From assembly GCA_963712115.1 (NCBI GenBank), contig CAVQGX010000033.1, positions 32,001-96,000 of the forward strand: 64,000 nucleotides of DNA, in the 5' to 3' direction. The stretch is from an uncultured delta proteobacterium. GTDB taxonomy: Bacteria; Desulfobacterota; Syntrophobacteria; BM002. Below, in pieces: positions 1-64,000 of this stretch. The notes beneath the pieces were generated by a model, which was not told where the DNA came from, ran no database searches, and was given only the letters and a program-made list of their open reading frames with translations. Positions within the stretch are counted from its first letter, which is position 1. Each line of letters begins with the position of its first letter. The translations under genes were made by a program, and so were the position numbers.

Positions 1-423
1 AATGGAAAGAATTAAAGGAGTCAGGGTCAGCAGACAGCAGGCAACTGGCAGCTAGCGATTCAGACTAGTTCATTCGTTAAAAGCGTTAGAACCGTTGAAG
101 TCACCTGCCGGCCATCGCGAGCCCCATCGGCATGCGAGGCTTCAGCTGTCAGCCGAGGCAGGACGACCACTCAGGCCGAAGCCGGGCGGGCTGAAACCGT
201 TAAGTCGCTAGACTCTACTTGCGATTCGATGGCTCTATGCTCTTACACGCAAGGACGACGGAGCGAACTGACAATTTCGGCGAAGCCACCTGACGTGTAG
301 TTGAATCAGACAACTAGTTGGTACCTCGCTGCCCCTAATGGTTAGTTGAAACCGCTGCCCGCCTTGTTCTGTGGAGAAAAAGACTAGTCAAAAAGTTTTT
401 TTTGAGCTAGCATTAGTAGCTGA

Positions 424-510
424 CGGTTCTCGGGTTGATGGGAACCCCCCTGGAACTCTCAAGAGGTCCCGGTGATAGACAAAAAGTTCGCGAAATATCA
501 ATTAGAACCG
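424..510 (+). promoter_or_regulatory. Candidate structured 5' leader upstream of greA-like gene
   Basis: Nested pairings CGGTTCT(424-430)/AGAACCG(504-510), GGTTGAT/ATCAATT, GAAC/GTTC and an inner hairpin; ends 28 nt before the ATG. Confidence 0.4.
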
Positions 511-538
511 CGCCCTAAACGGTTGAAAAAATTGGACT

Positions 539-1012
539 ATGGAAAAGCGGCCGATTACAAGGAATGGTTATGAAAGGCTTCGTGCAGAGCTCTCTTTCCT
601 CTGCCGCTTTGTCCGTCCCCAAGTCATAGAAGAACTTTGTAATGCCCGGGCCTACGGCTACAAAGCCAACAACCTGCAGTATTTTGCCGCTCGCGAGCGG
701 CAGGCCTTTTTGGAGTGGAGAATAGACGATCTCCGCCGCAAGATCTCCCTTTCAGAAATCGTGGTAGGACAACAACTAATCTCCTCCATTGCCTGTTTCG
801 GGGCTACAGTAGAGGTGGAGGATATAGATAATGGCGAACGGGCAACTTATCAGCTAGTAGGCCCCTTCGAAGCTGATGCCATGAACGGTCTGATTTCTAT
901 TGACTCCCCCATGGGGCGCACCCTTTTAGGCCGAGGGGTGGGAGATGAAGTCATTGTCTACGCTCCAGGAGGCGTCCGTGCCTACCGCATTCTTTTTGTT
1001 GTCTCCACCTAA
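539..1012 (+). CDS. GreA/GreB-family transcription factor paralog with atypical coiled-coil tip
   Basis: ITRNGYERLRAEL..RPQVIEEL N-terminus and FGATVEV..YQLVGPFEAD..ISIDSPMGRTLLGR C-terminal domain; GDLSENAEY replaced by GYKANNLQY. Confidence 0.85.
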   Translation: MEKRPITRNGYERLRAELSFLCRFVRPQVIEELCNARAYGYKANNLQYFAARERQAFLEWRIDDLRRKISLSEIVVGQQLISSIACFGATVEVEDIDNGERATYQLVGPFEADAMNGLISIDSPMGRTLLGRGVGDEVIVYAPGGVRAYRILFVVST

Positions 1013-1094
1013 GCCCTCCAGCTTCCACCACCTTGCTTCGTTACAGTCTATGTCAAGTTATCGCTAGGAGCTCGCCCCTCATCGACCATCCTGG

Positions 1095-1309
1095 AAATCC
1101 GAAATCCCAAGCACCAAATCCTAAACAAATTCAAATTTTCTAAATTCAAAATTCAAAACAGCATAACCCGTTTTCTTGGACCAAGTCACTGAAGGAATGT
1201 TTTGTTTTGGTATTTGAAAATTGGGATTTCGATATTGTTTCGAAACCGGGAACCCGCCCCGCAGGGGTGGGAGTCCGAAGGACAATTTCGATATTAGATA
1301 TTCGGATTT
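1095..1309. repeat. Intergenic imperfect inverted repeat of AAATCC/AAATTC-type short units; related copies at 14854-14980, 16020-16181, 43335-43490, 55402-55527
   Basis: Left arm gaaatccgaaatcccaagcaccaaatcctaaacaaattcaaa, right arm tttgaaaattgggatttcgatattgtttcg...ttcggattt; same layout recurs at the listed sites. Confidence 0.8.
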
Positions 1310-1365
1310 AAGATGCCGCAACTGGAACCACCAGCAATAAAGATTAACTATCCAATCACCACTCC

Positions 1366-2820
1366 CTAACCTTTGATAACCCCCATAGGTCGTAAGCGCA
1401 CCACTTTCCTGCTGATCCCAGCCCCGTACACAACTTCAACCACCTGACTCACATCCTTGTAAGCCTCGGGGATCTCTTCCCTGACTGTTGCCTTCCCAGC
1501 GCTGCGGATTATAATTCCCTGATCCTCCAATTCCCGGACTATAGCCCTGCCTTGTGACACCTTCATTGCTTGCTTGCGACTCATAACCCTGCCAGCCCCG
1601 TGGCAGGTACTGCCATAGGTCTCTGCCATGGCCTGCTCCGTACCCACAAGTACATAGGAGTAACGTCCCATGTCTCCGGGGATGAGAACTGGCTGGCCAA
1701 CCTCTTTGTAATCATCAGGTATGTCCGGGTGATGGGGCGGAAAGGCTCGGGTGGCACCTTTCCTGTGGACACACACTTTCATTTCCTTGCCCGCCACTTT
1801 ATGGGTTTCGATCTTGGCGATGTTGTGGCAGACGTCATAGATAAGCCTGAGCCCCAGACGGTCGGAGCTCACTTGAAATACCTGCTCGAAGGTTTCTCGC
1901 ACCCAATGGTAGATTATCTGTCGATTAGCAAAAGCGTAGTTGGCGGCACCTGCCATGGCTGCTAGGTACTGCTTCCCTTCCTTTGAGCTCAATGGGGCGC
2001 AACACAGCTGGCGATCCGGTAGCTCGATGCCATATTTCTGGGTGGACTTCATCAGTATCTTGATATAGTCATCGCAAACTTGGTGTCCCAGCCCCCGTGA
2101 GCCGGTGTGTACGATAATCGTCACCTGATCTTTGAACAAGCCCAGGGCTCTGGCCGCATTCTCATCGTAGACTTCATCAACGTAACCAACTTCTACAAAA
2201 TGGTTGCCTGAACCAAGCGTACCTAACTGGGGCCTGCCTCTTTCAAGGGCCCTATTGGAGATCAGGCTGGGGTCCGCACCCTCTATGCAACCCCGCTCCT
2301 CAATAAATTTCAGATCCTCCTCATAGCCGAAACCCTGTTTAACTGCCCATCCGGCACCTTTGGCCAGCACCTTTTCCAGCTCTTTGTGGCTGAGTCTTAG
2401 ATCCTTTCGTTTGGAACCGACGCCTGAGGGAATGTTGCCAAAAAGTCCATCTACTAACTTCCTTATGTGTCCCGTTACTTCCTTGCGCTCCAGACCGGAA
2501 CGCACCAGTCGCACCCCTCAGTTAATGTCGTAGCCTACCCCTCCTGGGGAGACCACTCCTTGGTCCAGAGAAAATGCTGCCACTCCCCCTATGGGAAAGC
2601 CGTAGCCCCAATGGATGTCAGGCATGGCCAGTGAGTTACCCACGATCCCAGGTAGCCAGGCAACGTTGGCCACTTGCAGCAGACTCTTGTCCTTGCGGAT
2701 ATCGGCCATCATGGCCTCATTGGCGTAAACGATGCCGTCGGTGCGCATCTTTCCTTCTTTGACCACCCGCCAACGATATTCGTCGATTTTTTGCACCTTG
2801 ATGGAATCTCCTTTTTCCAC
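1366..2820 (-). CDS. rtcB: RtcB RNA-splicing/repair ligase, 484 aa, with in-frame TGA (2518-2520) at the catalytic Cys; probable selenocysteine
   Basis: ORFs 2518-2847 and 1366-2514 are in one frame, separated only by TGA-GGG. Motifs [56 protein letters not shown] start at 2820 with GGAGG RBS. Confidence 0.93.
2484..2504 (-). promoter_or_regulatory. Bacterial SECIS-like hairpin in rtcB
   Basis: mRNA UGCGUUCC-GGUCU-GGAGCGCA (8-bp stem); loop starts 21 nt after the UGA. Confidence 0.75.
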
Positions 2821-2858
2821 GACAAAACCTCCTATATCCAGTATCAAGAAACCAGAAT

Positions 2859-3287
2859 CTAGATATCAAATATAACCTGGGCTTGCCATCCCTGGTCTCT
2901 TTTAGCGACCTCTAGTTGATGATAGGTCACTGCTTTTATTTCTGTTTTCATCGTATGGATGTTTGGGTCAAAAACATCGCCCCAGGCAGTGGCCTCCAAT
3001 GAAAGGCCATGTATTTTGACCTGGAAGCGGGCAAAAACAAGGTCTTCCGTATCCAGTAGATAAAGGAGTTCCTGCAGCCAGCTCACCAGCAGGGTCTCCA
3101 CATCATCCTCCTCAAGTTTGAATCTCCGCTCCACCGGGCAATCAACTGAATCAACGCTGGTAACCAGCTCGGTAAAGGCTAATCCGGCGGTCTCAAAGAG
3201 ATCTTCAAGAGTCGGGGCCTCCACCCTGACGCCGGCGTCTGCCGTGTGGTCTATGAATTCAAAGGATCCCCTGGTGTGTTCGCTCAT
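2859..3287 (-). CDS. Archease (RtcB activator)
   Basis: [17 protein letters not shown] and C-terminal VIFDI motifs; directly upstream of rtcB. Confidence 0.95.
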
Positions 3288-3369
3288 GGTTTCTCAACTC
3301 ACCTTGCAAAGGATAAGCTTACGGCTTATGTGGTGGTCTCTGTTGCTCCCAAAGCTCATAGGCCATTTT

Positions 3370-3640
3370 AGGTTCATCCGGGATTTGCTTGGATGCCATG
3401 ATGTTCGAGGTAGATGAGGCAGGGGGAATTCCTCGACAAAGATGCATATTCGCATCTATGGGATTTCGGCTTGTGGTCCTTCAAAAGGGCTACCGCCGAC
3501 GCAGACGAGGGGTATTCCAGGCTGCCAGAGCAAAACACCGGTGGCTCAGATGCACTTTGACTCGGACCTCCCCCTGTCCGAGGGTAGCCGCAGTATCAAT
3601 GGCTGAAAGATGACCATGCAAGCAAATCCCGGATGAACCT
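3370..3640. mobile_element. MITE-like element, 271 bp, 22-bp perfect TIR, 6-bp TSD
   Basis: AGGTTCATCCGGGATTTGCTTG ... CAAGCAAATCCCGGATGAACCT, flanked on both sides by CATTTT (3364-3369, 3641-3646). Confidence 0.85.
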
Positions 3641-3650
3641 CATTTTATTT

Positions 3651-3659
3651 AGTATAGCA
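3651..3659 (-). promoter_or_regulatory. Possible extended -10 promoter for archease-rtcB
   Basis: TGCTATACT on the minus strand just outside the MITE. Confidence 0.4.
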
Positions 3660-3923
3660 TGCTCATCGGGAAGGTTACACTTTAGATAGTGTCCATCCGG
3701 AAATCCCCCCTCCACTTTTGCTTTAAGCTCGGTCAAGGTGGCGCTAAACAGACAATAAATGATCTGGACTTGGGCTGCCAGGTCGGATAAAATGTTTGCA
3801 TTTTGTTTTAATGCTTAATCTGAAGAGTTAAAAGCAACATGATTGCGGGTATTGGTAGATTTAATATCGAGGTTGGATCGTAGTCTCAGTGATTTCAAAC
3901 CAAAAAGAACAAAGGAGAGAGTG

Positions 3924-4751
3924 ATGAGAAATCGTTTTTTTATGTTAATTATTCTCTTAGGGATTCTGACGATGACTGTTGGTTTACCGAACTATATCTC
4001 AGCCCAAGGCATAGACTTGGAGGCGGAACATCCCAAAGAGGTCGCAGTCGAAGGTGAGACCGCTACCTCGTTAGGACTTGGTTTCGGGATCGTACCGGAT
4101 TACGAAGGATCAGAGGATTACACAGTGGTCCCCCTACCCTATCTCTCCGTGAAATTTGCCAATAACATGTCTATCCTGTGGGTTGCCAATAAGGCGAGAG
4201 CCAACCTGGTTCCAAGTGGCAACTGGATGGCGGGGCCTATTGTGGAGTATATCAGCTCGAGAGCTGATGTGGACAATAACAAGGTGGACAGGATGAAGAA
4301 TGTCGACGCTTCATTGATGCTCGGCGGCTTTGTTGGTTACAGAATTGATCGATTCAGCTTCACGCTCGAAGCGATGCAAGATGTTGCCGACGGAAATGAG
4401 GGGGTCATTGCAAGGTTGAAGGGGTCATACCACATGCCGATCGACGAAGAGTGGAGTGCGCTTTTCGTCGTGTACACGACATGGGCGGACAACGATTACA
4501 TGGAGGCGTATTTCGGGGTCGATCAAGCAGACTCGGCAAGAAGCGGGTTAAAGACATATGACGCCGACTCGGGGTTCAAGGACGTGGGGTTTGTCGTGCC
4601 GGTGACCTATAGTCCGTTTGAGCATTGGAGCTTCATGGGCGCTCTGGGTTATAAACGGCTTGTTGGGGATGCGGAGGACAGCCCGGTGGTGGATGACGCG
4701 GGTAATGCAAATCAATTCGTGGCGGGCGCGTTTGCTATCTACAAGTTCTAG
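3924..4751 (+). CDS. MipA/OmpV-family outer-membrane protein
   Basis: Signal peptide, PDYEGSEDY, YMEAYFGV, DAEDSPVV motifs, terminal YKF; ATG 3924 with AGGAG RBS. Confidence 0.85.
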   Translation: MRNRFFMLIILLGILTMTVGLPNYISAQGIDLEAEHPKEVAVEGETATSLGLGFGIVPDYEGSEDYTVVPLPYLSVKFANNMSILWVANKARANLVPSGNWMAGPIVEYISSRADVDNNKVDRMKNVDASLMLGGFVGYRIDRFSFTLEAMQDVADGNEGVIARLKGSYHMPIDEEWSALFVVYTTWADNDYMEAYFGVDQADSARSGLKTYDADSGFKDVGFVVPVTYSPFEHWSFMGALGYKRLVGDAEDSPVVDDAGNANQFVAGAFAIYKF

Positions 4752-4919
4752 GGCATATTTCCCGCTTAGTATCTGGCTGCAAGCGGCATACTCATGAATT
4801 TATAACTTTTGTGGCTCGACTGATAATAACCCTCTTTCGATTAGGAGAAAGTACAGGATAAGAGGGTCTTGTGTGTCAAGCATCGAGAACGGCACATTAT
4901 AGGCTTCCCAGCAAGTAGA

Positions 4920-5564
4920 TCAACAGGAGATGTTCTTGATATAGCCTTCAACTACCTGCTTCGGATCAAGCTGCAGTGCTTCAGCGTAGGACTTGAGAAA
5001 GCTTATCAGATAAATCTTAGGCGGAAGATTGACCACATCGTCTTTTTCAATGGCGGCCAAAGCGGTGGGACTGATCTTGGTGGCCTCAAAAATCTCTTCT
5101 AACTCTATGCCCAGTGATTCACGTAAGTTTCTCAGATCTTTTCCGGAAATGTGATCACGCTTCAACATGGTGGTCACAAGATCTCCTGCTTTCTTTTCCT
5201 GAATCTTTTTCTTTATTCTTGCCAAGCTATTGTTATTTGCCCGAGCTTTACTTGTTAGGTAAATGGGTATTGCCTTCTTTTTCTCTCTGTCTGTCAATAT
5301 TTTGTCAGATGCTTCTCCTGTATTTACCAGATTATTGTCGTAAACCTTTCTCTTGTTATCGTCTATCAAAGTCAAAAAGGCATCTTCAATCTTTGACAAT
5401 ATCAGTTTTCGTTCATCTTCCGCAAAGAATGAATAGGTCGCCAACGAATTCTCTTCATAAATGGCCAGAATATGTTTGTACGCCTGCCTGATCTCAAAAG
5501 AAGATGCATTATAGGAAATCCTTAACAGTTCATAATAATTTAAATCTTCAAATTTTTTAATCAT
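4920..5564 (-). CDS. J-domain-like + XRE/RodZ-type HTH protein
   Basis: NYYELLRISYNASSFEIRQAY (no HPD) plus LRNLRESLGIELEEIFEATKISPTALAAIE...YLISFLKSYA. Confidence 0.75.
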   Translation of the reverse strand: MIKKFEDLNYYELLRISYNASSFEIRQAYKHILAIYEENSLATYSFFAEDERKLILSKIEDAFLTLIDDNKRKVYDNNLVNTGEASDKILTDREKKKAIPIYLTSKARANNNSLARIKKKIQEKKAGDLVTTMLKRDHISGKDLRNLRESLGIELEEIFEATKISPTALAAIEKDDVVNLPPKIYLISFLKSYAEALQLDPKQVVEGYIKNISC

Positions 5565-6484
5565 CTTTGAACTCTAACTCGAACAGACTCTTGTTTTTCT
5601 CCTGTGAGATTGCTAACCATGCTTTGCAGGTCAGAAACAGTTTTTGTATAGGGATATTTACTTATGAATATATTTCTGGCAATTATCGATTCATAAACTC
5701 GGTTGTCGTAGCTGATATTACCTAAGAAACCAAAACTAGGATAGAGATGTCTGTTGCATACCTCCACGAGTTGCTCTCCCAGGTTTTCATTAACCTGTCC
5801 ACGAAATTTATTAAGAATTAGTCTAAACTCCAAATTGCTCAGCAGATCTTCAAAGATTCTGCCCTTCTCGGGATCCCTGGCAATGAGAATGCTGATTAAA
5901 TCGAGGGGAGATTTGAGTGAACCTCTTGATAATTTTGCAATTTCCTCTTGGCAAGTGTGCCACATGTTGGCTTCTTTTAATGAAAGTTTCAACTTCCTCA
6001 AATAAACAGACTTCATGAAAATAAAGGTGTTTTCAATCGCTGTCGGTTCCGGAGTGGTTACAAAGAACCCTTCCGGAGCAATCAGAAAAAAGTCGAGGGT
6101 ATTGAAGTTTGTTCCCGGCCCTAAATCCAGAAGAATATAGTCAAAAGGCAAGCTCTTAATAGCATTGATTATCTTGAGTTTTTGAGCATAAAACAGATTG
6201 GCTATCTCCAAAGAGCATCTTGTTGAACTGATAAGGTAGAGGTTGGGTATAGTTGTAGTAAGTGCGACTTCTTCTAATTTGCTGGCGGTCTTGTCTATGT
6301 AACTGTCGAGACCCTTCTCCGGTATTCTCTCGCCTAGAAGGGTGTGAAGGTTGGAGGCGCCCAAATCTAGATCCACAAGTACCACTCTCTTGCCAAGCTT
6401 TGCCAGCAATATACCAAGGCTTGCTGCAATGAAGCTCTTTCCCGATCCCCCTTTTCCTCCGCCAATGGAATATATGCGCCGCAT
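5561..6484 (-). CDS. MinD/FlhG-like P-loop ATPase
   Basis: Deviant Walker A GGKGGSGKS, DLDLGASNL, LLDLGPG, TTPEPTAIEN. Confidence 0.85.
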   Translation of the reverse strand: MRRIYSIGGGKGGSGKSFIAASLGILLAKLGKRVVLVDLDLGASNLHTLLGERIPEKGLDSYIDKTASKLEEVALTTTIPNLYLISSTRCSLEIANLFYAQKLKIINAIKSLPFDYILLDLGPGTNFNTLDFFLIAPEGFFVTTPEPTAIENTFIFMKSVYLRKLKLSLKEANMWHTCQEEIAKLSRGSLKSPLDLISILIARDPEKGRIFEDLLSNLEFRLILNKFRGQVNENLGEQLVEVCNRHLYPSFGFLGNISYDNRVYESIIARNIFISKYPYTKTVSDLQSMVSNLTGEKQESVRVRVQR

Positions 6485-6550
6485 TTTTCTACCTTCGATC
6501 AGTAAACTGAGTTGTTGCCGGTCAAAAGACAGAACACCTTGGTTCAAGTA

Positions 6551-6566
6551 AGCAAATATTAGGCCA
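6551..6566 (-). promoter_or_regulatory. Sigma-54 -24/-12 promoter
   Basis: TGGCCTAATATTTGCT (GG-N10-GC) ~67 nt upstream of the ATPase ATG. Confidence 0.6.
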
Positions 6567-6706
6567 GCTGAGACTTAATCCCTCATCGCCTAGGGGCTGG
6601 GTATTTTCGCTACTCATGCCCTTTTGCCGTGCTCTGTTTTATGTTTTATTTTGTATACATTAGCGTCTTTCATGACACTTGCAGGGAGGAGTTCGGAAAA
6701 AGAATG

Positions 6707-6875
6707 AGAGGACAGAGGACAGACGACAGATGGTTCAAAGTACTGAATATCCGCCCGCTTCGCCTGAGCGGCTCGCGATGGCGGGCAGGTCGAACAGCAG
6801 AACAAGAAACCGCAGAATGATGAAGTGATCACTTCGATATTCGAAATTCCTTGTTCGACATTCTGCGGTTCAAAG
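6707..6875. repeat. Composite intergenic repeat carrying a 40-nt insert; near-identical uninterrupted inverted copy at 33314-33448
   Basis: Direct comparison of the two copies; insert at 6751-6790. Confidence 0.85.
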
Positions 6876-6915
6876 CCTGCGGCACAAATCCCAAATCTCA
6901 AGCACCAAAGTTCAA

Positions 6916-6995
6916 GGTGTCAGGTTTCGGGTGTCAGGTGTCAGTGAAGAGAAACACAAAAGCTGAAACCTGAACACTGAAACCTTAAACCTGAA
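6916..6995. repeat. GGTGTCA/TGAAACC heptamer inverted repeat; second copy at 21463-21529
   Basis: ggtgtcaggtttcgggtgtcaggtg ... tgaaacctgaacactgaaacct at both sites. Confidence 0.8.
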
Positions 6996-7075
6996 TTCTG
7001 GATTCTGACTCCTGGCTTCTTACTCTATGCTCCATGCCCCATGCTCTATGCCTTCCCAAATCTTCAATCTTTTTC

Positions 7076-7603
7076 TCAGTCCAGATTCGCCAGGGCTAAC
7101 TGGTAGCGCCGCATAGCCGCATCCTGGTGGATGGAAAATATTAGCGTTGTTGGTGGAGAACTGCCCGCAGCTTCTAACTTTGTCACTTGATCACACAGGC
7201 AGGACATAACTCGATATGCAGATATACAAGGCTCCAATAGCTCAAAACGATCCAGTCCCAGACAATTAACCTTGAGAGAAGCTACCTGCCAAATCAACTG
7301 ACGCAAGGTTTCCTCTACCGTCTCAGCCCGGCAATGTGGCTGCTTGTCGAAATCTAAAAGCACCAGCCGGTAAAGCCAGGTTGCAATCAGACCCTTGGCT
7401 TGGGCAGGAATGATCTCCCCCAGAGGTCGCGGTAGGGTGGCCTCGGCCCGGGCGATCAGCTCACCCATGGTGGTCTGTTGTTCTTCCAAAACAGCGTACG
7501 GATCAACGATCAGGTTCTTGTCTTCTGGGTAGGCGAGTGCATTAACCTCCAGGAGTGCGCCCTCTTTATCGGTAAGAATGACCTCTGGCCGTTTACTTGC
7601 CAA
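7076..7603 (-). CDS. Hypothetical protein
   Basis: 175-aa ORF, GAGGAG RBS before TTG; no family recognised. Confidence 0.6.
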   Translation of the reverse strand: MASKRPEVILTDKEGALLEVNALAYPEDKNLIVDPYAVLEEQQTTMGELIARAEATLPRPLGEIIPAQAKGLIATWLYRLVLLDFDKQPHCRAETVEETLRQLIWQVASLKVNCLGLDRFELLEPCISAYRVMSCLCDQVTKLEAAGSSPPTTLIFSIHQDAAMRRYQLALANLD

Positions 7604-8053
7604 TCGCTCCTCTTTCGGGCAGAATTTTTACTCAGCCGGCTCAATGAAAACACGCCCCAGCAACCAAACTTCGCAACTGGTTATCACAAAACTACTGTAC
7701 TGACAATGGTGGCTTAGTCCCAAGGGGACGACGCAAGGCTTAAGGCTCAGGGCCTGTGTTAGCTAGCAGCAGACAACTGGCAGCTGGCAGAGCAATTTAG
7801 TTCAAAGTTCCATGTTCAAGGTTCCAAGTTTTCTGACTGATCTCAGACGCATTTCGAACTTGAAACTTTGAACTTGCTGAACATAACTCTATGCTCCATG
7901 CCCTATGCTCTATGCTATCTGAGCTGGCTCACAGGACCAGGTCTTACGGGCCCAGTAAATTGCCGCTTGTTTTTTGAGCGGGCTGGGATTAAGGTATCAG
8001 GAGAGCCAGTCATTATTACAACCATTGACCAGATCAACAGATAGGAGGGATTC

Positions 8054-9193
8054 ATGAGCAGCGATTTATCAAAATATCGGCCTGAAAACGTACAAAAACG
8101 ATTTCCAAATTCCAAGGCGCCTCTGGTGAACGGCAAGGTGCTCTACCAGGCGGCCCGAAAAGCAAATGCGATGATCATGGCCGCAAACATCCGCTGCCGC
8201 CTGCCACTGGAGGGTATCATCCGGGCATCTATGGCAACTCAAGCGCCGGTAATTTACGAAATAGCCAAGTCTGAGCTGGGCTACACTGAGTTCGACCCCA
8301 TGCGCTTTGCGGAATTTATCGTCACGGAAAATGATCGGTTGGCAAACACCTCAGTGCCCTTCGCCGTCCATGGAGACCACATCACGGTGAAGAAACCAGA
8401 AGAAAAAAAAGAAGTGGCGGAGCTGGTCGCCGCTGAACTGGAAGCAGGGTTCACCACCTTCGCTATCGATTGCTCTCACATGGAGAACGAGTTGAACCTG
8501 GCCGCCACCCTGGAGTTGGCCCAACCCGTGGTTGCCGCCGGCCTCGGCCTGGAGGTGGAATTGGGGGAAATAGGGGCCAAGAGCGGTACTGCCGAAGGAT
8601 TCACCAGGCCAGATGAAGCTGAGTGGTTCATTTCTGGATTGGAAAAGGGCGGCGTCCACCCGAACCTGCTGGCCATAAATAACGGTTCCATTCACGGCAC
8701 TTACTTCGGCACCACGCAAGAAGGCATCCAGCTTGAACTTACCAAGGATATCTGGGAGGCCATCCAACCCTGGAAGGTTGACATTGCCCAGCACGGCATT
8801 ACCGGGACCTCGCTGGACAAGATCACCCAATTCATTTACCAAGGCATACGCAAGGGTAACGTGGGTACTTTCTGGCAGAACATCAGTTTTGGCCTAGCTA
8901 TGAACCAGAATGGCAACGCCCTCACCACACCTGAAAAACACTATATCAAGCGGTCTTACCGGGGTGTTCCAGATGAGCTCTGGGATAAAATGTGGAAATG
9001 GGCGGAGGACACCGGCAACACCGGGGGCAACATTAAAAAGGCAAACAAAGCTTTTGTTGACCAACTTAATGCTGTGGGAAAAGAATTTAAGGAACGGATT
9101 ACCCTGCAAGCCTATGAGGAGGCCATTCGCCTTTTTGAGGCCACCAATTCCGCAGGGCTGGCTAGGGAAGTCATTGGGTTGCTCACCGGTTAA
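8054..9193 (+). CDS. fba: Class II fructose-bisphosphate aldolase
   Basis: VHGDH, IDCSH, EVELGEIG, NGSIHG, AQHGITG motifs; next to glpX. Confidence 0.9.
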   Translation: MSSDLSKYRPENVQKRFPNSKAPLVNGKVLYQAARKANAMIMAANIRCRLPLEGIIRASMATQAPVIYEIAKSELGYTEFDPMRFAEFIVTENDRLANTSVPFAVHGDHITVKKPEEKKEVAELVAAELEAGFTTFAIDCSHMENELNLAATLELAQPVVAAGLGLEVELGEIGAKSGTAEGFTRPDEAEWFISGLEKGGVHPNLLAINNGSIHGTYFGTTQEGIQLELTKDIWEAIQPWKVDIAQHGITGTSLDKITQFIYQGIRKGNVGTFWQNISFGLAMNQNGNALTTPEKHYIKRSYRGVPDELWDKMWKWAEDTGNTGGNIKKANKAFVDQLNAVGKEFKERITLQAYEEAIRLFEATNSAGLAREVIGLLTG

Positions 9194-9392
9194 CAAATAA
9201 TTGGCTAGAAGTGAGTTGCATGGGGCAATTTGGGATCTCAGATTGCAGATTTTTGATTTAAGATTTCAAGTCGTATGCTTTGTCTATAAATCTACAATCT
9301 CAAATCTTAAATCTCAAATAAAATTCGAAATTCGCAATTCGAAATAATCTCCCCATGCCCCATGCCCAAATGACGGTGGAGAATAATAAATA

Positions 9393-10436
9393 ATGGCAAA
9401 AGTCAGCAAGGCTGCAGAAAAGGAAACGGCGATGGACATGGGTCGGGAAGTTACACTGGAGTTCATTCGAGTCACGGAAGCTGCTGCTCTTAAAGCCAGC
9501 CGCTGGATGGGAAGAGGCGATAAAGAGGCAGCTGACCAGGCAGCAGTGGATGCCATGCGCGGCATGTTAGATCTTGTCAGTATTCGCGGTACCATCATCA
9601 TTGGAGAAGGAGAGAAGGACCAGGCTCCTATGTTGTACATCGGCGAGAAAGTGGGTGGCGGTGGCTTGCGAGATCCAAAGGTGGACATTGCCGTGGACCC
9701 GATTGATGGCACCACCTTAACTTCCAAGGGGCTTCCAAACGCCATCTCAGTAATTGCAGTGGGAAACGAGGGTACTCTTACTTCTTTTCCCTGCCACTAC
9801 GTGAACAAGATCGCTGTGGGCCCCCGGGCCAAAGGAAGCATTGACATAAATGATCCCGTAGAAGCCAACCTGGAGAGGGTGGCCAAGGCCTACAACGCTC
9901 GCACCAGAGACTTGACCGCAATAGTGCTTGATCGTCCCCGTCACTCGGAGATAATAGAGCAGATTCGCGAGACTGGTGCTCGGATCAAGCTTATCAGCGA
10001 CGGTGACGTTGCCGGGGCCATAGCAACTGCCATGGAGGATTCAGGGGTGAACATCCTCTTCGGTATAGGGGGTTCTCCTGAGGCAGTATTGGCCGCTGCC
10101 GCCCTCAAGTGTTTAGGGGGCGAGATGCAGGTTAAGATGTGGCCAAAGAATGATGAGGAGCGAACGAAAATTTTAGACATGGGGTACTCTGAAGGGGATC
10201 TTGCCGAGGTTTACGAAACCGAGGATTTAACCAAGGGAGATAGTATCATATTCTGTGCTACCGGTATTACCGGTGGTGACTTTCTACCAGGGGTTCGGTA
10301 TCGAGGCAATATTGCCATAACCAATTCTGTTGCCATGCGGGTCAAAACTACCACGGTGCGTTATGTGACTGCTTACCACGACCTAGACATCAAGACCATT
10401 CCCTCAAGGGCCGAAGCACGGGAAATAGAGATTTAA
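9393..10436 (+). CDS. glpX: Class II fructose-1,6-bisphosphatase
   Basis: RVTEAAA, IGEGEKDQAPMLYIGE, VDPIDGT, SDGDV motifs. Confidence 0.95.
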   Translation: MAKVSKAAEKETAMDMGREVTLEFIRVTEAAALKASRWMGRGDKEAADQAAVDAMRGMLDLVSIRGTIIIGEGEKDQAPMLYIGEKVGGGGLRDPKVDIAVDPIDGTTLTSKGLPNAISVIAVGNEGTLTSFPCHYVNKIAVGPRAKGSIDINDPVEANLERVAKAYNARTRDLTAIVLDRPRHSEIIEQIRETGARIKLISDGDVAGAIATAMEDSGVNILFGIGGSPEAVLAAAALKCLGGEMQVKMWPKNDEERTKILDMGYSEGDLAEVYETEDLTKGDSIIFCATGITGGDFLPGVRYRGNIAITNSVAMRVKTTTVRYVTAYHDLDIKTIPSRAEAREIEI

Positions 10437-10597
10437 GAAACAACTAGTCAGGAGTCAGAATCCAGGGATTGTGGCATAGGGCATGGAGCTAGAATATTGC
10501 GGATTGCGGATTTCGGATTTTCAAATTACCAGGCGTGACCTCCGACCTCTGATGTCTGACTTCTGACCTCTCATCGCCGTCTCGCCCTTTCTCCGCG

Positions 10598-10638
10598 CCT
10601 GCCCGCCATCGGCTTCGCCTTCAGGCGAGGCGGGCGGG
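10598..10638. repeat. GC-rich ~40-nt palindromic insert (family also at 104-190 and 6751-6790)
   Basis: cctgcccgccatcg...caggcgaggcgggcggg. Confidence 0.75.
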
Positions 10639-10737
10639 TCCCCGCTTCGCTCCGCCTTGCCTAGTATCAATAGTCCCTCTGAGGACTCGAGAGACCCCGA
10701 GTTCACAGAGGGGGAACGGGCGAGAAATGCTTTTTCC

Positions 10738-10923
10738 TTACTCGAGGACGATCTTGTGATTGACCAGTGACATGCTCTTCAATTTGGCATCCAGCACCTT
10801 CTGCTCCCCGAAGATGTTTGCCAAGCGAATCTTTCCCTCTTCAGCTTGCTCCAAAATGTCCACAGCCTCCAGTATCAACTCCTCTTTCCCTTCCTTGAGC
10901 AAATAGGCGTTGGCTTCACACAT
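10738..10923 (-). CDS. CooT-family nickel-binding protein
   Basis: MCEANAY..EELILEAVD..NIFGEQK..LVNHKIVL, ~61 aa; GGAGG RBS. Confidence 0.85.
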   Translation of the reverse strand: MCEANAYLLKEGKEELILEAVDILEQAEEGKIRLANIFGEQKVLDAKLKSMSLVNHKIVLE

Positions 10924-11319
10924 GATGTTCACCTCCTGAAACCACTAAAATTATTATTTCACCCCGGAGTCTCACGGAGTTAGACCGAATTAGCAGAATG
11001 CTCTCTTTCGCTTCTTGCACTTTATGGAGCGAAATCAAATTACGCGCACATCTTCCTATCTTTCCAGTGATCTTCCGTGTCTCTCCGTGGTGAACTTTTA
11101 CATAAAATAGGGCCACGACAACCCTTTTGCGCTGTGGCCTTCGTGACCCCTAGGGAAAGACCTTCTCGATCTTTTTTTCAATTTACCATTGAGCAACTCC
11201 TTTGACAAGAAAGAAGTCTTCTTGAATGGGGGATTGCGGAACTTGGAATGCGGATTTTGGCTTTGTCTGTCAGTTCCCCGTTACTAATTGACACCGAAAT
11301 CCGAAATCCGAAATCTCCC

Positions 11320-14055
11320 CTACTGGGCATGCATTCTTTGCTTTTGCTCTGAAGGAATAATTGCTTCCACCGGCTTTTCTGGAATGGCGCTCACAAGTAG
11401 ATGGTATTGAAAGAGCCTCCGGGCGACTTTGAGAACATCCTCTGCACTTACCTGTTCAACAAGCTTTGGGTAGCGAGCGTCCCAATCGTATCCCAATCCC
11501 AATGCCTCGTTTACTGCCGCACTACGGGCCTGAGCGGTATTGGTCTCCAAACTCATCTCATGCATTGTGACAACCATGTCTCTTGCAGCTGCCAATTCTT
11601 CACTGGTCAGCGGCTGTTGCTGAATCTTTTGCAGCTTCGCCAAAATTATCTCCACCACCTTTTCATAGTTGGCCATAGTGGTCTGGGTGATAATCCCAAA
11701 ATGACCACCATCAATGCCAGCACTAGGGAAGGCGTGAATAACGTAAACTAAACTCCGATTCCCTCCCCTCAAGGCCTCATGCAACCATCCGCTGGGGTAG
11801 CCGATACCAGACAAAACCGCGTCGATTACATCTAGTGTCGGCCTCTCGGGATCCTCCAAAGTAATGCCATTGGTGCCCAGATAAATGGCAGCTGAGACTT
11901 TGTCTGTCTTTTTCTTAATGCGCTCACTGCGAGTGAGGGGCGCTACCGTTTTACTGATGACAGGTTCAGCTACCTTTCCTGTCCTCCATTTGCCGAGGGC
12001 AGACATTACCTCTGTCACCATCTTGTCTGGATCAATATCACCGAAAATTGCCAGCACCGCATTGTTGGGCATGACCATTTGCTGGTAGAAGTTCATGATG
12101 TCCATGCGGCTCATTTTATTGATCGCCTCTTCAGTGCCAATGATGTCATTTCGATAGGGATGATGCTGATAGTATTGTCTGCGGAAAACCCGTGCTACTT
12201 CATTTTCCCAACTCTCATCAAGACGGCGGATAGCCAGTAGAGTATCAGTCCGTTGCTTTTCGATTTCTTTTTCCGGAAAGCTGGGGTTCTGCAGCACATC
12301 TGCCAGCAATTCCAGTCCCATGTCAGCGTCATCCTTGAGTACCGATAGTGAAACATAGTAGGTATTCCGTCCTGAGCCCGAGTCCAGACTCCCGCCTAAG
12401 CTTTCTATGGTTGCAGCGATATCGCCCTTACTTCTGCTACCAGTCCCTTTGGTTAACAGTTCCATGGTGAAAGTGCTGATGCCCTCCAGGTCTTCTGGCT
12501 CGAACCTTTGTCCCCCGAGGCCGAATACCTGGTAGTGGACAATTGGCACTGAGGGGTTGCGTTTCAACAGCAAGGTCAATCCGTTGTCGAGAGTAACCTT
12601 GCTGATTTTTGTCGCCGTCCTCTGGAGGGTAGCTTCCGCCCTTTCTGCTGGTTTTCGCGGTGGAGACAGAATAGAGACGGTACTAGCCTCCTGGCGCAGG
12701 TAAGTACGGGCCACCCGCCGGATGTCTTCTCGGCTAACTGCCTTGATCCTCTCTACATAAAGACTGTCGAAATAGGGGTCGCCTGTTGCAGCATAGGAAC
12801 TCGCAAGACTGGAGGCCATCCCTGCAGCAGATTGCTTGGAAAAAGTGAAGTCAGCAATAATCTGACGCTTGGCCTTTTCCAACTCGCCTTTTTTCACCAG
12901 GTTTTTCTTTATTAGAGCGACCTCATCCCAGACTGCTGCCAGAGTTGGTTCGAGTTTCTCACCATCTAGGGTGAAAGAAAAGTTAAAGAGCCCAGGTGCA
13001 TAAGATGGGGTCCAACTGGAAGCACTCACTGAGAGCACCAAATCCTCTCGATCCTTGAGCCCAAGGTAGAGTCTGCTGGTTCGCCCCTGACCCAGGATAA
13101 TTGCCATAACATCTAGGGGATAAAGATCTGTATGACTCAGAGGGACCGTATGGAAACCAATGATCATGGATGTTAATCTGGCGGGAGGAAATGACTTTTC
13201 TGCCCATCTCGGTGTTGTCTGAGTTTGCTCCGTCTGGAGCACTATTGGTGGATCGAAGGTCCGCAATATGTTCTTGCTCAGCTCCAGCACCGTTTTCAAA
13301 GCTTCCGCAGTCTGCACATCGCCAACAATGGTTACTACCATGTTCTGCGGAGTGTAGCGCTGCCGGTAGTAGTCCAGGAGGTCATCACGACTGATGGTCA
13401 CGAACACGTCCTCGTAACCAATTACTGGATGCCGAATAGGATGCTCGAGATAGGCGGTCTGGGAAAATAACTTCCACAACTGCCGGCCTCCATCGGTCTC
13501 CCCCAGTTTATATTCCTGTTGAATTACTGCTTTTTCCCTTTTAACCTCCTTAGGATCCAACAGAGATTCAGATACGTAGGAAAAAAGCAGTTTTAGGGCT
13601 TCTCGGTAATGTTCTCCAGTGGTGTCGATAAAGTAGACGGTTCGGTCGTAGCTGGTGTAGGCATTGCTGGCACCGCCCAGCGACTTTAGCATTTTCTGGG
13701 CTTCCACTTCAGTGAACGATCTGGTGCTGCCACCTGAAACCACGTGTTCGAGATAATGAGAGAGGCCAGCAAAAGAATACTTGCCTTCATAGATAGAGCC
13801 CGCCTTTACCAGTATCTGAGTGGAAACGACCCGGGAAGCATGATTTTCTCGGATAAGGATGGTCATGCCGTTTCGCAGTTGCACAAAGGTATCGCCCGGT
13901 TTTGACGGCAGCACCTTACTCACTCGCGCAACCATGTCTTGCGGTAGAGCCAAGGCCTCGATATCGACCAGCTGCAAGTCGTCATTCTGAGCGAAAATCG
14001 GGGTGACCAGCGCCAGTATCAATACGGAACACCAAATAAGTATTGCTTTCCTCAT
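11320..14055 (-). CDS. M16 (pitrilysin-like) zinc peptidase, exported
   Basis: Signal peptide; GLSHYLEH inverted zinc motif, NAYTSYDRT; two tandem M16 halves. Confidence 0.92.
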   Translation of the reverse strand: MRKAILIWCSVLILALVTPIFAQNDDLQLVDIEALALPQDMVARVSKVLPSKPGDTFVQLRNGMTILIRENHASRVVSTQILVKAGSIYEGKYSFAGLSHYLEHVVSGGSTRSFTEVEAQKMLKSLGGASNAYTSYDRTVYFIDTTGEHYREALKLLFSYVSESLLDPKEVKREKAVIQQEYKLGETDGGRQLWKLFSQTAYLEHPIRHPVIGYEDVFVTISRDDLLDYYRQRYTPQNMVVTIVGDVQTAEALKTVLELSKNILRTFDPPIVLQTEQTQTTPRWAEKSFPPARLTSMIIGFHTVPLSHTDLYPLDVMAIILGQGRTSRLYLGLKDREDLVLSVSASSWTPSYAPGLFNFSFTLDGEKLEPTLAAVWDEVALIKKNLVKKGELEKAKRQIIADFTFSKQSAAGMASSLASSYAATGDPYFDSLYVERIKAVSREDIRRVARTYLRQEASTVSILSPPRKPAERAEATLQRTATKISKVTLDNGLTLLLKRNPSVPIVHYQVFGLGGQRFEPEDLEGISTFTMELLTKGTGSRSKGDIAATIESLGGSLDSGSGRNTYYVSLSVLKDDADMGLELLADVLQNPSFPEKEIEKQRTDTLLAIRRLDESWENEVARVFRRQYYQHHPYRNDIIGTEEAINKMSRMDIMNFYQQMVMPNNAVLAIFGDIDPDKMVTEVMSALGKWRTGKVAEPVISKTVAPLTRSERIKKKTDKVSAAIYLGTNGITLEDPERPTLDVIDAVLSGIGYPSGWLHEALRGGNRSLVYVIHAFPSAGIDGGHFGIITQTTMANYEKVVEIILAKLQKIQQQPLTSEELAAARDMVVTMHEMSLETNTAQARSAAVNEALGLGYDWDARYPKLVEQVSAEDVLKVARRLFQYHLLVSAIPEKPVEAIIPSEQKQRMHAQ

Positions 14056-14374
14056 GTTCTAAAGTCTCCTATGCTAGCGCATGGCGTAAAAGAAAATTAG
14101 CCAGCGGTCAGAATCCATAATTCAGGAGAAAATATCAAAAACAATAATTACAATCTCCTGGCTACTGACTTCTAGCTCCTGTATTCTTCAAGCTTGTGTC
14201 TTACGCCTTGGACCGTAATAGTTATGAATGCTAGGTTGCACTGCATACTGCCTTACTATTTCAGTTTAGGCTTTGCATTAACAAACGCTGTGTGCTCAAA
14301 TAGTAATCACCCTTCCCTGCAGCGTCTAGCGTAAAATTTTTATAGAGGTGCAGCCTTTGCCTAATTCAGAGCAG

Positions 14375-14794
14375 ATGAAAAAGGCAAAATTTCAAGATGT
14401 GGTCACCGTCTTTCTCACCTGGGGCGGTAAAGTCTTGGTGCTCAAAAGAAGCGGAAAGGTAGGTACCTACAAAGGTCATTGGGCCGGGATTAGCGGCTAT
14501 TTGGAAAGTGAAGATCCTCTGAGGCAGGCATATGAGGAAATGGTCGAAGAGGTGGGCCTTGGCAAGGAAGACGTCTCCTTAGTGAAGATGGGCAAGCCCC
14601 TTGAGATCTTTGATCCGGTTCGGGAGCGCGCCTGGCGGGTTCATCCTTTCCTTTTTGTTGTCCATAACCCTGATAAAATCAGACTGGACTGGGAGAACCT
14701 CGAAATGCGCTGGATCCTTCCTGAAGAAATTGTCCAACTCCAGACCGTCCCGGCGCTAAAAGAAACATTAGATAGGGTAATTGGGGATGGCTAG
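14375..14794 (+). CDS. NUDIX hydrolase
   Basis: VLVLKRSGKVGTYKGHWAGISGYLE..AYEEMVEEVGL Nudix box; LDWEN. Confidence 0.85.
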   Translation: MKKAKFQDVVTVFLTWGGKVLVLKRSGKVGTYKGHWAGISGYLESEDPLRQAYEEMVEEVGLGKEDVSLVKMGKPLEIFDPVRERAWRVHPFLFVVHNPDKIRLDWENLEMRWILPEEIVQLQTVPALKETLDRVIGDG

Positions 14795-15047
14795 GGATTA
14801 AGCAATGGACCAGGTAAACAGCGACGATTGCCCTCTGGAGTAATGGAGCCTATGAAATCCCAAACTCCAAGCACCAAATTACAAACAAATTTCAAATTCC
14901 AATACCAAATGACCGAAACAGGTTTGAAATTTTGAATTTTGGTCATTGTTATTTGTTTGTGATTTGTGATTTGGAATTTTTGGTAAATCTAGTACTCCAT
15001 TACTCCAGCTTGCGTCTCTTTGTGGATCAAAACGCTCTTCTGTGCCT

Positions 15048-15965
15048 ATGAACTGGGTTGAGAAAAAGATTGATGCTATGGCGAGGGATCGGAGTCACGG
15101 TGCCGCCCAATTGGCAAGTTCTGCCATTAAAATTCTCGTAAGTGTGTGCAAACGTTGCAGTGGAAAAGATTTAGGGCAACTCGCTTCTGCAGTCAGACAA
15201 ACCGCACTATCTCTTGCAAAGGTGCGCCCTTCTATGGCACCCATCCGCAATTGGAGCTTGGTCTTTTCCCATCGCTTCCACGAGAAAATCAACGACACCA
15301 CTTCTCTCTCGGAAGGGCAACAACAAGGAGTAATGTTAGGAGAAGAATTATTGGCAGAGCAGCAAAGATTCGTCGAACTCCAGGTTAAGGCTGCCCGAGC
15401 CATACTCAAAAACTGTAAGTCCTTGGTAACCCTAAGTTATTCCTCCACGGTAGAATCAATCCTGAGGTACTGCCTACCATCCAGTTGTCGGATTGTCATC
15501 GCTGAGTCCCGTCCTTTGATGGAGGGACGTCGTTTATTCAAAAACCTAGAGCACATTTTCACCGACCTCCGTGTGATTACCGATGCCCAAATGGGACTAG
15601 CCATCCCAAAGACAGACCTGGTGCTGGTGGGGGCTGATACGATCCTAGCTGATTTAGCCGTGGTCAATAAGACTGGCACCTATCTGTCCGCTCTAGTTTC
15701 TCACACTCACAGTCGCGATTTTTTTGTGGCCGCTGACACTTACAAAATCAATGCTGCCATGGATTCCGGCAATTGCGTGCTGGAATCCAAATCCGGTAGA
15801 GAGTTGTGGCCAAACCATGAAAAACACTGCGACAACGTGTACTTTGACATTACCCCTGCTAAGCTTATTTCAGGTTTTGTTACCGAGGAAGGCATTCTTG
15901 ATGTGGCAGGCATGAAACCACACGTCCAAAAATGGCAGCGGTTGTCACAGGATTTTGACATTTGA
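15048..15965 (+). CDS. eIF-2B alpha/beta/delta-family (R15P isomerase-like) protein
   Basis: DRSHGA, RPSMAPI, TLSYSSTV, ESRPLMEG, VGADTI, NKTGT, YFDITP. Confidence 0.85.
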   Translation: MNWVEKKIDAMARDRSHGAAQLASSAIKILVSVCKRCSGKDLGQLASAVRQTALSLAKVRPSMAPIRNWSLVFSHRFHEKINDTTSLSEGQQQGVMLGEELLAEQQRFVELQVKAARAILKNCKSLVTLSYSSTVESILRYCLPSSCRIVIAESRPLMEGRRLFKNLEHIFTDLRVITDAQMGLAIPKTDLVLVGADTILADLAVVNKTGTYLSALVSHTHSRDFFVAADTYKINAAMDSGNCVLESKSGRELWPNHEKHCDNVYFDITPAKLISGFVTEEGILDVAGMKPHVQKWQRLSQDFDI

Positions 15966-16200
15966 GGTAGTTCTAGTTAAAGAGATTGATTTGAGGATTC
16001 ACAACTGTAACAGAGCCAATTAAATCCTAAATCCCAATATCTAAATCCTAAACAAATTCAAATTTCCAAAATTCGAATGACCAAAACCTACTGTGACTGA
16101 ATTTAGCTTTCTGTCGTTTGGAGAATTGGAGCATTTGAATTTCGTATTTGTTTCGTGTTTCGGATTTAGGATTTCGAATTTACCTGCGGCTTCGCAGGGC

Positions 16201-16383
16201 TAGCCCACATTCTTTACGAAACGTTGTCACGAGACCGTAAAGATGGTCGTGCTACCGGGCACCCGCAGGGTTTCGCAGCCGAGACGTACTTGACCGTACG
16301 TCGCAGGGTTCGAGACCCGAGGACGACCGGAAGGACGGCCATATCTGGGGTCGCAGTAGACGGTTCGTGAGGAATGGGGGCTA
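16201..16383. mobile_element. TA-flanked structured repeat element, copy 1
   Basis: TAGCCC...GGGCTA imperfect terminal arms; internal homology with 33512-33706. Confidence 0.75.
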
Positions 16384-17190
16384 AGAACTCGAGGAAGGAT
16401 CTAAAGGATAGGCTTGCGGGGCTGCTTCTTCATTCACCAGTTCGCTAACAGCCACATTTTCGGCCTGGACAGTTGAGTCCAAGATGAGCTGCTCCTCTTG
16501 GTCATAGACCAAGATGCGGAAAGCCTCGGAATGGGAGAATGGAAAGGCAAATTTCCCGTTGACATATTTGAAATACCTTATACTGAACCCCACCGATTTT
16601 CTCAATTTGACCGGCATACCATCTTCCAATCTCATACTGGGAAATGAGACGAATCGCGGCTGGTGCGGTGGCCTGAGAGAAGCAACTATGGCCACATTTC
16701 CGACTATGGGTTCACCAATAAGGTTTACCAATTTAAAGCTAAAGTCAAAACCTTCCCTATCATCAGCCAGGTGGATTACTTTGGCATCTTCAACCTTGGC
16801 TACAGGTTGCCCATCGGTTTCTCTTTCGCCACCAATCTGGATCTGAGACTCTCTCGCCTCTGAACTTGTCTCATCCTTCTCCTCAACCGGGGTAACCTCC
16901 ACTGGTGGCCTGGCTGCAGTTTCTGCTATCGCTTGTGCAGGATCCTCTCCACCCTGCCTTTCCGACCGTTCTTCGAACTTGGTCATTAGCTGCTCGAGAA
17001 GGGCTATCCTGCCTTCCAGCCTTTGGCTTTCTTCTCGTTCTTGAAAATAGGCTTGTGCAAAAAAAATGCAGCTCACCACCAAGACTATCAACATGGCCAG
17101 TGGCAAGTAAACAACGCGACGATCCAGATTGAAGGTACGGGTCTTGCCCTTGTGTCTGGAAAATATTGTTATCGAGTAGTCACTTTCCAT
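16381..17190 (-). CDS. Membrane-anchored coiled-coil hypothetical protein
   Basis: One N-terminal TM helix, coiled coil, acidic linker, beta-rich C-terminal domain; downstream of bactofilin. Confidence 0.7.
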   Translation of the reverse strand: MESDYSITIFSRHKGKTRTFNLDRRVVYLPLAMLIVLVVSCIFFAQAYFQEREESQRLEGRIALLEQLMTKFEERSERQGGEDPAQAIAETAARPPVEVTPVEEKDETSSEARESQIQIGGERETDGQPVAKVEDAKVIHLADDREGFDFSFKLVNLIGEPIVGNVAIVASLRPPHQPRFVSFPSMRLEDGMPVKLRKSVGFSIRYFKYVNGKFAFPFSHSEAFRILVYDQEEQLILDSTVQAENVAVSELVNEEAAPQAYPLDPSSSS

Positions 17191-17306
17191 GGGCTTTTCT
17201 GGTATGGGCAAGTAGCTGCTGGACCAGGTACATCTAACAGCCACACCGGTAGCGAAAGAATAATAACCCTTTCTAGATTGATAAACTGCTCTATTTGGAG
17301 CTTAAT

Positions 17307-17765
17307 TCACGCCTGGGGTAGGCTTTCGATGGGATCAGAAGGGGATTGGATGTTGGCCTGATCGCTTTTTTTCGCAGACAAGCCACTTTCCAACTGCTTA
17401 TAAGCGGTTTCCGTTGCCTCCATCATTTTGAACGAACCGTCCACCATTCCACCCTCAGCAACGGTGATCGTTGTTGCCTCAATATCTCCGGTCACCCGCC
17501 CCGTGGGAGTGATTTCCAATCGGCTCCTAGCGTTAATATTGCCAACAACCTGACCGCCCACTACAATGGAGTCGGCGTAAATATCAGCCTCCACCTTGCC
17601 TTCGCGGCCTACTACAACCTCACCTTTGGCCTCGATTCTCCCTCTAATGCTGCCCTCGACACAAACACTTCGGTCACTCTGGATTGACCCTTCGAAAAAA
17701 GTGTTCGGACCGATAAGGGTATCCAAGGACAAATCTTTCCCTTTTTTATTCTTATTAAGTTTCAT
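17307..17765 (-). CDS. Bactofilin (CcmA-like cytoskeletal protein)
   Basis: DTLIGPNTFFEGSI..VEGSIRGRI..GKVEADI..GRVTGDI..EGGMVDG beta-helix repeats. Confidence 0.92.
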   Translation of the reverse strand: MKLNKNKKGKDLSLDTLIGPNTFFEGSIQSDRSVCVEGSIRGRIEAKGEVVVGREGKVEADIYADSIVVGGQVVGNINARSRLEITPTGRVTGDIEATTITVAEGGMVDGSFKMMEATETAYKQLESGLSAKKSDQANIQSPSDPIESLPQA

Positions 17766-18715
17766 TGCCCGCTACCCTCGATTTGCAAAGGGCGGACCAA
17801 GAGACGATTGGCCTTCGCGTTTAAAATGTAGTGAAGCGGATTGACGCACCTATCCTTGACTTTAATCATGTAGTGCAGATGATGGCCAGTTGACAGTCCG
17901 CTATTACCCATGGAAGCAACAATGTCGCCCCGCTTAACTTTCTGTCCGGGACTTACATTGCAAGCCGAAAGATGCCCATAAGTGGTAATGATCTTTCGGC
18001 CGTGGTCTATCTTTAGGAATTTGCCAAGATATTTGTCGTATCCTCTCTTGATAACCGTGCCATCGGCAGGTGCGACAATAGGCGTCCCTTTACCACTGCT
18101 AATGTCCAGTCCGTTGTGGAACTCCTTTAGACCCGTAAAGGGACTGCGTCGCCAGCCAAAGCCCGAGGAAAACCAGTAATCAGTAACGCTAATAGGCATG
18201 ATACTCGGAGTACTATCCCAGTTCTCCCGTTGACTCCGCATGGTTTCCACCAACTCCTGCAGGTCCAATTCCAAGCTCTTGGCCCTTTGCAGAACTGAAA
18301 CCTCTTTGGGTTTGGCCGGAAACGGCACGCTGCCGCTGGCCATGGCATCATTTGGAGCTATGGTGGAAAGATCCGGGGACGGCTCACCTCCCTGGCCGAG
18401 ACCGTTTGTCTCTTCACCACTCTTTTCCACCCCTAGAAAACTTCGGATGGTATTCTCATCCTTGCGGATTCGCTCCATGGTCTGTCGAAGTGCATCCAAT
18501 TCCCTCTCTTTCTCGAGCAAATAGGTATTTTCCTCTCGTAATTCGAGGTAGTCATCATAGAGACTTTTGCCAAAATAGCCCCCAGTCGCCAGAAGTGCCC
18601 AAGAGAGCACAAGCGTACCCACAAAAACATACAAGATTAGAGGGGGGAGAGAGAAGGTTCGGGATCTAGAACTCACCGACGGCATCCACATCACAGTTAT
18701 TCTTTTTCGCTTCAT
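17762..18715 (-). CDS. M23-family peptidoglycan endopeptidase
   Basis: TM, coiled coil, FHNGLD, TYGHL, STGHHLHY. Confidence 0.92.
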   Translation of the reverse strand: MKRKRITVMWMPSVSSRSRTFSLPPLILYVFVGTLVLSWALLATGGYFGKSLYDDYLELREENTYLLEKERELDALRQTMERIRKDENTIRSFLGVEKSGEETNGLGQGGEPSPDLSTIAPNDAMASGSVPFPAKPKEVSVLQRAKSLELDLQELVETMRSQRENWDSTPSIMPISVTDYWFSSGFGWRRSPFTGLKEFHNGLDISSGKGTPIVAPADGTVIKRGYDKYLGKFLKIDHGRKIITTYGHLSACNVSPGQKVKRGDIVASMGNSGLSTGHHLHYMIKVKDRCVNPLHYILNAKANRLLVRPLQIEGSGQ

Positions 18716-19059
18716 ACCGTCACCTGTCCTTGGCCAGTGGGAGAGAGAGTTAGTAATCTTACTTTCGATCGTAACTTTTCAGAAAAACTTTTAAATATCA
18801 AATCCCGGTGAGTTCCGGGCGGCAAGGCGAGAAGGAAGTGATTAGTTCTCCTAAAAACTACTGTCATCGGATCGTCTCAGAATGAGGCCCCAGGGTAGAG
18901 ATGCTTCAGCGCACTTTCAGCACATTGGGCCCACTTTTAATTAAAACCTCATGCTCTGTCAAGTTTTTTTTAAACCATCGCGGTTAGTTAAACGGTTGCC
19001 GCGTGACTTACTTACTTCCGGCAACTATTTTGACATCACTCCTAGTCCCTTGATTCTTA

Positions 19060-19075
19060 AGCAAATTTTGCGCCA
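19060..19075 (-). promoter_or_regulatory. Sigma-54 -24/-12 promoter facing the M23-bactofilin operon
   Basis: TGGCGCAAAATTTGCT (GG-N10-GC), divergent from a sigma-54 activator gene. Confidence 0.55.
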
Positions 19076-19205
19076 AAAAATATGATCCCCTCTCTTTTGT
19101 TGAATAAGCAAAGTACAAAGTTCGAATAATCATCTATAATTATTGACGTAGCCTTCCTTTTGGTATACAAACAAATACACAACAAACTTCTAAGGAGGAT
19201 TTTCC

Positions 19206-20714
19206 ATGCAAAATCGGTCGGTCGATCCTCGAGTAAGTATACTCAAAGATATCTCTCCATTACTTACTTCAGTTCTTGATACCGATAGTGTTTTGGAAAT
19301 GATTATCGAATCGGTGACCAGGCTGATGGAAGCCAAAGCGAGTTCCCTGCTCTTAGTGGATAAGGGCACGAATAAACTTTATTTTCAGGTTGCAACTGGA
19401 GAAGCTAAAGAGGAAGTCAAGAAATTTGAGATCGACATGGGTCAGGGAATCGCCGGCCATGTGGCCTTAACCGGCAAACCACTTCTCATTCCTGACGTAT
19501 CCAAAGATCCCCTCTGGGACAGTACTATTAGCGAAGCCACCGGATTTGAAACCCGGTCCATTGCCTGCGTTCCCATCAAGAGCGGGCGAGAAGTTATCGG
19601 CGTGATCCAGATCATTGACAGGGAGGACGGCCAGCCAATCCATGAAGATGATATGGAAATTTTGAAACATTTCTCTGAGCTTTCTTCGGTAGCCATTGAG
19701 CGGGCTCGAAACTACAAGGACATAGTTAATGAGAACCTATATCTGAAAAAGGAGTTGGAGTCCCGGTATGAAATTATTGGTGTGAGCAAGGCCATAGAAA
19801 AAGTAATCTCCGATGCCGTCAAAGTTGCCAATTCTAAGACCACCACTTTGATCACCGGTGAAAGTGGCACAGGCAAAGAGCTTGTTGCTAGACTAATTCA
19901 CAAGATTGGGCCCAGACGCAAGAAAAAGCTCATGGTGGTCAATTGCGCCGCCTTTACCGACACTCTGCTGGAATCTGAACTGTTCGGGCACGAGAAGGGT
20001 TCATTTACTGGTGCCATCTCACGCAAAACCGGAGTCCTTGAAATTGCCGACGGCGGCACTCTCTTTCTGGACGAGGTTGCTGAAATGAGCCCCTCCATGC
20101 AGGTAAAACTGTTGAGGGTCATCCAAGAAGGCACCTTCAATCGAGTGGGCTCGCCCTCTCCCATGCAGGTAGATATCAGAGCCATTGCAGCCACCAACAA
20201 AAATCTCTTTGAGGAAGTACACAAAGGGCTATTCCGCGAGGATTTATATTACCGACTCAACGTGGTGCACATCCACATTCCCGCGCTGAGGGAGCGGAGG
20301 GACGACATCCTGGTTCTTGCCCAACACTTCCTAGATAAGTACAAGCACATCAGGGGACCGTCTAATATCAGTTTCAGCCCTGCTACCACCGAAGTGATGC
20401 AAAACTATCACTGGCCTGGTAATGTACGGGAACTGGAGAATGCCGTTGAGAGAGCCATAGTGATGGGTACCGGCGAGTTTATAGAGCCTGAAGATCTGCC
20501 CTTCAGTGTGGTACCATCAGGAGACACTGCACAAGAACTTCTGGGTTGCTCCCTGAAAGACGCACTCGATTCTTTCAAACGTGATTTCTTGCAGCGCAAC
20601 TTGGATCATCAGGGTGGTAGTGTCAAGGATACGGCAAAGGTTCTTGGCATTCAGCGCACCTATCTTTCCCGGCTGATTTCCAAATACGGTTTGACAACCA
20701 GGCGGGGTCGCTGA
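19206..20714 (+). CDS. GAF-AAA+-Fis sigma-54 enhancer-binding protein
   Basis: GAF domain, GESGTGKE, ESELFGHEKGSFTGA, LFLDEV, WPGNVRELEN, C-terminal HTH. Confidence 0.93.
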   Translation: MQNRSVDPRVSILKDISPLLTSVLDTDSVLEMIIESVTRLMEAKASSLLLVDKGTNKLYFQVATGEAKEEVKKFEIDMGQGIAGHVALTGKPLLIPDVSKDPLWDSTISEATGFETRSIACVPIKSGREVIGVIQIIDREDGQPIHEDDMEILKHFSELSSVAIERARNYKDIVNENLYLKKELESRYEIIGVSKAIEKVISDAVKVANSKTTTLITGESGTGKELVARLIHKIGPRRKKKLMVVNCAAFTDTLLESELFGHEKGSFTGAISRKTGVLEIADGGTLFLDEVAEMSPSMQVKLLRVIQEGTFNRVGSPSPMQVDIRAIAATNKNLFEEVHKGLFREDLYYRLNVVHIHIPALRERRDDILVLAQHFLDKYKHIRGPSNISFSPATTEVMQNYHWPGNVRELENAVERAIVMGTGEFIEPEDLPFSVVPSGDTAQELLGCSLKDALDSFKRDFLQRNLDHQGGSVKDTAKVLGIQRTYLSRLISKYGLTTRRGR

Positions 20715-20991
20715 TCGCCGAAGCTTAAGCTAATGTGGCGAAGGAGACTAGCGCTGAGCACCAAGAGTGGTGTCTTAGGAGTTAGGAGTTAGGAGTCAGG
20801 AGTCAGAATTCAAAATCAAACTGACAAAAGGCATAAAGCGTAAGGCCTTAAGCGCAGGGCTGAATTGAATCAGCCTAAACCTTGAGCCTTGCTCCCTGAG
20901 CCTTGCGCCATTACTATTTCAGTTATGCATTTCTCTAAACAACTGACAACGGACCACTGACCACCGACGGCACAGCAGGTTGGAGACCAAA

Positions 20992-21456
20992 ATGGCGGGC
21001 ATGATCAGAAAAGCTAAGGTAGACGAGGTCCGTGAAATTCAAAAAATGCTGGCCTCCCGCGCTGAGCGCGGCGACCTGCTGCCCCGCTCTTTAAGCGAAC
21101 TCTTTGACAACCTCCGGGACATATTTGTCTACCTGGATGACGACAAACCTGAAATCATCGGCACTTGCAGCATGCACATTTGCTGGGAAGATCTCGCCGA
21201 GATTCGCTCTCTGGTAGTAAGGGAGCCCTATCAGGGTCAAGGAATTGGTAAGAAACTAGTAGATGAATGCGTTTCTGAAGCCCTAACCTTGGGATTGAAC
21301 CGTATCTTCGTTCTTACATATCAGGTGGAGTTCTTTCATAAATTGGGATTCAGGGAAGTGGACAAGGCGACTCTGCCCCACAAGATTTGGGCAGACTGTC
21401 TCAAGTGCGTCAAATTTCCCGAGTGCGATGAAGTAGCGATGATTTATGAGATATAA
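20992..21456 (+). CDS. Short ArgA-like GNAT N-acetyltransferase (probable N-acetylglutamate synthase)
   Basis: LLPRSLSEL, WEDLAEIRSL, LPHKIWADCLKCVKFPECDE; near argJ. Confidence 0.8.
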   Translation: MAGMIRKAKVDEVREIQKMLASRAERGDLLPRSLSELFDNLRDIFVYLDDDKPEIIGTCSMHICWEDLAEIRSLVVREPYQGQGIGKKLVDECVSEALTLGLNRIFVLTYQVEFFHKLGFREVDKATLPHKIWADCLKCVKFPECDEVAMIYEI

Positions 21457-21549
21457 AGAATCGGTGTCAGGTTTCGGGTGTCAGGTGAGGAAAGATTGGT
21501 TGAAACCTGAACACTGAAACCTGAAACCTTCGAGGGTAGGGGATAACAC

Positions 21550-24393
21550 ATGGGTTTAATAACAAATCCATTAACTAAGATTTTTGGCAGCAAGAATGAA
21601 CGCGAACTGAAAAGAATAGCGCCACTGGTGGATCAAATCAACAGCCTGGAAGCAGAGATTAGGTCCCTAAGCGATGCGGAGCTGGCTGGCGCCACTCCAC
21701 GTTTTCGTGAAAGCTTGGATCGCGGGGCCACTCTTGATGAGCTCTTGCCGGAGGCGTTTGCCGTGGTCCGGGAGGCCTCGGTGCGCACTCTGGGGATGCG
21801 TCCTTTTGACGTCCAGTTAATCGGCGGAATCGTCCTCCACCAAGGCAAGATCTCCGAAATGAAAACCGGCGAAGGCAAGACTTTGGCCGCCACCATGCCG
21901 GTTTATCTAAATGGTCTAACAGGCCGCGGGGTCCACTTGGTGACGGTCAATGACTATCTTGCTCGCCGAGACGCCGAGTGGATGGGAGCCATCTATAAAT
22001 TCCTCGGCCTGAGCGTGGGGGTCATCCTCCATCATCTTAATGATCAAGAACGGCAACTTGCCTATGCTGCCGATGTAACCTACGGCACCAACAACGAATT
22101 CGGCTTCGACTATCTGCGGGACAACATGAAATTCCACCGCCGGGAATGCGTGCAGAGAGAACTACATTACGCCATCGTTGACGAGGTGGACAGCATCCTC
22201 ATAGACGAAGCTCGGACGCCGTTGATCATATCCGGGCCAGTGGAATATTCAATCAAAGACTACGAGAAGCTGCGCGGCCCGGTGTCCAGTCTGTTTCAGC
22301 GTCAACAGCAGTTGGCGGTCCAATATATCAGAGAGACTCAAAAACTCCTGGAGCAAGACCAGGAATACGAAGCCAGCGAGATGTTTCTGCACGCTAATCG
22401 AGCCGCCCCCAGGCATCCAAGCGTTATGGAGATGATGGAAGAGGGGAAGATGCGCAAGCTGCTAAAAAATGTAGAGCAGGATTACTCTCTGGCCAAACGT
22501 CTTCCCGAGGTCGATGAATCACTGCTCTACGTGGTGGAGGAAAGAGAGCGCAACGTCTATCCCACCGAGCGAGGCAAGGACATAATAGCCAAAAACGATC
22601 CGAAATTTTTTATGTTGCCCGAGTTAGAGATGGAACTGGAGAGGATCAATCAGGACACCTCCCTTGCCCCGGAAGAAAAAACGGAACAATCGCAGCGAAT
22701 TCGCAGCGAGTATGAGCAAAAGCTCACCCGCAACCACGTTATCAACCAGCTGCTCAAGGCCTATGCTCTCTTCGCCAAAGATGTGGATTATGTGGTCAAA
22801 GACGGGCAGATTATTATCGTGGATGAGTTTACCGGGCGCCTCATGCCCGGCCGTCGCTATAGCGATGGCTTGCATCAAGCATTGGAAGCCAAGGAAGGCG
22901 TGCGAGTCGAACAAGAAAACCAGACCCTGGCCACCATCACCTTTCAGAACTATTTTCGTATGTATGAAAAACTAGCAGGCATGACAGGTACTGCCGACAC
23001 TGAAGCTCCGGAGTTTGCCAAAATCTACGAACTAGATGTAGCACTAATTCCTACCAACAAAAAGATGATCAGGAGTGATAATTCTGATGTCATCTATAAG
23101 ACCGAACGGGAGAAGTTCCGGGCTGTTGTGCAGGAGATCAAGGAGTTGGCCCAGATGGAGCACCCGGTCTTGGTCGGCACCGTTTCAATTGAGAAATCTG
23201 AAAGACTCAGCAACATGCTAACCAAAGATGGCGTTAAACATTCTGTGCTAAATGCTAAGAATCATGAGAAGGAAGCAGAAATTGTAGCCAAAGCAGGCCA
23301 AAAGGGAGCAGTAACCATTTCAACCAACATGGCAGGTCGCGGCACTGACATTGTTCTTGGTTCTGGAGTGGTGGAAATGGGCGGCCTGCACATTATAGGT
23401 ACCGAGCGCCATGAAGCTCGCCGGATAGACAACCAGCTTCGAGGCCGAGCTGGCCGGCAGGGAGATCCGGGCTCTTCCCGCTTCTATCTATCCTTGGAAG
23501 ACGATCTCATGAGAATTTTTGCCGCCGACCGCATTGCCAATCTCATGGATCGAGTGGGCATGGAGGAAGATCAACCAATCGAACACTCTCTCATCAGCAG
23601 GGCAATAGAAAACGCCCAGAAAAAAGTGGAAGCTCAGAACTTCAATATCCGCAAGCAGCTTATCGAATATGACGATGTTATGAACCAGCAGCGAGAGATA
23701 ATTTACCAACAAAGAAGACAAGCTTTGGAAGAAGAAAATTTGCAGCCAGTGGTCCTGGACATGATTGAAGATATTGTGGATGACCTGGTGGAATCTCACA
23801 CAGGGGAGGAAACTCCTCCGGAGGAGTGGGACCTCCGAGGACTGGAGGAAGCTTTTCTTAAGCAGTTCTCCCTGCCGCTGACTCTCAGTGACAAAGTGGT
23901 TGAAGATCTCACCCAAGAGGGTATCCGTGAATTTCTTCTGGAAAAAGCCCGAAATGGTTATTTTCAGAAGGAGAAGGAATGGGGCCCAGAAATCACTCGA
24001 GACATGGAGCGGTTAATAACCTTGCAGACAGTGGATCAGCGTTGGCGTGAGCACCTACTGGCCATGGATCATCTCAAGGAAGGGATCGGTCTCCGCGGGT
24101 ATGCCCAACAAAACCCCCTCATCGAGTACAAGCGTGAAGGACTCGATATGTTTCAGGAGATGATAGAGAGGATCAAAGGTGAGACCATTCAGATGCTTTT
24201 TAGAATTCAAGTGGCCACCCAAGAAGAAACCGAGCAACTGGAAGAGGCCCATCAACAGCCAATGTTCTTTAGTCACGGAGATGCAGCTGCTGGCTCGAAA
24301 AGAAAGCCAGTAAAAAAAGCTGCCAAGATAGGCCGCAACCAGCCTTGTCCCTGTGGCAGCGGCAAAAAATACAAAAAATGTTGTGGGAGATAG
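21550..24393 (+). CDS. secA: Preprotein translocase ATPase SecA
   Basis: [58 protein letters not shown]. Confidence 0.98.
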
Positions 24394-24587
24394 GCGCTTG
24401 GAGCAAGCTGCAACGAGACGTGAAGTCGGGCGAGACGCGAGGTCGAGAATTAAAGGTATTTGATAATTTTGTCTTTCCCCGTCTCGCTAGTCTCACCAGT
24501 CTCGCTCGTCTCTTGAGAAGAGACTTTACCGGCTTAACCCTTTGGCGAGCTAACACATTAACCCCTTTCACAAATGATTACTGACCA

Positions 24588-25805
24588 ATGACCAATGACC
24601 AAATACCTGTTGCAGAGCAGTACCGCGTTCCCGGATTCAAGGCAGGCGCCGTAGCCGCCGGAATTCGTTATCAGGGCCGTCCGGACCTCGCCCTTATAAT
24701 TAGTGAAGTTACCGCTGCTGCAGCCGGGGTTTTCACCACCAACAAAGTTCAAGCAGCGCCAGTCCTGCTCAGCCGCTCACATTTGACTGGCAACAGGGCC
24801 AGAGCCATTGTGGTCAACAGCGGCATCGCCAACGCCTGTACCGGTGAGGTTGGCTTGCAGCGTGCCCAGGCCACGGCTCATATGGTTGCTGAAGCCATTG
24901 GCTGCCCCATCCATGAAGTTCTGGTAGCTTCAACTGGGGTAATCGGAATGGATCTTCCCCTTGAGCCGGTGGCCAATTATCTGCCCAAGTTAGTCTCTGC
25001 TGTGCACGTTGACGGCTGGTTTGATGCGGCTCGGGCAATCATGACCACAGATACGGTGCCAAAAATCCATATGGTGAAGGACCTGCTGCAGGATCGCCCT
25101 TTCACTGTGCTTGGCATCGCCAAAGGCGCGGGCATGATCTACCCGGACATGGCAACCTTACTCTCATTTGTGGCTACCGATGCAGCCATCTCCCCGGAAG
25201 CGCTTCAAGCACTGGTGCGACAAGAGACAGACCGGTCCTTTAACCGGATTACTGTGGACGGAGATACCAGCACCAATGACACCCTTTTTGTACTCGCCAA
25301 CGGCCTTGCGGGTAACCGACCTATAAGAAACCTGGACTCTTCTGATGGTGAACGTCTACGCTGGGCCTTAGGAGAGGTTCTTGTCAATCTGGCAAAAATG
25401 ATTGTGGCGGACGGAGAAGGTGCTACCAAGTTCGTAGAAATAACAGTGAAAGGTGGCTCAAGCAAAGCTGCAGCGCTGATTGCAGCCCGTACCGTCTCCA
25501 ACTCACCCCTGGTAAAAACTGCTCTTTTCGGCGAGGACGCAAATTGGGGCCGAATCCTGGCAGCTTTGGGGCGGGCGGGCATCGACTTTGACCCCCTGCG
25601 GGTACAGCTGTTTTTTAATGGGGTTAAGCTTGTTGAGAATGGTCTCGCCGTTGGACAAGAAGCGGAGGCTCAAGTTAGTGACATCCTAAAGAAATCGTCA
25701 TTTTCTATTACCATTGATCTTGGTCAGGGAAAGGCTGAGGAAACTGTCTACACCTGCGATCTCAGCCTCGATTACGTCAAGATCAACGCCAACTATCGCA
25801 GTTGA
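24588..25805 (+). CDS. argJ: Ornithine acetyltransferase
   Basis: KGAGMIYPDMATLL, TVDGDTSTND, DGEGATK, INANYRS. Confidence 0.97.
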   Translation: MTNDQIPVAEQYRVPGFKAGAVAAGIRYQGRPDLALIISEVTAAAAGVFTTNKVQAAPVLLSRSHLTGNRARAIVVNSGIANACTGEVGLQRAQATAHMVAEAIGCPIHEVLVASTGVIGMDLPLEPVANYLPKLVSAVHVDGWFDAARAIMTTDTVPKIHMVKDLLQDRPFTVLGIAKGAGMIYPDMATLLSFVATDAAISPEALQALVRQETDRSFNRITVDGDTSTNDTLFVLANGLAGNRPIRNLDSSDGERLRWALGEVLVNLAKMIVADGEGATKFVEITVKGGSSKAAALIAARTVSNSPLVKTALFGEDANWGRILAALGRAGIDFDPLRVQLFFNGVKLVENGLAVGQEAEAQVSDILKKSSFSITIDLGQGKAEETVYTCDLSLDYVKINANYRS

Positions 25806-25887
25806 ACCAGCCATCAGCTTTCAGCTGTCAGCTATCAGCAAAAAGAAGCTGACGGCTGATCGCTGAATACTGACAGCTTTAATTGCC

Positions 25888-26592
25888 ATGATGATCGCCT
25901 GCCACCACCCGAATTTCATGCCTTGGCCCGGAATATTCTTTAAGGCAATGCAAGCAAGTCAAATGGTGCTCCTCGATGATGTCCAATTTCCCCTTGGTGG
26001 AAGCTGGGTAAACCGAAACCGGTTCAAAAACGACCAGGGAGAATTATGGCTGACCGTACCGGTTTGGAAAAGGGGTCGGAGTCTCCAACGGATAGATCAG
26101 GTTGAAATCTGTGACGAAGAAGACTGGCAGAAAAAGCACCTGCTGAGTCTCGTCCATGCATACAATCACGCCCCCTATTGGGATGAACACCGCGCGTTCT
26201 GTCAAGGAATATACCAAAATCCTTGGCACGGACTCCTGGAGCTAAACCTTGACATCTTGGATTATCTGCGGATTGCCTTGTCCATCGGGCAGCCTTTTCT
26301 CCGCAACTCTTCCCTGGCCATTGAGTCCAAAGGTTCTCAAAGACTGGTGGATATCTGTAAGGCTTTGGGAGCCAGCAAGTATTTGACCATAGCTTCTTCA
26401 AATAAATACCTGGACGAGGACCTCTTCCAAAAGTCAGGGATCCAGTTGGTCTACTATAAGTATGAACCCCCTGTCTATCCTCAACTCTGGGGTGATTTTA
26501 TTGCCAATCTCTCTGTTTTGGACCTTCTCCTCATCTGTGGGCCAAAAAGCGCCGGACTGATCCAGCAAGCCGGCTGGCTCCTCAGTTCGTGA
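25888..26592 (+). CDS. WbqC-family protein
   Basis: HHPNFMPWPG, LDDVQF, WVNRN, WLTVPV, NLSVLDLL. Confidence 0.85.
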   Translation: MMIACHHPNFMPWPGIFFKAMQASQMVLLDDVQFPLGGSWVNRNRFKNDQGELWLTVPVWKRGRSLQRIDQVEICDEEDWQKKHLLSLVHAYNHAPYWDEHRAFCQGIYQNPWHGLLELNLDILDYLRIALSIGQPFLRNSSLAIESKGSQRLVDICKALGASKYLTIASSNKYLDEDLFQKSGIQLVYYKYEPPVYPQLWGDFIANLSVLDLLLICGPKSAGLIQQAGWLLSS

Positions 26593-26820
26593 GCTCCTGG
26601 CTGTAAGCCAGAAGCAAGCTTGCAGCTGCCAGCAGATACGGGCTGTTGCGGTGGCATGCAGCAATGATTCTATAGACAGGATATTTTTTTCCTGCTAGCT
26701 GCCAGTTGCCCGCTGAAAGTCTCGTCTCTCTTTTCTCCTTGAAAGTTAACATTAAGTGTGATAGTTAATACCGGTTTAGCTAAAGGCGCGAGCCGACTCG
26801 CTTCGCGCGGTTTTTAAGAA

Positions 26821-26898
26821 CACACATCCCCTGGATCCTTTGGTGCCCCAGCGGTTGGGGTGGCTGTCAGGTATTTCAAGGGGGATGGAGGAAAAACC
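26821..26898 (+). ncRNA. rpsB leader (t44-like S2 autoregulatory element)
   Basis: CACACAUCCCCU..GGUGCCCC..GGGG..AGGGGAUGGAGGAAAAACC layout directly 5' of rpsB, resembling E. coli t44. Confidence 0.75.
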
Positions 26899-26912
26899 AG
26901 AGGGAGGAAAAC

Positions 26913-27734
26913 ATGCCTATTATCACCATGAAGCAACTTCTTGAATCGGGTGTTCATTTTGGACACCAAACCCGCCGCTGGAATCCGAAAATGAGACCTT
27001 ACATTTTCGGAGCGCGCAACGGAATCTACATCATCGATCTGCAAAAGACCGTTCGGATGTTCAACACTGCCTATCAGTTCCTTGTTGATACGGTTGCAGG
27101 TGGAGATTCGGTGTTATTTGTTGGCACCAAGAAACAGGCTGTAGATTCCATCGTGGAAGAATCCGAGCGTTGCGGCATGTTTAGGGTTACCCACCGCTGG
27201 CTGGGCGGAATGCTTACCAACTTCCAGACCATCAAGAATAGCATAGATCGGCTAAAGCAACTTAAAGCCATGAAAGAAGATGGCAGCATCAGCAAGTTCC
27301 CCAAAAAGGAGATTCTCCAGATGGAACGGGAGATGATGAAACTGGATAGGAACTTGGGGGGCATTGAAGACATGGAGCGTCTGCCAGGGGCGGTGTTTGT
27401 AGTGGACCCACGGCGTGAAAACATTGCGGTAGCCGAAGCAAACAAGTTGCGCATACCGATCGTCGCGATTGTGGACAGCAATTGCGACCCAGATCCCATA
27501 GATTATGTCATTCCCGGCAACGATGACGCTATCCGCTCCATCCGTCTCTTTTCTGCCAAAATCGCCGATGCATGTCTTGAGGGTAAACAAAGAAGAGAAG
27601 AGCAACTTCAGGCCTCCATGGATAAAGCGGTTAATGACATCGAAGTGGAGACTGCACCAATCGGCAGTGCTATTGCAGCTGAAGAAGGAGGACCGGAAAT
27701 AGAGATTATCAATCCTGTGGAAGAGGCAGAATGA
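26913..27734 (+). CDS. rpsB: 30S ribosomal protein S2
   Basis: [37 protein letters not shown]. Confidence 0.99.
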
Positions 27735-27756
27735 GTGAGTTCGAAGGAGGAGAAAA

Positions 27757-28362
27757 TTGCAAATCACCTCAGCAATGGTAAAGAAACTGCGAGATAAAAC
27801 GAACGCTGGAATTATGGACTGCAAGGCGGCCCTCCAGGAATCCCAGGGTGATATGGAAAAGGCGGTGGATTACCTCAGACAAAAAGGTCTGGCTGTCGCT
27901 CAAAAAAGGGCCGGGCGGACCGCCAGTGAAGGTCTGGTCCACTCATACATTCACGCTGGAGGCAAAATTGGGGTCATGGTGGAAGTAAACTGTGAGACTG
28001 ACTTTACTGCGCGAAGTGAGGCATTTTTGGACTTTACAAAAAACCTCGCTATGCACATCGCCGCAACCAACCCCCTGTCGATTGACCGCGAAGGCCTCAC
28101 CCCTGAGGTTGTAACCCGTGAGCAGGAAATCTACCGAGCTCAGGCACTTGATTCGGGCAAACCGGAGAAAATCCTAGACAAAATTGTCGAAGGTAAACTC
28201 AATAAATTCTACCAGGAAGTTTGTCTTTTAGAACAACCATACGTGCGCGACACAGACATCACAGTAGAGGACCTACTCAATGAGCTTCGGGCCAAGACCG
28301 GTGAGAACGTAATAGTGAGCCGCTTTGTCCGATACCAACTGGGTGAGGACTTGACGGGATAG
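27757..28362 (+). CDS. tsf: Elongation factor Ts (short form)
   Basis: VKKLRDKTNAGIMDCK, EVNCETDF. Confidence 0.98.
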   Translation: MQITSAMVKKLRDKTNAGIMDCKAALQESQGDMEKAVDYLRQKGLAVAQKRAGRTASEGLVHSYIHAGGKIGVMVEVNCETDFTARSEAFLDFTKNLAMHIAATNPLSIDREGLTPEVVTREQEIYRAQALDSGKPEKILDKIVEGKLNKFYQEVCLLEQPYVRDTDITVEDLLNELRAKTGENVIVSRFVRYQLGEDLTG

Positions 28363-28369
28363 CACTCGA

Positions 28370-28503
28370 AACACTAGGCACCAGGCAGTAAGCACTATGC
28401 ACCCAGACTAGCTTGAATCATAGTTGGTCTTGGACAGTTTAATCAATAAATACTCTCTTTACATCTTAAGCGGTGCCTAGTTCCTAGTGCTTAGTGCCTA
28501 GTA
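28370..28503. repeat. CACTAGG/CCTAGTG heptamer inverted repeat; related copy ~42716-42787
   Basis: cactaggcaccaggcagtaagcact ... ggtgcctagttcctagtgcttagtgcctagt. Confidence 0.7.
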
Positions 28504-28567
28504 GACCGGAGTAGATTCGATAGAGGGCGAAGGGCAAGAAAAAACTAAACGAAACCGACAAAACGCT

Positions 28568-29296
28568 ATGTCTGAGGTTAAATACAAGCGGATACTTCTC
28601 AAAATCAGCGGTGAGGCTCTAATGGGAGATGCCCCTTTCGGCATCATGCCCGAGGTTATAGCCAAGGTTGCCGAGGACATCTTTGCAGTAGACCGCTTGG
28701 GGGTTGAAGTCGCTGTGGTAATCGGCGGCGGCAACATCTTTCGCGGCGTGTCTGCTGCTTCCTTCGGTATGGACCGGGCCTCTGCTGACTACATGGGTAT
28801 GCTGGCCACCGTCATCAATGCTTTGGCCCTGCAAGACGCCCTGGAGAGATTGGGAGCACAGACAAGGTTGCAATCTGCCATTACCATGCGAGAGGTGGCA
28901 GAGCCCTACATTCGTCGTAGAGCAATTCGCCACTTGGAGAAGGGTCGTATAGTAATCTTTGCTGCGGGAACCGGTAATCCTTACTTCACTACGGATACCG
29001 CTGCCGCATTGCGCGCCATGGAGATTCAGGCCGATGTTCTCCTCAAAGCCACTAGAGTTGACGGCGTTTACCCCGCTGATCCGGAGACGACACCAGGTAT
29101 TGAAAAAATAGATAGTCTCACTTATCTGGAAGTCTTACAAAGACAACTCAAAGTAATGGATGCCACCGCGATTTCTTTGGCTATGGACAATGATATGCCC
29201 GTAATCGTCTTCAACCTCACAAAACCGGGTTACATGAAAAGGGTTGTCATGGGTGAACCGGTAGGTACCATTGTGAAGGGAGAGGATAATGGTTGA
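28568..29296 (+). CDS. pyrH: UMP kinase
   Basis: [27 protein letters not shown]. Confidence 0.98.
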
Positions 29297-29846
29297 AGAG
29301 ATATTCGAAGACTTGAATGAACGGATGGGAAAGTCCATAGAGACTCTCAAACGAGAATACAGCCGGTTGCGCACCGGCAGGGCTTCTATTTCTCTACTGG
29401 ACGGGATTAGGGTCTCTTATTACGACACCCTAACCCCCCTGAACCAGATGGCCTCACTAGCGGTTCCTGAACCTCGCCTCATAGTCATTCAACCATGGGA
29501 CAAGACTGCAATCGGCGACATCGAAAAGGCAATCTTGAAATCAGAGCTAGGTCTCACCCCAATGAACGATGGCAAAGTAATTCGCATCGCCATCCCTTCT
29601 CTAACCGAGGAACGGAGGAAAGAGCTGGTAAAAGTTGCCCGGAAAATGGCTGAAGACAACAAGGTCGCCATCAGAAACATTCGCCGCGATGCCAACGACA
29701 TGCTAAAGGATCTCAAAACGGAAAAGGAGATTACCGAAGACGATCTATACCGCTCGCAGGATGAAGTTCAGAAAATAACCGACGACTTTATTTCTCAGGT
29801 GGACGAATTGTGTACGGTCAAAGAAAAAGAAATACTCGAAATTTAA
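29289..29846 (+). CDS. frr: Ribosome recycling factor
   Basis: [25 protein letters not shown]. Confidence 0.98.
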
Positions 29847-29897
29847 ACTGGGATTAAATTCTCTTCCCGTCGGTCCACTGACAGGAATAGATGAATA

Positions 29898-30692
29898 ATG
29901 GTTACTATTCCTAATCTGTCAAAAAAAAATACAATTCCCGACCAAGCCGCCTCGGAAAGGGTCACACTTGCAAACCTACCCCGGCACCTGGCCATCATTA
30001 TGGATGGCAATGGTCGTTGGGCCAAGGAGCGCAATCTCAGCCGTATTGAGGGTCATCGTGCCGGAGCTGAGTCAGTGCGAGTCATAGTTCGATCCTGCCG
30101 TAAAATTGGCATCCCAGTCCTCACCCTCTATGCTTTCTCCAAAGAAAACTGGCAGCGCCCCTCTCGTGAGGTTCAGGCCCTTTGGCGCCTTTTAAGCAGA
30201 TATCTCAAATCCGAACTCGGAGAGATGATGGAGAACTCCATCCGACTCAATGCCATAGGGGACATCCAAGAATTGCCGAAAAGCGTTCACCGTCTTCTAG
30301 TTGACACTATGGAGCAAACCAGGACAAACCGCGATATGGTCCTTAATCTAGCTCTCAGTTACGGCGGTCGAAGCGAGATAGTCAGAGCTGCGCAGAAGTT
30401 GGCGGCCGCCTGCGTGGAAAAGGAGCTGAAACCTGCGGAAATAGATGAAGCGATATTTTCTAAGAATCTCTATACGGCAGACATGCCAGATCCGGACCTC
30501 CTCATTCGCACCAGCGGTGAGCAACGGATAAGCAACTTTCTCCTCTGGCAAATGGCCTATACCGAGCTTTATGTCAGTCCCCTATACTGGCCCGACTTCC
30601 GTGAGCCAGAACTAATGGAGGCACTCGCCGACTATCAGCGGCGCGAAAGAAGATTTGGTAAAACTGGAGAACAAAAAGGAAAGGAGGCGTAG
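29898..30692 (+). CDS. uppS: Undecaprenyl diphosphate synthase
   Basis: IIMDGNGRWA, YAFSKENW, IRTSGEQRISNF. Confidence 0.97.
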   Translation: MVTIPNLSKKNTIPDQAASERVTLANLPRHLAIIMDGNGRWAKERNLSRIEGHRAGAESVRVIVRSCRKIGIPVLTLYAFSKENWQRPSREVQALWRLLSRYLKSELGEMMENSIRLNAIGDIQELPKSVHRLLVDTMEQTRTNRDMVLNLALSYGGRSEIVRAAQKLAAACVEKELKPAEIDEAIFSKNLYTADMPDPDLLIRTSGEQRISNFLLWQMAYTELYVSPLYWPDFREPELMEALADYQRRERRFGKTGEQKGKEA

Positions 30693-30780
30693 GAGCTTTC
30701 AATTGATGGCAGCACCCGCCCTTCTTCAGCAGCAGGAGTGCAGATTTGGTAATATTCTGGAGCAATGGAGATATAGCAGC

Positions 30781-30918
30781 TGTATAGCCGGTATCTCCCT
30801 GGAAAGAATCAGCCGAGCCATGATTCCTTTTTTGCTCGCTGCAATAGTGGTGCTCTTGCTGGTCACTTACATCTCCTCTCTTTCCATGTGGATCCCACAA
30901 CTCTATCTGCAGCGGTAA
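30781..30918 (+). pseudogene. C-terminal fragment of TRAP large permease (DctM-like)
   Basis: IAGISLERISRAMIPFLLAAIVVLLLVTYISSLSMWIP resembles the last DctM helix; no upstream portion present. Confidence 0.6.
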
Positions 30919-31034
30919 TACAGCAACGCGCATAGCCCGTCTCGCTCGTGTCGGTTCCTTTTGTGCCTAATCTCAAAACAGACTTGATGCAAGGGCAATT
31001 TCATATTATGTTGTCGGTTCTATAAGGCGAAATT

Positions 31035-31862
31035 ATGGAGAAGAATTCGGTTGACAAGCAGCACTTGCATCGCTGGCTGACCGCAGCTGTGGCTCTGCCA
31101 CTATTAGCGCTTATTATTGCCCTCGGGCCTGGCTGGCTCTTGCTCAGCCTTGTAGTTTTGGTAACCACGGGCGGGATGCTGGAACTACTTAGCTTGCTCT
31201 TACCTGAGACAAAGTCCTGGGTCCGAATTGCAACTCTGGCTACAGGTTTGCTGTTGCCGCTGGCGACATACTGGAAAGGGATCCTCGGCCTAAGCACTGC
31301 CACAGTTGTTGTAATTTTCGTGGCGCTTACCATCCATTTACTGCTCTATGCCAAACAGAAAGCTGTCCTGCAATCTTTGGGATCAATGGTTTTTGCTCAG
31401 CTCTACATTCCCTTTTTGCTGAGCCATGTGTTGCTCCTTTTTCAGGTGCCATCCGGGCGACGCTGGATCTTCTTTCTTTTCTTTGTCATTTTTGCTGGAG
31501 ACACCGGCGCATACTACGCTGGCCACCGCTGGGGACGGCACAAGCTTTGGCCTGCTGTCAGCCCTGGAAAGACAGTCGAGGGCGCCATTGGCGGCCTTTT
31601 GAGCTCATTGGCGACTGCTCTGCTGGTTGGAAAGCTATTGCTTTCTCTAGGTGAATTCGGTATCACCTTTCTTCTCTCTTTAGGATTGGTTATAGCTTCG
31701 GCAGGCCAGATGGGTGACCTGATGGAATCAATGATTAAACGAGTAAGTCAGGTTAAGGACGCCAGTAGCATACTTCCCGGACATGGAGGTCTGCTGGATC
31801 GATTGGACAGTTTGATCTTCGCTTTTCCTTTGACTTACTATGGGGTCGTTTTCTTCGCTTAA
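31035..31862 (+). CDS. cdsA: Phosphatidate cytidylyltransferase
   Basis: DTGAYY, SPGKTVEG, KDASSILPGHGGLLDRLDS. Confidence 0.97.
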   Translation: MEKNSVDKQHLHRWLTAAVALPLLALIIALGPGWLLLSLVVLVTTGGMLELLSLLLPETKSWVRIATLATGLLLPLATYWKGILGLSTATVVVIFVALTIHLLLYAKQKAVLQSLGSMVFAQLYIPFLLSHVLLLFQVPSGRRWIFFLFFVIFAGDTGAYYAGHRWGRHKLWPAVSPGKTVEGAIGGLLSSLATALLVGKLLLSLGEFGITFLLSLGLVIASAGQMGDLMESMIKRVSQVKDASSILPGHGGLLDRLDSLIFAFPLTYYGVVFFA

Positions 31863-31864
31863 AA

Positions 31865-31996
31865 ATTGAGGAATTAAGGAATTAGGGAATTGGGGAATTA
31901 GGAAATTGAGGAATTAAGGAATTAAAAGATTGGGCTTCGTCTTTTTTCGAATCCCTAGATCCCTGAATTCCTGCATTCCTGAATCCCTAAATTCCT
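31865..31996. repeat. GGAATTAG/ATTCCT ~8-nt-period inverted repeat
   Basis: ggaattaagggaattagggaattggggaattagg ... atccctagatccctgaattcctgcattcctgaatccctaaattcc. Confidence 0.8.
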
Positions 31997-32028
31997 TTAT
32001 TCTTTTTATGTGGAAGGAGAAACATACC

Positions 32029-33192
32029 TTGAAGAGAATTGCAATTCTCGGCTCCACCGGCTCAATTGGGCGTAACGCCCTACAGGTAATTGAACAATTC
32101 CCAGATCGCTTTCAAGTCGTTGCCTTGGCGGCGGGGAGAAACGTCGATCTGTTGATAGAACAGATCCAACGCTTTCGACCCAAGGTTGCAGCTGCTCTTG
32201 ACCAGAAACTGGCCAACGATCTGGCCAGCCGTCTCCCAGCGGATATTGGGGTGGAAGTCTTTGCCGGTTCACAAGGCTACCAGAACATAGCTAATTGCAC
32301 TGAGGCGGACATGGTACTTTCCTCCATGGTGGGAGCGGCAGGCCTCATTCCTACCCTAAGTGCCATCCGAGCCGGCAAAGATGTGGCTCTAGCCAACAAG
32401 GAAACATTGGTAATGGCTGGCGCTCTGGTCATGGAAGAGGTCAGGAGGTATCAGATAAGGTTGCTCCCGGTGGACAGTGAGCACAATGCCATATTCCAAG
32501 CTTTGGAGGGACATAGACGGGAAGATCTCAAACGAATCTTGCTGACCGCTTCGGGCGGCCCCTTTCTCAACCTACCAAAGGAGCAACTTGAATCCGTTAC
32601 TCCAGCCCAGGCCCTGAATCATCCGAACTGGGAAATGGGTGCTAAAATCACCATTGATTCAGCAACCATGATGAACAAGGGGCTTGAGGTTATTGAGGCC
32701 AAGTGGCTGTTTGACCTGGCGGTGGAAAAAATCGACGTACATATCCATCCCCAGTCCATTGTTCACTCCATGGTGGAGTATGTGGACGGTTCAGTTATCG
32801 CCCAATTGGGTATGCCGGATATGCGTGTCCCCATAGCCTACGCTCTAGCCTACCCCGAACGTCTAAAGTTAGATCTGCCTACCCTAGACCTCTTCTCGGT
32901 GCAGACCCTCACTTTTCAGGAGCCCGATCTCGGCCGGTACCCTTGCCTTGATTTGGCCTTTAATGCCTGCAAAGCGGGCGGAACCATGCCGGCTGTCCTG
33001 AACGCTTCCAATGAGGTAGCGGTGCAAGCATTTCTTGACAAGCGCATTCCTTTTCTGGGAATCGCCAGATTGGTGGACAAGGTCATGCAAGAGCATGAAC
33101 TTGCTCCTGCAACAGAGTTGGAGGCCATTCTCGCGGCCGACACCTGGGCTCGAAGAAGAGCGGAAGAGGCAATAGATAGTATTTGCTCGTAA
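32029..33192 (+). CDS. dxr: 1-deoxy-D-xylulose 5-phosphate reductoisomerase
   Basis: LGSTGSIG, LANKE, PVDSEH, MNKGLEVIEA; TTG start with AAGGAG RBS. Confidence 0.97.
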   Translation: MKRIAILGSTGSIGRNALQVIEQFPDRFQVVALAAGRNVDLLIEQIQRFRPKVAAALDQKLANDLASRLPADIGVEVFAGSQGYQNIANCTEADMVLSSMVGAAGLIPTLSAIRAGKDVALANKETLVMAGALVMEEVRRYQIRLLPVDSEHNAIFQALEGHRREDLKRILLTASGGPFLNLPKEQLESVTPAQALNHPNWEMGAKITIDSATMMNKGLEVIEAKWLFDLAVEKIDVHIHPQSIVHSMVEYVDGSVIAQLGMPDMRVPIAYALAYPERLKLDLPTLDLFSVQTLTFQEPDLGRYPCLDLAFNACKAGGTMPAVLNASNEVAVQAFLDKRIPFLGIARLVDKVMQEHELAPATELEAILAADTWARRRAEEAIDSICS

Positions 33193-33313
33193 CAATGCAG
33201 GGCTGCAAGAATTTACCAAATAACGCATAGGGCATAGAGTAAGGAGACAGGAGTCAGAATCCAGGAGCCAGGAGCAAAGCAATCAAAATTGACTTCATCT
33301 GAGCTACCCACTC

Positions 33314-33448
33314 TTTGAACCGCACAATATCGAACAAGGAATTTCGAATATCGAAGTGATCACTTCATCATTCTGCGGTTCCTTGTTCTGCTGTTCGATA
33401 TTCAGTGCTTTGAACAATCTGTCCTCTGTCGTCTGACCTCTGACCTCT
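33314..33448. repeat. Composite intergenic repeat, empty-site copy of 6707-6875
   Basis: Reverse complement matches 6707-6875 except for the 40-nt insert. Confidence 0.85.
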
Positions 33449-33511
33449 AATCCCAGTCTCGCTGGGCTATACGCTTTGTTGGCAGGAAATCTGCATAAGT
33501 GAACTCAGACT

Positions 33512-33706
33512 TAGCCCGGATGTTTCATGAATTGATGTCGCGAGACCATGAAGATGGGCGGGCCACCGGGTAACCGTCCCGCGGTACCGCGGGATTGGTT
33601 TCGAGGCGTACCTGAACGGTACGTCGCAGGAGCCGACACCCGAGGACACCCGGAAGGACGGCCATATCCAGGGTCGCAGCAAGCAATTTATCAAACATCC
33701 GGGCTA
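33512..33706. mobile_element. TA-flanked structured repeat element, copy 2
   Basis: TAGCCCGGATGTTT...AAACATCCGGGCTA; internal homology with 16201-16383. Confidence 0.75.
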
Positions 33707-33797
33707 CTGTTGGCAATGGGATTTTCGGCACGTTATAATGCAAAAGTAATTTTCGTCCTTATAATATGAAAAACTTTAATTGAGGAGCAGTTAAATC

Positions 33798-34898
33798 TTG
33801 GAAGCTATTTGGGAACTTTCTCGAACCTTATTATCCTTTGTTGTTTCTTTAGGAATACTCATTTTTATCCATGAGTTCGGCCATTTTTTGGCAGCCAAGA
33901 TCTTCAAGGTCAAAGTGGAGCGCTTTTCTCTAGGCTTTGGTCCACGGTTGCTTGGCAAACAGGTTGGGGACACAGACTACCGTATCTCAGCCTTTCCCCT
34001 TGGCGGATACGTTAAGATGCTTGGCGAATCGACTGATGAAGAAATTCCAGAGGATTTAAAACCTGTCTCTTTTTCCCACCAACCTCTAAGAAGACGTATA
34101 ACCATAGTAGCAGCTGGTCCGAGTTCCAATTTGCTCTTGGCAGTATTTCTCTATGCCGTAATCTTCGGACTCTTCGGTCTTGCAAAGACGACCACTCACA
34201 TCGGTTCTGTAACCCCAGATTCTCCCGCAGCCTCCTCCGGCCTGCAGCCAGAGGACAAGGTACTCGAGGTTGAGGGTACTCCTGTGGAAGAATGGGGTGA
34301 GTTGTCTCAGCTAATTCAGGATAGTGGTGGTAAACCCATTCAGCTTAAGATTCTCCGGGGAGATGAAACATTTACTGTGGTACTCACTCCTGAGATAAAG
34401 GAAACCCAAACCATACTTGGGGAAAAAGTCAGCCGGCCTCTTATCGGCATTGTTGCTTCCAACAATGTCATTGTGGAAAAGATCAATCCCCTTCAAGCTG
34501 GATATTATGCCGTCACTCAAACAATCGGCATGATAAAGCTCACCTTCGTTGTTCTCGGAAAATTGATTGTTGGTGCCATCTCTCCCAGAACTCTCGCTGG
34601 TCCCATCGGTATAGCTCAGATGTCGGGTGAAGTTGCCAAGGCTGGACCGCTGGCTTTTCTATCTTTCTTGGCGCTGCTTAGTATTAACTTGGGAATCCTT
34701 AACCTCCTTCCCATTCCGATTCTGGACGGTGGCCATCTACTTTTCTTCTTTATTGAGGGGATCATGGGTAAGCCCCTCAGTATTAGGAAGAGAGAATTGG
34801 CCCAGCAGGTTGGTCTGTTCCTACTCATTGTCCTCATGGTGTTTGTCTTCTACAACGATATCTACCGTTTGGTTGCCCCGGGTAAGGCAATCCCCTAA
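33798..34898 (+). CDS. rseP: RIP metalloprotease RseP
   Basis: IHEFGH, PLGGYVKM, PDZ, NLLPIPILDGGH. Confidence 0.97.
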   Translation: MEAIWELSRTLLSFVVSLGILIFIHEFGHFLAAKIFKVKVERFSLGFGPRLLGKQVGDTDYRISAFPLGGYVKMLGESTDEEIPEDLKPVSFSHQPLRRRITIVAAGPSSNLLLAVFLYAVIFGLFGLAKTTTHIGSVTPDSPAASSGLQPEDKVLEVEGTPVEEWGELSQLIQDSGGKPIQLKILRGDETFTVVLTPEIKETQTILGEKVSRPLIGIVASNNVIVEKINPLQAGYYAVTQTIGMIKLTFVVLGKLIVGAISPRTLAGPIGIAQMSGEVAKAGPLAFLSFLALLSINLGILNLLPIPILDGGHLLFFFIEGIMGKPLSIRKRELAQQVGLFLLIVLMVFVFYNDIYRLVAPGKAIP

Positions 34899-35051
34899 AG
34901 GGATTGCCAGCCAGCAGCTGACAGTTGGCAGCAGAACATTTATCATTTTGCATTTCGCATTTGTCATTTAACATTTTGACTAGATGATTAGGTGAATCTC
35001 AACTCACACCGTACAATGACGAATTGCTAAATGAGAGATGAGAAATGGGAA

Positions 35052-35747
35052 ATGAAAATCCTTGCTATAGAAACATCGACCCGAATGGGGAGCATTGCCC
35101 TGGTTGAGGGACCTCTGCTTAAGGCCCAACACATCCTCAACATAAGTGCGACACACAACCAACGTCTCCTGCCTGGTATTGAACGTATTCTTGCTGATGC
35201 TGGCTGGTCCTTAGACGACCTTGATGGTTTTGCAGTTAGTCTTGGTCCGGGAAGTTTTACTGGTCTGCGAATCGGCCTGAGCATAGTCAAAGGGCTTGCT
35301 TGGGCCACCGGCAAGCCTTTGGCCGGTGTGCCAACTTTGGATGCGCTGGCGCTAAATGTTTCCTTCGTCTCACACACGACCTGCCCTATCTTGGACGCGC
35401 GGAAAGGCGAAATCTACACCGCACTTTATCGCCAAGGTGATGAGGGAATTCCTCAAAGGCTTACCTCTTACATGGCCATCAAACCTGAAGAACTGGTAGC
35501 CCTCATATCGGAGACTACAGTGATAATTGGAGACGGCCTTTTGTCTTATGGGGACTATCTAAAGAGAGAGTTAGGTAATCGACTAGTCTTGGCTCCACCT
35601 CATCTTAGCGTCATCCACGCAAGCTCCGTTGCCTGGTTGGGCTGGCACAGACTCCAGTCAGGAGAATCCGAAGATGTCTCCAGTTGCACTCCTCTGTATG
35701 TAAGGCCCTCCGAAGCAGAGCTGAACAGGAAGTCCAGCCCATTTTAG
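35052..35747 (+). CDS. tsaB: t6A biosynthesis protein TsaB
   Basis: ILAIETS, GPGSFTGLRIG, LDARKGEIY, PLYVRPSEAE. Confidence 0.96.
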   Translation: MKILAIETSTRMGSIALVEGPLLKAQHILNISATHNQRLLPGIERILADAGWSLDDLDGFAVSLGPGSFTGLRIGLSIVKGLAWATGKPLAGVPTLDALALNVSFVSHTTCPILDARKGEIYTALYRQGDEGIPQRLTSYMAIKPEELVALISETTVIIGDGLLSYGDYLKRELGNRLVLAPPHLSVIHASSVAWLGWHRLQSGESEDVSSCTPLYVRPSEAELNRKSSPF

Positions 35748-35963
35748 ATTTTGGATTTTAGATTGCAGCTTTTTATAAATTTTCCATCTTAAGATACACG
35801 AATCAAAAATCTACAATCTTCAATCTTCAATCTTCAATAGCCATCTGGATATTGACAAAATAGTGCAGATCGCATAAACATTATCGATTATCCCTTTAAA
35901 TTATTCCGAATTGTCCGCATCCAACTTTCCCTTTGAGACTGGATGCTCCGAGAGGGGTAGAAT

Positions 35964-36188
35964 ATGGAAAAATGGGATGAGGAATTGATTGCCCGTCTAC
36001 TTCCCCACAATGAAGAGTTGCGTGGGTACGTCGAAGATCACCGGCGCTATGAAGAGCAATTGGAGAAGTTCACTCAGCGCCCCTACTTGACTTATGAAGA
36101 AGAGGTGGAGAAGAGACGCATTCAAAAATTGAAATTGGCGGGACGAGACAAAATTGAAGCCATCTTGGCTAAACATAGACAGGGGTGA
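35964..36188 (+). CDS. DUF465 (YdcH-like) small helical protein
   Basis: H..YEEQL...YLT.EEE...IQKLKLAGRDKI pattern upstream of ilvB. Confidence 0.75.
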   Translation: MEKWDEELIARLLPHNEELRGYVEDHRRYEEQLEKFTQRPYLTYEEEVEKRRIQKLKLAGRDKIEAILAKHRQG

Positions 36189-36191
36189 GTC

Positions 36192-37883
36192 ATGAAGCTA
36201 ACAGGAGCCCAAATATTCTTTGAATGTTTGAAAGCCGAAGGAGTTGAGGTCGTCTTTGGTCTGCCGGGTGGAGCAGTCATCGACATCTATGATGAGATGC
36301 CCAAACACAACATCCGCCACATCCTTGTGCGCCACGAGCAGGGTGCTACCCACATGGCTGATGGTTATGCCCGCGCCACTGGAAAAGTGGGTGTTTGCCT
36401 GGTAACGTCGGGCCCTGGAGCTACCAACACAGTTACCGGCATTGCCACGGCCTATTGTGATTCCATCCCCATAGTGGTTTTCACCGGTCAGGTGCCCACA
36501 GCTTTGATTGGCAATGACGCCTTTCAGGAGGCAGACATTGTTGGCATCACCCGTCCATGCACCAAACACAACTACTTGGTAAAGGACGTCCGTGATCTTG
36601 CCCGGGTCATTCGTGAGGCTTTCTTTTTGGCCCGCTCCGGTCGTCCGGGACCTGTATTGGTGGATCTGCCCAAAGACGTGGTCGCTGGCAAAACCGACTT
36701 CAAGTATCCCAAGAACATTGCCATGAAAGGTTATAAGCCCACCACTGAAGCTCACATGGGCCAAATCAAAAGAGCATACGCTGCAATTTCTAAAGCCAAA
36801 AGACCAGTGATCTATGCTGGTGGTGGGGTGATTCTTTCCAATGCCGCCAAAGAGTTGAAAGAGCTGGGAGAGAAACTTAGGTGCCCGGTAACCACTACTC
36901 TCATGGGGCTAGGTGGATTTCCTGCCCCTCACGATTTGTGGCTTGGGATGCTGGGAATGCACGGTACTTTCCGGGCTAATATGGCTGTGGCTAACGCTGA
37001 TATGCTTATTAGCATAGGTGCACGCTTCGACGATCGCGTAACCGGCAAGCTGGATGAGTTCGCCCCATCGGCCAAGATCATCCACATTGACATAGACCCA
37101 ACTTCAATAAGTAAGAATGTTAGAGTAGACATACCTATTGTTGGCGATTGCAAGGATGCCCTTAAAAAACTCCTTCAACTGGTTAAAGAAAACCCCATAG
37201 AAAACCTGGAAAAACAGAGGCAGCCCTGGCTGGATCAGGTCCAGAAATGGAAGGAGACCTATCCCCTAGCCTACGAACAAAAGGATGATGTGATCAAGCC
37301 ACAATATGTGGTTGAAATGCTGTACAAGCTCTGTAAAGAGAAAAACCCCATCATCACCACCGAGGTTGGTCAGAACCAAATGTGGGCCGCCCAGTACTTC
37401 CATTTTTCTGAACCTAGAACTCTACTCACCTCGGGCGGACTGGGCACCATGGGCTACGGCATGCCAGCAGCAATTGGCGCTCAAGCCGCCTTTCCTGAAA
37501 GGTTGGTCATCGACATAGCCGGAGACGGCAGTATTCAAATGTGTATACAGGAGCTTACCACTGCTGTGGAGAATAACTTGCAGGTGAAGGTGGCAATACT
37601 CAATAACCAATATCTAGGAATGGTCCGGCAATGGCAGCAACTCTTCTATGAGAAGCAATACTGTGCCACTTGCCTCAAGATGGCACCCGATTTCGTCAAA
37701 TTGGCTGAGGCCTATGGCGCTGTTGGACTCCGTGCCACCAAACCCAGCGAGGTGGAAAAGGTGATCCTGGAGGCGATTGCTACGCCCAAGCCGGTAATCA
37801 TGGATTTTGTGGTCAACCCAGAAGAATGTGTCTACCCCATGGTGCCTGCTGGAGCGGCTACCACAGAAATGATCCTGGTCTAG
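36192..37883 (+). CDS. ilvB: Acetolactate synthase large subunit
   Basis: [30 protein letters not shown] ThDP motif. Confidence 0.97.
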
Positions 37884-37960
37884 AAACCGTCCGTGGTCAG
37901 TTGTCTAAAGTCGCATAGCGCATTCAGTTTGCTTCTGCACAAGCTGAAAGGAGAGACGTC

Positions 37961-38455
37961 GTGAGGCATACCCTCGGAGTCCTGGTGGAGAATCAGCCCG
38001 GTGTCCTTTCCCGGGTGGCTGGCCTGTTCAGTGGCAGGGGATTCAATATCGAAAGCCTGACCGTGGCCGAAACCCTTGATCCGCAAGTTTCCCACATCAC
38101 CTTGGTGACCACTGGCGATGAGACGATCATGGAACAGATTGTCAAGCATCTCAACAAGCTGGTTAACGTGATCAAGGTGATCGATTTTCGTGAAGTGAAA
38201 TTTGTGGACCGGGAGATGGCCCTGATCAAGGTCAAGGCCGAGGCTCACACCCGTGCTGAAGTACTCCGTATAGTCGATATTTTTAGGGGTAAGGTGGTCG
38301 ATGTCAGTCCGAATTTCCTTACCATCGAAGTTACCGGTGATGAAGGAAAGATTCAGGCAATTCTAGACCTGATGGCTCAACTGGGAATCGTTGAGGTGGT
38401 CAGAACAGGAAAGGTCGCCATTGCCCGCAGCAAGAAGAATACTAAGATGAAATAA
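37961..38455 (+). CDS. ilvN: Acetolactate synthase small subunit
   Basis: VLVENQPGVLSRVAGLFSGRGFNIESL ACT domain. Confidence 0.97.
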   Translation: MRHTLGVLVENQPGVLSRVAGLFSGRGFNIESLTVAETLDPQVSHITLVTTGDETIMEQIVKHLNKLVNVIKVIDFREVKFVDREMALIKVKAEAHTRAEVLRIVDIFRGKVVDVSPNFLTIEVTGDEGKIQAILDLMAQLGIVEVVRTGKVAIARSKKNTKMK

Positions 38456-38627
38456 AGGCGGGTCGCTCTACCGAATTTGCTGCCGATATCCATCGATTTG
38501 AGCCATGGAGTAGTACAGAAAAACCGCCCTGCCTCACGCCCTATCAGCGATCTCTGCAGCCTGCTGAACCTGGAATTATCCCACTAAACTAGGCTTTTAT
38601 ATACTATCACCGTTACAGGAGGATACC

Positions 38628-39620
38628 GTGAAAATCTATTACGATTCGGATGCCGATCTGGGTGTGCTCAAAGGCAAGAAAGTGGCAATCATTGGCTACG
38701 GCAGTCAAGGCCACGCCCAAGCACAGAACTTAAGGGACAGTGGCGTGGATGTGGTGGTCGCCGAACTGGAGGGGACTGCCAACTACGACCTGGCCAAGGA
38801 GCATGGATTTGAACCCACCACAGCCAGTGAGGCCACGAGCCTCGCCAGTGTGGTCCAGATTCTTGCCCAGGATGACGCCCAGGCGAAATTATACCGGGAC
38901 GAAGTTGCTCCCCACATGGCCAAGGGTAAGACTCTGGTCTTTTCCCACGGCTTTAATATCCACTTCGGTCAGATCCGGCCTGCCGAACACTTGGATGTGG
39001 TGATGATTGCTCCCAAAGGTCCCGGGCATCTGGTGCGGAGCGAATACGAAAAGGGAGCGGGAGTGCCATCCTTGGTTGCCATTCACCAGGATGCCACTGG
39101 TCGCGCCCTGGAGACAGCCCTCGCTTATGCCAAGGGGTTGGGAGCCACCCGTGCTGGGGTGATTCAAACCACCTTTGAGGAAGAAACCGAGACTGACCTC
39201 TTCGGGGAGCAGACTGTTCTTTGTGGCGGGGTGACCGAGCTGGTCAAGGCCGGATTTGATACTCTGGTCGAGGCTGGCTACCAGCCGGAGATCGCTTATT
39301 TTGAGTGCCTCCATGAGTTGAAGCTCATAGTTGACCTATTTTATCAGGGAGGCATCTCTTTCATGCGCTACTCGGTTAGCGATACTGCCGAGTATGGGGA
39401 TTACTCGCGGGGAACACGTATCATTACGGAAGAAACCCGGGAAACTATGCGGGAGATTCTGGCTGAAGTCCAGAGCGGTGAGTTTGCTCGGGAGTGGATT
39501 CTGGAAAATCAGGCCGGTCGCCCCGTTTTCAATGCCCTGCGACGGGCGGAGAAAGAGCACCCCATTGAAGAGGTAGGCGCCAAACTCCGTGCCATGATGC
39601 CGTGGTTAAAGAAAAAGTAG
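38628..39620 (+). CDS. ilvC: Ketol-acid reductoisomerase
   Basis: [25 protein letters not shown]. Confidence 0.98.
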
Positions 39621-39731
39621 CTTTTCTGGTGATATGAGATGTGAGATGTGGGATTTGAGATTCCGCCAGAAATAGTTTGTTTTCCCACATCCCACATCGA
39701 TTTTTTTATGTTTGTTTAGGATTTCGGTGTT

Positions 39732-40379
39732 ATGCGACGGATCCCTATTGCCAAGCAAGGACTACCGTATATTCTTGGTATTACAGTGTTATTGATCCTG
39801 CTCCTTTTCCTGGGCTGGACGTTTTTGACCGTATTGGCTTTAATCTTGACGGTTTTAGTGATAAACTTCTTTCGTGATCCCGAGCGGGTAATCCCGCAGG
39901 TCCCCCACGCGGTGCTGTCGCCGGCTGATGGCAAGATCATATTTGTGGGGCCGACATTCGAAGATAGGTTTCTCTGCAAAGAGACTTTGAAAATTAGTAT
40001 CTTTATGTCTATTTTTAACGTCCACGTTAATCGAATCCCTCTCTCTGGGGAAGTGGAGAGCATTCATTACGAAAAGGGCACATTTTTTGCTGCCAGTTTG
40101 GATAAGGCTTCTCATGATAATGAACACAACGCAGTAGTTTTGCGAACCCCTGAAGACGAAAAGATAGTCTTCGTGCAAATCGCCGGCCTGATTGCCAGGC
40201 GGATCGACTGCTGGGTGCAACCGGGCGAGCGGGTTCAGCAAGGCGAACGTTTTGGTATGATTCGCTTTGGCTCCAGGTTGGACGTTTTCGTTCCCACTAA
40301 CAGCCACCTGGCAGTAAGCAAGGGGCAACGCGTTAAAGCAGGGGAGAGTATTTTATGTTACCACCCACCAAAAAGCTAA
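39732..40379 (+). CDS. psd: Phosphatidylserine decarboxylase (short type)
   Basis: FFRDPER, SPADG, NVHVNR, IRFGSRLD. Confidence 0.95.
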   Translation: MRRIPIAKQGLPYILGITVLLILLLFLGWTFLTVLALILTVLVINFFRDPERVIPQVPHAVLSPADGKIIFVGPTFEDRFLCKETLKISIFMSIFNVHVNRIPLSGEVESIHYEKGTFFAASLDKASHDNEHNAVVLRTPEDEKIVFVQIAGLIARRIDCWVQPGERVQQGERFGMIRFGSRLDVFVPTNSHLAVSKGQRVKAGESILCYHPPKS

Positions 40380-41170
40380 AAAGGAAAAGCCGTAAGCCTC
40401 GACGAAAGAAGCGAGGAATCTACCTGCTTCCTAACCTTTTAACCACAGGGAACCTTTTCTGCGGCTTTTACGGCATAGTTGCTGCCATCAACCATAATTT
40501 CAGAACGGCAGCGATTGCTATTCTTTTTGCCTGTCTCTTCGATATCCTAGACGGTAAAGTCGCTCGGCTCACCGGTTCCAACAGCCGCTTTGGGATGGAG
40601 TATGATTCTTTGGCTGATCTGGTGGCCTTTGGTGTAGCACCCGCCGTGCTCGTTTATCTATGGGCGCTCAAACCATTCGGCCGGCTGGGTTGGGTTGCAG
40701 CCTTTCTCTTTGTTGCCTGCGGCGCTCTCCGCCTGGCGCGGTTCAATGTTCAGACCGACTCAGTTTCTAAGAAGTATTTCGTTGGACTCCCCATACCTGG
40801 TGCCGCACTCATGGTTGCCACCACAGTGCTGTTCTTCTATCGAATGGGAGGGAGTGGTCCCACCAAGCACTTCTTATTACTGGCCATGGCTTACCTCTTG
40901 GGTTTTCTCATGGTCAGCAGCATTCCCTTCAACAGCTTCAAAGAATTTGACGGATTTCAGCGAATGCCTTTCCGGACGCTTTTTATCATAGTCTTACTTT
41001 TTTCGGTAATTGCGGTACAACCTTCTATAATGCTTTTCACTTTTGGGCTTGTCTATGTGAGTTCGGGTCCCATAGGGTATGTATTTAGATTTTTGCGAAG
41101 CCGCAGAGAATCCATTACTGAAGAAGCCCATAACCAGGAAATGTCCACCAGTAAAAAGGGAAGAGAATAG
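40355..41170 (+). CDS. pssA: CDP-diacylglycerol-serine O-phosphatidyltransferase
   Basis: LPNLLT, DILDGKVAR..FGMEYDSLAD, RLARFN. Confidence 0.95.
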   Translation: MLPPTKKLKRKSRKPRRKKRGIYLLPNLLTTGNLFCGFYGIVAAINHNFRTAAIAILFACLFDILDGKVARLTGSNSRFGMEYDSLADLVAFGVAPAVLVYLWALKPFGRLGWVAAFLFVACGALRLARFNVQTDSVSKKYFVGLPIPGAALMVATTVLFFYRMGGSGPTKHFLLLAMAYLLGFLMVSSIPFNSFKEFDGFQRMPFRTLFIIVLLFSVIAVQPSIMLFTFGLVYVSSGPIGYVFRFLRSRRESITEEAHNQEMSTSKKGRE

Positions 41171-41258
41171 AGGGAGGTTCCAGCATTCGCTTGAGAGTGA
41201 GCTAAAATTTCAAATAGGTAATTTCGTTTCACCTGGCCAAGCTTGCACGGCCTAAGAC

Positions 41259-41304
41259 ATTTCCCCTCCCGAAGATTATCCGGGAAGGGGAAATTTTTCT
41301 TTTT
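41259..41304 (+). terminator. Intrinsic terminator between pssA and leuC
   Basis: ATTTCCCCTCCCG/CGGGAAGGGGAAAT stem followed by TTTTCTTTTT. Confidence 0.7.
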
Positions 41305-41377
41305 AGCATAGTCAACTACATGTTAGTATCCCGTCTTACACCTTTGTGATTAACTACCACTGACACAGGTATTTGCC

Positions 41378-42640
41378 ATGGCAATGACCATTACCGAGAA
41401 GATTCTTGCTGCCCACGCGGGCTTGGACAGAGTTGAACCGGGAGAACTCATCGAAGTCGATGTTGACTTCTCTCTTGCCAACGACATTACCGCTCCTATA
41501 GCCATAGAGCGGTTTCGCCAGGCAGGGGCCAAAAAGATCTATGATGCGGCTAGGGTTGCCCTTGTCCCTGATCACTTCGTGCCCAATAAAGACATTGAAT
41601 CGGCTACCCAGTGCCAGCTACTGCGTGAGTTTGCCGCAGAGCACAAGCTTCCCCATTTCTTTGAAGTGGGACGCATGGGTATCGAACACGCACTTCTGCC
41701 CGAACAGGGACTGGTGCTTCCAGGAGATGTGGTGGTTGGCGCCGACAGTCACACCTGCACCTACGGAGGACTAGGGGCCTTCGCTACCGGAGTTGGAAGT
41801 ACAGATCTTGCTGCTGTTATGATCACTGGCCGAACTTGGTTCCGAGTGCCAGCATCCATCAAATTCGTTTACCATGGTAATCTGCGTCCTTGGGTCACAG
41901 GCAAAGATCTCATTCTTTACACTATCGGCCAAATCGGCGTAGATGGAGCCCGGTACCGGGCCATGGAGTTCACCGGTCCCGTTATTTCCCAACTTTCCAT
42001 GGATCAGCGACTGACCATGGCCAACATGGCCATTGAAGCCGGGGCAAAGAACGGCATAATCGCCCCTGATGATTGTACTCGCGCTTTTGTGGAGAAGAGG
42101 GCTCAGCGGACCTATCAATTCTACCAGAGCGACGACGATGCCCAATATGAGCAAGTGATCAAATACGATGTTAGCGAGATCGAACCCCAGGTGGCCCTGC
42201 CCCCTTCACCGGCCAACAGCCAACCGGTTTCATCTTTGGACAAAATTCCCATTGATCAGGTGGTGATCGGCTCTTGTACCAACGGTCGGCTAGAAGATTT
42301 GAGAGCGGCGGCCGAGATACTAAAAAATCGTCGGATAGCACCAGGGGTACGCTGTCTAATAATTCCAGCCACCCAACTCATCTACCGACAGGCAATGGAC
42401 GAAGGTTTATTTGCCATTTTCCTCGAGGCGGAGGCTGCCATCAGCACCCCAACCTGCGGCCCTTGCTTGGGTGGGTACATGGGCATTCTCGCTGCTGGCG
42501 AGAGGGCAGTGGCTACCACTAACCGTAATTTCGTCGGAAGGATGGGTCATCCGGAAAGCGAAGTGTATCTGGCCTCACCTGCCGTAGCTGCTGCCTCGGC
42601 TGTTCTCGGCCGTATTGCCAGCCCGGAGGATTTAGGTTAG
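41378..42640 (+). CDS. leuC: 3-isopropylmalate dehydratase large subunit (short HacA-like type)
   Basis: GADSHTCT, IGSCTNGR, CGPCLG, NRNFVGRMG. Confidence 0.93.
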   Translation: MAMTITEKILAAHAGLDRVEPGELIEVDVDFSLANDITAPIAIERFRQAGAKKIYDAARVALVPDHFVPNKDIESATQCQLLREFAAEHKLPHFFEVGRMGIEHALLPEQGLVLPGDVVVGADSHTCTYGGLGAFATGVGSTDLAAVMITGRTWFRVPASIKFVYHGNLRPWVTGKDLILYTIGQIGVDGARYRAMEFTGPVISQLSMDQRLTMANMAIEAGAKNGIIAPDDCTRAFVEKRAQRTYQFYQSDDDAQYEQVIKYDVSEIEPQVALPPSPANSQPVSSLDKIPIDQVVIGSCTNGRLEDLRAAAEILKNRRIAPGVRCLIIPATQLIYRQAMDEGLFAIFLEAEAAISTPTCGPCLGGYMGILAAGERAVATTNRNFVGRMGHPESEVYLASPAVAAASAVLGRIASPEDLG

Positions 42641-42820
42641 GGGCATTTGCTATTTCGGGAAGTTGGATTGGTCGGCATGCCAGCGTGCGACTAGGCCAAT
42701 CTAACTAAGCATGTGGGACTAAGCACTTAAAAGAATCATTTGTAAACAGGTATTTGGTGCCTAGTGCTTACTGCCTAGTGCCCAGTAAAACATAGTGCTA
42801 TGCAACCCCTGGAGGTGCGG

Positions 42821-43321
42821 ATGAAATTATCTGGAAAAGCTTGGAAATTCGGGGCGGATATTGACACTGATGCCATTATTCCGGCTCGCTATCTGAACAC
42901 TTCGGATCCGCGGGAGCTTGCCCTCCATTGCATGGAGGACGCCGATCCCGAGTTTGCGCAAAAGGTCTCGCCAGGTGATGTTGTCGTGGCTGATAAAAAT
43001 TTCGGTTGCGGCTCATCCCGAGAACACGCCCCCATTGCCATTAAAGCGGCCGGGGTGAGCTGCGTAATTGCCGCAAGCTTCGCCCGTATTTTTTACCGCA
43101 ATGCCTTTAATATGGGATTGCCTATCTTGGAGTCGCCAGAGGCGGCGGCAGATGTCGTCACAGGTGAGCAACTTGAAATAGATCTGGCAACTGGAACTAT
43201 TGTCAACAAGAGCCGAAATCTTACCTATAAGGCGCAGCCAGTGCCGGTTTTCATGCAAGAATTATTGGCCGCCGGCGGCTTAATTCCCTATGTTATGAAA
43301 CGTCTCAGTTCCTCTGAGTGA
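42821..43321 (+). CDS. leuD: 3-isopropylmalate dehydratase small subunit
   Basis: IDTDAIIPARYL, NFGCGSSREHA, FARIFYRN. Confidence 0.93.
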   Translation: MKLSGKAWKFGADIDTDAIIPARYLNTSDPRELALHCMEDADPEFAQKVSPGDVVVADKNFGCGSSREHAPIAIKAAGVSCVIAASFARIFYRNAFNMGLPILESPEAAADVVTGEQLEIDLATGTIVNKSRNLTYKAQPVPVFMQELLAAGGLIPYVMKRLSSSE

Positions 43322-43562
43322 ACACTTTGTAGAAAATCCTAAATGCGAATATCGAAATGCGAAACAATTTTAAATTTTCAAAATCCAAATTACCGAAACT
43401 TGATTTTTTGATTACGAGGCCGTTTGGAACGTTGGAGAATTTGTATTTTGAATTTGTTTCGTGCTTCTGATTTAGGATTTAGGATTTGCTTCGAAACCAC
43501 GGAAGGATCTAAGGCGGTCGCGGTGATTTCAACGTGTGGATTTTCTTTTGCAGGAGGTGTTA

Positions 43563-44627
43563 ATGGGAAGCTCTTATCGGATTGGCTTGATACCCGGTGA
43601 CGGTACCGGCCCTGAGGTTGTGGCGGAAGGATTAAAAGCGCTTGCGGCGGTCGCTGAACGCAATGGCTTCTCCTATGAACTGATTAGGTACGATTTGGGC
43701 GGAGATCGTTATCTAAAAACTGGTGAAACTCTGCCCGCCTCAGTTCTTGAAGAACTCAAAAATTTGCACGCTATTTACTTAGGTGCCATAGGTCACCCTG
43801 AGGTTCCACCCGGTATTTTGGAACAGGGAATCCTGTTGACCATCCGCTTTGCTCTCGACCAATATATCAATCTGCGCCCGGTGGTGCTTTATCCCGGGGT
43901 CTGGACCCCACTTCGAGACAAGAAGCCTGAAGACATCGACTGCGTGGTGGTCCGCGAAAATACGGAAGGTCTCTATGTTGGCAGCGGTGGTTTCTTGAGA
44001 AAGGGAACCCCGGACGAGGTGGCCATCCAGGAATCGGTCAATACCCGCAAAGGCGTGGAACGCTGTATCCGCTATGCTTTCGAGCTGTGCCGTCGCCAGG
44101 GGCGTAAAAAGGTAACTCTCTGCGGCAAGACCAATGTGCTTACCTTTGCCTTCGACCTATGGGAGCGTACCTTTCATGAAGTGGCTGAGGAATACAAGGA
44201 TATCCAAAGGGACTATGCTCACGTAGACGCTCTTTGCATGTGGATGGTGAAAAATCCGGAATGGTTTGACGTCATTGTGACCGACAATATGTTCGGCGAC
44301 ATCATTACCGATCTCGGAGCCATGATTCAGGGAGGTATGGGTATAGCTGCCGGGGGCAACATCAACCCTGAGGGTGTATCCATGTTTGAGCCCATAGGAG
44401 GTTCAGCTCCCAAATACACTGGTAAAAACATGATTAATCCTTTGGCAGCCATTGCCGCCTTGGCCATGCTTCTGGATTACCTCGGAGAAGAAAATGCAGG
44501 AGATCAGGTTGAAGAGGCTATCAAAAAAGTGGTAAAAGATGACATTAAAAGCATGGATGCCGGGCGTATGGGTTACACCACCCAGGAGGTTGGTGATCTG
44601 GTAGCAAGATACATTACTGAAGCCTAA
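43563..44627 (+). CDS. leuB: 3-isopropylmalate dehydrogenase
   Basis: [31 protein letters not shown]. Confidence 0.9.
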
Positions 44628-44801
44628 GCAGTGTCCAACCACAGCAACTCTTTCCCCTCCCATGGTGGCCTCTGGCTCGGAGAGCTTACGCCTCGGAGAG
44701 GAGGGATTAAGGGGAAGAGATCGTAGAGCGCAAAGAGCAGAGCGCATAGCGTTTGGCGCTATGCGCCGTGCGGATTTTCATCCCATGAGAGGTTAAAACC
44801 A

Positions 44802-45821
44802 ATGGCGAAAGAGTATCATGTAGCGGTAGCCGGCGCCACGGGCGCGGTGGGCAACGAGATGATCAAGATCCTCCAGGAGCTGGAGTTTCCTTTAGCCTCC
44901 CTCAAGCTTTTGGCATCTTCCCGCTCTGCCGGAAAGACCCTAGAGTTTCGCGGTGAAGACTTGCCCGTTGAGGAGCTCCGAGCGGATTCTTTTGAAGGAC
45001 TGGATATAGCTCTTTTCTCGGCAGGCGCCGGACCGAGTCGAGAATTTGCCCCGGCAGCTGCCAATTCCGGCTGTGTGGTAATTGACAATTCTAGCGCCTG
45101 GCGTATGGATCCCGAAGTACCTCTGGTGGTACCAGAGGTAAATCCTCACGCCGTAGCCGATTACGAAAAAAAAGGAATCATAGCCAACCCCAATTGCTCT
45201 ACCATTCAAATGGTGGTCGTTCTCAAACCCATTTACGACGCTGCCGGGATCGAGCGGGTGGTGGTGTCTACCTACCAGGCGGTTTCAGGCACCGGCAAAC
45301 GGGCAATGGAAGAACTGACAAGCCAAACCAGAAATTTACTCAGCTTTCAGGAAGCCAAACCTGAGGTTTATCCATACCGAATTGCCTTCAACTGCTTCCC
45401 CCACATCGGCAGTTTTCTGGAAAATGGCTATACCGAAGAAGAAATGAAAATGGTCCATGAAACCCAGAAAATAATGGAAGATCCCACCATCCGGGTGAGC
45501 GCAACCACAGTGCGGATCCCGGTATTCTATGGTCACTCTGAGGCCGTGAACATCCAAACCAAAAGGAAGCTTACAGCCAAAGAAACCAGAGTTTTGCTTG
45601 TTCAAGCCCCAGGGGTAAGAGTGATGGACAATCCAGATGAACGAATTTATCCAATGCCATTGCATGCGGCGGGTATCAACGAGACCCTGGTGGGCAGAAT
45701 CCGAGAGGACACTTCCATTGAAAATGGGCTCGACCTTTGGATAGTGGCTGACAACATACGCAAGGGTGCTGCCCTGAACACAGTGCAGATTGCAGAGCTT
45801 TTGGCGAAAGACTATATTTAG
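44802..45821 (+). CDS. asd: Aspartate-semialdehyde dehydrogenase
   Basis: GATGAVG, IANPNCSTIQM, YGHSE, DNIRKGAALN. Confidence 0.97.
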   Translation: MAKEYHVAVAGATGAVGNEMIKILQELEFPLASLKLLASSRSAGKTLEFRGEDLPVEELRADSFEGLDIALFSAGAGPSREFAPAAANSGCVVIDNSSAWRMDPEVPLVVPEVNPHAVADYEKKGIIANPNCSTIQMVVVLKPIYDAAGIERVVVSTYQAVSGTGKRAMEELTSQTRNLLSFQEAKPEVYPYRIAFNCFPHIGSFLENGYTEEEMKMVHETQKIMEDPTIRVSATTVRIPVFYGHSEAVNIQTKRKLTAKETRVLLVQAPGVRVMDNPDERIYPMPLHAAGINETLVGRIREDTSIENGLDLWIVADNIRKGAALNTVQIAELLAKDYI

Positions 45822-46020
45822 CCCGGTCAGTTGTCCGTAGTTGGCTCACTGCCTTCGCAGCAAAGCGCAGAGTGCCAAGCGGATAGGGTTAAAGCGATAA
45901 AGGAGAAAGACCGACTTTTCTTGCTTTTCCCGCTTTTCTCGCCGGTAAACGCTATGCGCTGCGCGACTTGAGACACTTTAGACACTTTAGGAACTTTAGG
46001 CATTTTGGGCATTTCTATTA

Positions 46021-46830
46021 ATGAAATTCCTCCAAGATCTCACACTTGGCCACTACTACCCCACTGAGTCAGCAATTCACTCCCTCGATCCACGGGTAAA
46101 GCTCTTAGGTTTGTTTCTGAGTGGAATTACACTTTTCTCCCTTGATAGAGTTTGGGGCTTGGCCATCTTTTTTCTCGCAGCCCTTTGGCTCATACGCTGT
46201 TCTCACCTACCACTGACTACTGTCCTCCGGGGATTGCGCCCCTTCGGCTGGCTTTTCCTTTTGACCGCTTGTTTGCAGCTGTTTTTCACTTCAGGGCAAC
46301 CAATTCTTCCTTTTGATTTGGGACCGCTGGATATTACTCGGGAGGGGGTCCATCAAGCAATTCGCATCGGGGGCCAACTAGCTCTTTTTATATTGTTTTC
46401 CTCCATTCTTACCCTGACTACTTCACCTATGGAACTGCTCCGCGCCTTGGAAAAGTTTGGCAGCCCTCTCAAACGAGTCCGCATTCCAGTGGCAGATCTA
46501 TGCCTGGCCATGCTCCTTTGCATTCGCTTTCTTCCCATACTGGGTCAAGAGGCGGAAAGGATTATTGAAGCCCAAGCGGCGCGGGGTATAGATCTCAAGT
46601 CTGGAACATGGCGTAATCGCCTAGAAAAATTCCATGGCATTTTTCTTCCCCTACTTTATAATGTCTTGGGACGCGCCGAGGAGCTGGCAACTGCTATGGC
46701 AGTCCGCGGCTACGGACAGGCCGTAGAAAAGCAGACCCTGAAGAGTATGCGTATGTCCAGGGGAGACCGTTTGAGCCTGGTAGCGATTGTTTTTTGGTGC
46801 ATCACGCTTTTTTGGTTCTTCCGTGGGTGA
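46021..46830 (+). CDS. ECF transporter T component (CbiQ/EcfT)
   Basis: HSLDPRVKL, RFLP, AQAARG and AMAVRGY motifs. Confidence 0.9.
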   Translation: MKFLQDLTLGHYYPTESAIHSLDPRVKLLGLFLSGITLFSLDRVWGLAIFFLAALWLIRCSHLPLTTVLRGLRPFGWLFLLTACLQLFFTSGQPILPFDLGPLDITREGVHQAIRIGGQLALFILFSSILTLTTSPMELLRALEKFGSPLKRVRIPVADLCLAMLLCIRFLPILGQEAERIIEAQAARGIDLKSGTWRNRLEKFHGIFLPLLYNVLGRAEELATAMAVRGYGQAVEKQTLKSMRMSRGDRLSLVAIVFWCITLFWFFRG

Positions 46831-47393
46831 GGTTCAAATTGCGAATTATCGCCGGCGAGTACAAAGGGCTACGCTTGGCCACCCCAAAGGGCAAGCGTCT
46901 GCGACCCACGGCCGACCGGGTGAGGGAGGCCATCTTCAACATTCTCGGTTATGATTTAAGTGGACTCTGGGTTCTTGACCTTTTCGCCGGCACCGGGGCC
47001 ATGGGATTAGAGGCACTCAGTCGCGGCGCAGGCTTTGTGGTCATGGTGGACCAGCACCCTGCTGCCATACGGCTGATTGGCCGCAACCTGGCTGCCTGTG
47101 ACAACCCCGAGCACGCCAGGGTCTACAAGCTGGATTTGCGCCGGGGCCTTAAGGGCTTAACTAACCAGGATTACAGCTTTGACTTAGTGTTTCTGGATCC
47201 CCCATACGGACGGGGGTTGACCCAGCGCTGCCTGGAGCAACTCGGAACCGGCAAGCTCCTAAAAGCGGCCGCCACCGTGGTTAGCGAGCATGCCATTGAC
47301 GAGAAACTCACTTCAACCTATGGATGCCTTCGCCGCCAGACCATGCGGGTTTATGGGACTACTGGAGTGAGCTTTTACTCACGGGGAGAATAG
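46827..47393 (+). CDS. rsmD: 16S rRNA m2G966 methyltransferase
   Basis: RIIAGEYKG, RPTADRVREAIF, LDLFAGTG, FLDPPY. Confidence 0.95.
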   Translation: MRFKLRIIAGEYKGLRLATPKGKRLRPTADRVREAIFNILGYDLSGLWVLDLFAGTGAMGLEALSRGAGFVVMVDQHPAAIRLIGRNLAACDNPEHARVYKLDLRRGLKGLTNQDYSFDLVFLDPPYGRGLTQRCLEQLGTGKLLKAAATVVSEHAIDEKLTSTYGCLRRQTMRVYGTTGVSFYSRGE

Positions 47394-47399
47394 AAAACA

Positions 47400-47906
47400 A
47401 TGAAAGACCAGAGATTGACTGTCTACGCTGGTTCCTTTGATCCTATCACCAACGGGCATCTGGATTTATTGGAGCGAGCTTTAAAGATGTTCGACAACAT
47501 TATCATTGCCGTGGCTGAGAACCCGGCCAAAGAACCGCTTTTTACCCTCGAGGAACGGCTTGAACTCATTCGTGCCAGTCTGGCCAATCACGCGGAGCCC
47601 CATCGTATAAAGGTTGACAGCTTTAAGGGACTGCTGGTGGATTACGTTGAGAGGTGCGGAGCTATGGCCATTCTCAGAGGTTTACGAGCCGTAAGCGACT
47701 TCGAGTACGAGTTTCAGATGGCTCTTATGAACCGGAAGTTGAATAGAAGGCCGGAAACTCTATATCTGATGACCGGTGCACGTTGGATCTACATCTCATC
47801 TAGAATAATCAAGGAGGTAGTCCAGGCGGGAGGCAGAGTTACCGGATTGGTACCAGAGGCTGTTGAAAAAAAGCTGCGGGAAAAGATTTTGGGCGAGACG
47901 GGTTGA
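47400..47906 (+). CDS. coaD: Pantetheine-phosphate adenylyltransferase
   Basis: GSFDPITNGH, RGLRAVSDFEYE, ISSRIIKE. Confidence 0.97.
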   Translation: MKDQRLTVYAGSFDPITNGHLDLLERALKMFDNIIIAVAENPAKEPLFTLEERLELIRASLANHAEPHRIKVDSFKGLLVDYVERCGAMAILRGLRAVSDFEYEFQMALMNRKLNRRPETLYLMTGARWIYISSRIIKEVVQAGGRVTGLVPEAVEKKLREKILGETG

Positions 47907-48211
47907 TTCTAGATTTTTAGTCTAACCAGATAAATCAGATTAACTCATTAGACAGCCAGCGTTTTAATTGAGGAGTGAACCGACCCAACAAGCTGCGGTT
48001 TTCTTCTCGCCTTTTACCCTTGCCATTTCATTATTTTTACTTTCCTTTCGTCCCTTGTAGAGTTTCTCCATGGAAGCAATAGAATATCTTGCGACCTAGA
48101 TTTTTTCTGAATGGCCTATATATATGGCATAGGGCATGGAGCATAGGGCAGAATTGCGGATTTAAAAAATATCATATCTGGATATTAATTAGGTTGGATA
48201 ATAAGCGTCAG

Positions 48212-48892
48212 ATGAAAATTAGAGTTGAATACATATCTTTTGAAACACGTGCTGCAAGAACCATATACCTGGCAGAGAAATTTAGCCGTTATTTGGTTGG
48301 ACGCACACTTGATGTTGGATGCGACGAGGCTCATTTAAAAGAACTGCTTCCCGACATAGAATACACCGGATTAGATATTGCTGGGAATCCGGATATAAGA
48401 TTGGATCTTGAAAAGGTCGAATGGTTGCCTTTCCGTGATAGTTCTTACGACTGTGTCATATGTGTAGATGTATTGGAGCACCTTGATAACCTGCATCGCA
48501 TCTTCGGAGAGTTGATCAGAGTGGCAAAGAAGAATTTAATTATCTCTTTGCCGAACTGCTGGTCAGTAGCCAGACGGCCCCTTGGAAAAGGAAAGGGTTC
48601 TTTCGCTCACTATGGTTTGCCGCAGGATCCACCATCTGACAGGCATAAATGGTTTTTCAGCCTTTCTCAAGCAAGAGAATTTGTTTTGCAGCAAGCGAGA
48701 AGATACGGAATTTCCATCGCTGAGCTTCATGCAACAGAGAAACCGAGGCTGGGCCTTGTAAGGGCCCTACGTAAAATCCGTTATCCCAAGCAGGAGTCCT
48801 ATCTAAACCGGTATGCCCATACCTTATGGGCGGTTTTTTATAAAGCTGAAGTAGTCTGCCAGAATTTGAGCATGATCGAACGCCAGCGATGA
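48212..48892 (+). CDS. Class I SAM-dependent methyltransferase
   Basis: [30 protein letters not shown]. Confidence 0.8.
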
Positions 48893-49273
48893 AGGCAGGT
48901 CTTCTTTGCTAAACACTCCCACCTCAAGGGCGTCATCTCTGGCCTCTGGCTTACCTCGGGCGTGAGCCAAGAAAACTACCGAGATAGTGTGGTGGCGTGG
49001 ATCCCGATCAGGAGCAGAGTACGCACCGAGCTGCCCTAAAAGCTCTACTTTTAGAGATGTCTCTTCCCGGGCCTCACGCCGGGCTGCATCCTCCAGCGAC
49101 TCGCCGTAATCCACAAAGCCACCAGGTATAGCCCAGCCAAAAGGCTCCTTAGCCCTCTTGATCAAGATGATCCCTTTGTCTTCCAGTTCAATTATGATGT
49201 CCACCGTGGGTATAGGGTTTCTGTAACTGTACACCAACCTGCCACAATGGGGACAGGTCAATCCTTCTTTCAA
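48824..49273 (-). CDS. NUDIX hydrolase (ADP-ribose pyrophosphatase-like)
   Basis: [37 protein letters not shown]. Confidence 0.9.
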
Positions 49274-49434
49274 AGTTATCTCCTTTCCTTGGAGTCAGTA
49301 CTTCGTCCTTAGTCTTTGATCGTAGTCAATCTCAAATGCCTAAAATGTGCTAAAGTGTACTAAAATGAGCTAAAATGCTTAAATGGTCTGAATAAATGGC
49401 CAAAGTTAATTCGCAGTGATTCTTGACAAAATCA

Positions 49435-50727
49435 TTATTGCTTTCGCAGCAGTAGATGCTCCAAGATGAGTACCAGCACGATACCAACAACCAGGCCATT
49501 GCTCACTACCACTCCTATTGATGCAGGGAGGATCGCAAAGAAGGATGGTGGCAAGGCTGCAACCAATGTTCCTATGATCACAGGCAGCCCCACAACCAGG
49601 TAATCCCGGCCCGCCAAAGACCTTCCCCCTGAGGTAATCACCGAGATCCCTGCTCCCACTTGGGAACCCAAGGCAACACACAGGGCAGCACCGACCACCG
49701 TTGCAGGTACTGCAGTCAATAAGGCATTCAGTCGTGGTATGAAGGCTGCGACAAGTAAGATTATGCCGCACATGGCCTGAGCATATCTGCTCGCGACTCT
49801 GCTGACAAGGATCACGCCGGGACTACTGGAGTAACTAACCGTGCCCACCACACCTAACCCTGCAGCCGCCACTCCGGCCAAACCGGTCACCCCGATTCCT
49901 CGATCGACCCGCCTCGTCAGGTCCTCCTTTCCCACGATCTCCCCCACTCCATGAATGCTTCCCACTGAATTAACTACTACGGCCAGATAGGCAAAGAAGC
50001 ATGAAATGACGGCGGGCAGATAAAAGCGGGGCATTCCGGTCCAAAGCCGGGCCGGAAAAGAAAACCAGGATGCCTCCCTCACCGGCTGAAGGTCCATAAG
50101 GCCCCAGAGCCAGAAGATGAATGTGCCCACCACTATTCCCACTATCATAGCTGTCGTCTGCCAAAATCCTTTTAGCCAGTGGGATAAAATGGCGATGAGC
50201 ATGATCAGCGCCAAAGAAGCGGCAAATATTGCGCCGTCGCCCTTGGGATGGGCCGGATCAACGCCAATCAGCAGTGGTAACAAATAGGGCAAAAGGGTGA
50301 AAGCGATTAGCAGAAGTATCACTCCCACTACATTTGGAGTGAAATAGTTTGTCAAGTGGCGCATCCAACGAAGCCGCCCAATTACGAAAAGAATCAGACC
50401 ACCAAACAAGAAACCCCCTTTAATGGCCGCCAACCCGCTGGGCGCTAGGGTAACAAAGGTGAGGAGCAGTGCGGTGGCTGGTCCCTCTTGCAAAGGGTAC
50501 TTGTGCCCGGCCAAAGTTTGCCATGTGGTAAAAGTTCCTGCGAGTAAGAGAATTTTTTGAAAAAACGCCACCTCATCCTCGGTTGGTAAGTTGAGTGCTT
50601 TAGCAGAAATAGAGGCCACTATAACCAAAGCAGGGAACATAATCAGTGCCCACTGTGCTCCATATAAGAGATTGCGCCAAAAAGGGGGACGCTGGTTCAG
50701 GCTGTAAAAGAACCACTGGTCATCCAT
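49435..50727 (-). CDS. NCS2 (xanthine/uracil) permease
   Basis: Many TM helices, GHKYPLQEGP, SYSSSPGVILVSRVASR signature region. Confidence 0.85.
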   Translation of the reverse strand: MDDQWFFYSLNQRPPFWRNLLYGAQWALIMFPALVIVASISAKALNLPTEDEVAFFQKILLLAGTFTTWQTLAGHKYPLQEGPATALLLTFVTLAPSGLAAIKGGFLFGGLILFVIGRLRWMRHLTNYFTPNVVGVILLLIAFTLLPYLLPLLIGVDPAHPKGDGAIFAASLALIMLIAILSHWLKGFWQTTAMIVGIVVGTFIFWLWGLMDLQPVREASWFSFPARLWTGMPRFYLPAVISCFFAYLAVVVNSVGSIHGVGEIVGKEDLTRRVDRGIGVTGLAGVAAAGLGVVGTVSYSSSPGVILVSRVASRYAQAMCGIILLVAAFIPRLNALLTAVPATVVGAALCVALGSQVGAGISVITSGGRSLAGRDYLVVGLPVIIGTLVAALPPSFFAILPASIGVVVSNGLVVGIVLVLILEHLLLRKQ

Positions 50728-51001
50728 TTCACCCTCGTTCTTCATACTCAGGGGGAGAAGCACGCCTTAGGTCAGGCACTAAAGTGCGAGGTGCAGTTCG
50801 GGGGCACTGGAGCGCTGATTTCGGATTTTGGATTTCGGATTGAAAATCAAAAGATACGAATCGAAAACTGATTTAAAATTCCGCAATCGCGCTACTCCAA
50901 CACTCCAATACTCCAACACTCCTTTGGCGGTCTTAAGGTCGGAGCAATGGAGCTTTAATAGATCACGCCCAATGGACTAAGCTCTGCGAAAGGGGTGGTC
51001 T

Positions 51002-51952
51002 TTAATGTTGAATTTCGAATAATAGACTGATGGAATCTTCGTTGTGGATACTTTTTATGGCTTCAGCAAACAGCCTAGCCGATGAGAGCACTTTAAGGTT
51101 GGGGATGTTTCCTCTTTCTGGTCGCTTCGGTAGAGTGTCTGTGACAACTACCGAACCAAAAGGACTCTGGTTCAATCGTTCTACAGCTGGCCCGGAGAGA
51201 ATGGCATGGGTACAGCAGGCATGCACCGAACTGGCACCTTTGTCTAAAAGAGTACGGGCCGCTTCCACCAGAGTTCCACCAGTGTCCACCATGTCATCCA
51301 GAATAACCGCAGTCTTACCTCTCACCTCTCCGATTAGGTGCATAGCCTCAGCCTGGTTTGCACCTGCTCTCCGCTTGTCGATGAGGGCAAGCCCAGCGTT
51401 CAGTCTGCTGGCATATGCGCGGGCCCGGGGTACCCCTCCAGCGTCGGGGGCAACTATGACAACCTCTCGAAATTTCTCTCTGAGGTGAGGCAGAAGAATG
51501 GGAGAGGCATAGAGGTTATCCACAGGGATGTTGAAAAAGCCCTGGATCTGACCTGCATGCAAATCCATGGTGAGCACCCGATCAGCACCCACCGCCGTAA
51601 GGAGGTCGGCTACCAATCTTGCAGTGATAGGTACACGGGGTTTGTTTTTACGATCCTGGCGGGCGTATCCGTAGTAAGGCATTACGGCAGTGATCCTCCG
51701 TGCCGATGCTCTTCTCAGGGCGTCGATTATTACCAAAAGCTCCATAAGATTGTCGTTCACAGGATGGGCAAGGGACTGGATAACAAAGGTGTCTGTGCCT
51801 CTGACACTTTCTCCGAGCTCCACCAAGGTCTCGCCATCACTGAATCTATCGATTCTGGCCCGACCCAGGGAAATTCCAAGTTGATCACAGATCTTTTGTG
51901 CCAGCTTTGGGTTGCTATTGCCGCTCACGATTCTTAGGCCCACCGTTGCCAT
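51002..51952 (-). CDS. prs: Ribose-phosphate pyrophosphokinase
   Basis: [34 protein letters not shown]. Confidence 0.97.
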
Positions 51953-52244
51953 ATCCGACTCTCCTTACAGAAAGATTACGGCCTGCTAACATATTACAGT
52001 CCAGCCCAAATGGCAAGACTTGAAGATTCCCTATCTTATTTTTTGGAAGAGGTCTGACTGATCGTTACGGTGGGGAGGCCAAAACAACGTTTCTCAGCAG
52101 AGCGCAGAGCGTATGAATTCATTGATACGAATTTGGATCTGATTGTTTGCAGACTGAGAAAAGAAAAGCATGGAACTGGTAATGTGGAGTCTATGCAAAA
52201 AACGCTTTTTCGCCATGCGCTATGCTCTATGCCCTATGCGCTAC

Positions 52245-52613
52245 TTAGTGACCGCCACAATGATCACAGCAGTGAACTGTGGCCGCCAAGGCCTTGACAA
52301 CCTCTTTGGGTTCAGCCTTTACAACTTCAACGACTTTCAGCTCAAGGGCCAAACCGCTCTCCAATTTAGGCCACTCCTCTTGAGATAGTAGACGGGATGC
52401 TACAAACGCTGCTGTATCAGGATCTAGATTAAGTTCCAGATGGTCGCCTTCTCTTAGGTTCTCTAGTTGCTGGTCCACCCCATCAATCCAGGACTCTACT
52501 CCATAGAGAAAGCGGTGCTGCCCTGATTTTTCAATGACCCTGTCCTCCCGGTCCTTATCATGCAACCGAAAAACAACCGTAACATAATGCAGTGGCATCA
52601 CTTGTGACGACAT
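52245..52613 (-). CDS. Degenerate FKBP/SlyD-like protein with His/Cys tail
   Basis: VTVVFRL..FLYG..IDGVDQQLENLREGD..LELKVVEVVKA and C-terminal HCCDHCGGH. Confidence 0.55.
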   Translation of the reverse strand: MSSQVMPLHYVTVVFRLHDKDREDRVIEKSGQHRFLYGVESWIDGVDQQLENLREGDHLELNLDPDTAAFVASRLLSQEEWPKLESGLALELKVVEVVKAEPKEVVKALAATVHCCDHCGGH

Positions 52614-52843
52614 TGCGGTGATCTCCCCAGCGTATTGTGAGCTTGATTAATTTATCATACCATTTTTTATTTTATCGACCTTATACCACTTTTTCCATCA
52701 ACAATGTACCTTATCCGCAGATTTATCTCTTCTTGTTGTTTTTCTATCTCTCCGGTGCATCTGACAAAAAAAGTCAGAAATATTTGATTTTTTCACTCCT
52801 TGCCGATACTATTCGAACGGGCATCATCTAGAAGGGGGTAGAA

Positions 52844-53344
52844 ATGTTCTCGCAAGCTAGGCCTAGGAAGAAGTTATCTCGGTTGATTCTGATCTTTGTA
52901 GCGACCTTTGCTCTCTCCTCACCTTTTATCGCCCGACTCGAAGGCGGTAAGGCAAAGGATTTCACCCTACTGGATATGAACGGCAATAAGGTGCGCCTTT
53001 CTGAGTTGGCTGAGGACAAACCGCTATTACTTTATTTCTGGGCGAGCTGGTGTAAACCTTGTCGACTGACCACACCTCAGGTTTCCACCCTTGCCGAGAA
53101 GTACAAGGATCGAATCACCGTTATTGGGATAAATGTGGGAGGAGTGGATTCGCTGAAGGTTGTCAAAAAATATAACAAACGCTACGAGATCAACTACCCC
53201 TTATTGATTGATTCAGACAACGAGACGGTAGAGGCCTATTCCGTTCATGCCATTCCAACCGTTATTTTACTGGACAAAAACGGCAAAGTCCTTTTTCGAG
53301 ACAATGAACCACCTGAAAAACTGGAAGAGCTCTTGCCAAAATAG
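52844..53344 (+). CDS. TlpA-like thiol:disulfide oxidoreductase
   Basis: Signal anchor, FWASWCKPC, AIPTVILLDKNG. Confidence 0.9.
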   Translation: MFSQARPRKKLSRLILIFVATFALSSPFIARLEGGKAKDFTLLDMNGNKVRLSELAEDKPLLLYFWASWCKPCRLTTPQVSTLAEKYKDRITVIGINVGGVDSLKVVKKYNKRYEINYPLLIDSDNETVEAYSVHAIPTVILLDKNGKVLFRDNEPPEKLEELLPK

Positions 53345-53548
53345 CTAATTCCCATTGCTCGAAGATTCGTTATCCTGCCCCTCTCCCTCCCTCCTTTTGC
53401 GTTTGAGGTAGTTGGCCGCACAGCTCATCAAGATGAGCATGCCTAGAACCATAGGCATGAACTCACCTTGATTGTAAGCGCGGTAGATGCCAACGCAAGT
53501 TACCAGAATACCCACTAGAATACTGGCTACGAGCAACCGGAAGCTCAT
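53345..53548 (-). CDS. Small two-TM membrane protein
   Basis: Two hydrophobic segments and a basic tail. Confidence 0.55.
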   Translation of the reverse strand: MSFRLLVASILVGILVTCVGIYRAYNQGEFMPMVLGMLILMSCAANYLKRKRREGEGQDNESSSNGN

Positions 53549-53574
53549 ATTTCACTCTCTCATTGCTTCTCTGT

Positions 53575-53767
53575 TATGACGCTGCTTCGTCATTAAGTCA
53601 TTTGGGCTTGTCGCCCCTTATCCATGGTCATTTGGCTTCGCCGTCAATAGGGCTGGCGCCTGTCATCAGGCCTTACGGCCGTCATTAAGTTGTTTCAAGT
53701 CCACAATGATAGTTAACCATGAATGACAGCGTAGCGTAATGACACGAAGGCAAATGACCTAATGACT
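53575..53767. repeat. GTCATT/AATGAC motif array with short palindromic spacers
   Basis: About six GTCA(T/A)T units followed by about four AATGAC units. Confidence 0.65.
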
Positions 53768-53823
53768 CAAAACACCAAACGCTTTGCCTGGAACTGACAG
53801 CAGATGACCACAAGTTGCCCTTG

Positions 53824-53988
53824 CTAACTCTTTTTGGAAGTCTGGACCATAAATTCGCTGATCTGCTGCTCTACCTTTCTTTTGCCACATTTAGGGCACT
53901 TTACCTTGCCCTTCTCATACTCGCTTATGGACATTATTACTTCAAAAGGCTTCTTGCAGTGCAAACATCTATACTCGTAAGTGGGCAT
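53824..53988 (-). CDS. FmdB-family zinc-ribbon protein
   Basis: MPTYEYRCLHC...CPKCG; GGAGG RBS. Confidence 0.9.
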   Translation of the reverse strand: MPTYEYRCLHCKKPFEVIMSISEYEKGKVKCPKCGKRKVEQQISEFMVQTSKKS

Positions 53989-54133
53989 GGACGCACCTCC
54001 TGCCTTGTTCATTTCGAGCAAAGCATATTTTGCCTATTTTCTAAAGATTATAGCGAGCTGTGAAAGGGACTGTCAACGAACATCGGCATGACAATCGTGC
54101 AGTTGTGGTTAACAATAGCTTATATTTTAGGAA

Positions 54134-54910
54134 CTATGGCTTGTGGGCCGTCACTAGCATCCGTTTGCTAAGAAGCCCATAATCGCCAGGTTTAGGGTGG
54201 GAAACCAATGTACCGGCACAGCTAATCTGATTGAAGCCACTGCCGGCAAGCAACACTTCCAGCTCTTTGCGCCGAAAAAGGCGAGCGAAGTAAGTGACGT
54301 CCCTGATAAGCCCACGCCGCTTGCTTACAACCATTTCCCGGACCAAAACACCTTCGTCAAGCAGTTTTCGCTGTCGACAGACTACCACGTCTCTGGTGGC
54401 CTCATGCCAACTGCTAGGTTTGAATTGCTGGCGAGCGTACTCATTGTGCACTAAATCAAGAAGAAGCGTGCCTCCCGGTCTCAGCAAACGGCAGATTTCT
54501 TGGAGTATCCTCTGGTTCTGGCTGTCGTCCTCGAAGTATCCAAAGGAGTTTCCCATGACTAGCACCACATCGAAGATGGAGTCTGCCAGTCCGAGTTCGC
54601 AGGCATCGCCCCGACAGAAATATATGGAGCATCCCTTTTTTGCTGCATCTTTGAGGCCAACTCGCAAAAGTACCTGAGAGTAGTCCACTACGGTCATATT
54701 CTTGTAACCCCGTTTATATAGCTCTATGGCATGACGCCCCTGGCCGCCGCATAGGTCAAGGATTCGATCATCATAGTTGAGCCCAAGGGTGGCCTCAACC
54801 ATATCCACTTCAGCAGCAGTTGTTACCGGACAGCACACACTGCGGGCGTCAGTGACAAGATAGGTCTCATCAAAGATATACTGCCACCAAGTCGGATCAT
54901 AGCCATCCAT
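54134..54910 (-). CDS. Class I SAM-dependent methyltransferase
   Basis: ILDLCGGQGRH, MGNSFGYF, LRPGGTLLLD. Confidence 0.88.
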   Translation of the reverse strand: MDGYDPTWWQYIFDETYLVTDARSVCCPVTTAAEVDMVEATLGLNYDDRILDLCGGQGRHAIELYKRGYKNMTVVDYSQVLLRVGLKDAAKKGCSIYFCRGDACELGLADSIFDVVLVMGNSFGYFEDDSQNQRILQEICRLLRPGGTLLLDLVHNEYARQQFKPSSWHEATRDVVVCRQRKLLDEGVLVREMVVSKRRGLIRDVTYFARLFRRKELEVLLAGSGFNQISCAGTLVSHPKPGDYGLLSKRMLVTAHKP

Positions 54911-55546
54911 ATCTTGCCTCTCGAAATGAGTTCCTCAAATAATAAAAAAAATGTAGCCTTTCCGGTATTTATGCAGTGAACATGAAACCTAATCAACGTA
55001 TCTGCAGTTTTGAGATCTACAGATTTTCTATTCAAGCCATAGCACTTTAGCCGACATACTGAAACAGAAGCTAATTAGAAAGAAACCTTGGACCGATATA
55101 TCATGCGTACAACATCTTGTCACTTTAGGTTTTTGCAAATGCAGAATAAATCTTATCAGCCACTACTCTTCTTTTTCAACCAACAATATAGTGATGCCGT
55201 CTGTGGATCCCCGAGTCTGCGAAAGTGGCCAGCTTCCTTACAGCTTCTCATAATGGCGGGGGATTCTGCTTCAAGGGAGTGCAGCGAAGTTTCAATTTCT
55301 TGACAATACTGCAGTGTTATGCCAGATTTGCACTATTGGAGTAATCTCACCTAATTGCCGAGTCATTAACTCGCAAATATCCAGATCCGAATGCAACACG
55401 GAATCCAAATCCGGAGATCCGCGGACGAAATAAATCCAAATTATCCAAATCCTAATGACCAAAAGTGAGAACAATTCTATTTGTACAATTTCCTTTTGAA
55501 CATTGGAGAATTAGGATTTAGGATTTATTATCTGCCGTTTTCGCCT

Positions 55547-55700
55547 CGATAATGGGTTGCGGAATTTGGTGAGAAGGCTCGTTTTTATGTTGAAGTAAAG
55601 AATGCAGGAGAGGGAACAGCGTATGATGTGCAGGTGACAAGTGTCACTGACGAACCTCAAATCTCTCTCAAAACAGGAGAGAAATCCGTCGATCTCTGCC
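55547..55700 (+). pseudogene. Fragment of CARDB/Ig-like domain
   Basis: EFGEKARFYVEVKNAGEGTAYDVQV resembles the 'GE..V.V.N.G.G.A..V.V' pattern; no intact start. Confidence 0.4.
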
Positions 55701-55844
55701 AGGTGAAATATCCGAGTTCGCATGGCGGAAGCGGAAGGAGGGAAGATCCGTCACTGGCCATCACAAGCCGGGTCCGGTATGCCAGGGAGCAAAATGTTCC
55801 TTTGGAGCAGATCGAGCGGGCTGAGAGTTTAAACCAAATGATAG

Positions 55845-57350
55845 TGTAGGTCTTCAAAGGGTTGTGGACAAATCAGGTATGAAATTAAGAGAGGGTTTCT
55901 GTCTTCCGTATATCCTTTTTTAAGTGTTCATGCAATCCTCAAAGAGCAATTATGTCTTCTACGTAACCACATAGTGTTTTTCTTAATCTGCTCACGCCTA
56001 GTCAGTATCTCCCGCTCTCTGCGATAGTAAACATCAGCCGGTGTTACATTGTTCAGCGCTTCATGGTATCGATAGTTGTTGTAGTAGTCGACAAACCTCC
56101 CGATTTGATTTTCGAGTTCCAAGGGGCTGTGGTAATGCTCAAGCAACAACAGGTTTTTCATCGAACGGTGGTATCGCTCAATCTTCCCCTGTGTCATCGG
56201 GTGATACGGCTTGCCACGAATATGGTGGATCCCTTCTGCTTCGAGATATTCTCTTAGAGCTTTGGAAACATAGCAGGGGCCGTTATCCGAAAGCAGCCGG
56301 GGGCGATGCCATACGGTTGGATTCCTAGTACCGGTGAAACCGATGGCCGCCTCAATCGTTTGTTTCACCTCCTCGGCGGACATACCGGTACATAATTGCC
56401 AGGCAAGAATATATCGTGAATAATCATCCAGAATGTTGCACAGATAGTACCAGCCCCAGTGCACTACTTTGAACCAGGTAAAGTCCGTCTGCCACAGTTC
56501 ATTTGGCTCTTTGCTCGGATGCGGGAACTTATCCTGTGCCGTTATAACTGTATAGACTGGGCTGGTTACCAGATCATGGGCTTTTAGGATCCGGTATACC
56601 GATGACTCCGAGATATAAAAACCTTGTTTGTCGGTGATGTACCAAGCCAGCTCACGCGGTGACTTCTCAGGGTGCTCAAGAGCGATCTCAACCACACGCA
56701 GTCGCTCCCACGGCGGTATCTGGTTCCAGAACTGCTTCGGAGGTCGGTAGCGGTTCGCCAGTGCCTGGTAACCTCCCTCCTGGTACCTGCGATACCATTT
56801 GTAAAACGTGCTCCGGTTGATGTTGAACTCGACAAGGTGTGCTTTACACTGAGCGGTGATTGCTCTACCACCCGGATGATTTCCATCTTTTCTGATTGGC
56901 TGTAGGGCATGTAGCGCCTCCACTTCAATCCAGACCACTCAGACTTTTTTTCAGCACCCGGTTGCGCAAACTCAATTCGGCTACAAGCTGTTGAGCTGCT
57001 CGTTCTCTGCGAAGCTCAGCCACCTCGCGGCGTGCTGCTCTCGGGAGTATCGCCCTGCAAACGTGCCTGCGTTCCTCCAGAAACGCTTTGCTCCCACATA
57101 GTCTGGGCAATACCTCCTCTGCGGCAGAGTGGCAAGCTCTCTTCACCCTTTAGGCCTTCCAGAATGATTCTGATTTTTTCTTCTGAGTTGAATTTTCGGC
57201 GGGTTTTTCGCTTGATCTCACGAACAACAGATTCAGGGCTCTGGTTGGTTTTAGGTTTCATTTCTTACTCCTCTCACAGCAGATGTTATTACCTAAAACC
57301 GTCTCTTATTTCATCCCCTGAATCTGTCCACTTTCCTCTGAAACGCTGCA
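55845..57350 (-). mobile_element. IS3-family insertion sequence, ~1.5 kb, with frameshifts
   Basis: Imperfect TIRs TGTAGGTCTTCAAAGGGTTGTGGACA / TGCAGCGTTTCAGAGGAAAGTGGACA; orfA RRKFNSEEKIRIILEGL; A7G slippery site 56944-56951; orfB WQTDFT..LSDNG..GKIER. Confidence 0.92.
55928..57261 (-). pseudogene. IS3 transposase orfAB, interrupted by indels
   Basis: Pieces across ORFs 57016-57261, 56925-57146, 56584-56928 and 55928-56938; rve DDE domain intact. Confidence 0.85.
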
Positions 57351-57571
57351 GACAACGAAAATCCGTGTATCAAATTGGACCAACCCGGATTCATCTGGAC
57401 AAGGTTGAAGGCCTTGGTGAGTTTCTGGAACTCGAGGTGGTGCTCAAACCTGACCAGACTTTGTCACAGGGCAAGGAGAGTGCACGTCAAATCATGGAGA
57501 CACTGGACTTGGAACCCGAGCATTTAGTCAGCGAGGCGTATATCGATTTGCTGGAGCACAGAACGAAATAG
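57351..57571 (+). pseudogene. 3' fragment of class IV adenylate cyclase/CYTH protein
   Basis: VYQIGPTRIHLDKVEGLGEFLELEVVL...AYIDLL; begins at the IS end. Confidence 0.8.
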
Positions 57572-57601
57572 CGAACTTCTACGCTAATAATTCAGGTGTT
57601 T

Positions 57602-58543
57602 TTAGAAATAGATGGGAAAAATAAGGGCCGTAACCCGCTGGTCTTGGGAGTTGCTGCCATTCGTTGCTGCGCTGGCCTGAGCCTCTACCCGAAAGGAAGG
57701 GGCACTGCTGAGTCCCCACTTTTCTATACCCGAGACAACACCCTGCGAAAGGGATACCTGGTTCACGCAGGAGTGATCTGGGACTGATTTGAATTTTGGA
57801 ATGAAGCAGGGGAAATCACTGGAGGGTACGGTATACTCGACCCGCATCCTCTTTAGCGCTGTAGATTTGCCTCCCGCTTGACTTCTTTCTTCCCTTGGCT
57901 TGTTCATCCTGCGGAAAAATACTGCACAGCTAATCTCCAGTTCAGTAGCAATCATTCTTCTCACCACCGCCTCGGGAGATGCCTCATATTTTTCCGCGAG
58001 GGGATAAACGCTCTTCACGGAATAGCCATGGTAGACTACATCTCGGGCAAACCAATCCATGGGCATTAGCATTTCCGAAGCAGCAAGGTTGCACAACGAT
58101 TCCAACTCCAAGTGGTAATGTTCTGCCCTGCCCGTTTGCTTCCTCATTCTGACAATCTCAAAACAGTCTGGAAATAACGTGTGGGCTATTTCGTGGCAGA
58201 TAGTGAAATGCTGCCTGGTCTTCGGCAGTCCTTGATTAACTATGATTTCCAGCTGACCTTCGCCGTTGGCGCGAAGCACGCCGTCAGTACCAGGACTGAG
58301 GTTTTTCTCCTTTACACGGATTCCGAGGATAGAAGCCAGAATCTTCGGGTCATATGGCGGGCCTGACCAGCCTAATCTCCTTGCATAGTCAATTAGATCA
58401 TTCGCCCGTTTACGAATGATTTGCCTTGGGCACAGGACTGCACCACATTTCTCCAGAAGAGCCAGTACAGATGGATGCCGCCACTGTTCTGTTCTTAGAT
58501 GAGCTGGTATTAGACCGTTTCGTTCCTTGAAAGCCTTATCCAA
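57602..58543 (-). CDS. ImmA/IrrE-family metallopeptidase (CapP-like)
   Basis: QHFTICHEIAH HExxH, ESLCNLAASEMLMP, central HTH, C-terminal FIPKFKSVP GAF-like region. Confidence 0.85.
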   Translation of the reverse strand: MDKAFKERNGLIPAHLRTEQWRHPSVLALLEKCGAVLCPRQIIRKRANDLIDYARRLGWSGPPYDPKILASILGIRVKEKNLSPGTDGVLRANGEGQLEIIVNQGLPKTRQHFTICHEIAHTLFPDCFEIVRMRKQTGRAEHYHLELESLCNLAASEMLMPMDWFARDVVYHGYSVKSVYPLAEKYEASPEAVVRRMIATELEISCAVFFRRMNKPREERSQAGGKSTALKRMRVEYTVPSSDFPCFIPKFKSVPDHSCVNQVSLSQGVVSGIEKWGLSSAPSFRVEAQASAATNGSNSQDQRVTALIFPIYF

Positions 58544-58601
58544 TTTCTCGTCGTGCTTGTCCTGAGCTTGTCGAAGGGCTGCCCGCTGTCAGCTGCCGGC
58601 T

Positions 58602-59034
58602 TCAGCTGCCAGCTGTTTCCCTCTTCTTTATTCTCTGGTCGGCCACGTAAGCGTAGTAGCGCTTTCCTGGTTTCTCTCCCCGGAATCTTATTCTGGCAAG
58701 ATCGAGGAGAATATCTTCGGGAATGGGTTTTCCCTGCTTGTGTCGTTCTTTCGCGAGCTCCAGCAAATCCTGGTCGATGTCGGCCGGTAGTAGTCCTTTT
58801 TCAGGACAATGGGCTTGGTCTCGCCCATGAGTTGGGAGCTGGTGGTGCCCAACACCTCAGCGAAACGGTAGATGGTCTCAGCCGAAGTGGCAATTTCTCG
58901 TTTGATAATCTTGGTTAGGTTGCCCTCGGTTACACCGCTCTTTTGGCCAGCTCGCCAGGGTCCAGCCCTTGATGACGAGGAGGTTCTTGATCCTCCACCG
59001 AGCTCTTCCGCAATCTATGATCTGGCAGAATCAC
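58602..59034 (-). pseudogene. XRE-family HTH repressor, apparently frameshifted
   Basis: Stitched frames read RIKNLLVIKGWT..ELAK..GVTEGNLTKIIKREI..TSAETIYRFAEVLGTTSSQLMG..IPEDILLDLARIRFRG. Confidence 0.7.
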
Positions 59035-59240
59035 CGTGAAGGTTGAGTACCACAGTTTATTTCTTTTTTACAAGTCATTTTTAAAAAATTCCATATATGC
59101 AATTTTATCTTGACATTTCATTTACCCTAATGACCATCTCGGTCGACCAGAATAAATCGTCCAAAAGGACTCATTCACCGGGAGGGGATAAACCCCTCCC
59201 TACGTTTTGATTTCAGGCACTTATCTTTGGGTGAAACACG

Positions 59241-60804
59241 ATGGCACTGGAGGTATTCCAGACTTTTTACACCTCTTTGCATGATCATTTCAATGCTTTT
59301 ATCAAAGGGATTTATATCAGTCTGCCAGATGGGGTGAGTAGCCAGAGGGTTAAGACGGATCTTTGCTTCCACTTCGGAGAGATTTTCCGGGAGATCATAA
59401 CCTACGATCCCTATAACGGACTCACCAGGATTCAAGCTGGAAACGTTGACTCGAGCGGCAGAAAAAAGACATCTGCGAGTGCAGAACGGATCGATTTCCT
59501 CACTCTGTTAGGGCGGCTTGGAAATCAGATTACAGGTTCTAAACACAGATTACTTGTGTTGTTAGATGGTGTGGACAACTACCTCAACGAAGATGTTGTA
59601 AGTTTGAGACTGGCAGAGATATTGAGTCGGAGGAGTTTCGGGTACACACTCACATTTATGGGCTTCAAGGACTTCCCTCGCTACGATCCCCTACCTAGGC
59701 TTAATCTCCACGAAATCCCTTACCCAAGTCCATGCAAGGCCAGTCTCTGCAAAATGGTGCGCTCCGGCCTTGAGGCCATCTCTATAGAGGGACAGAAATC
59801 AATTGATCTGGACAGGTTGGAGGCGGACCGCGGCCAGTCTTTTTGGTTGCCCTTCACTGGCGGTTGCCGAAGATATCTTTAATCTGGCTTACTCGGAAGA
59901 AATAGGTTTCGATCCCTCCTCTGTCGGAAAGCTGAAGCTAGGCAAGATTGTGTCGAAGATTCCGGGAATTACTATTCGATCTCCCATTGACTTGCCGTCT
60001 ATGGACCAGGTTGCCGGCTATTCCCATCTGAAGTCCTACTGTGAGATGCGAAAAGAAGTGTTCTTTAAGGAAAACGGTAAAATCAGATTACATGGCATAT
60101 GTCTCATGGGTCCTCCCGGCACAGGAAAGACACTTTTTGCCCAAGCCCTTGCTCACCAATGGCAGATACCTTACTGCAATCTTCACATGACTTTCCTCAG
60201 CAGATTTCTTGGCTCCAGCGAAAGAAATCTCGAGCGAATCCTGCGGATGCTCATAGATTTTGGCGGACCTGTGCTCTTTCACCTGGATGAATTGTCCAGA
60301 CTCTTCGGAACAGTTCAAGCTGACTCCCATGAAGTGACAAGGCGAATCGTGGCCATGTTACTTAACTTCTTGGAATCACCTGATTCAACCCACGTTTACA
60401 CGATTGGAACTATGAACACCCTCGAGTTAGACGCAGCACTGCTAAGACGTTTCGATGACGTCTTTTATGTAAGTTTGCCGGACAAATCCCACCGCAAGGA
60501 ACTCTTCGAGTGTTTTGCCAGGAAGTACGCGGTCAAGCTTCCCAATGATATTTCTGTCTACAGTGTTTCGCGGGGCATGGTGGGCAGTGAGATTGAACGC
60601 ACAGTTAAGGACCTGAAGATTGAATCAATGAGCAAGGGGACTCAGCCCTCATCCCTTGATCTGATGCGAATCCTTAGAAACAGACCGGCATTGGCTACAC
60701 TCTTTTCCAGCCTGCATGAGATAGAAGAGATGGCTTTACAGGCAGGTTTTCGTCGCGCCTCCCAGGCCGTTACAGCCTTCCATACTGATCCAGAACAGTA
60801 TTGA
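59241..60804 (+). CDS. Ycf46-like AAA+ ATPase (degenerate N-domain + active C-domain), frameshift near 59820
   Basis: GPPGTGKT, FHLDEL, GTMN, ALLRRFD in ORF 59803-60804; overlapping upstream ORF 59241-59882. Confidence 0.75.
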
Positions 60805-61598
60805 TTACAAAATTGGCCGATTTTCAACAACTGTCTCATAGAGAGCGAAAAGACTCCTTACACGAGTATCAGGGTGGTCTGCCACCAATTAGCACTGGAA
60901 AAAGCTGCTACGTAATGGCCTGGCAGTGAAAGAAAGTTCTTCAGAGCATATTCCCCTGTAACCAAAGAAGAGATCCTAGGAGATCTATGTGAAGCTGTCA
61001 GAGGATTGAAGAGGGCAGGGCACTTCACGGAATTAACCGACTCTTGGACAATATTTACTGTCTAGAAAGCTGCGAAGAATCAGAAGGGGAGACTGCCACA
61101 TTTTCAGAATAGCTTACGTCAAAATCCACACAAAGGGGTAAGAGCGGTGCTGGCTGCAGTAATCATGGTTCTGCCGGAGAGCAGCACGTATAGATGTGGG
61201 CTGCTTGGTCCGTGTTTCTTTGTCTATGAGCACGGAGCTTGGTTTTGTGAGGGATTGAAGCTCTAACTTGCTGGCGAGAACCGCCGCGGCAATCACGTTC
61301 ACCTTTTTAGGATCATAGATAACACGATTTGCAGAGACTCTTTGAAAAGGACGATTTCGACAAAGGTGTTCCTCAGAGCCAATCAGCAAGAAGAGGGCAC
61401 CACGAACTCTTCATTGCAGAGATCTGACACAGAGCTGCGAATGATAAGGAGCGCCAGGGTTTCCCGTGCGTAGAATCTTGTCGAGCGCCAAAGAGTTTAG
61501 TTTGGACAGAGGCAAATGCAGACGAAGAGCCAAGAACTCAGTCTTTCGAAGATTTGCTGCGACGAGAAACATCAAGACACAAACTGAAGGAGGATGTC

Positions 61599-61790
61599 AT
61601 GTCGACAAAAAGGACCATCAGGACACGTCTTTATGCGGAGGATTTACCGCTGATCTGGAGACATTGGAAAAGAAAGGCTACGATTATTGGTGCAACTCAA
61701 GAATAGGGGGCTTCCAGCGCAATTTGACCTAGTGGTCAAGGTAAATGGGAAGATTCTGGGATTATCGAAAACTGGGCAGGGAGATGAGTC
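61599..61790 (+). pseudogene. Possible DUF1257 (Ycf35)-like gene, frameshifted or truncated
   Basis: GGAGG RBS; MSTKRTIRTRL..DLETLEKKGY..FDLVVKVNGKILGL across frames. Confidence 0.35.
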
Positions 61791-61794
61791 GTAT

Positions 61795-62490
61795 TAAAAA
61801 AAAAAAAAAAACGCGCAGCAACGGAATACAGGATTTAGAACGAGCGGCAAAGCAGGTACAGGATTTAGGTGAGCCATGATCAAAATCTAAATTGAGCTCC
61901 AGACCCAAATGGGGCTGCAACCGCCTCCAGGCCAGCTTACCAAGTTCCTGCGTGATTCGCTGATACTCCCAACCGCCCGGACTCCCAAGATTCCACTCAG
62001 AGTGATAGCCCAAATGATATTTGAATGAAAAGTATGATTAAATATGAGAATTGATTGAAGAATTTAGTTTGATGGATATAATAAAGTTATGAATGGTAAT
62101 TGAGCGAATAATGAGATAAAAAAAAGTGTAAAATAAAATTAAAAATTTGAATGAATGTGATATAGAAGTTTGAAAATAAAATGGGGAAGATGTATTAAAA
62201 GAAAGAATGTGATAAAATAAAAAAAAATTAAAGAAGGAAGAAAAAGAACTCTTCCACAGATACCTCCCTATTTAGTGACATGCGTGTTAGCTTATCAGGT
62301 TAATACCATTCGAATAAAAAAAAAAAATAAAAAGGAAAAAATAAAAAAAAAAAAAAAAAAAAAAAAAAAATGAAAAAATAAAAAAATAAAAATAAAAAAA
62401 CTAGAGAAATAAATAAAAAAATAAATAAAAAGAATAAAATGAAAATTAAAAAAAATAAAAATGAAAAAATAAAAATTAATAAATAATTTC
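61795..62490. other. Low-complexity A-rich tract, probable sequencing/assembly noise
   Basis: Long poly-A runs; flanked by a noisy ~130-bp duplication (61849-61984, 62523-62651). Confidence 0.7.
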
Positions 62491-62679
62491 GACCCTGCAC
62501 CGAATACCAGTCCGCCTCGGCTAAAGCAGGTACAGGATTTAGGTAGCCATGATCAAAATCTAAATTGATCTCAGACCCAAATGGGGCTGCAACCGCCTCC
62601 AGGCCAGCTTCCAATTCCGCGTGATTCGCCGAACTACCATCCGCCCGGACCTCGCGATGGCGGGTGGGTCGAAACAAGC

Positions 62680-63964
62680 TCTTTGTATTATATCAATCAA
62701 AGAACTACCGTCATATTTGAATACAAATATATCAGACAACACACTTGCAAGAGTAAATGCAGTTAGAAAAAAAACAAAATAATTTATTTTACTTTGTATT
62801 TTGTTCGATTTTTGCTGTGCCTTTTGCTCTAACTGTGTGTAATAATAATTGAAACGCGTACTTAATGTTTCAAATTTACTATTAAGACTATTCACAGTTG
62901 TCTGCGTATCCCATGTATTATAGATTCCATCGCAGACCTTCTTCTCGTCATCCACGCCGGCAAAATTCTGTGGTAATATCTCATAAGTAATTACATTGAT
63001 AGATAATTCAATGCGACGTATGGCTTCCAGCACCGTACGTATACCGTCGGGATCAAACGTTTGTTCCTCCTTGCTCAGAGAAAGAGCCCAGTCATAAAGG
63101 TATTTCTCAAGATCCCGGGCCATCGTGTAGTGATCTGTAATAAACTGCCAGAGATTCATAAGCCAAGTTTCTTGGTCGTCATTGGATACAATTGCGATGT
63201 GTCCATCATAACCTTCAGCGAGGTAAATTATGCCATTACTAAAATCATTATATTTCCTTGCCGACGAACCCGCAAAGCCTACTAGCCCTTTCTCGAGATT
63301 TCCTGGCTCGAACTTCAGATCACTTTCTTCATCGAATGAAAGTAGAGCACCTGTTCCGACAACTCTAGTTGGATTTCGTCCTTTAGCCCCGCGGAACAAG
63401 AAACCACAGAAATATATAATGATCACTTCTAAATTCAGCTTTCCTAATTCGAACATTCATTTATCAATGCGGAGTTTAGTCCACCTCCACCTGAACTACC
63501 ATTTTCCGTTAGATTTTCAAATCTCCAAGCAGCAAGCCAAGACGTTCAATCCCTCCTTCTTCTTCAAGTTCGCCTTTTATAAGGAAATTGATGCTCCCTA
63601 CACCATGGTCAAAATAAACAACGTTTTCTCTTATGTTTTCGGAGTCAAGCTTGAATCCAACGCACTCAGATTTCACTTTCTCATGAGTGATGACCTCTCG
63701 CATTATTCCTGTTGGTCCCACTAGCGTTCCAAGCAAATATCCATGTTTGGCTTGAAGAGACAAGGGGAATTGTTTGTCGAATTCCTCCGCTGACCACCGG
63801 TACCCTGTAAACTTCTCGCTATTGTTGAGTACTTTAGCGATATAATTCAATTTACGAAGTTGGTGAATCTGGTTGTCAGAATATTCGATTGAGCACCCTA
63901 AAGAGAAATGGAATGTTAAGAAAAACTTGAATTTTGTTGAAAGGCTAATATGCTCGATACTCAT
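62680..63964 (-). CDS. AT-rich hypothetical membrane protein (coiled coil then TM, CorA-like ending), probably one gene broken near 63480-63510
   Basis: ORFs 63509-63964 (AAGGAG RBS) and 62560-63456; ..QLEQKAQQKSNKIQSKINYFVFFLTAFTLASVLSD. Confidence 0.5.
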
Positions 63965-64000
63965 AATTGCCTTCTCCTTGCCAGCTTAGTCTTTAAAGTA

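Follow-up and report, generated by a model that had tools for sequence, protein, structure and literature searches.

Can an RtcB gene that carries a stop codon exactly where its metal-binding cysteine should be encoded still give a complete RNA ligase? The question is raised by a stretch of 64,000 nucleotides from an uncultured delta proteobacterium (contig CAVQGX010000033.1), which is called the window here. The rtcB gene in this window has a TGA at codon 101. In a first-pass annotation, it was proposed as a candidate selenocysteine (Sec) form of RtcB.

The rtcB gene and its in-frame TGA

The features of the locus are as follows.

1366 to 2820, minus strand: rtcB coding sequence that opens with GTG, runs for 484 codons with one in-frame UGA (codon 101), and is then closed by TAG
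2518 to 2520, minus strand: UGA codon 101, putatively Sec, where GYDINCG has its metal-binding Cys
2484 to 2504, minus strand: SECIS-like hairpin with an 8-bp stem UGCGUUCC / GGAGCGCA and the loop GGUCU, beginning 16 nt 3' of the U in the UGA
2828 to 2833, minus strand: AGGAGG ribosome-binding site, 7 nt 5' of the GTG start, read from the sequence
2859 to 3287, minus strand: archease gene of 142 aa, directly upstream of rtcB on the same strand (Pfam PF01951, 159.9 bits; NCBIfam NF001617)

The minus strand around codon 101 reads GTA GGC TAC GAC ATT AAC TGA GGG GTG CGA CTG. Translation with table 11 splits the gene into two ORFs (2518-2847 and 1366-2514). When the TGA is read as U, a single open frame runs from the GTG at 2820 to the TAG at 1368-1366 and gives 484 residues with U as residue 101. 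The Pfam RtcB profile (PF01139) covers this product end to end (profile positions 1-426 of 426; score 601.7 bits, cut-off 27), and the motifs GSGNHF, HTGSRG, HRKGA, and CHGAGR were all located in the read-through translation. The intact RtcB of 484 residues and the intact active-site motifs (GNH, HTGSRG, HRKGA, CHGAGR) claimed in the first-pass annotation are thus borne out, and so is the intact archease upstream by its PF01951 match. Archease is the activation factor of RtcB. Only one RtcB copy was obtained in a profile search of the genome.

The product aligns end to end with the solved RtcB chains 2epg (E 9e-191) and 7lfq (E 3.5e-177). In both, U101 is aligned with the Cys of GYDINCG, which corresponds to Cys98 of P. 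horikoshii via a numbering offset of 20, in agreement with the earlier assignment of the TGA to the Cys of GYDIxCG. The codon at this position is TGA and not TGC or TGT, so the Cys expected of the RtcB family is not encoded as such. The window has 33 open frames with 250 codons or more, and 11 of these close with TGA. Therefore, TGA is otherwise an ordinary stop here, and the claim that the code is not globally changed holds. A scan of the window for in-frame TGAs with long frames on both sides gave no convincing case of a further selenoprotein gene.

Conservation of the TGA and of the hairpin

The same TGA is kept in all 17 other genomes of the family (f1) that have an rtcB match, at 80-93% amino-acid identity. 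With the genome of the window included, all 18 loci of this family have TGA in the Cys column, and all 10 loci from other families have TGC or TGT. A degenerate pattern was also run against a species-level genome collection. Among the matches listed, 78 of 80 loci were rtcB with TGA at the Cys column, and the remaining two (L071 and L104) were chance pattern hits. The TGA-bearing loci are labelled as belonging to six or more phyla, mostly with about 383 open codons after the TGA. In a sample drawn evenly from the phylum, one TGA was present in 32 of the 150 RtcB matches listed. The 30 TGA-bearing genes fetched from this sample each carry it at the Cys column. From the rows listed without a stop, 30 genes were likewise fetched, and every one has TGC or TGT there. 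The Cys forms with TGC or TGT at that column are thus 40 in number (10 from other families and 30 from the phylum sample). Both halves of the gene stand in one frame, with the TGA exactly at the Cys column, in 126/126 TGA-bearing loci examined, and 70 of the 96 Sec-rtcB loci examined have archease immediately upstream. Damaged copies are few: there is a frameshift in G010/L043 and there are early stops in L092, L119, and L121. L044 and L045 were left out because their N-terminal part is absent.

The contigs of four metagenome and metatranscriptome runs (Logan contigs) showed no alternative letter at 2518-2520 among the differences listed, which are all but 155 of the total. Codon 101 is bridged by one DNA contig (1370-2795) and by one RNA-library contig (2484-2870); such contigs say nothing about starts, ends, or expression levels, and those from RNA libraries are no proof of transcription of rtcB. 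Independent assemblies and run contigs keep the TGA, in favour of the codon whose confirmation was recommended at the outset.

Against seven relatives, dN/dS ranges from 0.05 to 0.20 before the TGA (codons 1-100) and from 0.04 to 0.07 after it (codons 102-484). Purifying selection acts on both halves of rtcB. Six residues, D98, N206, H207, H238, H332, and H407, which we take to be the metal-binding and guanylylation residues of RtcB, are invariant in 131/131 aligned Sec and Cys forms.

The SECIS-like hairpin claimed downstream of the TGA exists (2504-2497 paired with 2491-2484), and the evidence for it is comparative, from relatives. In this sequence alone, the 86 nt that follow the TGA fold with unexceptional energy (z = –0.66). 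Since single-sequence folding is uninformative alone, comparative tests were used. In a hairpin class of 24 distinct relatives, 97.9% of the cells are paired and compensatory changes are found in 5 of the 8 pairs. None of 500 shuffles reached that level, and sliding of the partner left 22-54% paired. Conservation at third codon positions is 0.83 inside the hairpin vs 0.55 outside. The Nitrospirota class has compensatory changes in 5 of 12 pairs. In the largest class, which has 48 sequences, pairing reaches 95.8% and the majority frequency at third codon positions is 0.91 inside the hairpin vs 0.46 outside; this class has no compensatory changes. Such changes therefore occur in two of the three hairpin classes. 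The relatives that were to be sought, with TGA at the same column and a conserved hairpin, are thus found, and their hairpin is partly covarying. Residues 102-113, encoded by the hairpin, follow class-specific sequences. The median folding energy after the codon is –14.25 kcal/mol in 114 Sec genes vs –11.55 kcal/mol in 40 Cys genes. The selD gene of this genome also has a hairpin with the same +16 spacing after its UGA. An Rfam search over positions 1-6000 of the window with E up to 10 gave no family match to the rtcB hairpin; the sole match there was a meaningless one to a plant microRNA (E 4.4).

The tree points to frequent change at this codon. In the tree from the MAFFT alignment, with 31 partial rows omitted and identical rows merged, there are 14 changes between Sec and Cys, and at least 11 of them are forced by well-supported branches. 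These sequences indicate that the Sec and Cys forms of RtcB have been exchanged repeatedly across lineages. A relic hairpin was found in six Cys forms (L206, L210, L211, L217, L219, and L229). All but L210 are placed inside otherwise Sec clades in an earlier tree, for which the rows were not realigned and some differ by an indel; L210 stands beside two Sec forms and its placement is unsettled. The MAFFT-based tree confirmed a Sec nearest neighbour for L206, L217, and L229 only. No convincing second-site adaptation to the swap was found in six Sec/Cys sister pairs. The recurrent changes are conservative and scattered; K21R, R142K, and R347K, for instance, each appear in three of the six pairs.

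Selenocysteine machinery and alternative readings

SelA (518 bits), SelB, and SelD are present in the genome, and SelD has its own in-frame TGA at GKGG-U-ACK. A whole tRNA-Sec gene (selC) was not found in this assembly of 70 contigs with 94.4% completeness. The first 18 nt of contig C54 match the 3' end of a relative's tRNA-Sec without a mismatch, but they could instead be an integration-site duplicate. An intact tRNA-Sec (75 bits) was obtained in three of the four relatives searched. The search for the four sel genes suggested in the first-pass annotation was thus successful for selA, selB, and selD, while selC is seen only as the 18-nt fragment at a contig edge. With aragorn, relaxed thresholds produced thousands of false tRNAs, and four 'SeC' candidates at ps90 fold unlike tRNA-Sec. 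The Rfam tRNA-Sec matches in this genome are tRNA-Ser, tRNA-Leu, and others. SelA was not found in one of five genomes of other phyla with the TGA form. It is present in 32/32 TGA-bearing genomes of the phylum sample but also in 279/301 genomes of the whole sample. Therefore, the co-occurrence test with SelA is nearly powerless.

One reading of the TGA is a sequencing or assembly error for TGC or TGT; nothing was found in its favour, and its probability is negligible. The codon recurs in 18 family genomes, 78 loci of other species, and 30 phylum-sample genomes, and the contigs of four separate runs agree with it among the differences listed. In a pseudogene or split-gene reading, translation would end at codon 101, and nothing more than a C-terminal fragment of 379-382 aa would arise, from an internal start. 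The two ORFs from table 11 and the further damage in a few relatives are in line with this. In the public gene calls, too, 81 of the best 120 matches are proteins of 350-399 aa starting just past the TGA. The expectation that pipelines would call such a gene a pseudogene was right as to the miscall, but the public calls for this RtcB form give a protein cut to 379-382 aa and not labelled as a pseudogene. Against a dead or split gene, the low dN/dS in the 100 codons before the TGA implies that in-frame selection persists there, and none of the TGA-bearing loci examined departs from one frame with the TGA exactly at the Cys column. A fragment from codon 106 would contain neither D98 nor residue 101, and RtcB without the Cys is inactive (PMC13247085). 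Moreover, this is the sole RtcB of the genome and its archease partner is retained. We consider this explanation highly improbable. The comparisons indicate that the TGA at codon 101 is neither a sequencing error nor the mark of a pseudogene, because it recurs in relatives with low dN/dS on both sides, a conserved hairpin, relic hairpins in Cys forms, and sel genes in the genome.

It is also quite improbable that the UGA is read through as Cys or another standard residue, by a UGA-reading tRNA, SelB-delivered Cys, or a near-cognate tRNA, so that an ordinary Cys-RtcB arises by recoding. Cys is fully functional at this site and one base change away, the two forms have exchanged frequently on the tree, and the assembly has no complete tRNA-Sec. 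On the other hand, the genome retains selA, selB, and a Sec-type selD, and close relatives have a canonical tRNA-Sec. For insertion of Cys, a TGA with a hairpin would bring no gain over TGC, yet the pair is kept in 114 distinct sequences with conserved synonymous sites.

The explanation that we hold to be very probable is that the only RtcB of this genome is a full-length ligase, whose UGA at codon 101 is decoded as Sec via SelB, tRNA-Sec, and the hairpin. The gene would then yield a full-length RtcB with predicted 3'-phosphate/5'-OH RNA ligase activity; ligases of this family use GTP and Mn2+ to join RNA ends with a 3'-phosphate or 2',3'-cyclic phosphate to ends with a 5'-OH. The hairpin inside the coding sequence, 16 nt after the U of the UGA, would direct the recoding, and the bacterial SelB/tRNA-Sec system would insert Sec. 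From the sequence evidence, we infer Sec rather than Cys at residue 101. It would replace the Cys acting as bridge between both catalytic metal ions, with its selenolate ligating the metals and the remaining active site unchanged, and the enzyme would work with the archease encoded just upstream. The benefit may be a metal site that is less prone to irreversible oxidative inactivation, or one tuned in metal affinity.

Relation to known RtcBs and selenoproteins

The Cys-RtcBs of T. thermophilus (TTHA1785, PDB 2epg), P. horikoshii (PDB 1uc2/4dwq/7lfq), and human (RTCB) belong to the same Pfam family and have the same invariant D/N/H residues; the present product aligns with 2epg and 7lfq over the whole length. 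An adjacently encoded archease partner is also in common. The difference lies in the metal-bridging residue, which is encoded by TGC or TGT there and by UGA with a downstream hairpin here. RtcB activity is supported by Mn2+ in vitro, and the metal-binding Cys has been termed an 'Achilles heel' (PMC13247085). The active-site Cys of human RTCB is protected by PYROXD1 and thioredoxin (PMC12263435, PMC10653391, PMC13247085). The weak point is the same, namely oxidation of the metal-binding Cys with metal loss. Animals add a protecting partner protein, whereas in Sec-RtcB the residue itself would be changed, and by analogy the Sec may serve the same purpose.

Sec at exactly the homologous position (Cys98) is known from an engineered P. 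horikoshii RtcB U98, made via a UAG/EF-Tu system (Haruna et al. 2014, PMC4150793). The engineered protein spontaneously cleaved a nearby peptide bond (PMC4150793), and thus Sec at the RtcB metal site is not automatically benign. That residue is artificial, whereas the one proposed here would be natural and evidently long kept by selection. The available part of Haruna et al. 2014 (PMC4150793) makes no mention of a natural counterpart. RtcB is not among the 119 families in a catalogue of prokaryotic selenoproteins from 2026. The selenoprotein literature covered by the search, supplementary tables aside, yielded only the engineered Sec98 variant; a natural Sec form of RtcB, in many bacterial lineages, was not found there and would be new to it. 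Sec is a metal ligand in formate dehydrogenase alpha (Mo/W) and in [NiFeSe] hydrogenase (Ni), where its benefit is ascribed to shielding from irreversible over-oxidation (PMC13188914). In these enzymes Sec replaces a Cys metal ligand, as proposed for RtcB. However, they are redox enzymes with redox-active metals, and RtcB is an RNA ligase working by nucleotidyl transfer. Sec-RtcB would therefore put a non-redox, nucleic-acid-processing enzyme on a selenoprotein list dominated by oxidoreductases.

The annotation problem is considerable. At least 114 distinct genes in many lineages are concerned, and the only RtcB is called in a truncated form without two metal ligands. Such calls distort functional inference and selenoproteome counts. 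A natural Sec-RtcB would offer a direct experimental handle on the oxidation weakness of the metal-binding Cys, and near-identical Sec and Cys enzymes coexist in nature (e.g. L185/L206 and L200/L229), open to comparison. Tentatively, and with rather less than even confidence, we propose that Sec-RtcB is an old and widespread natural answer to the oxidation-sensitive metal site of RtcB. Under oxidative or metal stress, an enzyme with a selenolate bridge between its two catalytic metals would stay active or could be reactivated, and the bridge may also alter which metal is preferred. Lineages would switch between Sec and Cys with selenium supply and oxygen exposure. If this is true, RtcB would be the first RNA-processing selenoenzyme and would have the first Sec ligand of a non-redox binuclear Mn site.

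TGA at the metal-binding cysteine of RtcB

The rtcB gene contains a single in-frame TGA. When this codon is read through, the frame is translated into 484 residues with codon 101 as its sole interruption, and the standard bacterial code splits it into ORFs at 2518-2847 and 1366-2514. The features of the region, and the selD gene of the same genome, are as follows.

Features of the rtcB region and of selD
1366-2820, minus strand: rtcB coding sequence, GTG at 2820, TAG at 1368-1366, one in-frame TGA
2520-2518, minus strand: in-frame TGA, codon 101, within GVGYDIN-U-GVRL (sequence reading)
7 nt upstream of GTG 2820, minus strand: AGGAGG (sequence reading)
2504-2484, minus strand: SECIS-like hairpin, 8-bp stem UGCGUUCC / GGAGCGCA, GGUCU loop, beginning 16 nt after the U of UGA
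2859-3287, minus strand: archease (PF01951, 159.9 bits), directly upstream of rtcB
539-1012: GreA (Pfam)
3843-4751: MipA-family outer-membrane protein (Pfam)
4920-5564: HTH protein (Pfam)
5561-6547: ParA/MinD-type ATPase (Pfam)
G000:C22:26789-27709 (contig C22 of the window's own genome): selD (locus L003), UGA gene, GKGG-U-ACK, 7-bp hairpin starting 16 nt after the U of UGA

The first-pass annotation had described an otherwise complete RtcB, an intact archease upstream and a TGA at the position of P. horikoshii Cys98. All three points were confirmed. The read-through protein matched the Pfam RtcB profile over its whole length (1-426 of 426, 601.7 bits), and the archease is encoded on the same strand. 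The solved structures from T. thermophilus (2epg, E 9e-191) and P. horikoshii (7lfq, E 3.5e-177) aligned end to end with it, and residue 101 stands opposite the Cys of G(Y/F)DINCG in both. In 7lfq the facing residue is C118, which is Cys98 in 1uc2 numbering (offset of 20, from the chain ranges), the residue named in the available text of PMC4150793. The gene is the one RtcB match in the 4.9-Mb genome.

The operon partner of rtcB is the archease, and the neighbours are ordinary; the HTH protein has a weak DnaJ-domain match. Neither rtcA nor rtcR adjoins rtcB in the window, as judged by Pfam from the neighbouring genes. The region 3' of rtcB (1121-1360) carries a G+C-rich inverted repeat and a 66-aa ORF without a Pfam match, and it is probably the terminator region. 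An Rfam microRNA match there (E 4.4) is meaningless.

Error, a pseudogene and a code change were weighed as explanations of the TGA. The relatives search comprised 41 genomes, the window's own included. One TGA was found in rtcB of all 17 other family genomes with a match (80-93% amino-acid identity); completeness is 61-87% in the four genomes of the family that lack an RtcB match. The relatives share the TGA at the same column, as the first-pass reading would have it: all 18 family loci covering the site carry it, own genome included (L017-L033, L043), and in the class's other families the column reads TGC or TGT in 10 of 10 loci (L034-L042, L046). The dN/dS values (Nei-Gojobori, window gene against seven relatives) ranged over 0.05-0.20 in codons 1-100 and 0.04-0.07 in codons 102-484, and such low values on either side of the TGA indicate purifying selection on both parts in one frame. 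Four metagenome runs of different studies, two of DNA and two of RNA libraries, have contigs over the region; one DNA contig (1370-2795) bridges the codon, and so does one from an RNA library (2484-2870). No difference at 2518-2520 was present among the differences listed for the run contigs, with 155 more beyond those listed; because these are assembled contigs, they are no proof of expression or of a lack of variants. As an ordinary stop, TGA closes 11 of the 33 window frames of at least 250 codons, and the earlier view that there is no global code change holds. Judged from these sequences, none of these three explanations (error, pseudogene, code change) accounts for the TGA of rtcB.

Proposed recoding hairpin and selenocysteine machinery

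The window hairpin by itself is unremarkable (folding z = -0.66) and matches no Rfam family. As a predicted structure, it is well supported across genes and not by the single sequence. Four registers were drawn by hand, and 103 of 114 distinct TGA-bearing sequences fit one of them with at least 85% of pairs. The hairpin noted at first pass is conserved in relatives: in this gene's own register (24 distinct sequences), 97.9% of cells pair and both-sided, compensatory changes occur in five of eight pairs, with GCGCUCC/GGAGCGC and GAAGACC/GGUCUUC sharing columns. The observed values were reached by none of 500 shuffles, and pairing fell to 22-54% when the partner was slid by 1-3 columns. The Nitrospirota class (19 sequences) has a longer hairpin with a 9-nt loop and compensatory changes in 5 of 12 consensus pairs. 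A 4-nt loop and a one-base bulge mark the largest class (48 sequences), which is 95.8% paired and has no compensatory changes. Its third-codon-position majority frequency is 0.91 in the hairpin versus 0.46 outside; the corresponding values for this gene's register are 0.83 and 0.55. In the 47 nt that follow the codon, the median folding energy is -14.25 kcal/mol for Sec forms, with TGA at the cysteine column (n=114), versus -11.55 for Cys forms, with TGC or TGT there (n=40); the Mann-Whitney p of 1.3e-5 is overstated because the sequences are related.

In several Nitrospirota-type rtcB genes (L062, L070, L079, L080, L099, L102, L124) a small first hairpin is predicted at bases 0-18, which pairs the UGA itself. 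The long second hairpin follows, a layout unlike that of the other classes.

selD is a classical selenoprotein gene, and its hairpin, at the same +16 spacing as that of rtcB, serves as a within-genome control. Of the selenocysteine genes looked for after the first pass, selA, selB and selD are present in the genome and selC is not found whole. SelA scored 518 bits and SelD, which has a single in-frame TGA, 381.8 bits; for SelB, a 649-codon frame, the C-terminal winged-helix domain scored 75 bits. No intact tRNA-Sec was found in the assembly (aragorn: 43 tRNAs, 0 Sec), and Rfam tRNA-Sec matches were below the gathering score and proved to be tRNA-Ser, tRNA-Leu and others. Only 18 nt at the edge of contig C54 (1-18) are identical to the 3' end, CCA included, of the tRNA-Sec of the relative G002. 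The flank upstream of selC in G002 maps to contig C45, not C54. The 18 nt are either what a contig break left of selC or a tRNA-end duplicate from an integrated element. Because C54 begins with a tRNA-Sec 3' end, a contig break most likely divides selC in this assembly of 70 contigs and 94.4% completeness. tRNA-Sec was found at 75 bits in the relatives G002, G007 and G018, and none was above the cut-off in G013 (87% complete).

Distribution and Sec/Cys interchange

The degenerate pattern GG(I/V)G(Y/F)D(I/V)x-TGA-G was run over one genome per prokaryote species. At least 120 stretches matched and 80 loci were returned, 78 of them rtcB with TGA at the Cys column, most with 378-383 open codons past the TGA or running off the locus; L071 and L104 were rejected as chance matches. 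By depositors' labels, 37 of the 78 belong to Deltaproteobacteria/Thermodesulfobacteriota, 19 are Nitrospirota-type and 14 Acidobacteriota, and the rest are Binatia (2), Eisenbacteria (1), Gemmatimonadales (1), Polyangiaceae (1), 'Pseudomonadota' (1) and unclassified (2). Nearly all come from metagenome bins, whose labels may be wrong, and thus phyla seen once are tentative. SelA was found in four of five TGA-bearing genomes of other phyla, and not in the draft of Ca. Magnetobacterium casense.

An even sample of the window's phylum gave RtcB in 244 of 301 genomes (E at most 1e-50). Of 150 matches listed, with 103 more beyond them, 32 carry one TGA, in at least nine families. The TGA was at the Cys column in 30/30 fetched TGA rows, and TGC or TGT in 30/30 rows listed without a stop. 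SelA is present in 32/32 TGA-bearing genomes of this sample, a weak test since 279 of the 301 have SelA. Of 96 Sec loci examined, 70 have the archease directly upstream and 12 others have it elsewhere in the locus.

Damaged TGA-type copies were also seen. L043, in the relative G010, has a frameshift between residues 184 and 185, and L092, L119 and L121 have stops 86-324 codons past the TGA, away from the locus ends. These may be decaying genes or assembly errors.

A maximum-likelihood tree was built from 131 distinct near-full-length proteins (91 Sec, 40 Cys; 31 partial rows left out), with the Sec column and 15 hairpin-encoded residues masked. It needs at least 14 Sec/Cys changes, 11 of them forced by well-supported branches; shuffled labels average 34. 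Because the Sec rows were gathered by the TGA pattern, the sample is biased and no ancestral state is assigned. In a tree drawn before realignment, the Cys genes L206, L211, L217, L219 and L229 lie inside clades otherwise of Sec forms, and L210 (Cys) is unresolved beside two Sec forms. These six genes keep a complete hairpin after TGT or TGC, and in the relatives L203, L207 and L208 it is decaying. The hairpins in those Cys genes are remnants of a recent change from Sec to Cys, and they show its direction in these individual cases. Within one genus of the phylum sample (g49), six genomes have TGA and two Cys. The active-site residues D98, N206, H207, H238, H332 and H407 are invariant in 131/131 rows, and six Sec/Cys sister pairs showed no recurrent non-conservative second-site change with the swap.

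Prior records and proposed role of selenium

Among the best 120 matches in 5.8 billion non-redundant predicted proteins, 81 are of 350-399 aa, with a start shortly past the TGA that usually falls on codon 106, within the hairpin. The other 39 are full-length Cys forms, and none of the 120 contains U. Source names, where given, are 'tRNA-splicing ligase RtcB', and NCBIfam has no selenoprotein-type RtcB model. No report of a natural Sec-RtcB was found by text search in 8.1 million open-access papers and 0.36 million preprints; an earlier mention may exist in supplementary tables, subscription journals or database feature tables, which lay outside this search. RtcB is absent from the 119 families and subfamilies of prokaryotic selenoproteins that a May 2026 review lists (PMC13188914, Table 1), and a word search of that review, PMC9312934 (2022 review) and PMC12013277 (deep-Sep) gave no relevant mention of ligase, splicing, PF01139 or COG1690. 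The nearest item, in the available text of PMC4150793, is an engineered P. horikoshii RtcB with Sec at 98. That protein cleaved itself, and the instability of the U98 enzyme is a caveat for Sec at this site.

A 2026 review of the tRNA ligase complex (PMC13247085) describes a single conserved cysteine of RtcB that holds both catalytic metal ions; when it is replaced, the metals are lost and with them the activity. The review terms the oxidation of this cysteine, which can be brought about by oxidising metal ions, reactive oxygen species and even air, the 'Achilles heel' of RtcB. In animals, PYROXD1 and thioredoxin protect this cysteine, as stated in the abstracts of PMC12263435 and PMC10653391. 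We propose that SelB with Sec-tRNA-Sec would bind the hairpin and insert Sec at codon 101, a predicted step that the sequence comparisons support. From the alignment and the unchanged surroundings, we infer that the selenolate would replace cysteine as the bridging metal ligand; selenium in the protein is predicted. The site would then be fully deprotonated at neutral pH and its oxidised forms readily reduced again, as is said of Sec as a ligand in [NiFeSe] hydrogenase and formate dehydrogenase (PMC13188914). Alternatively, the metal preference would be shifted. Either benefit is a conjecture. The frequent Sec/Cys switching would fit a balance in which such a benefit is weighed against the cost of depending on selenium.
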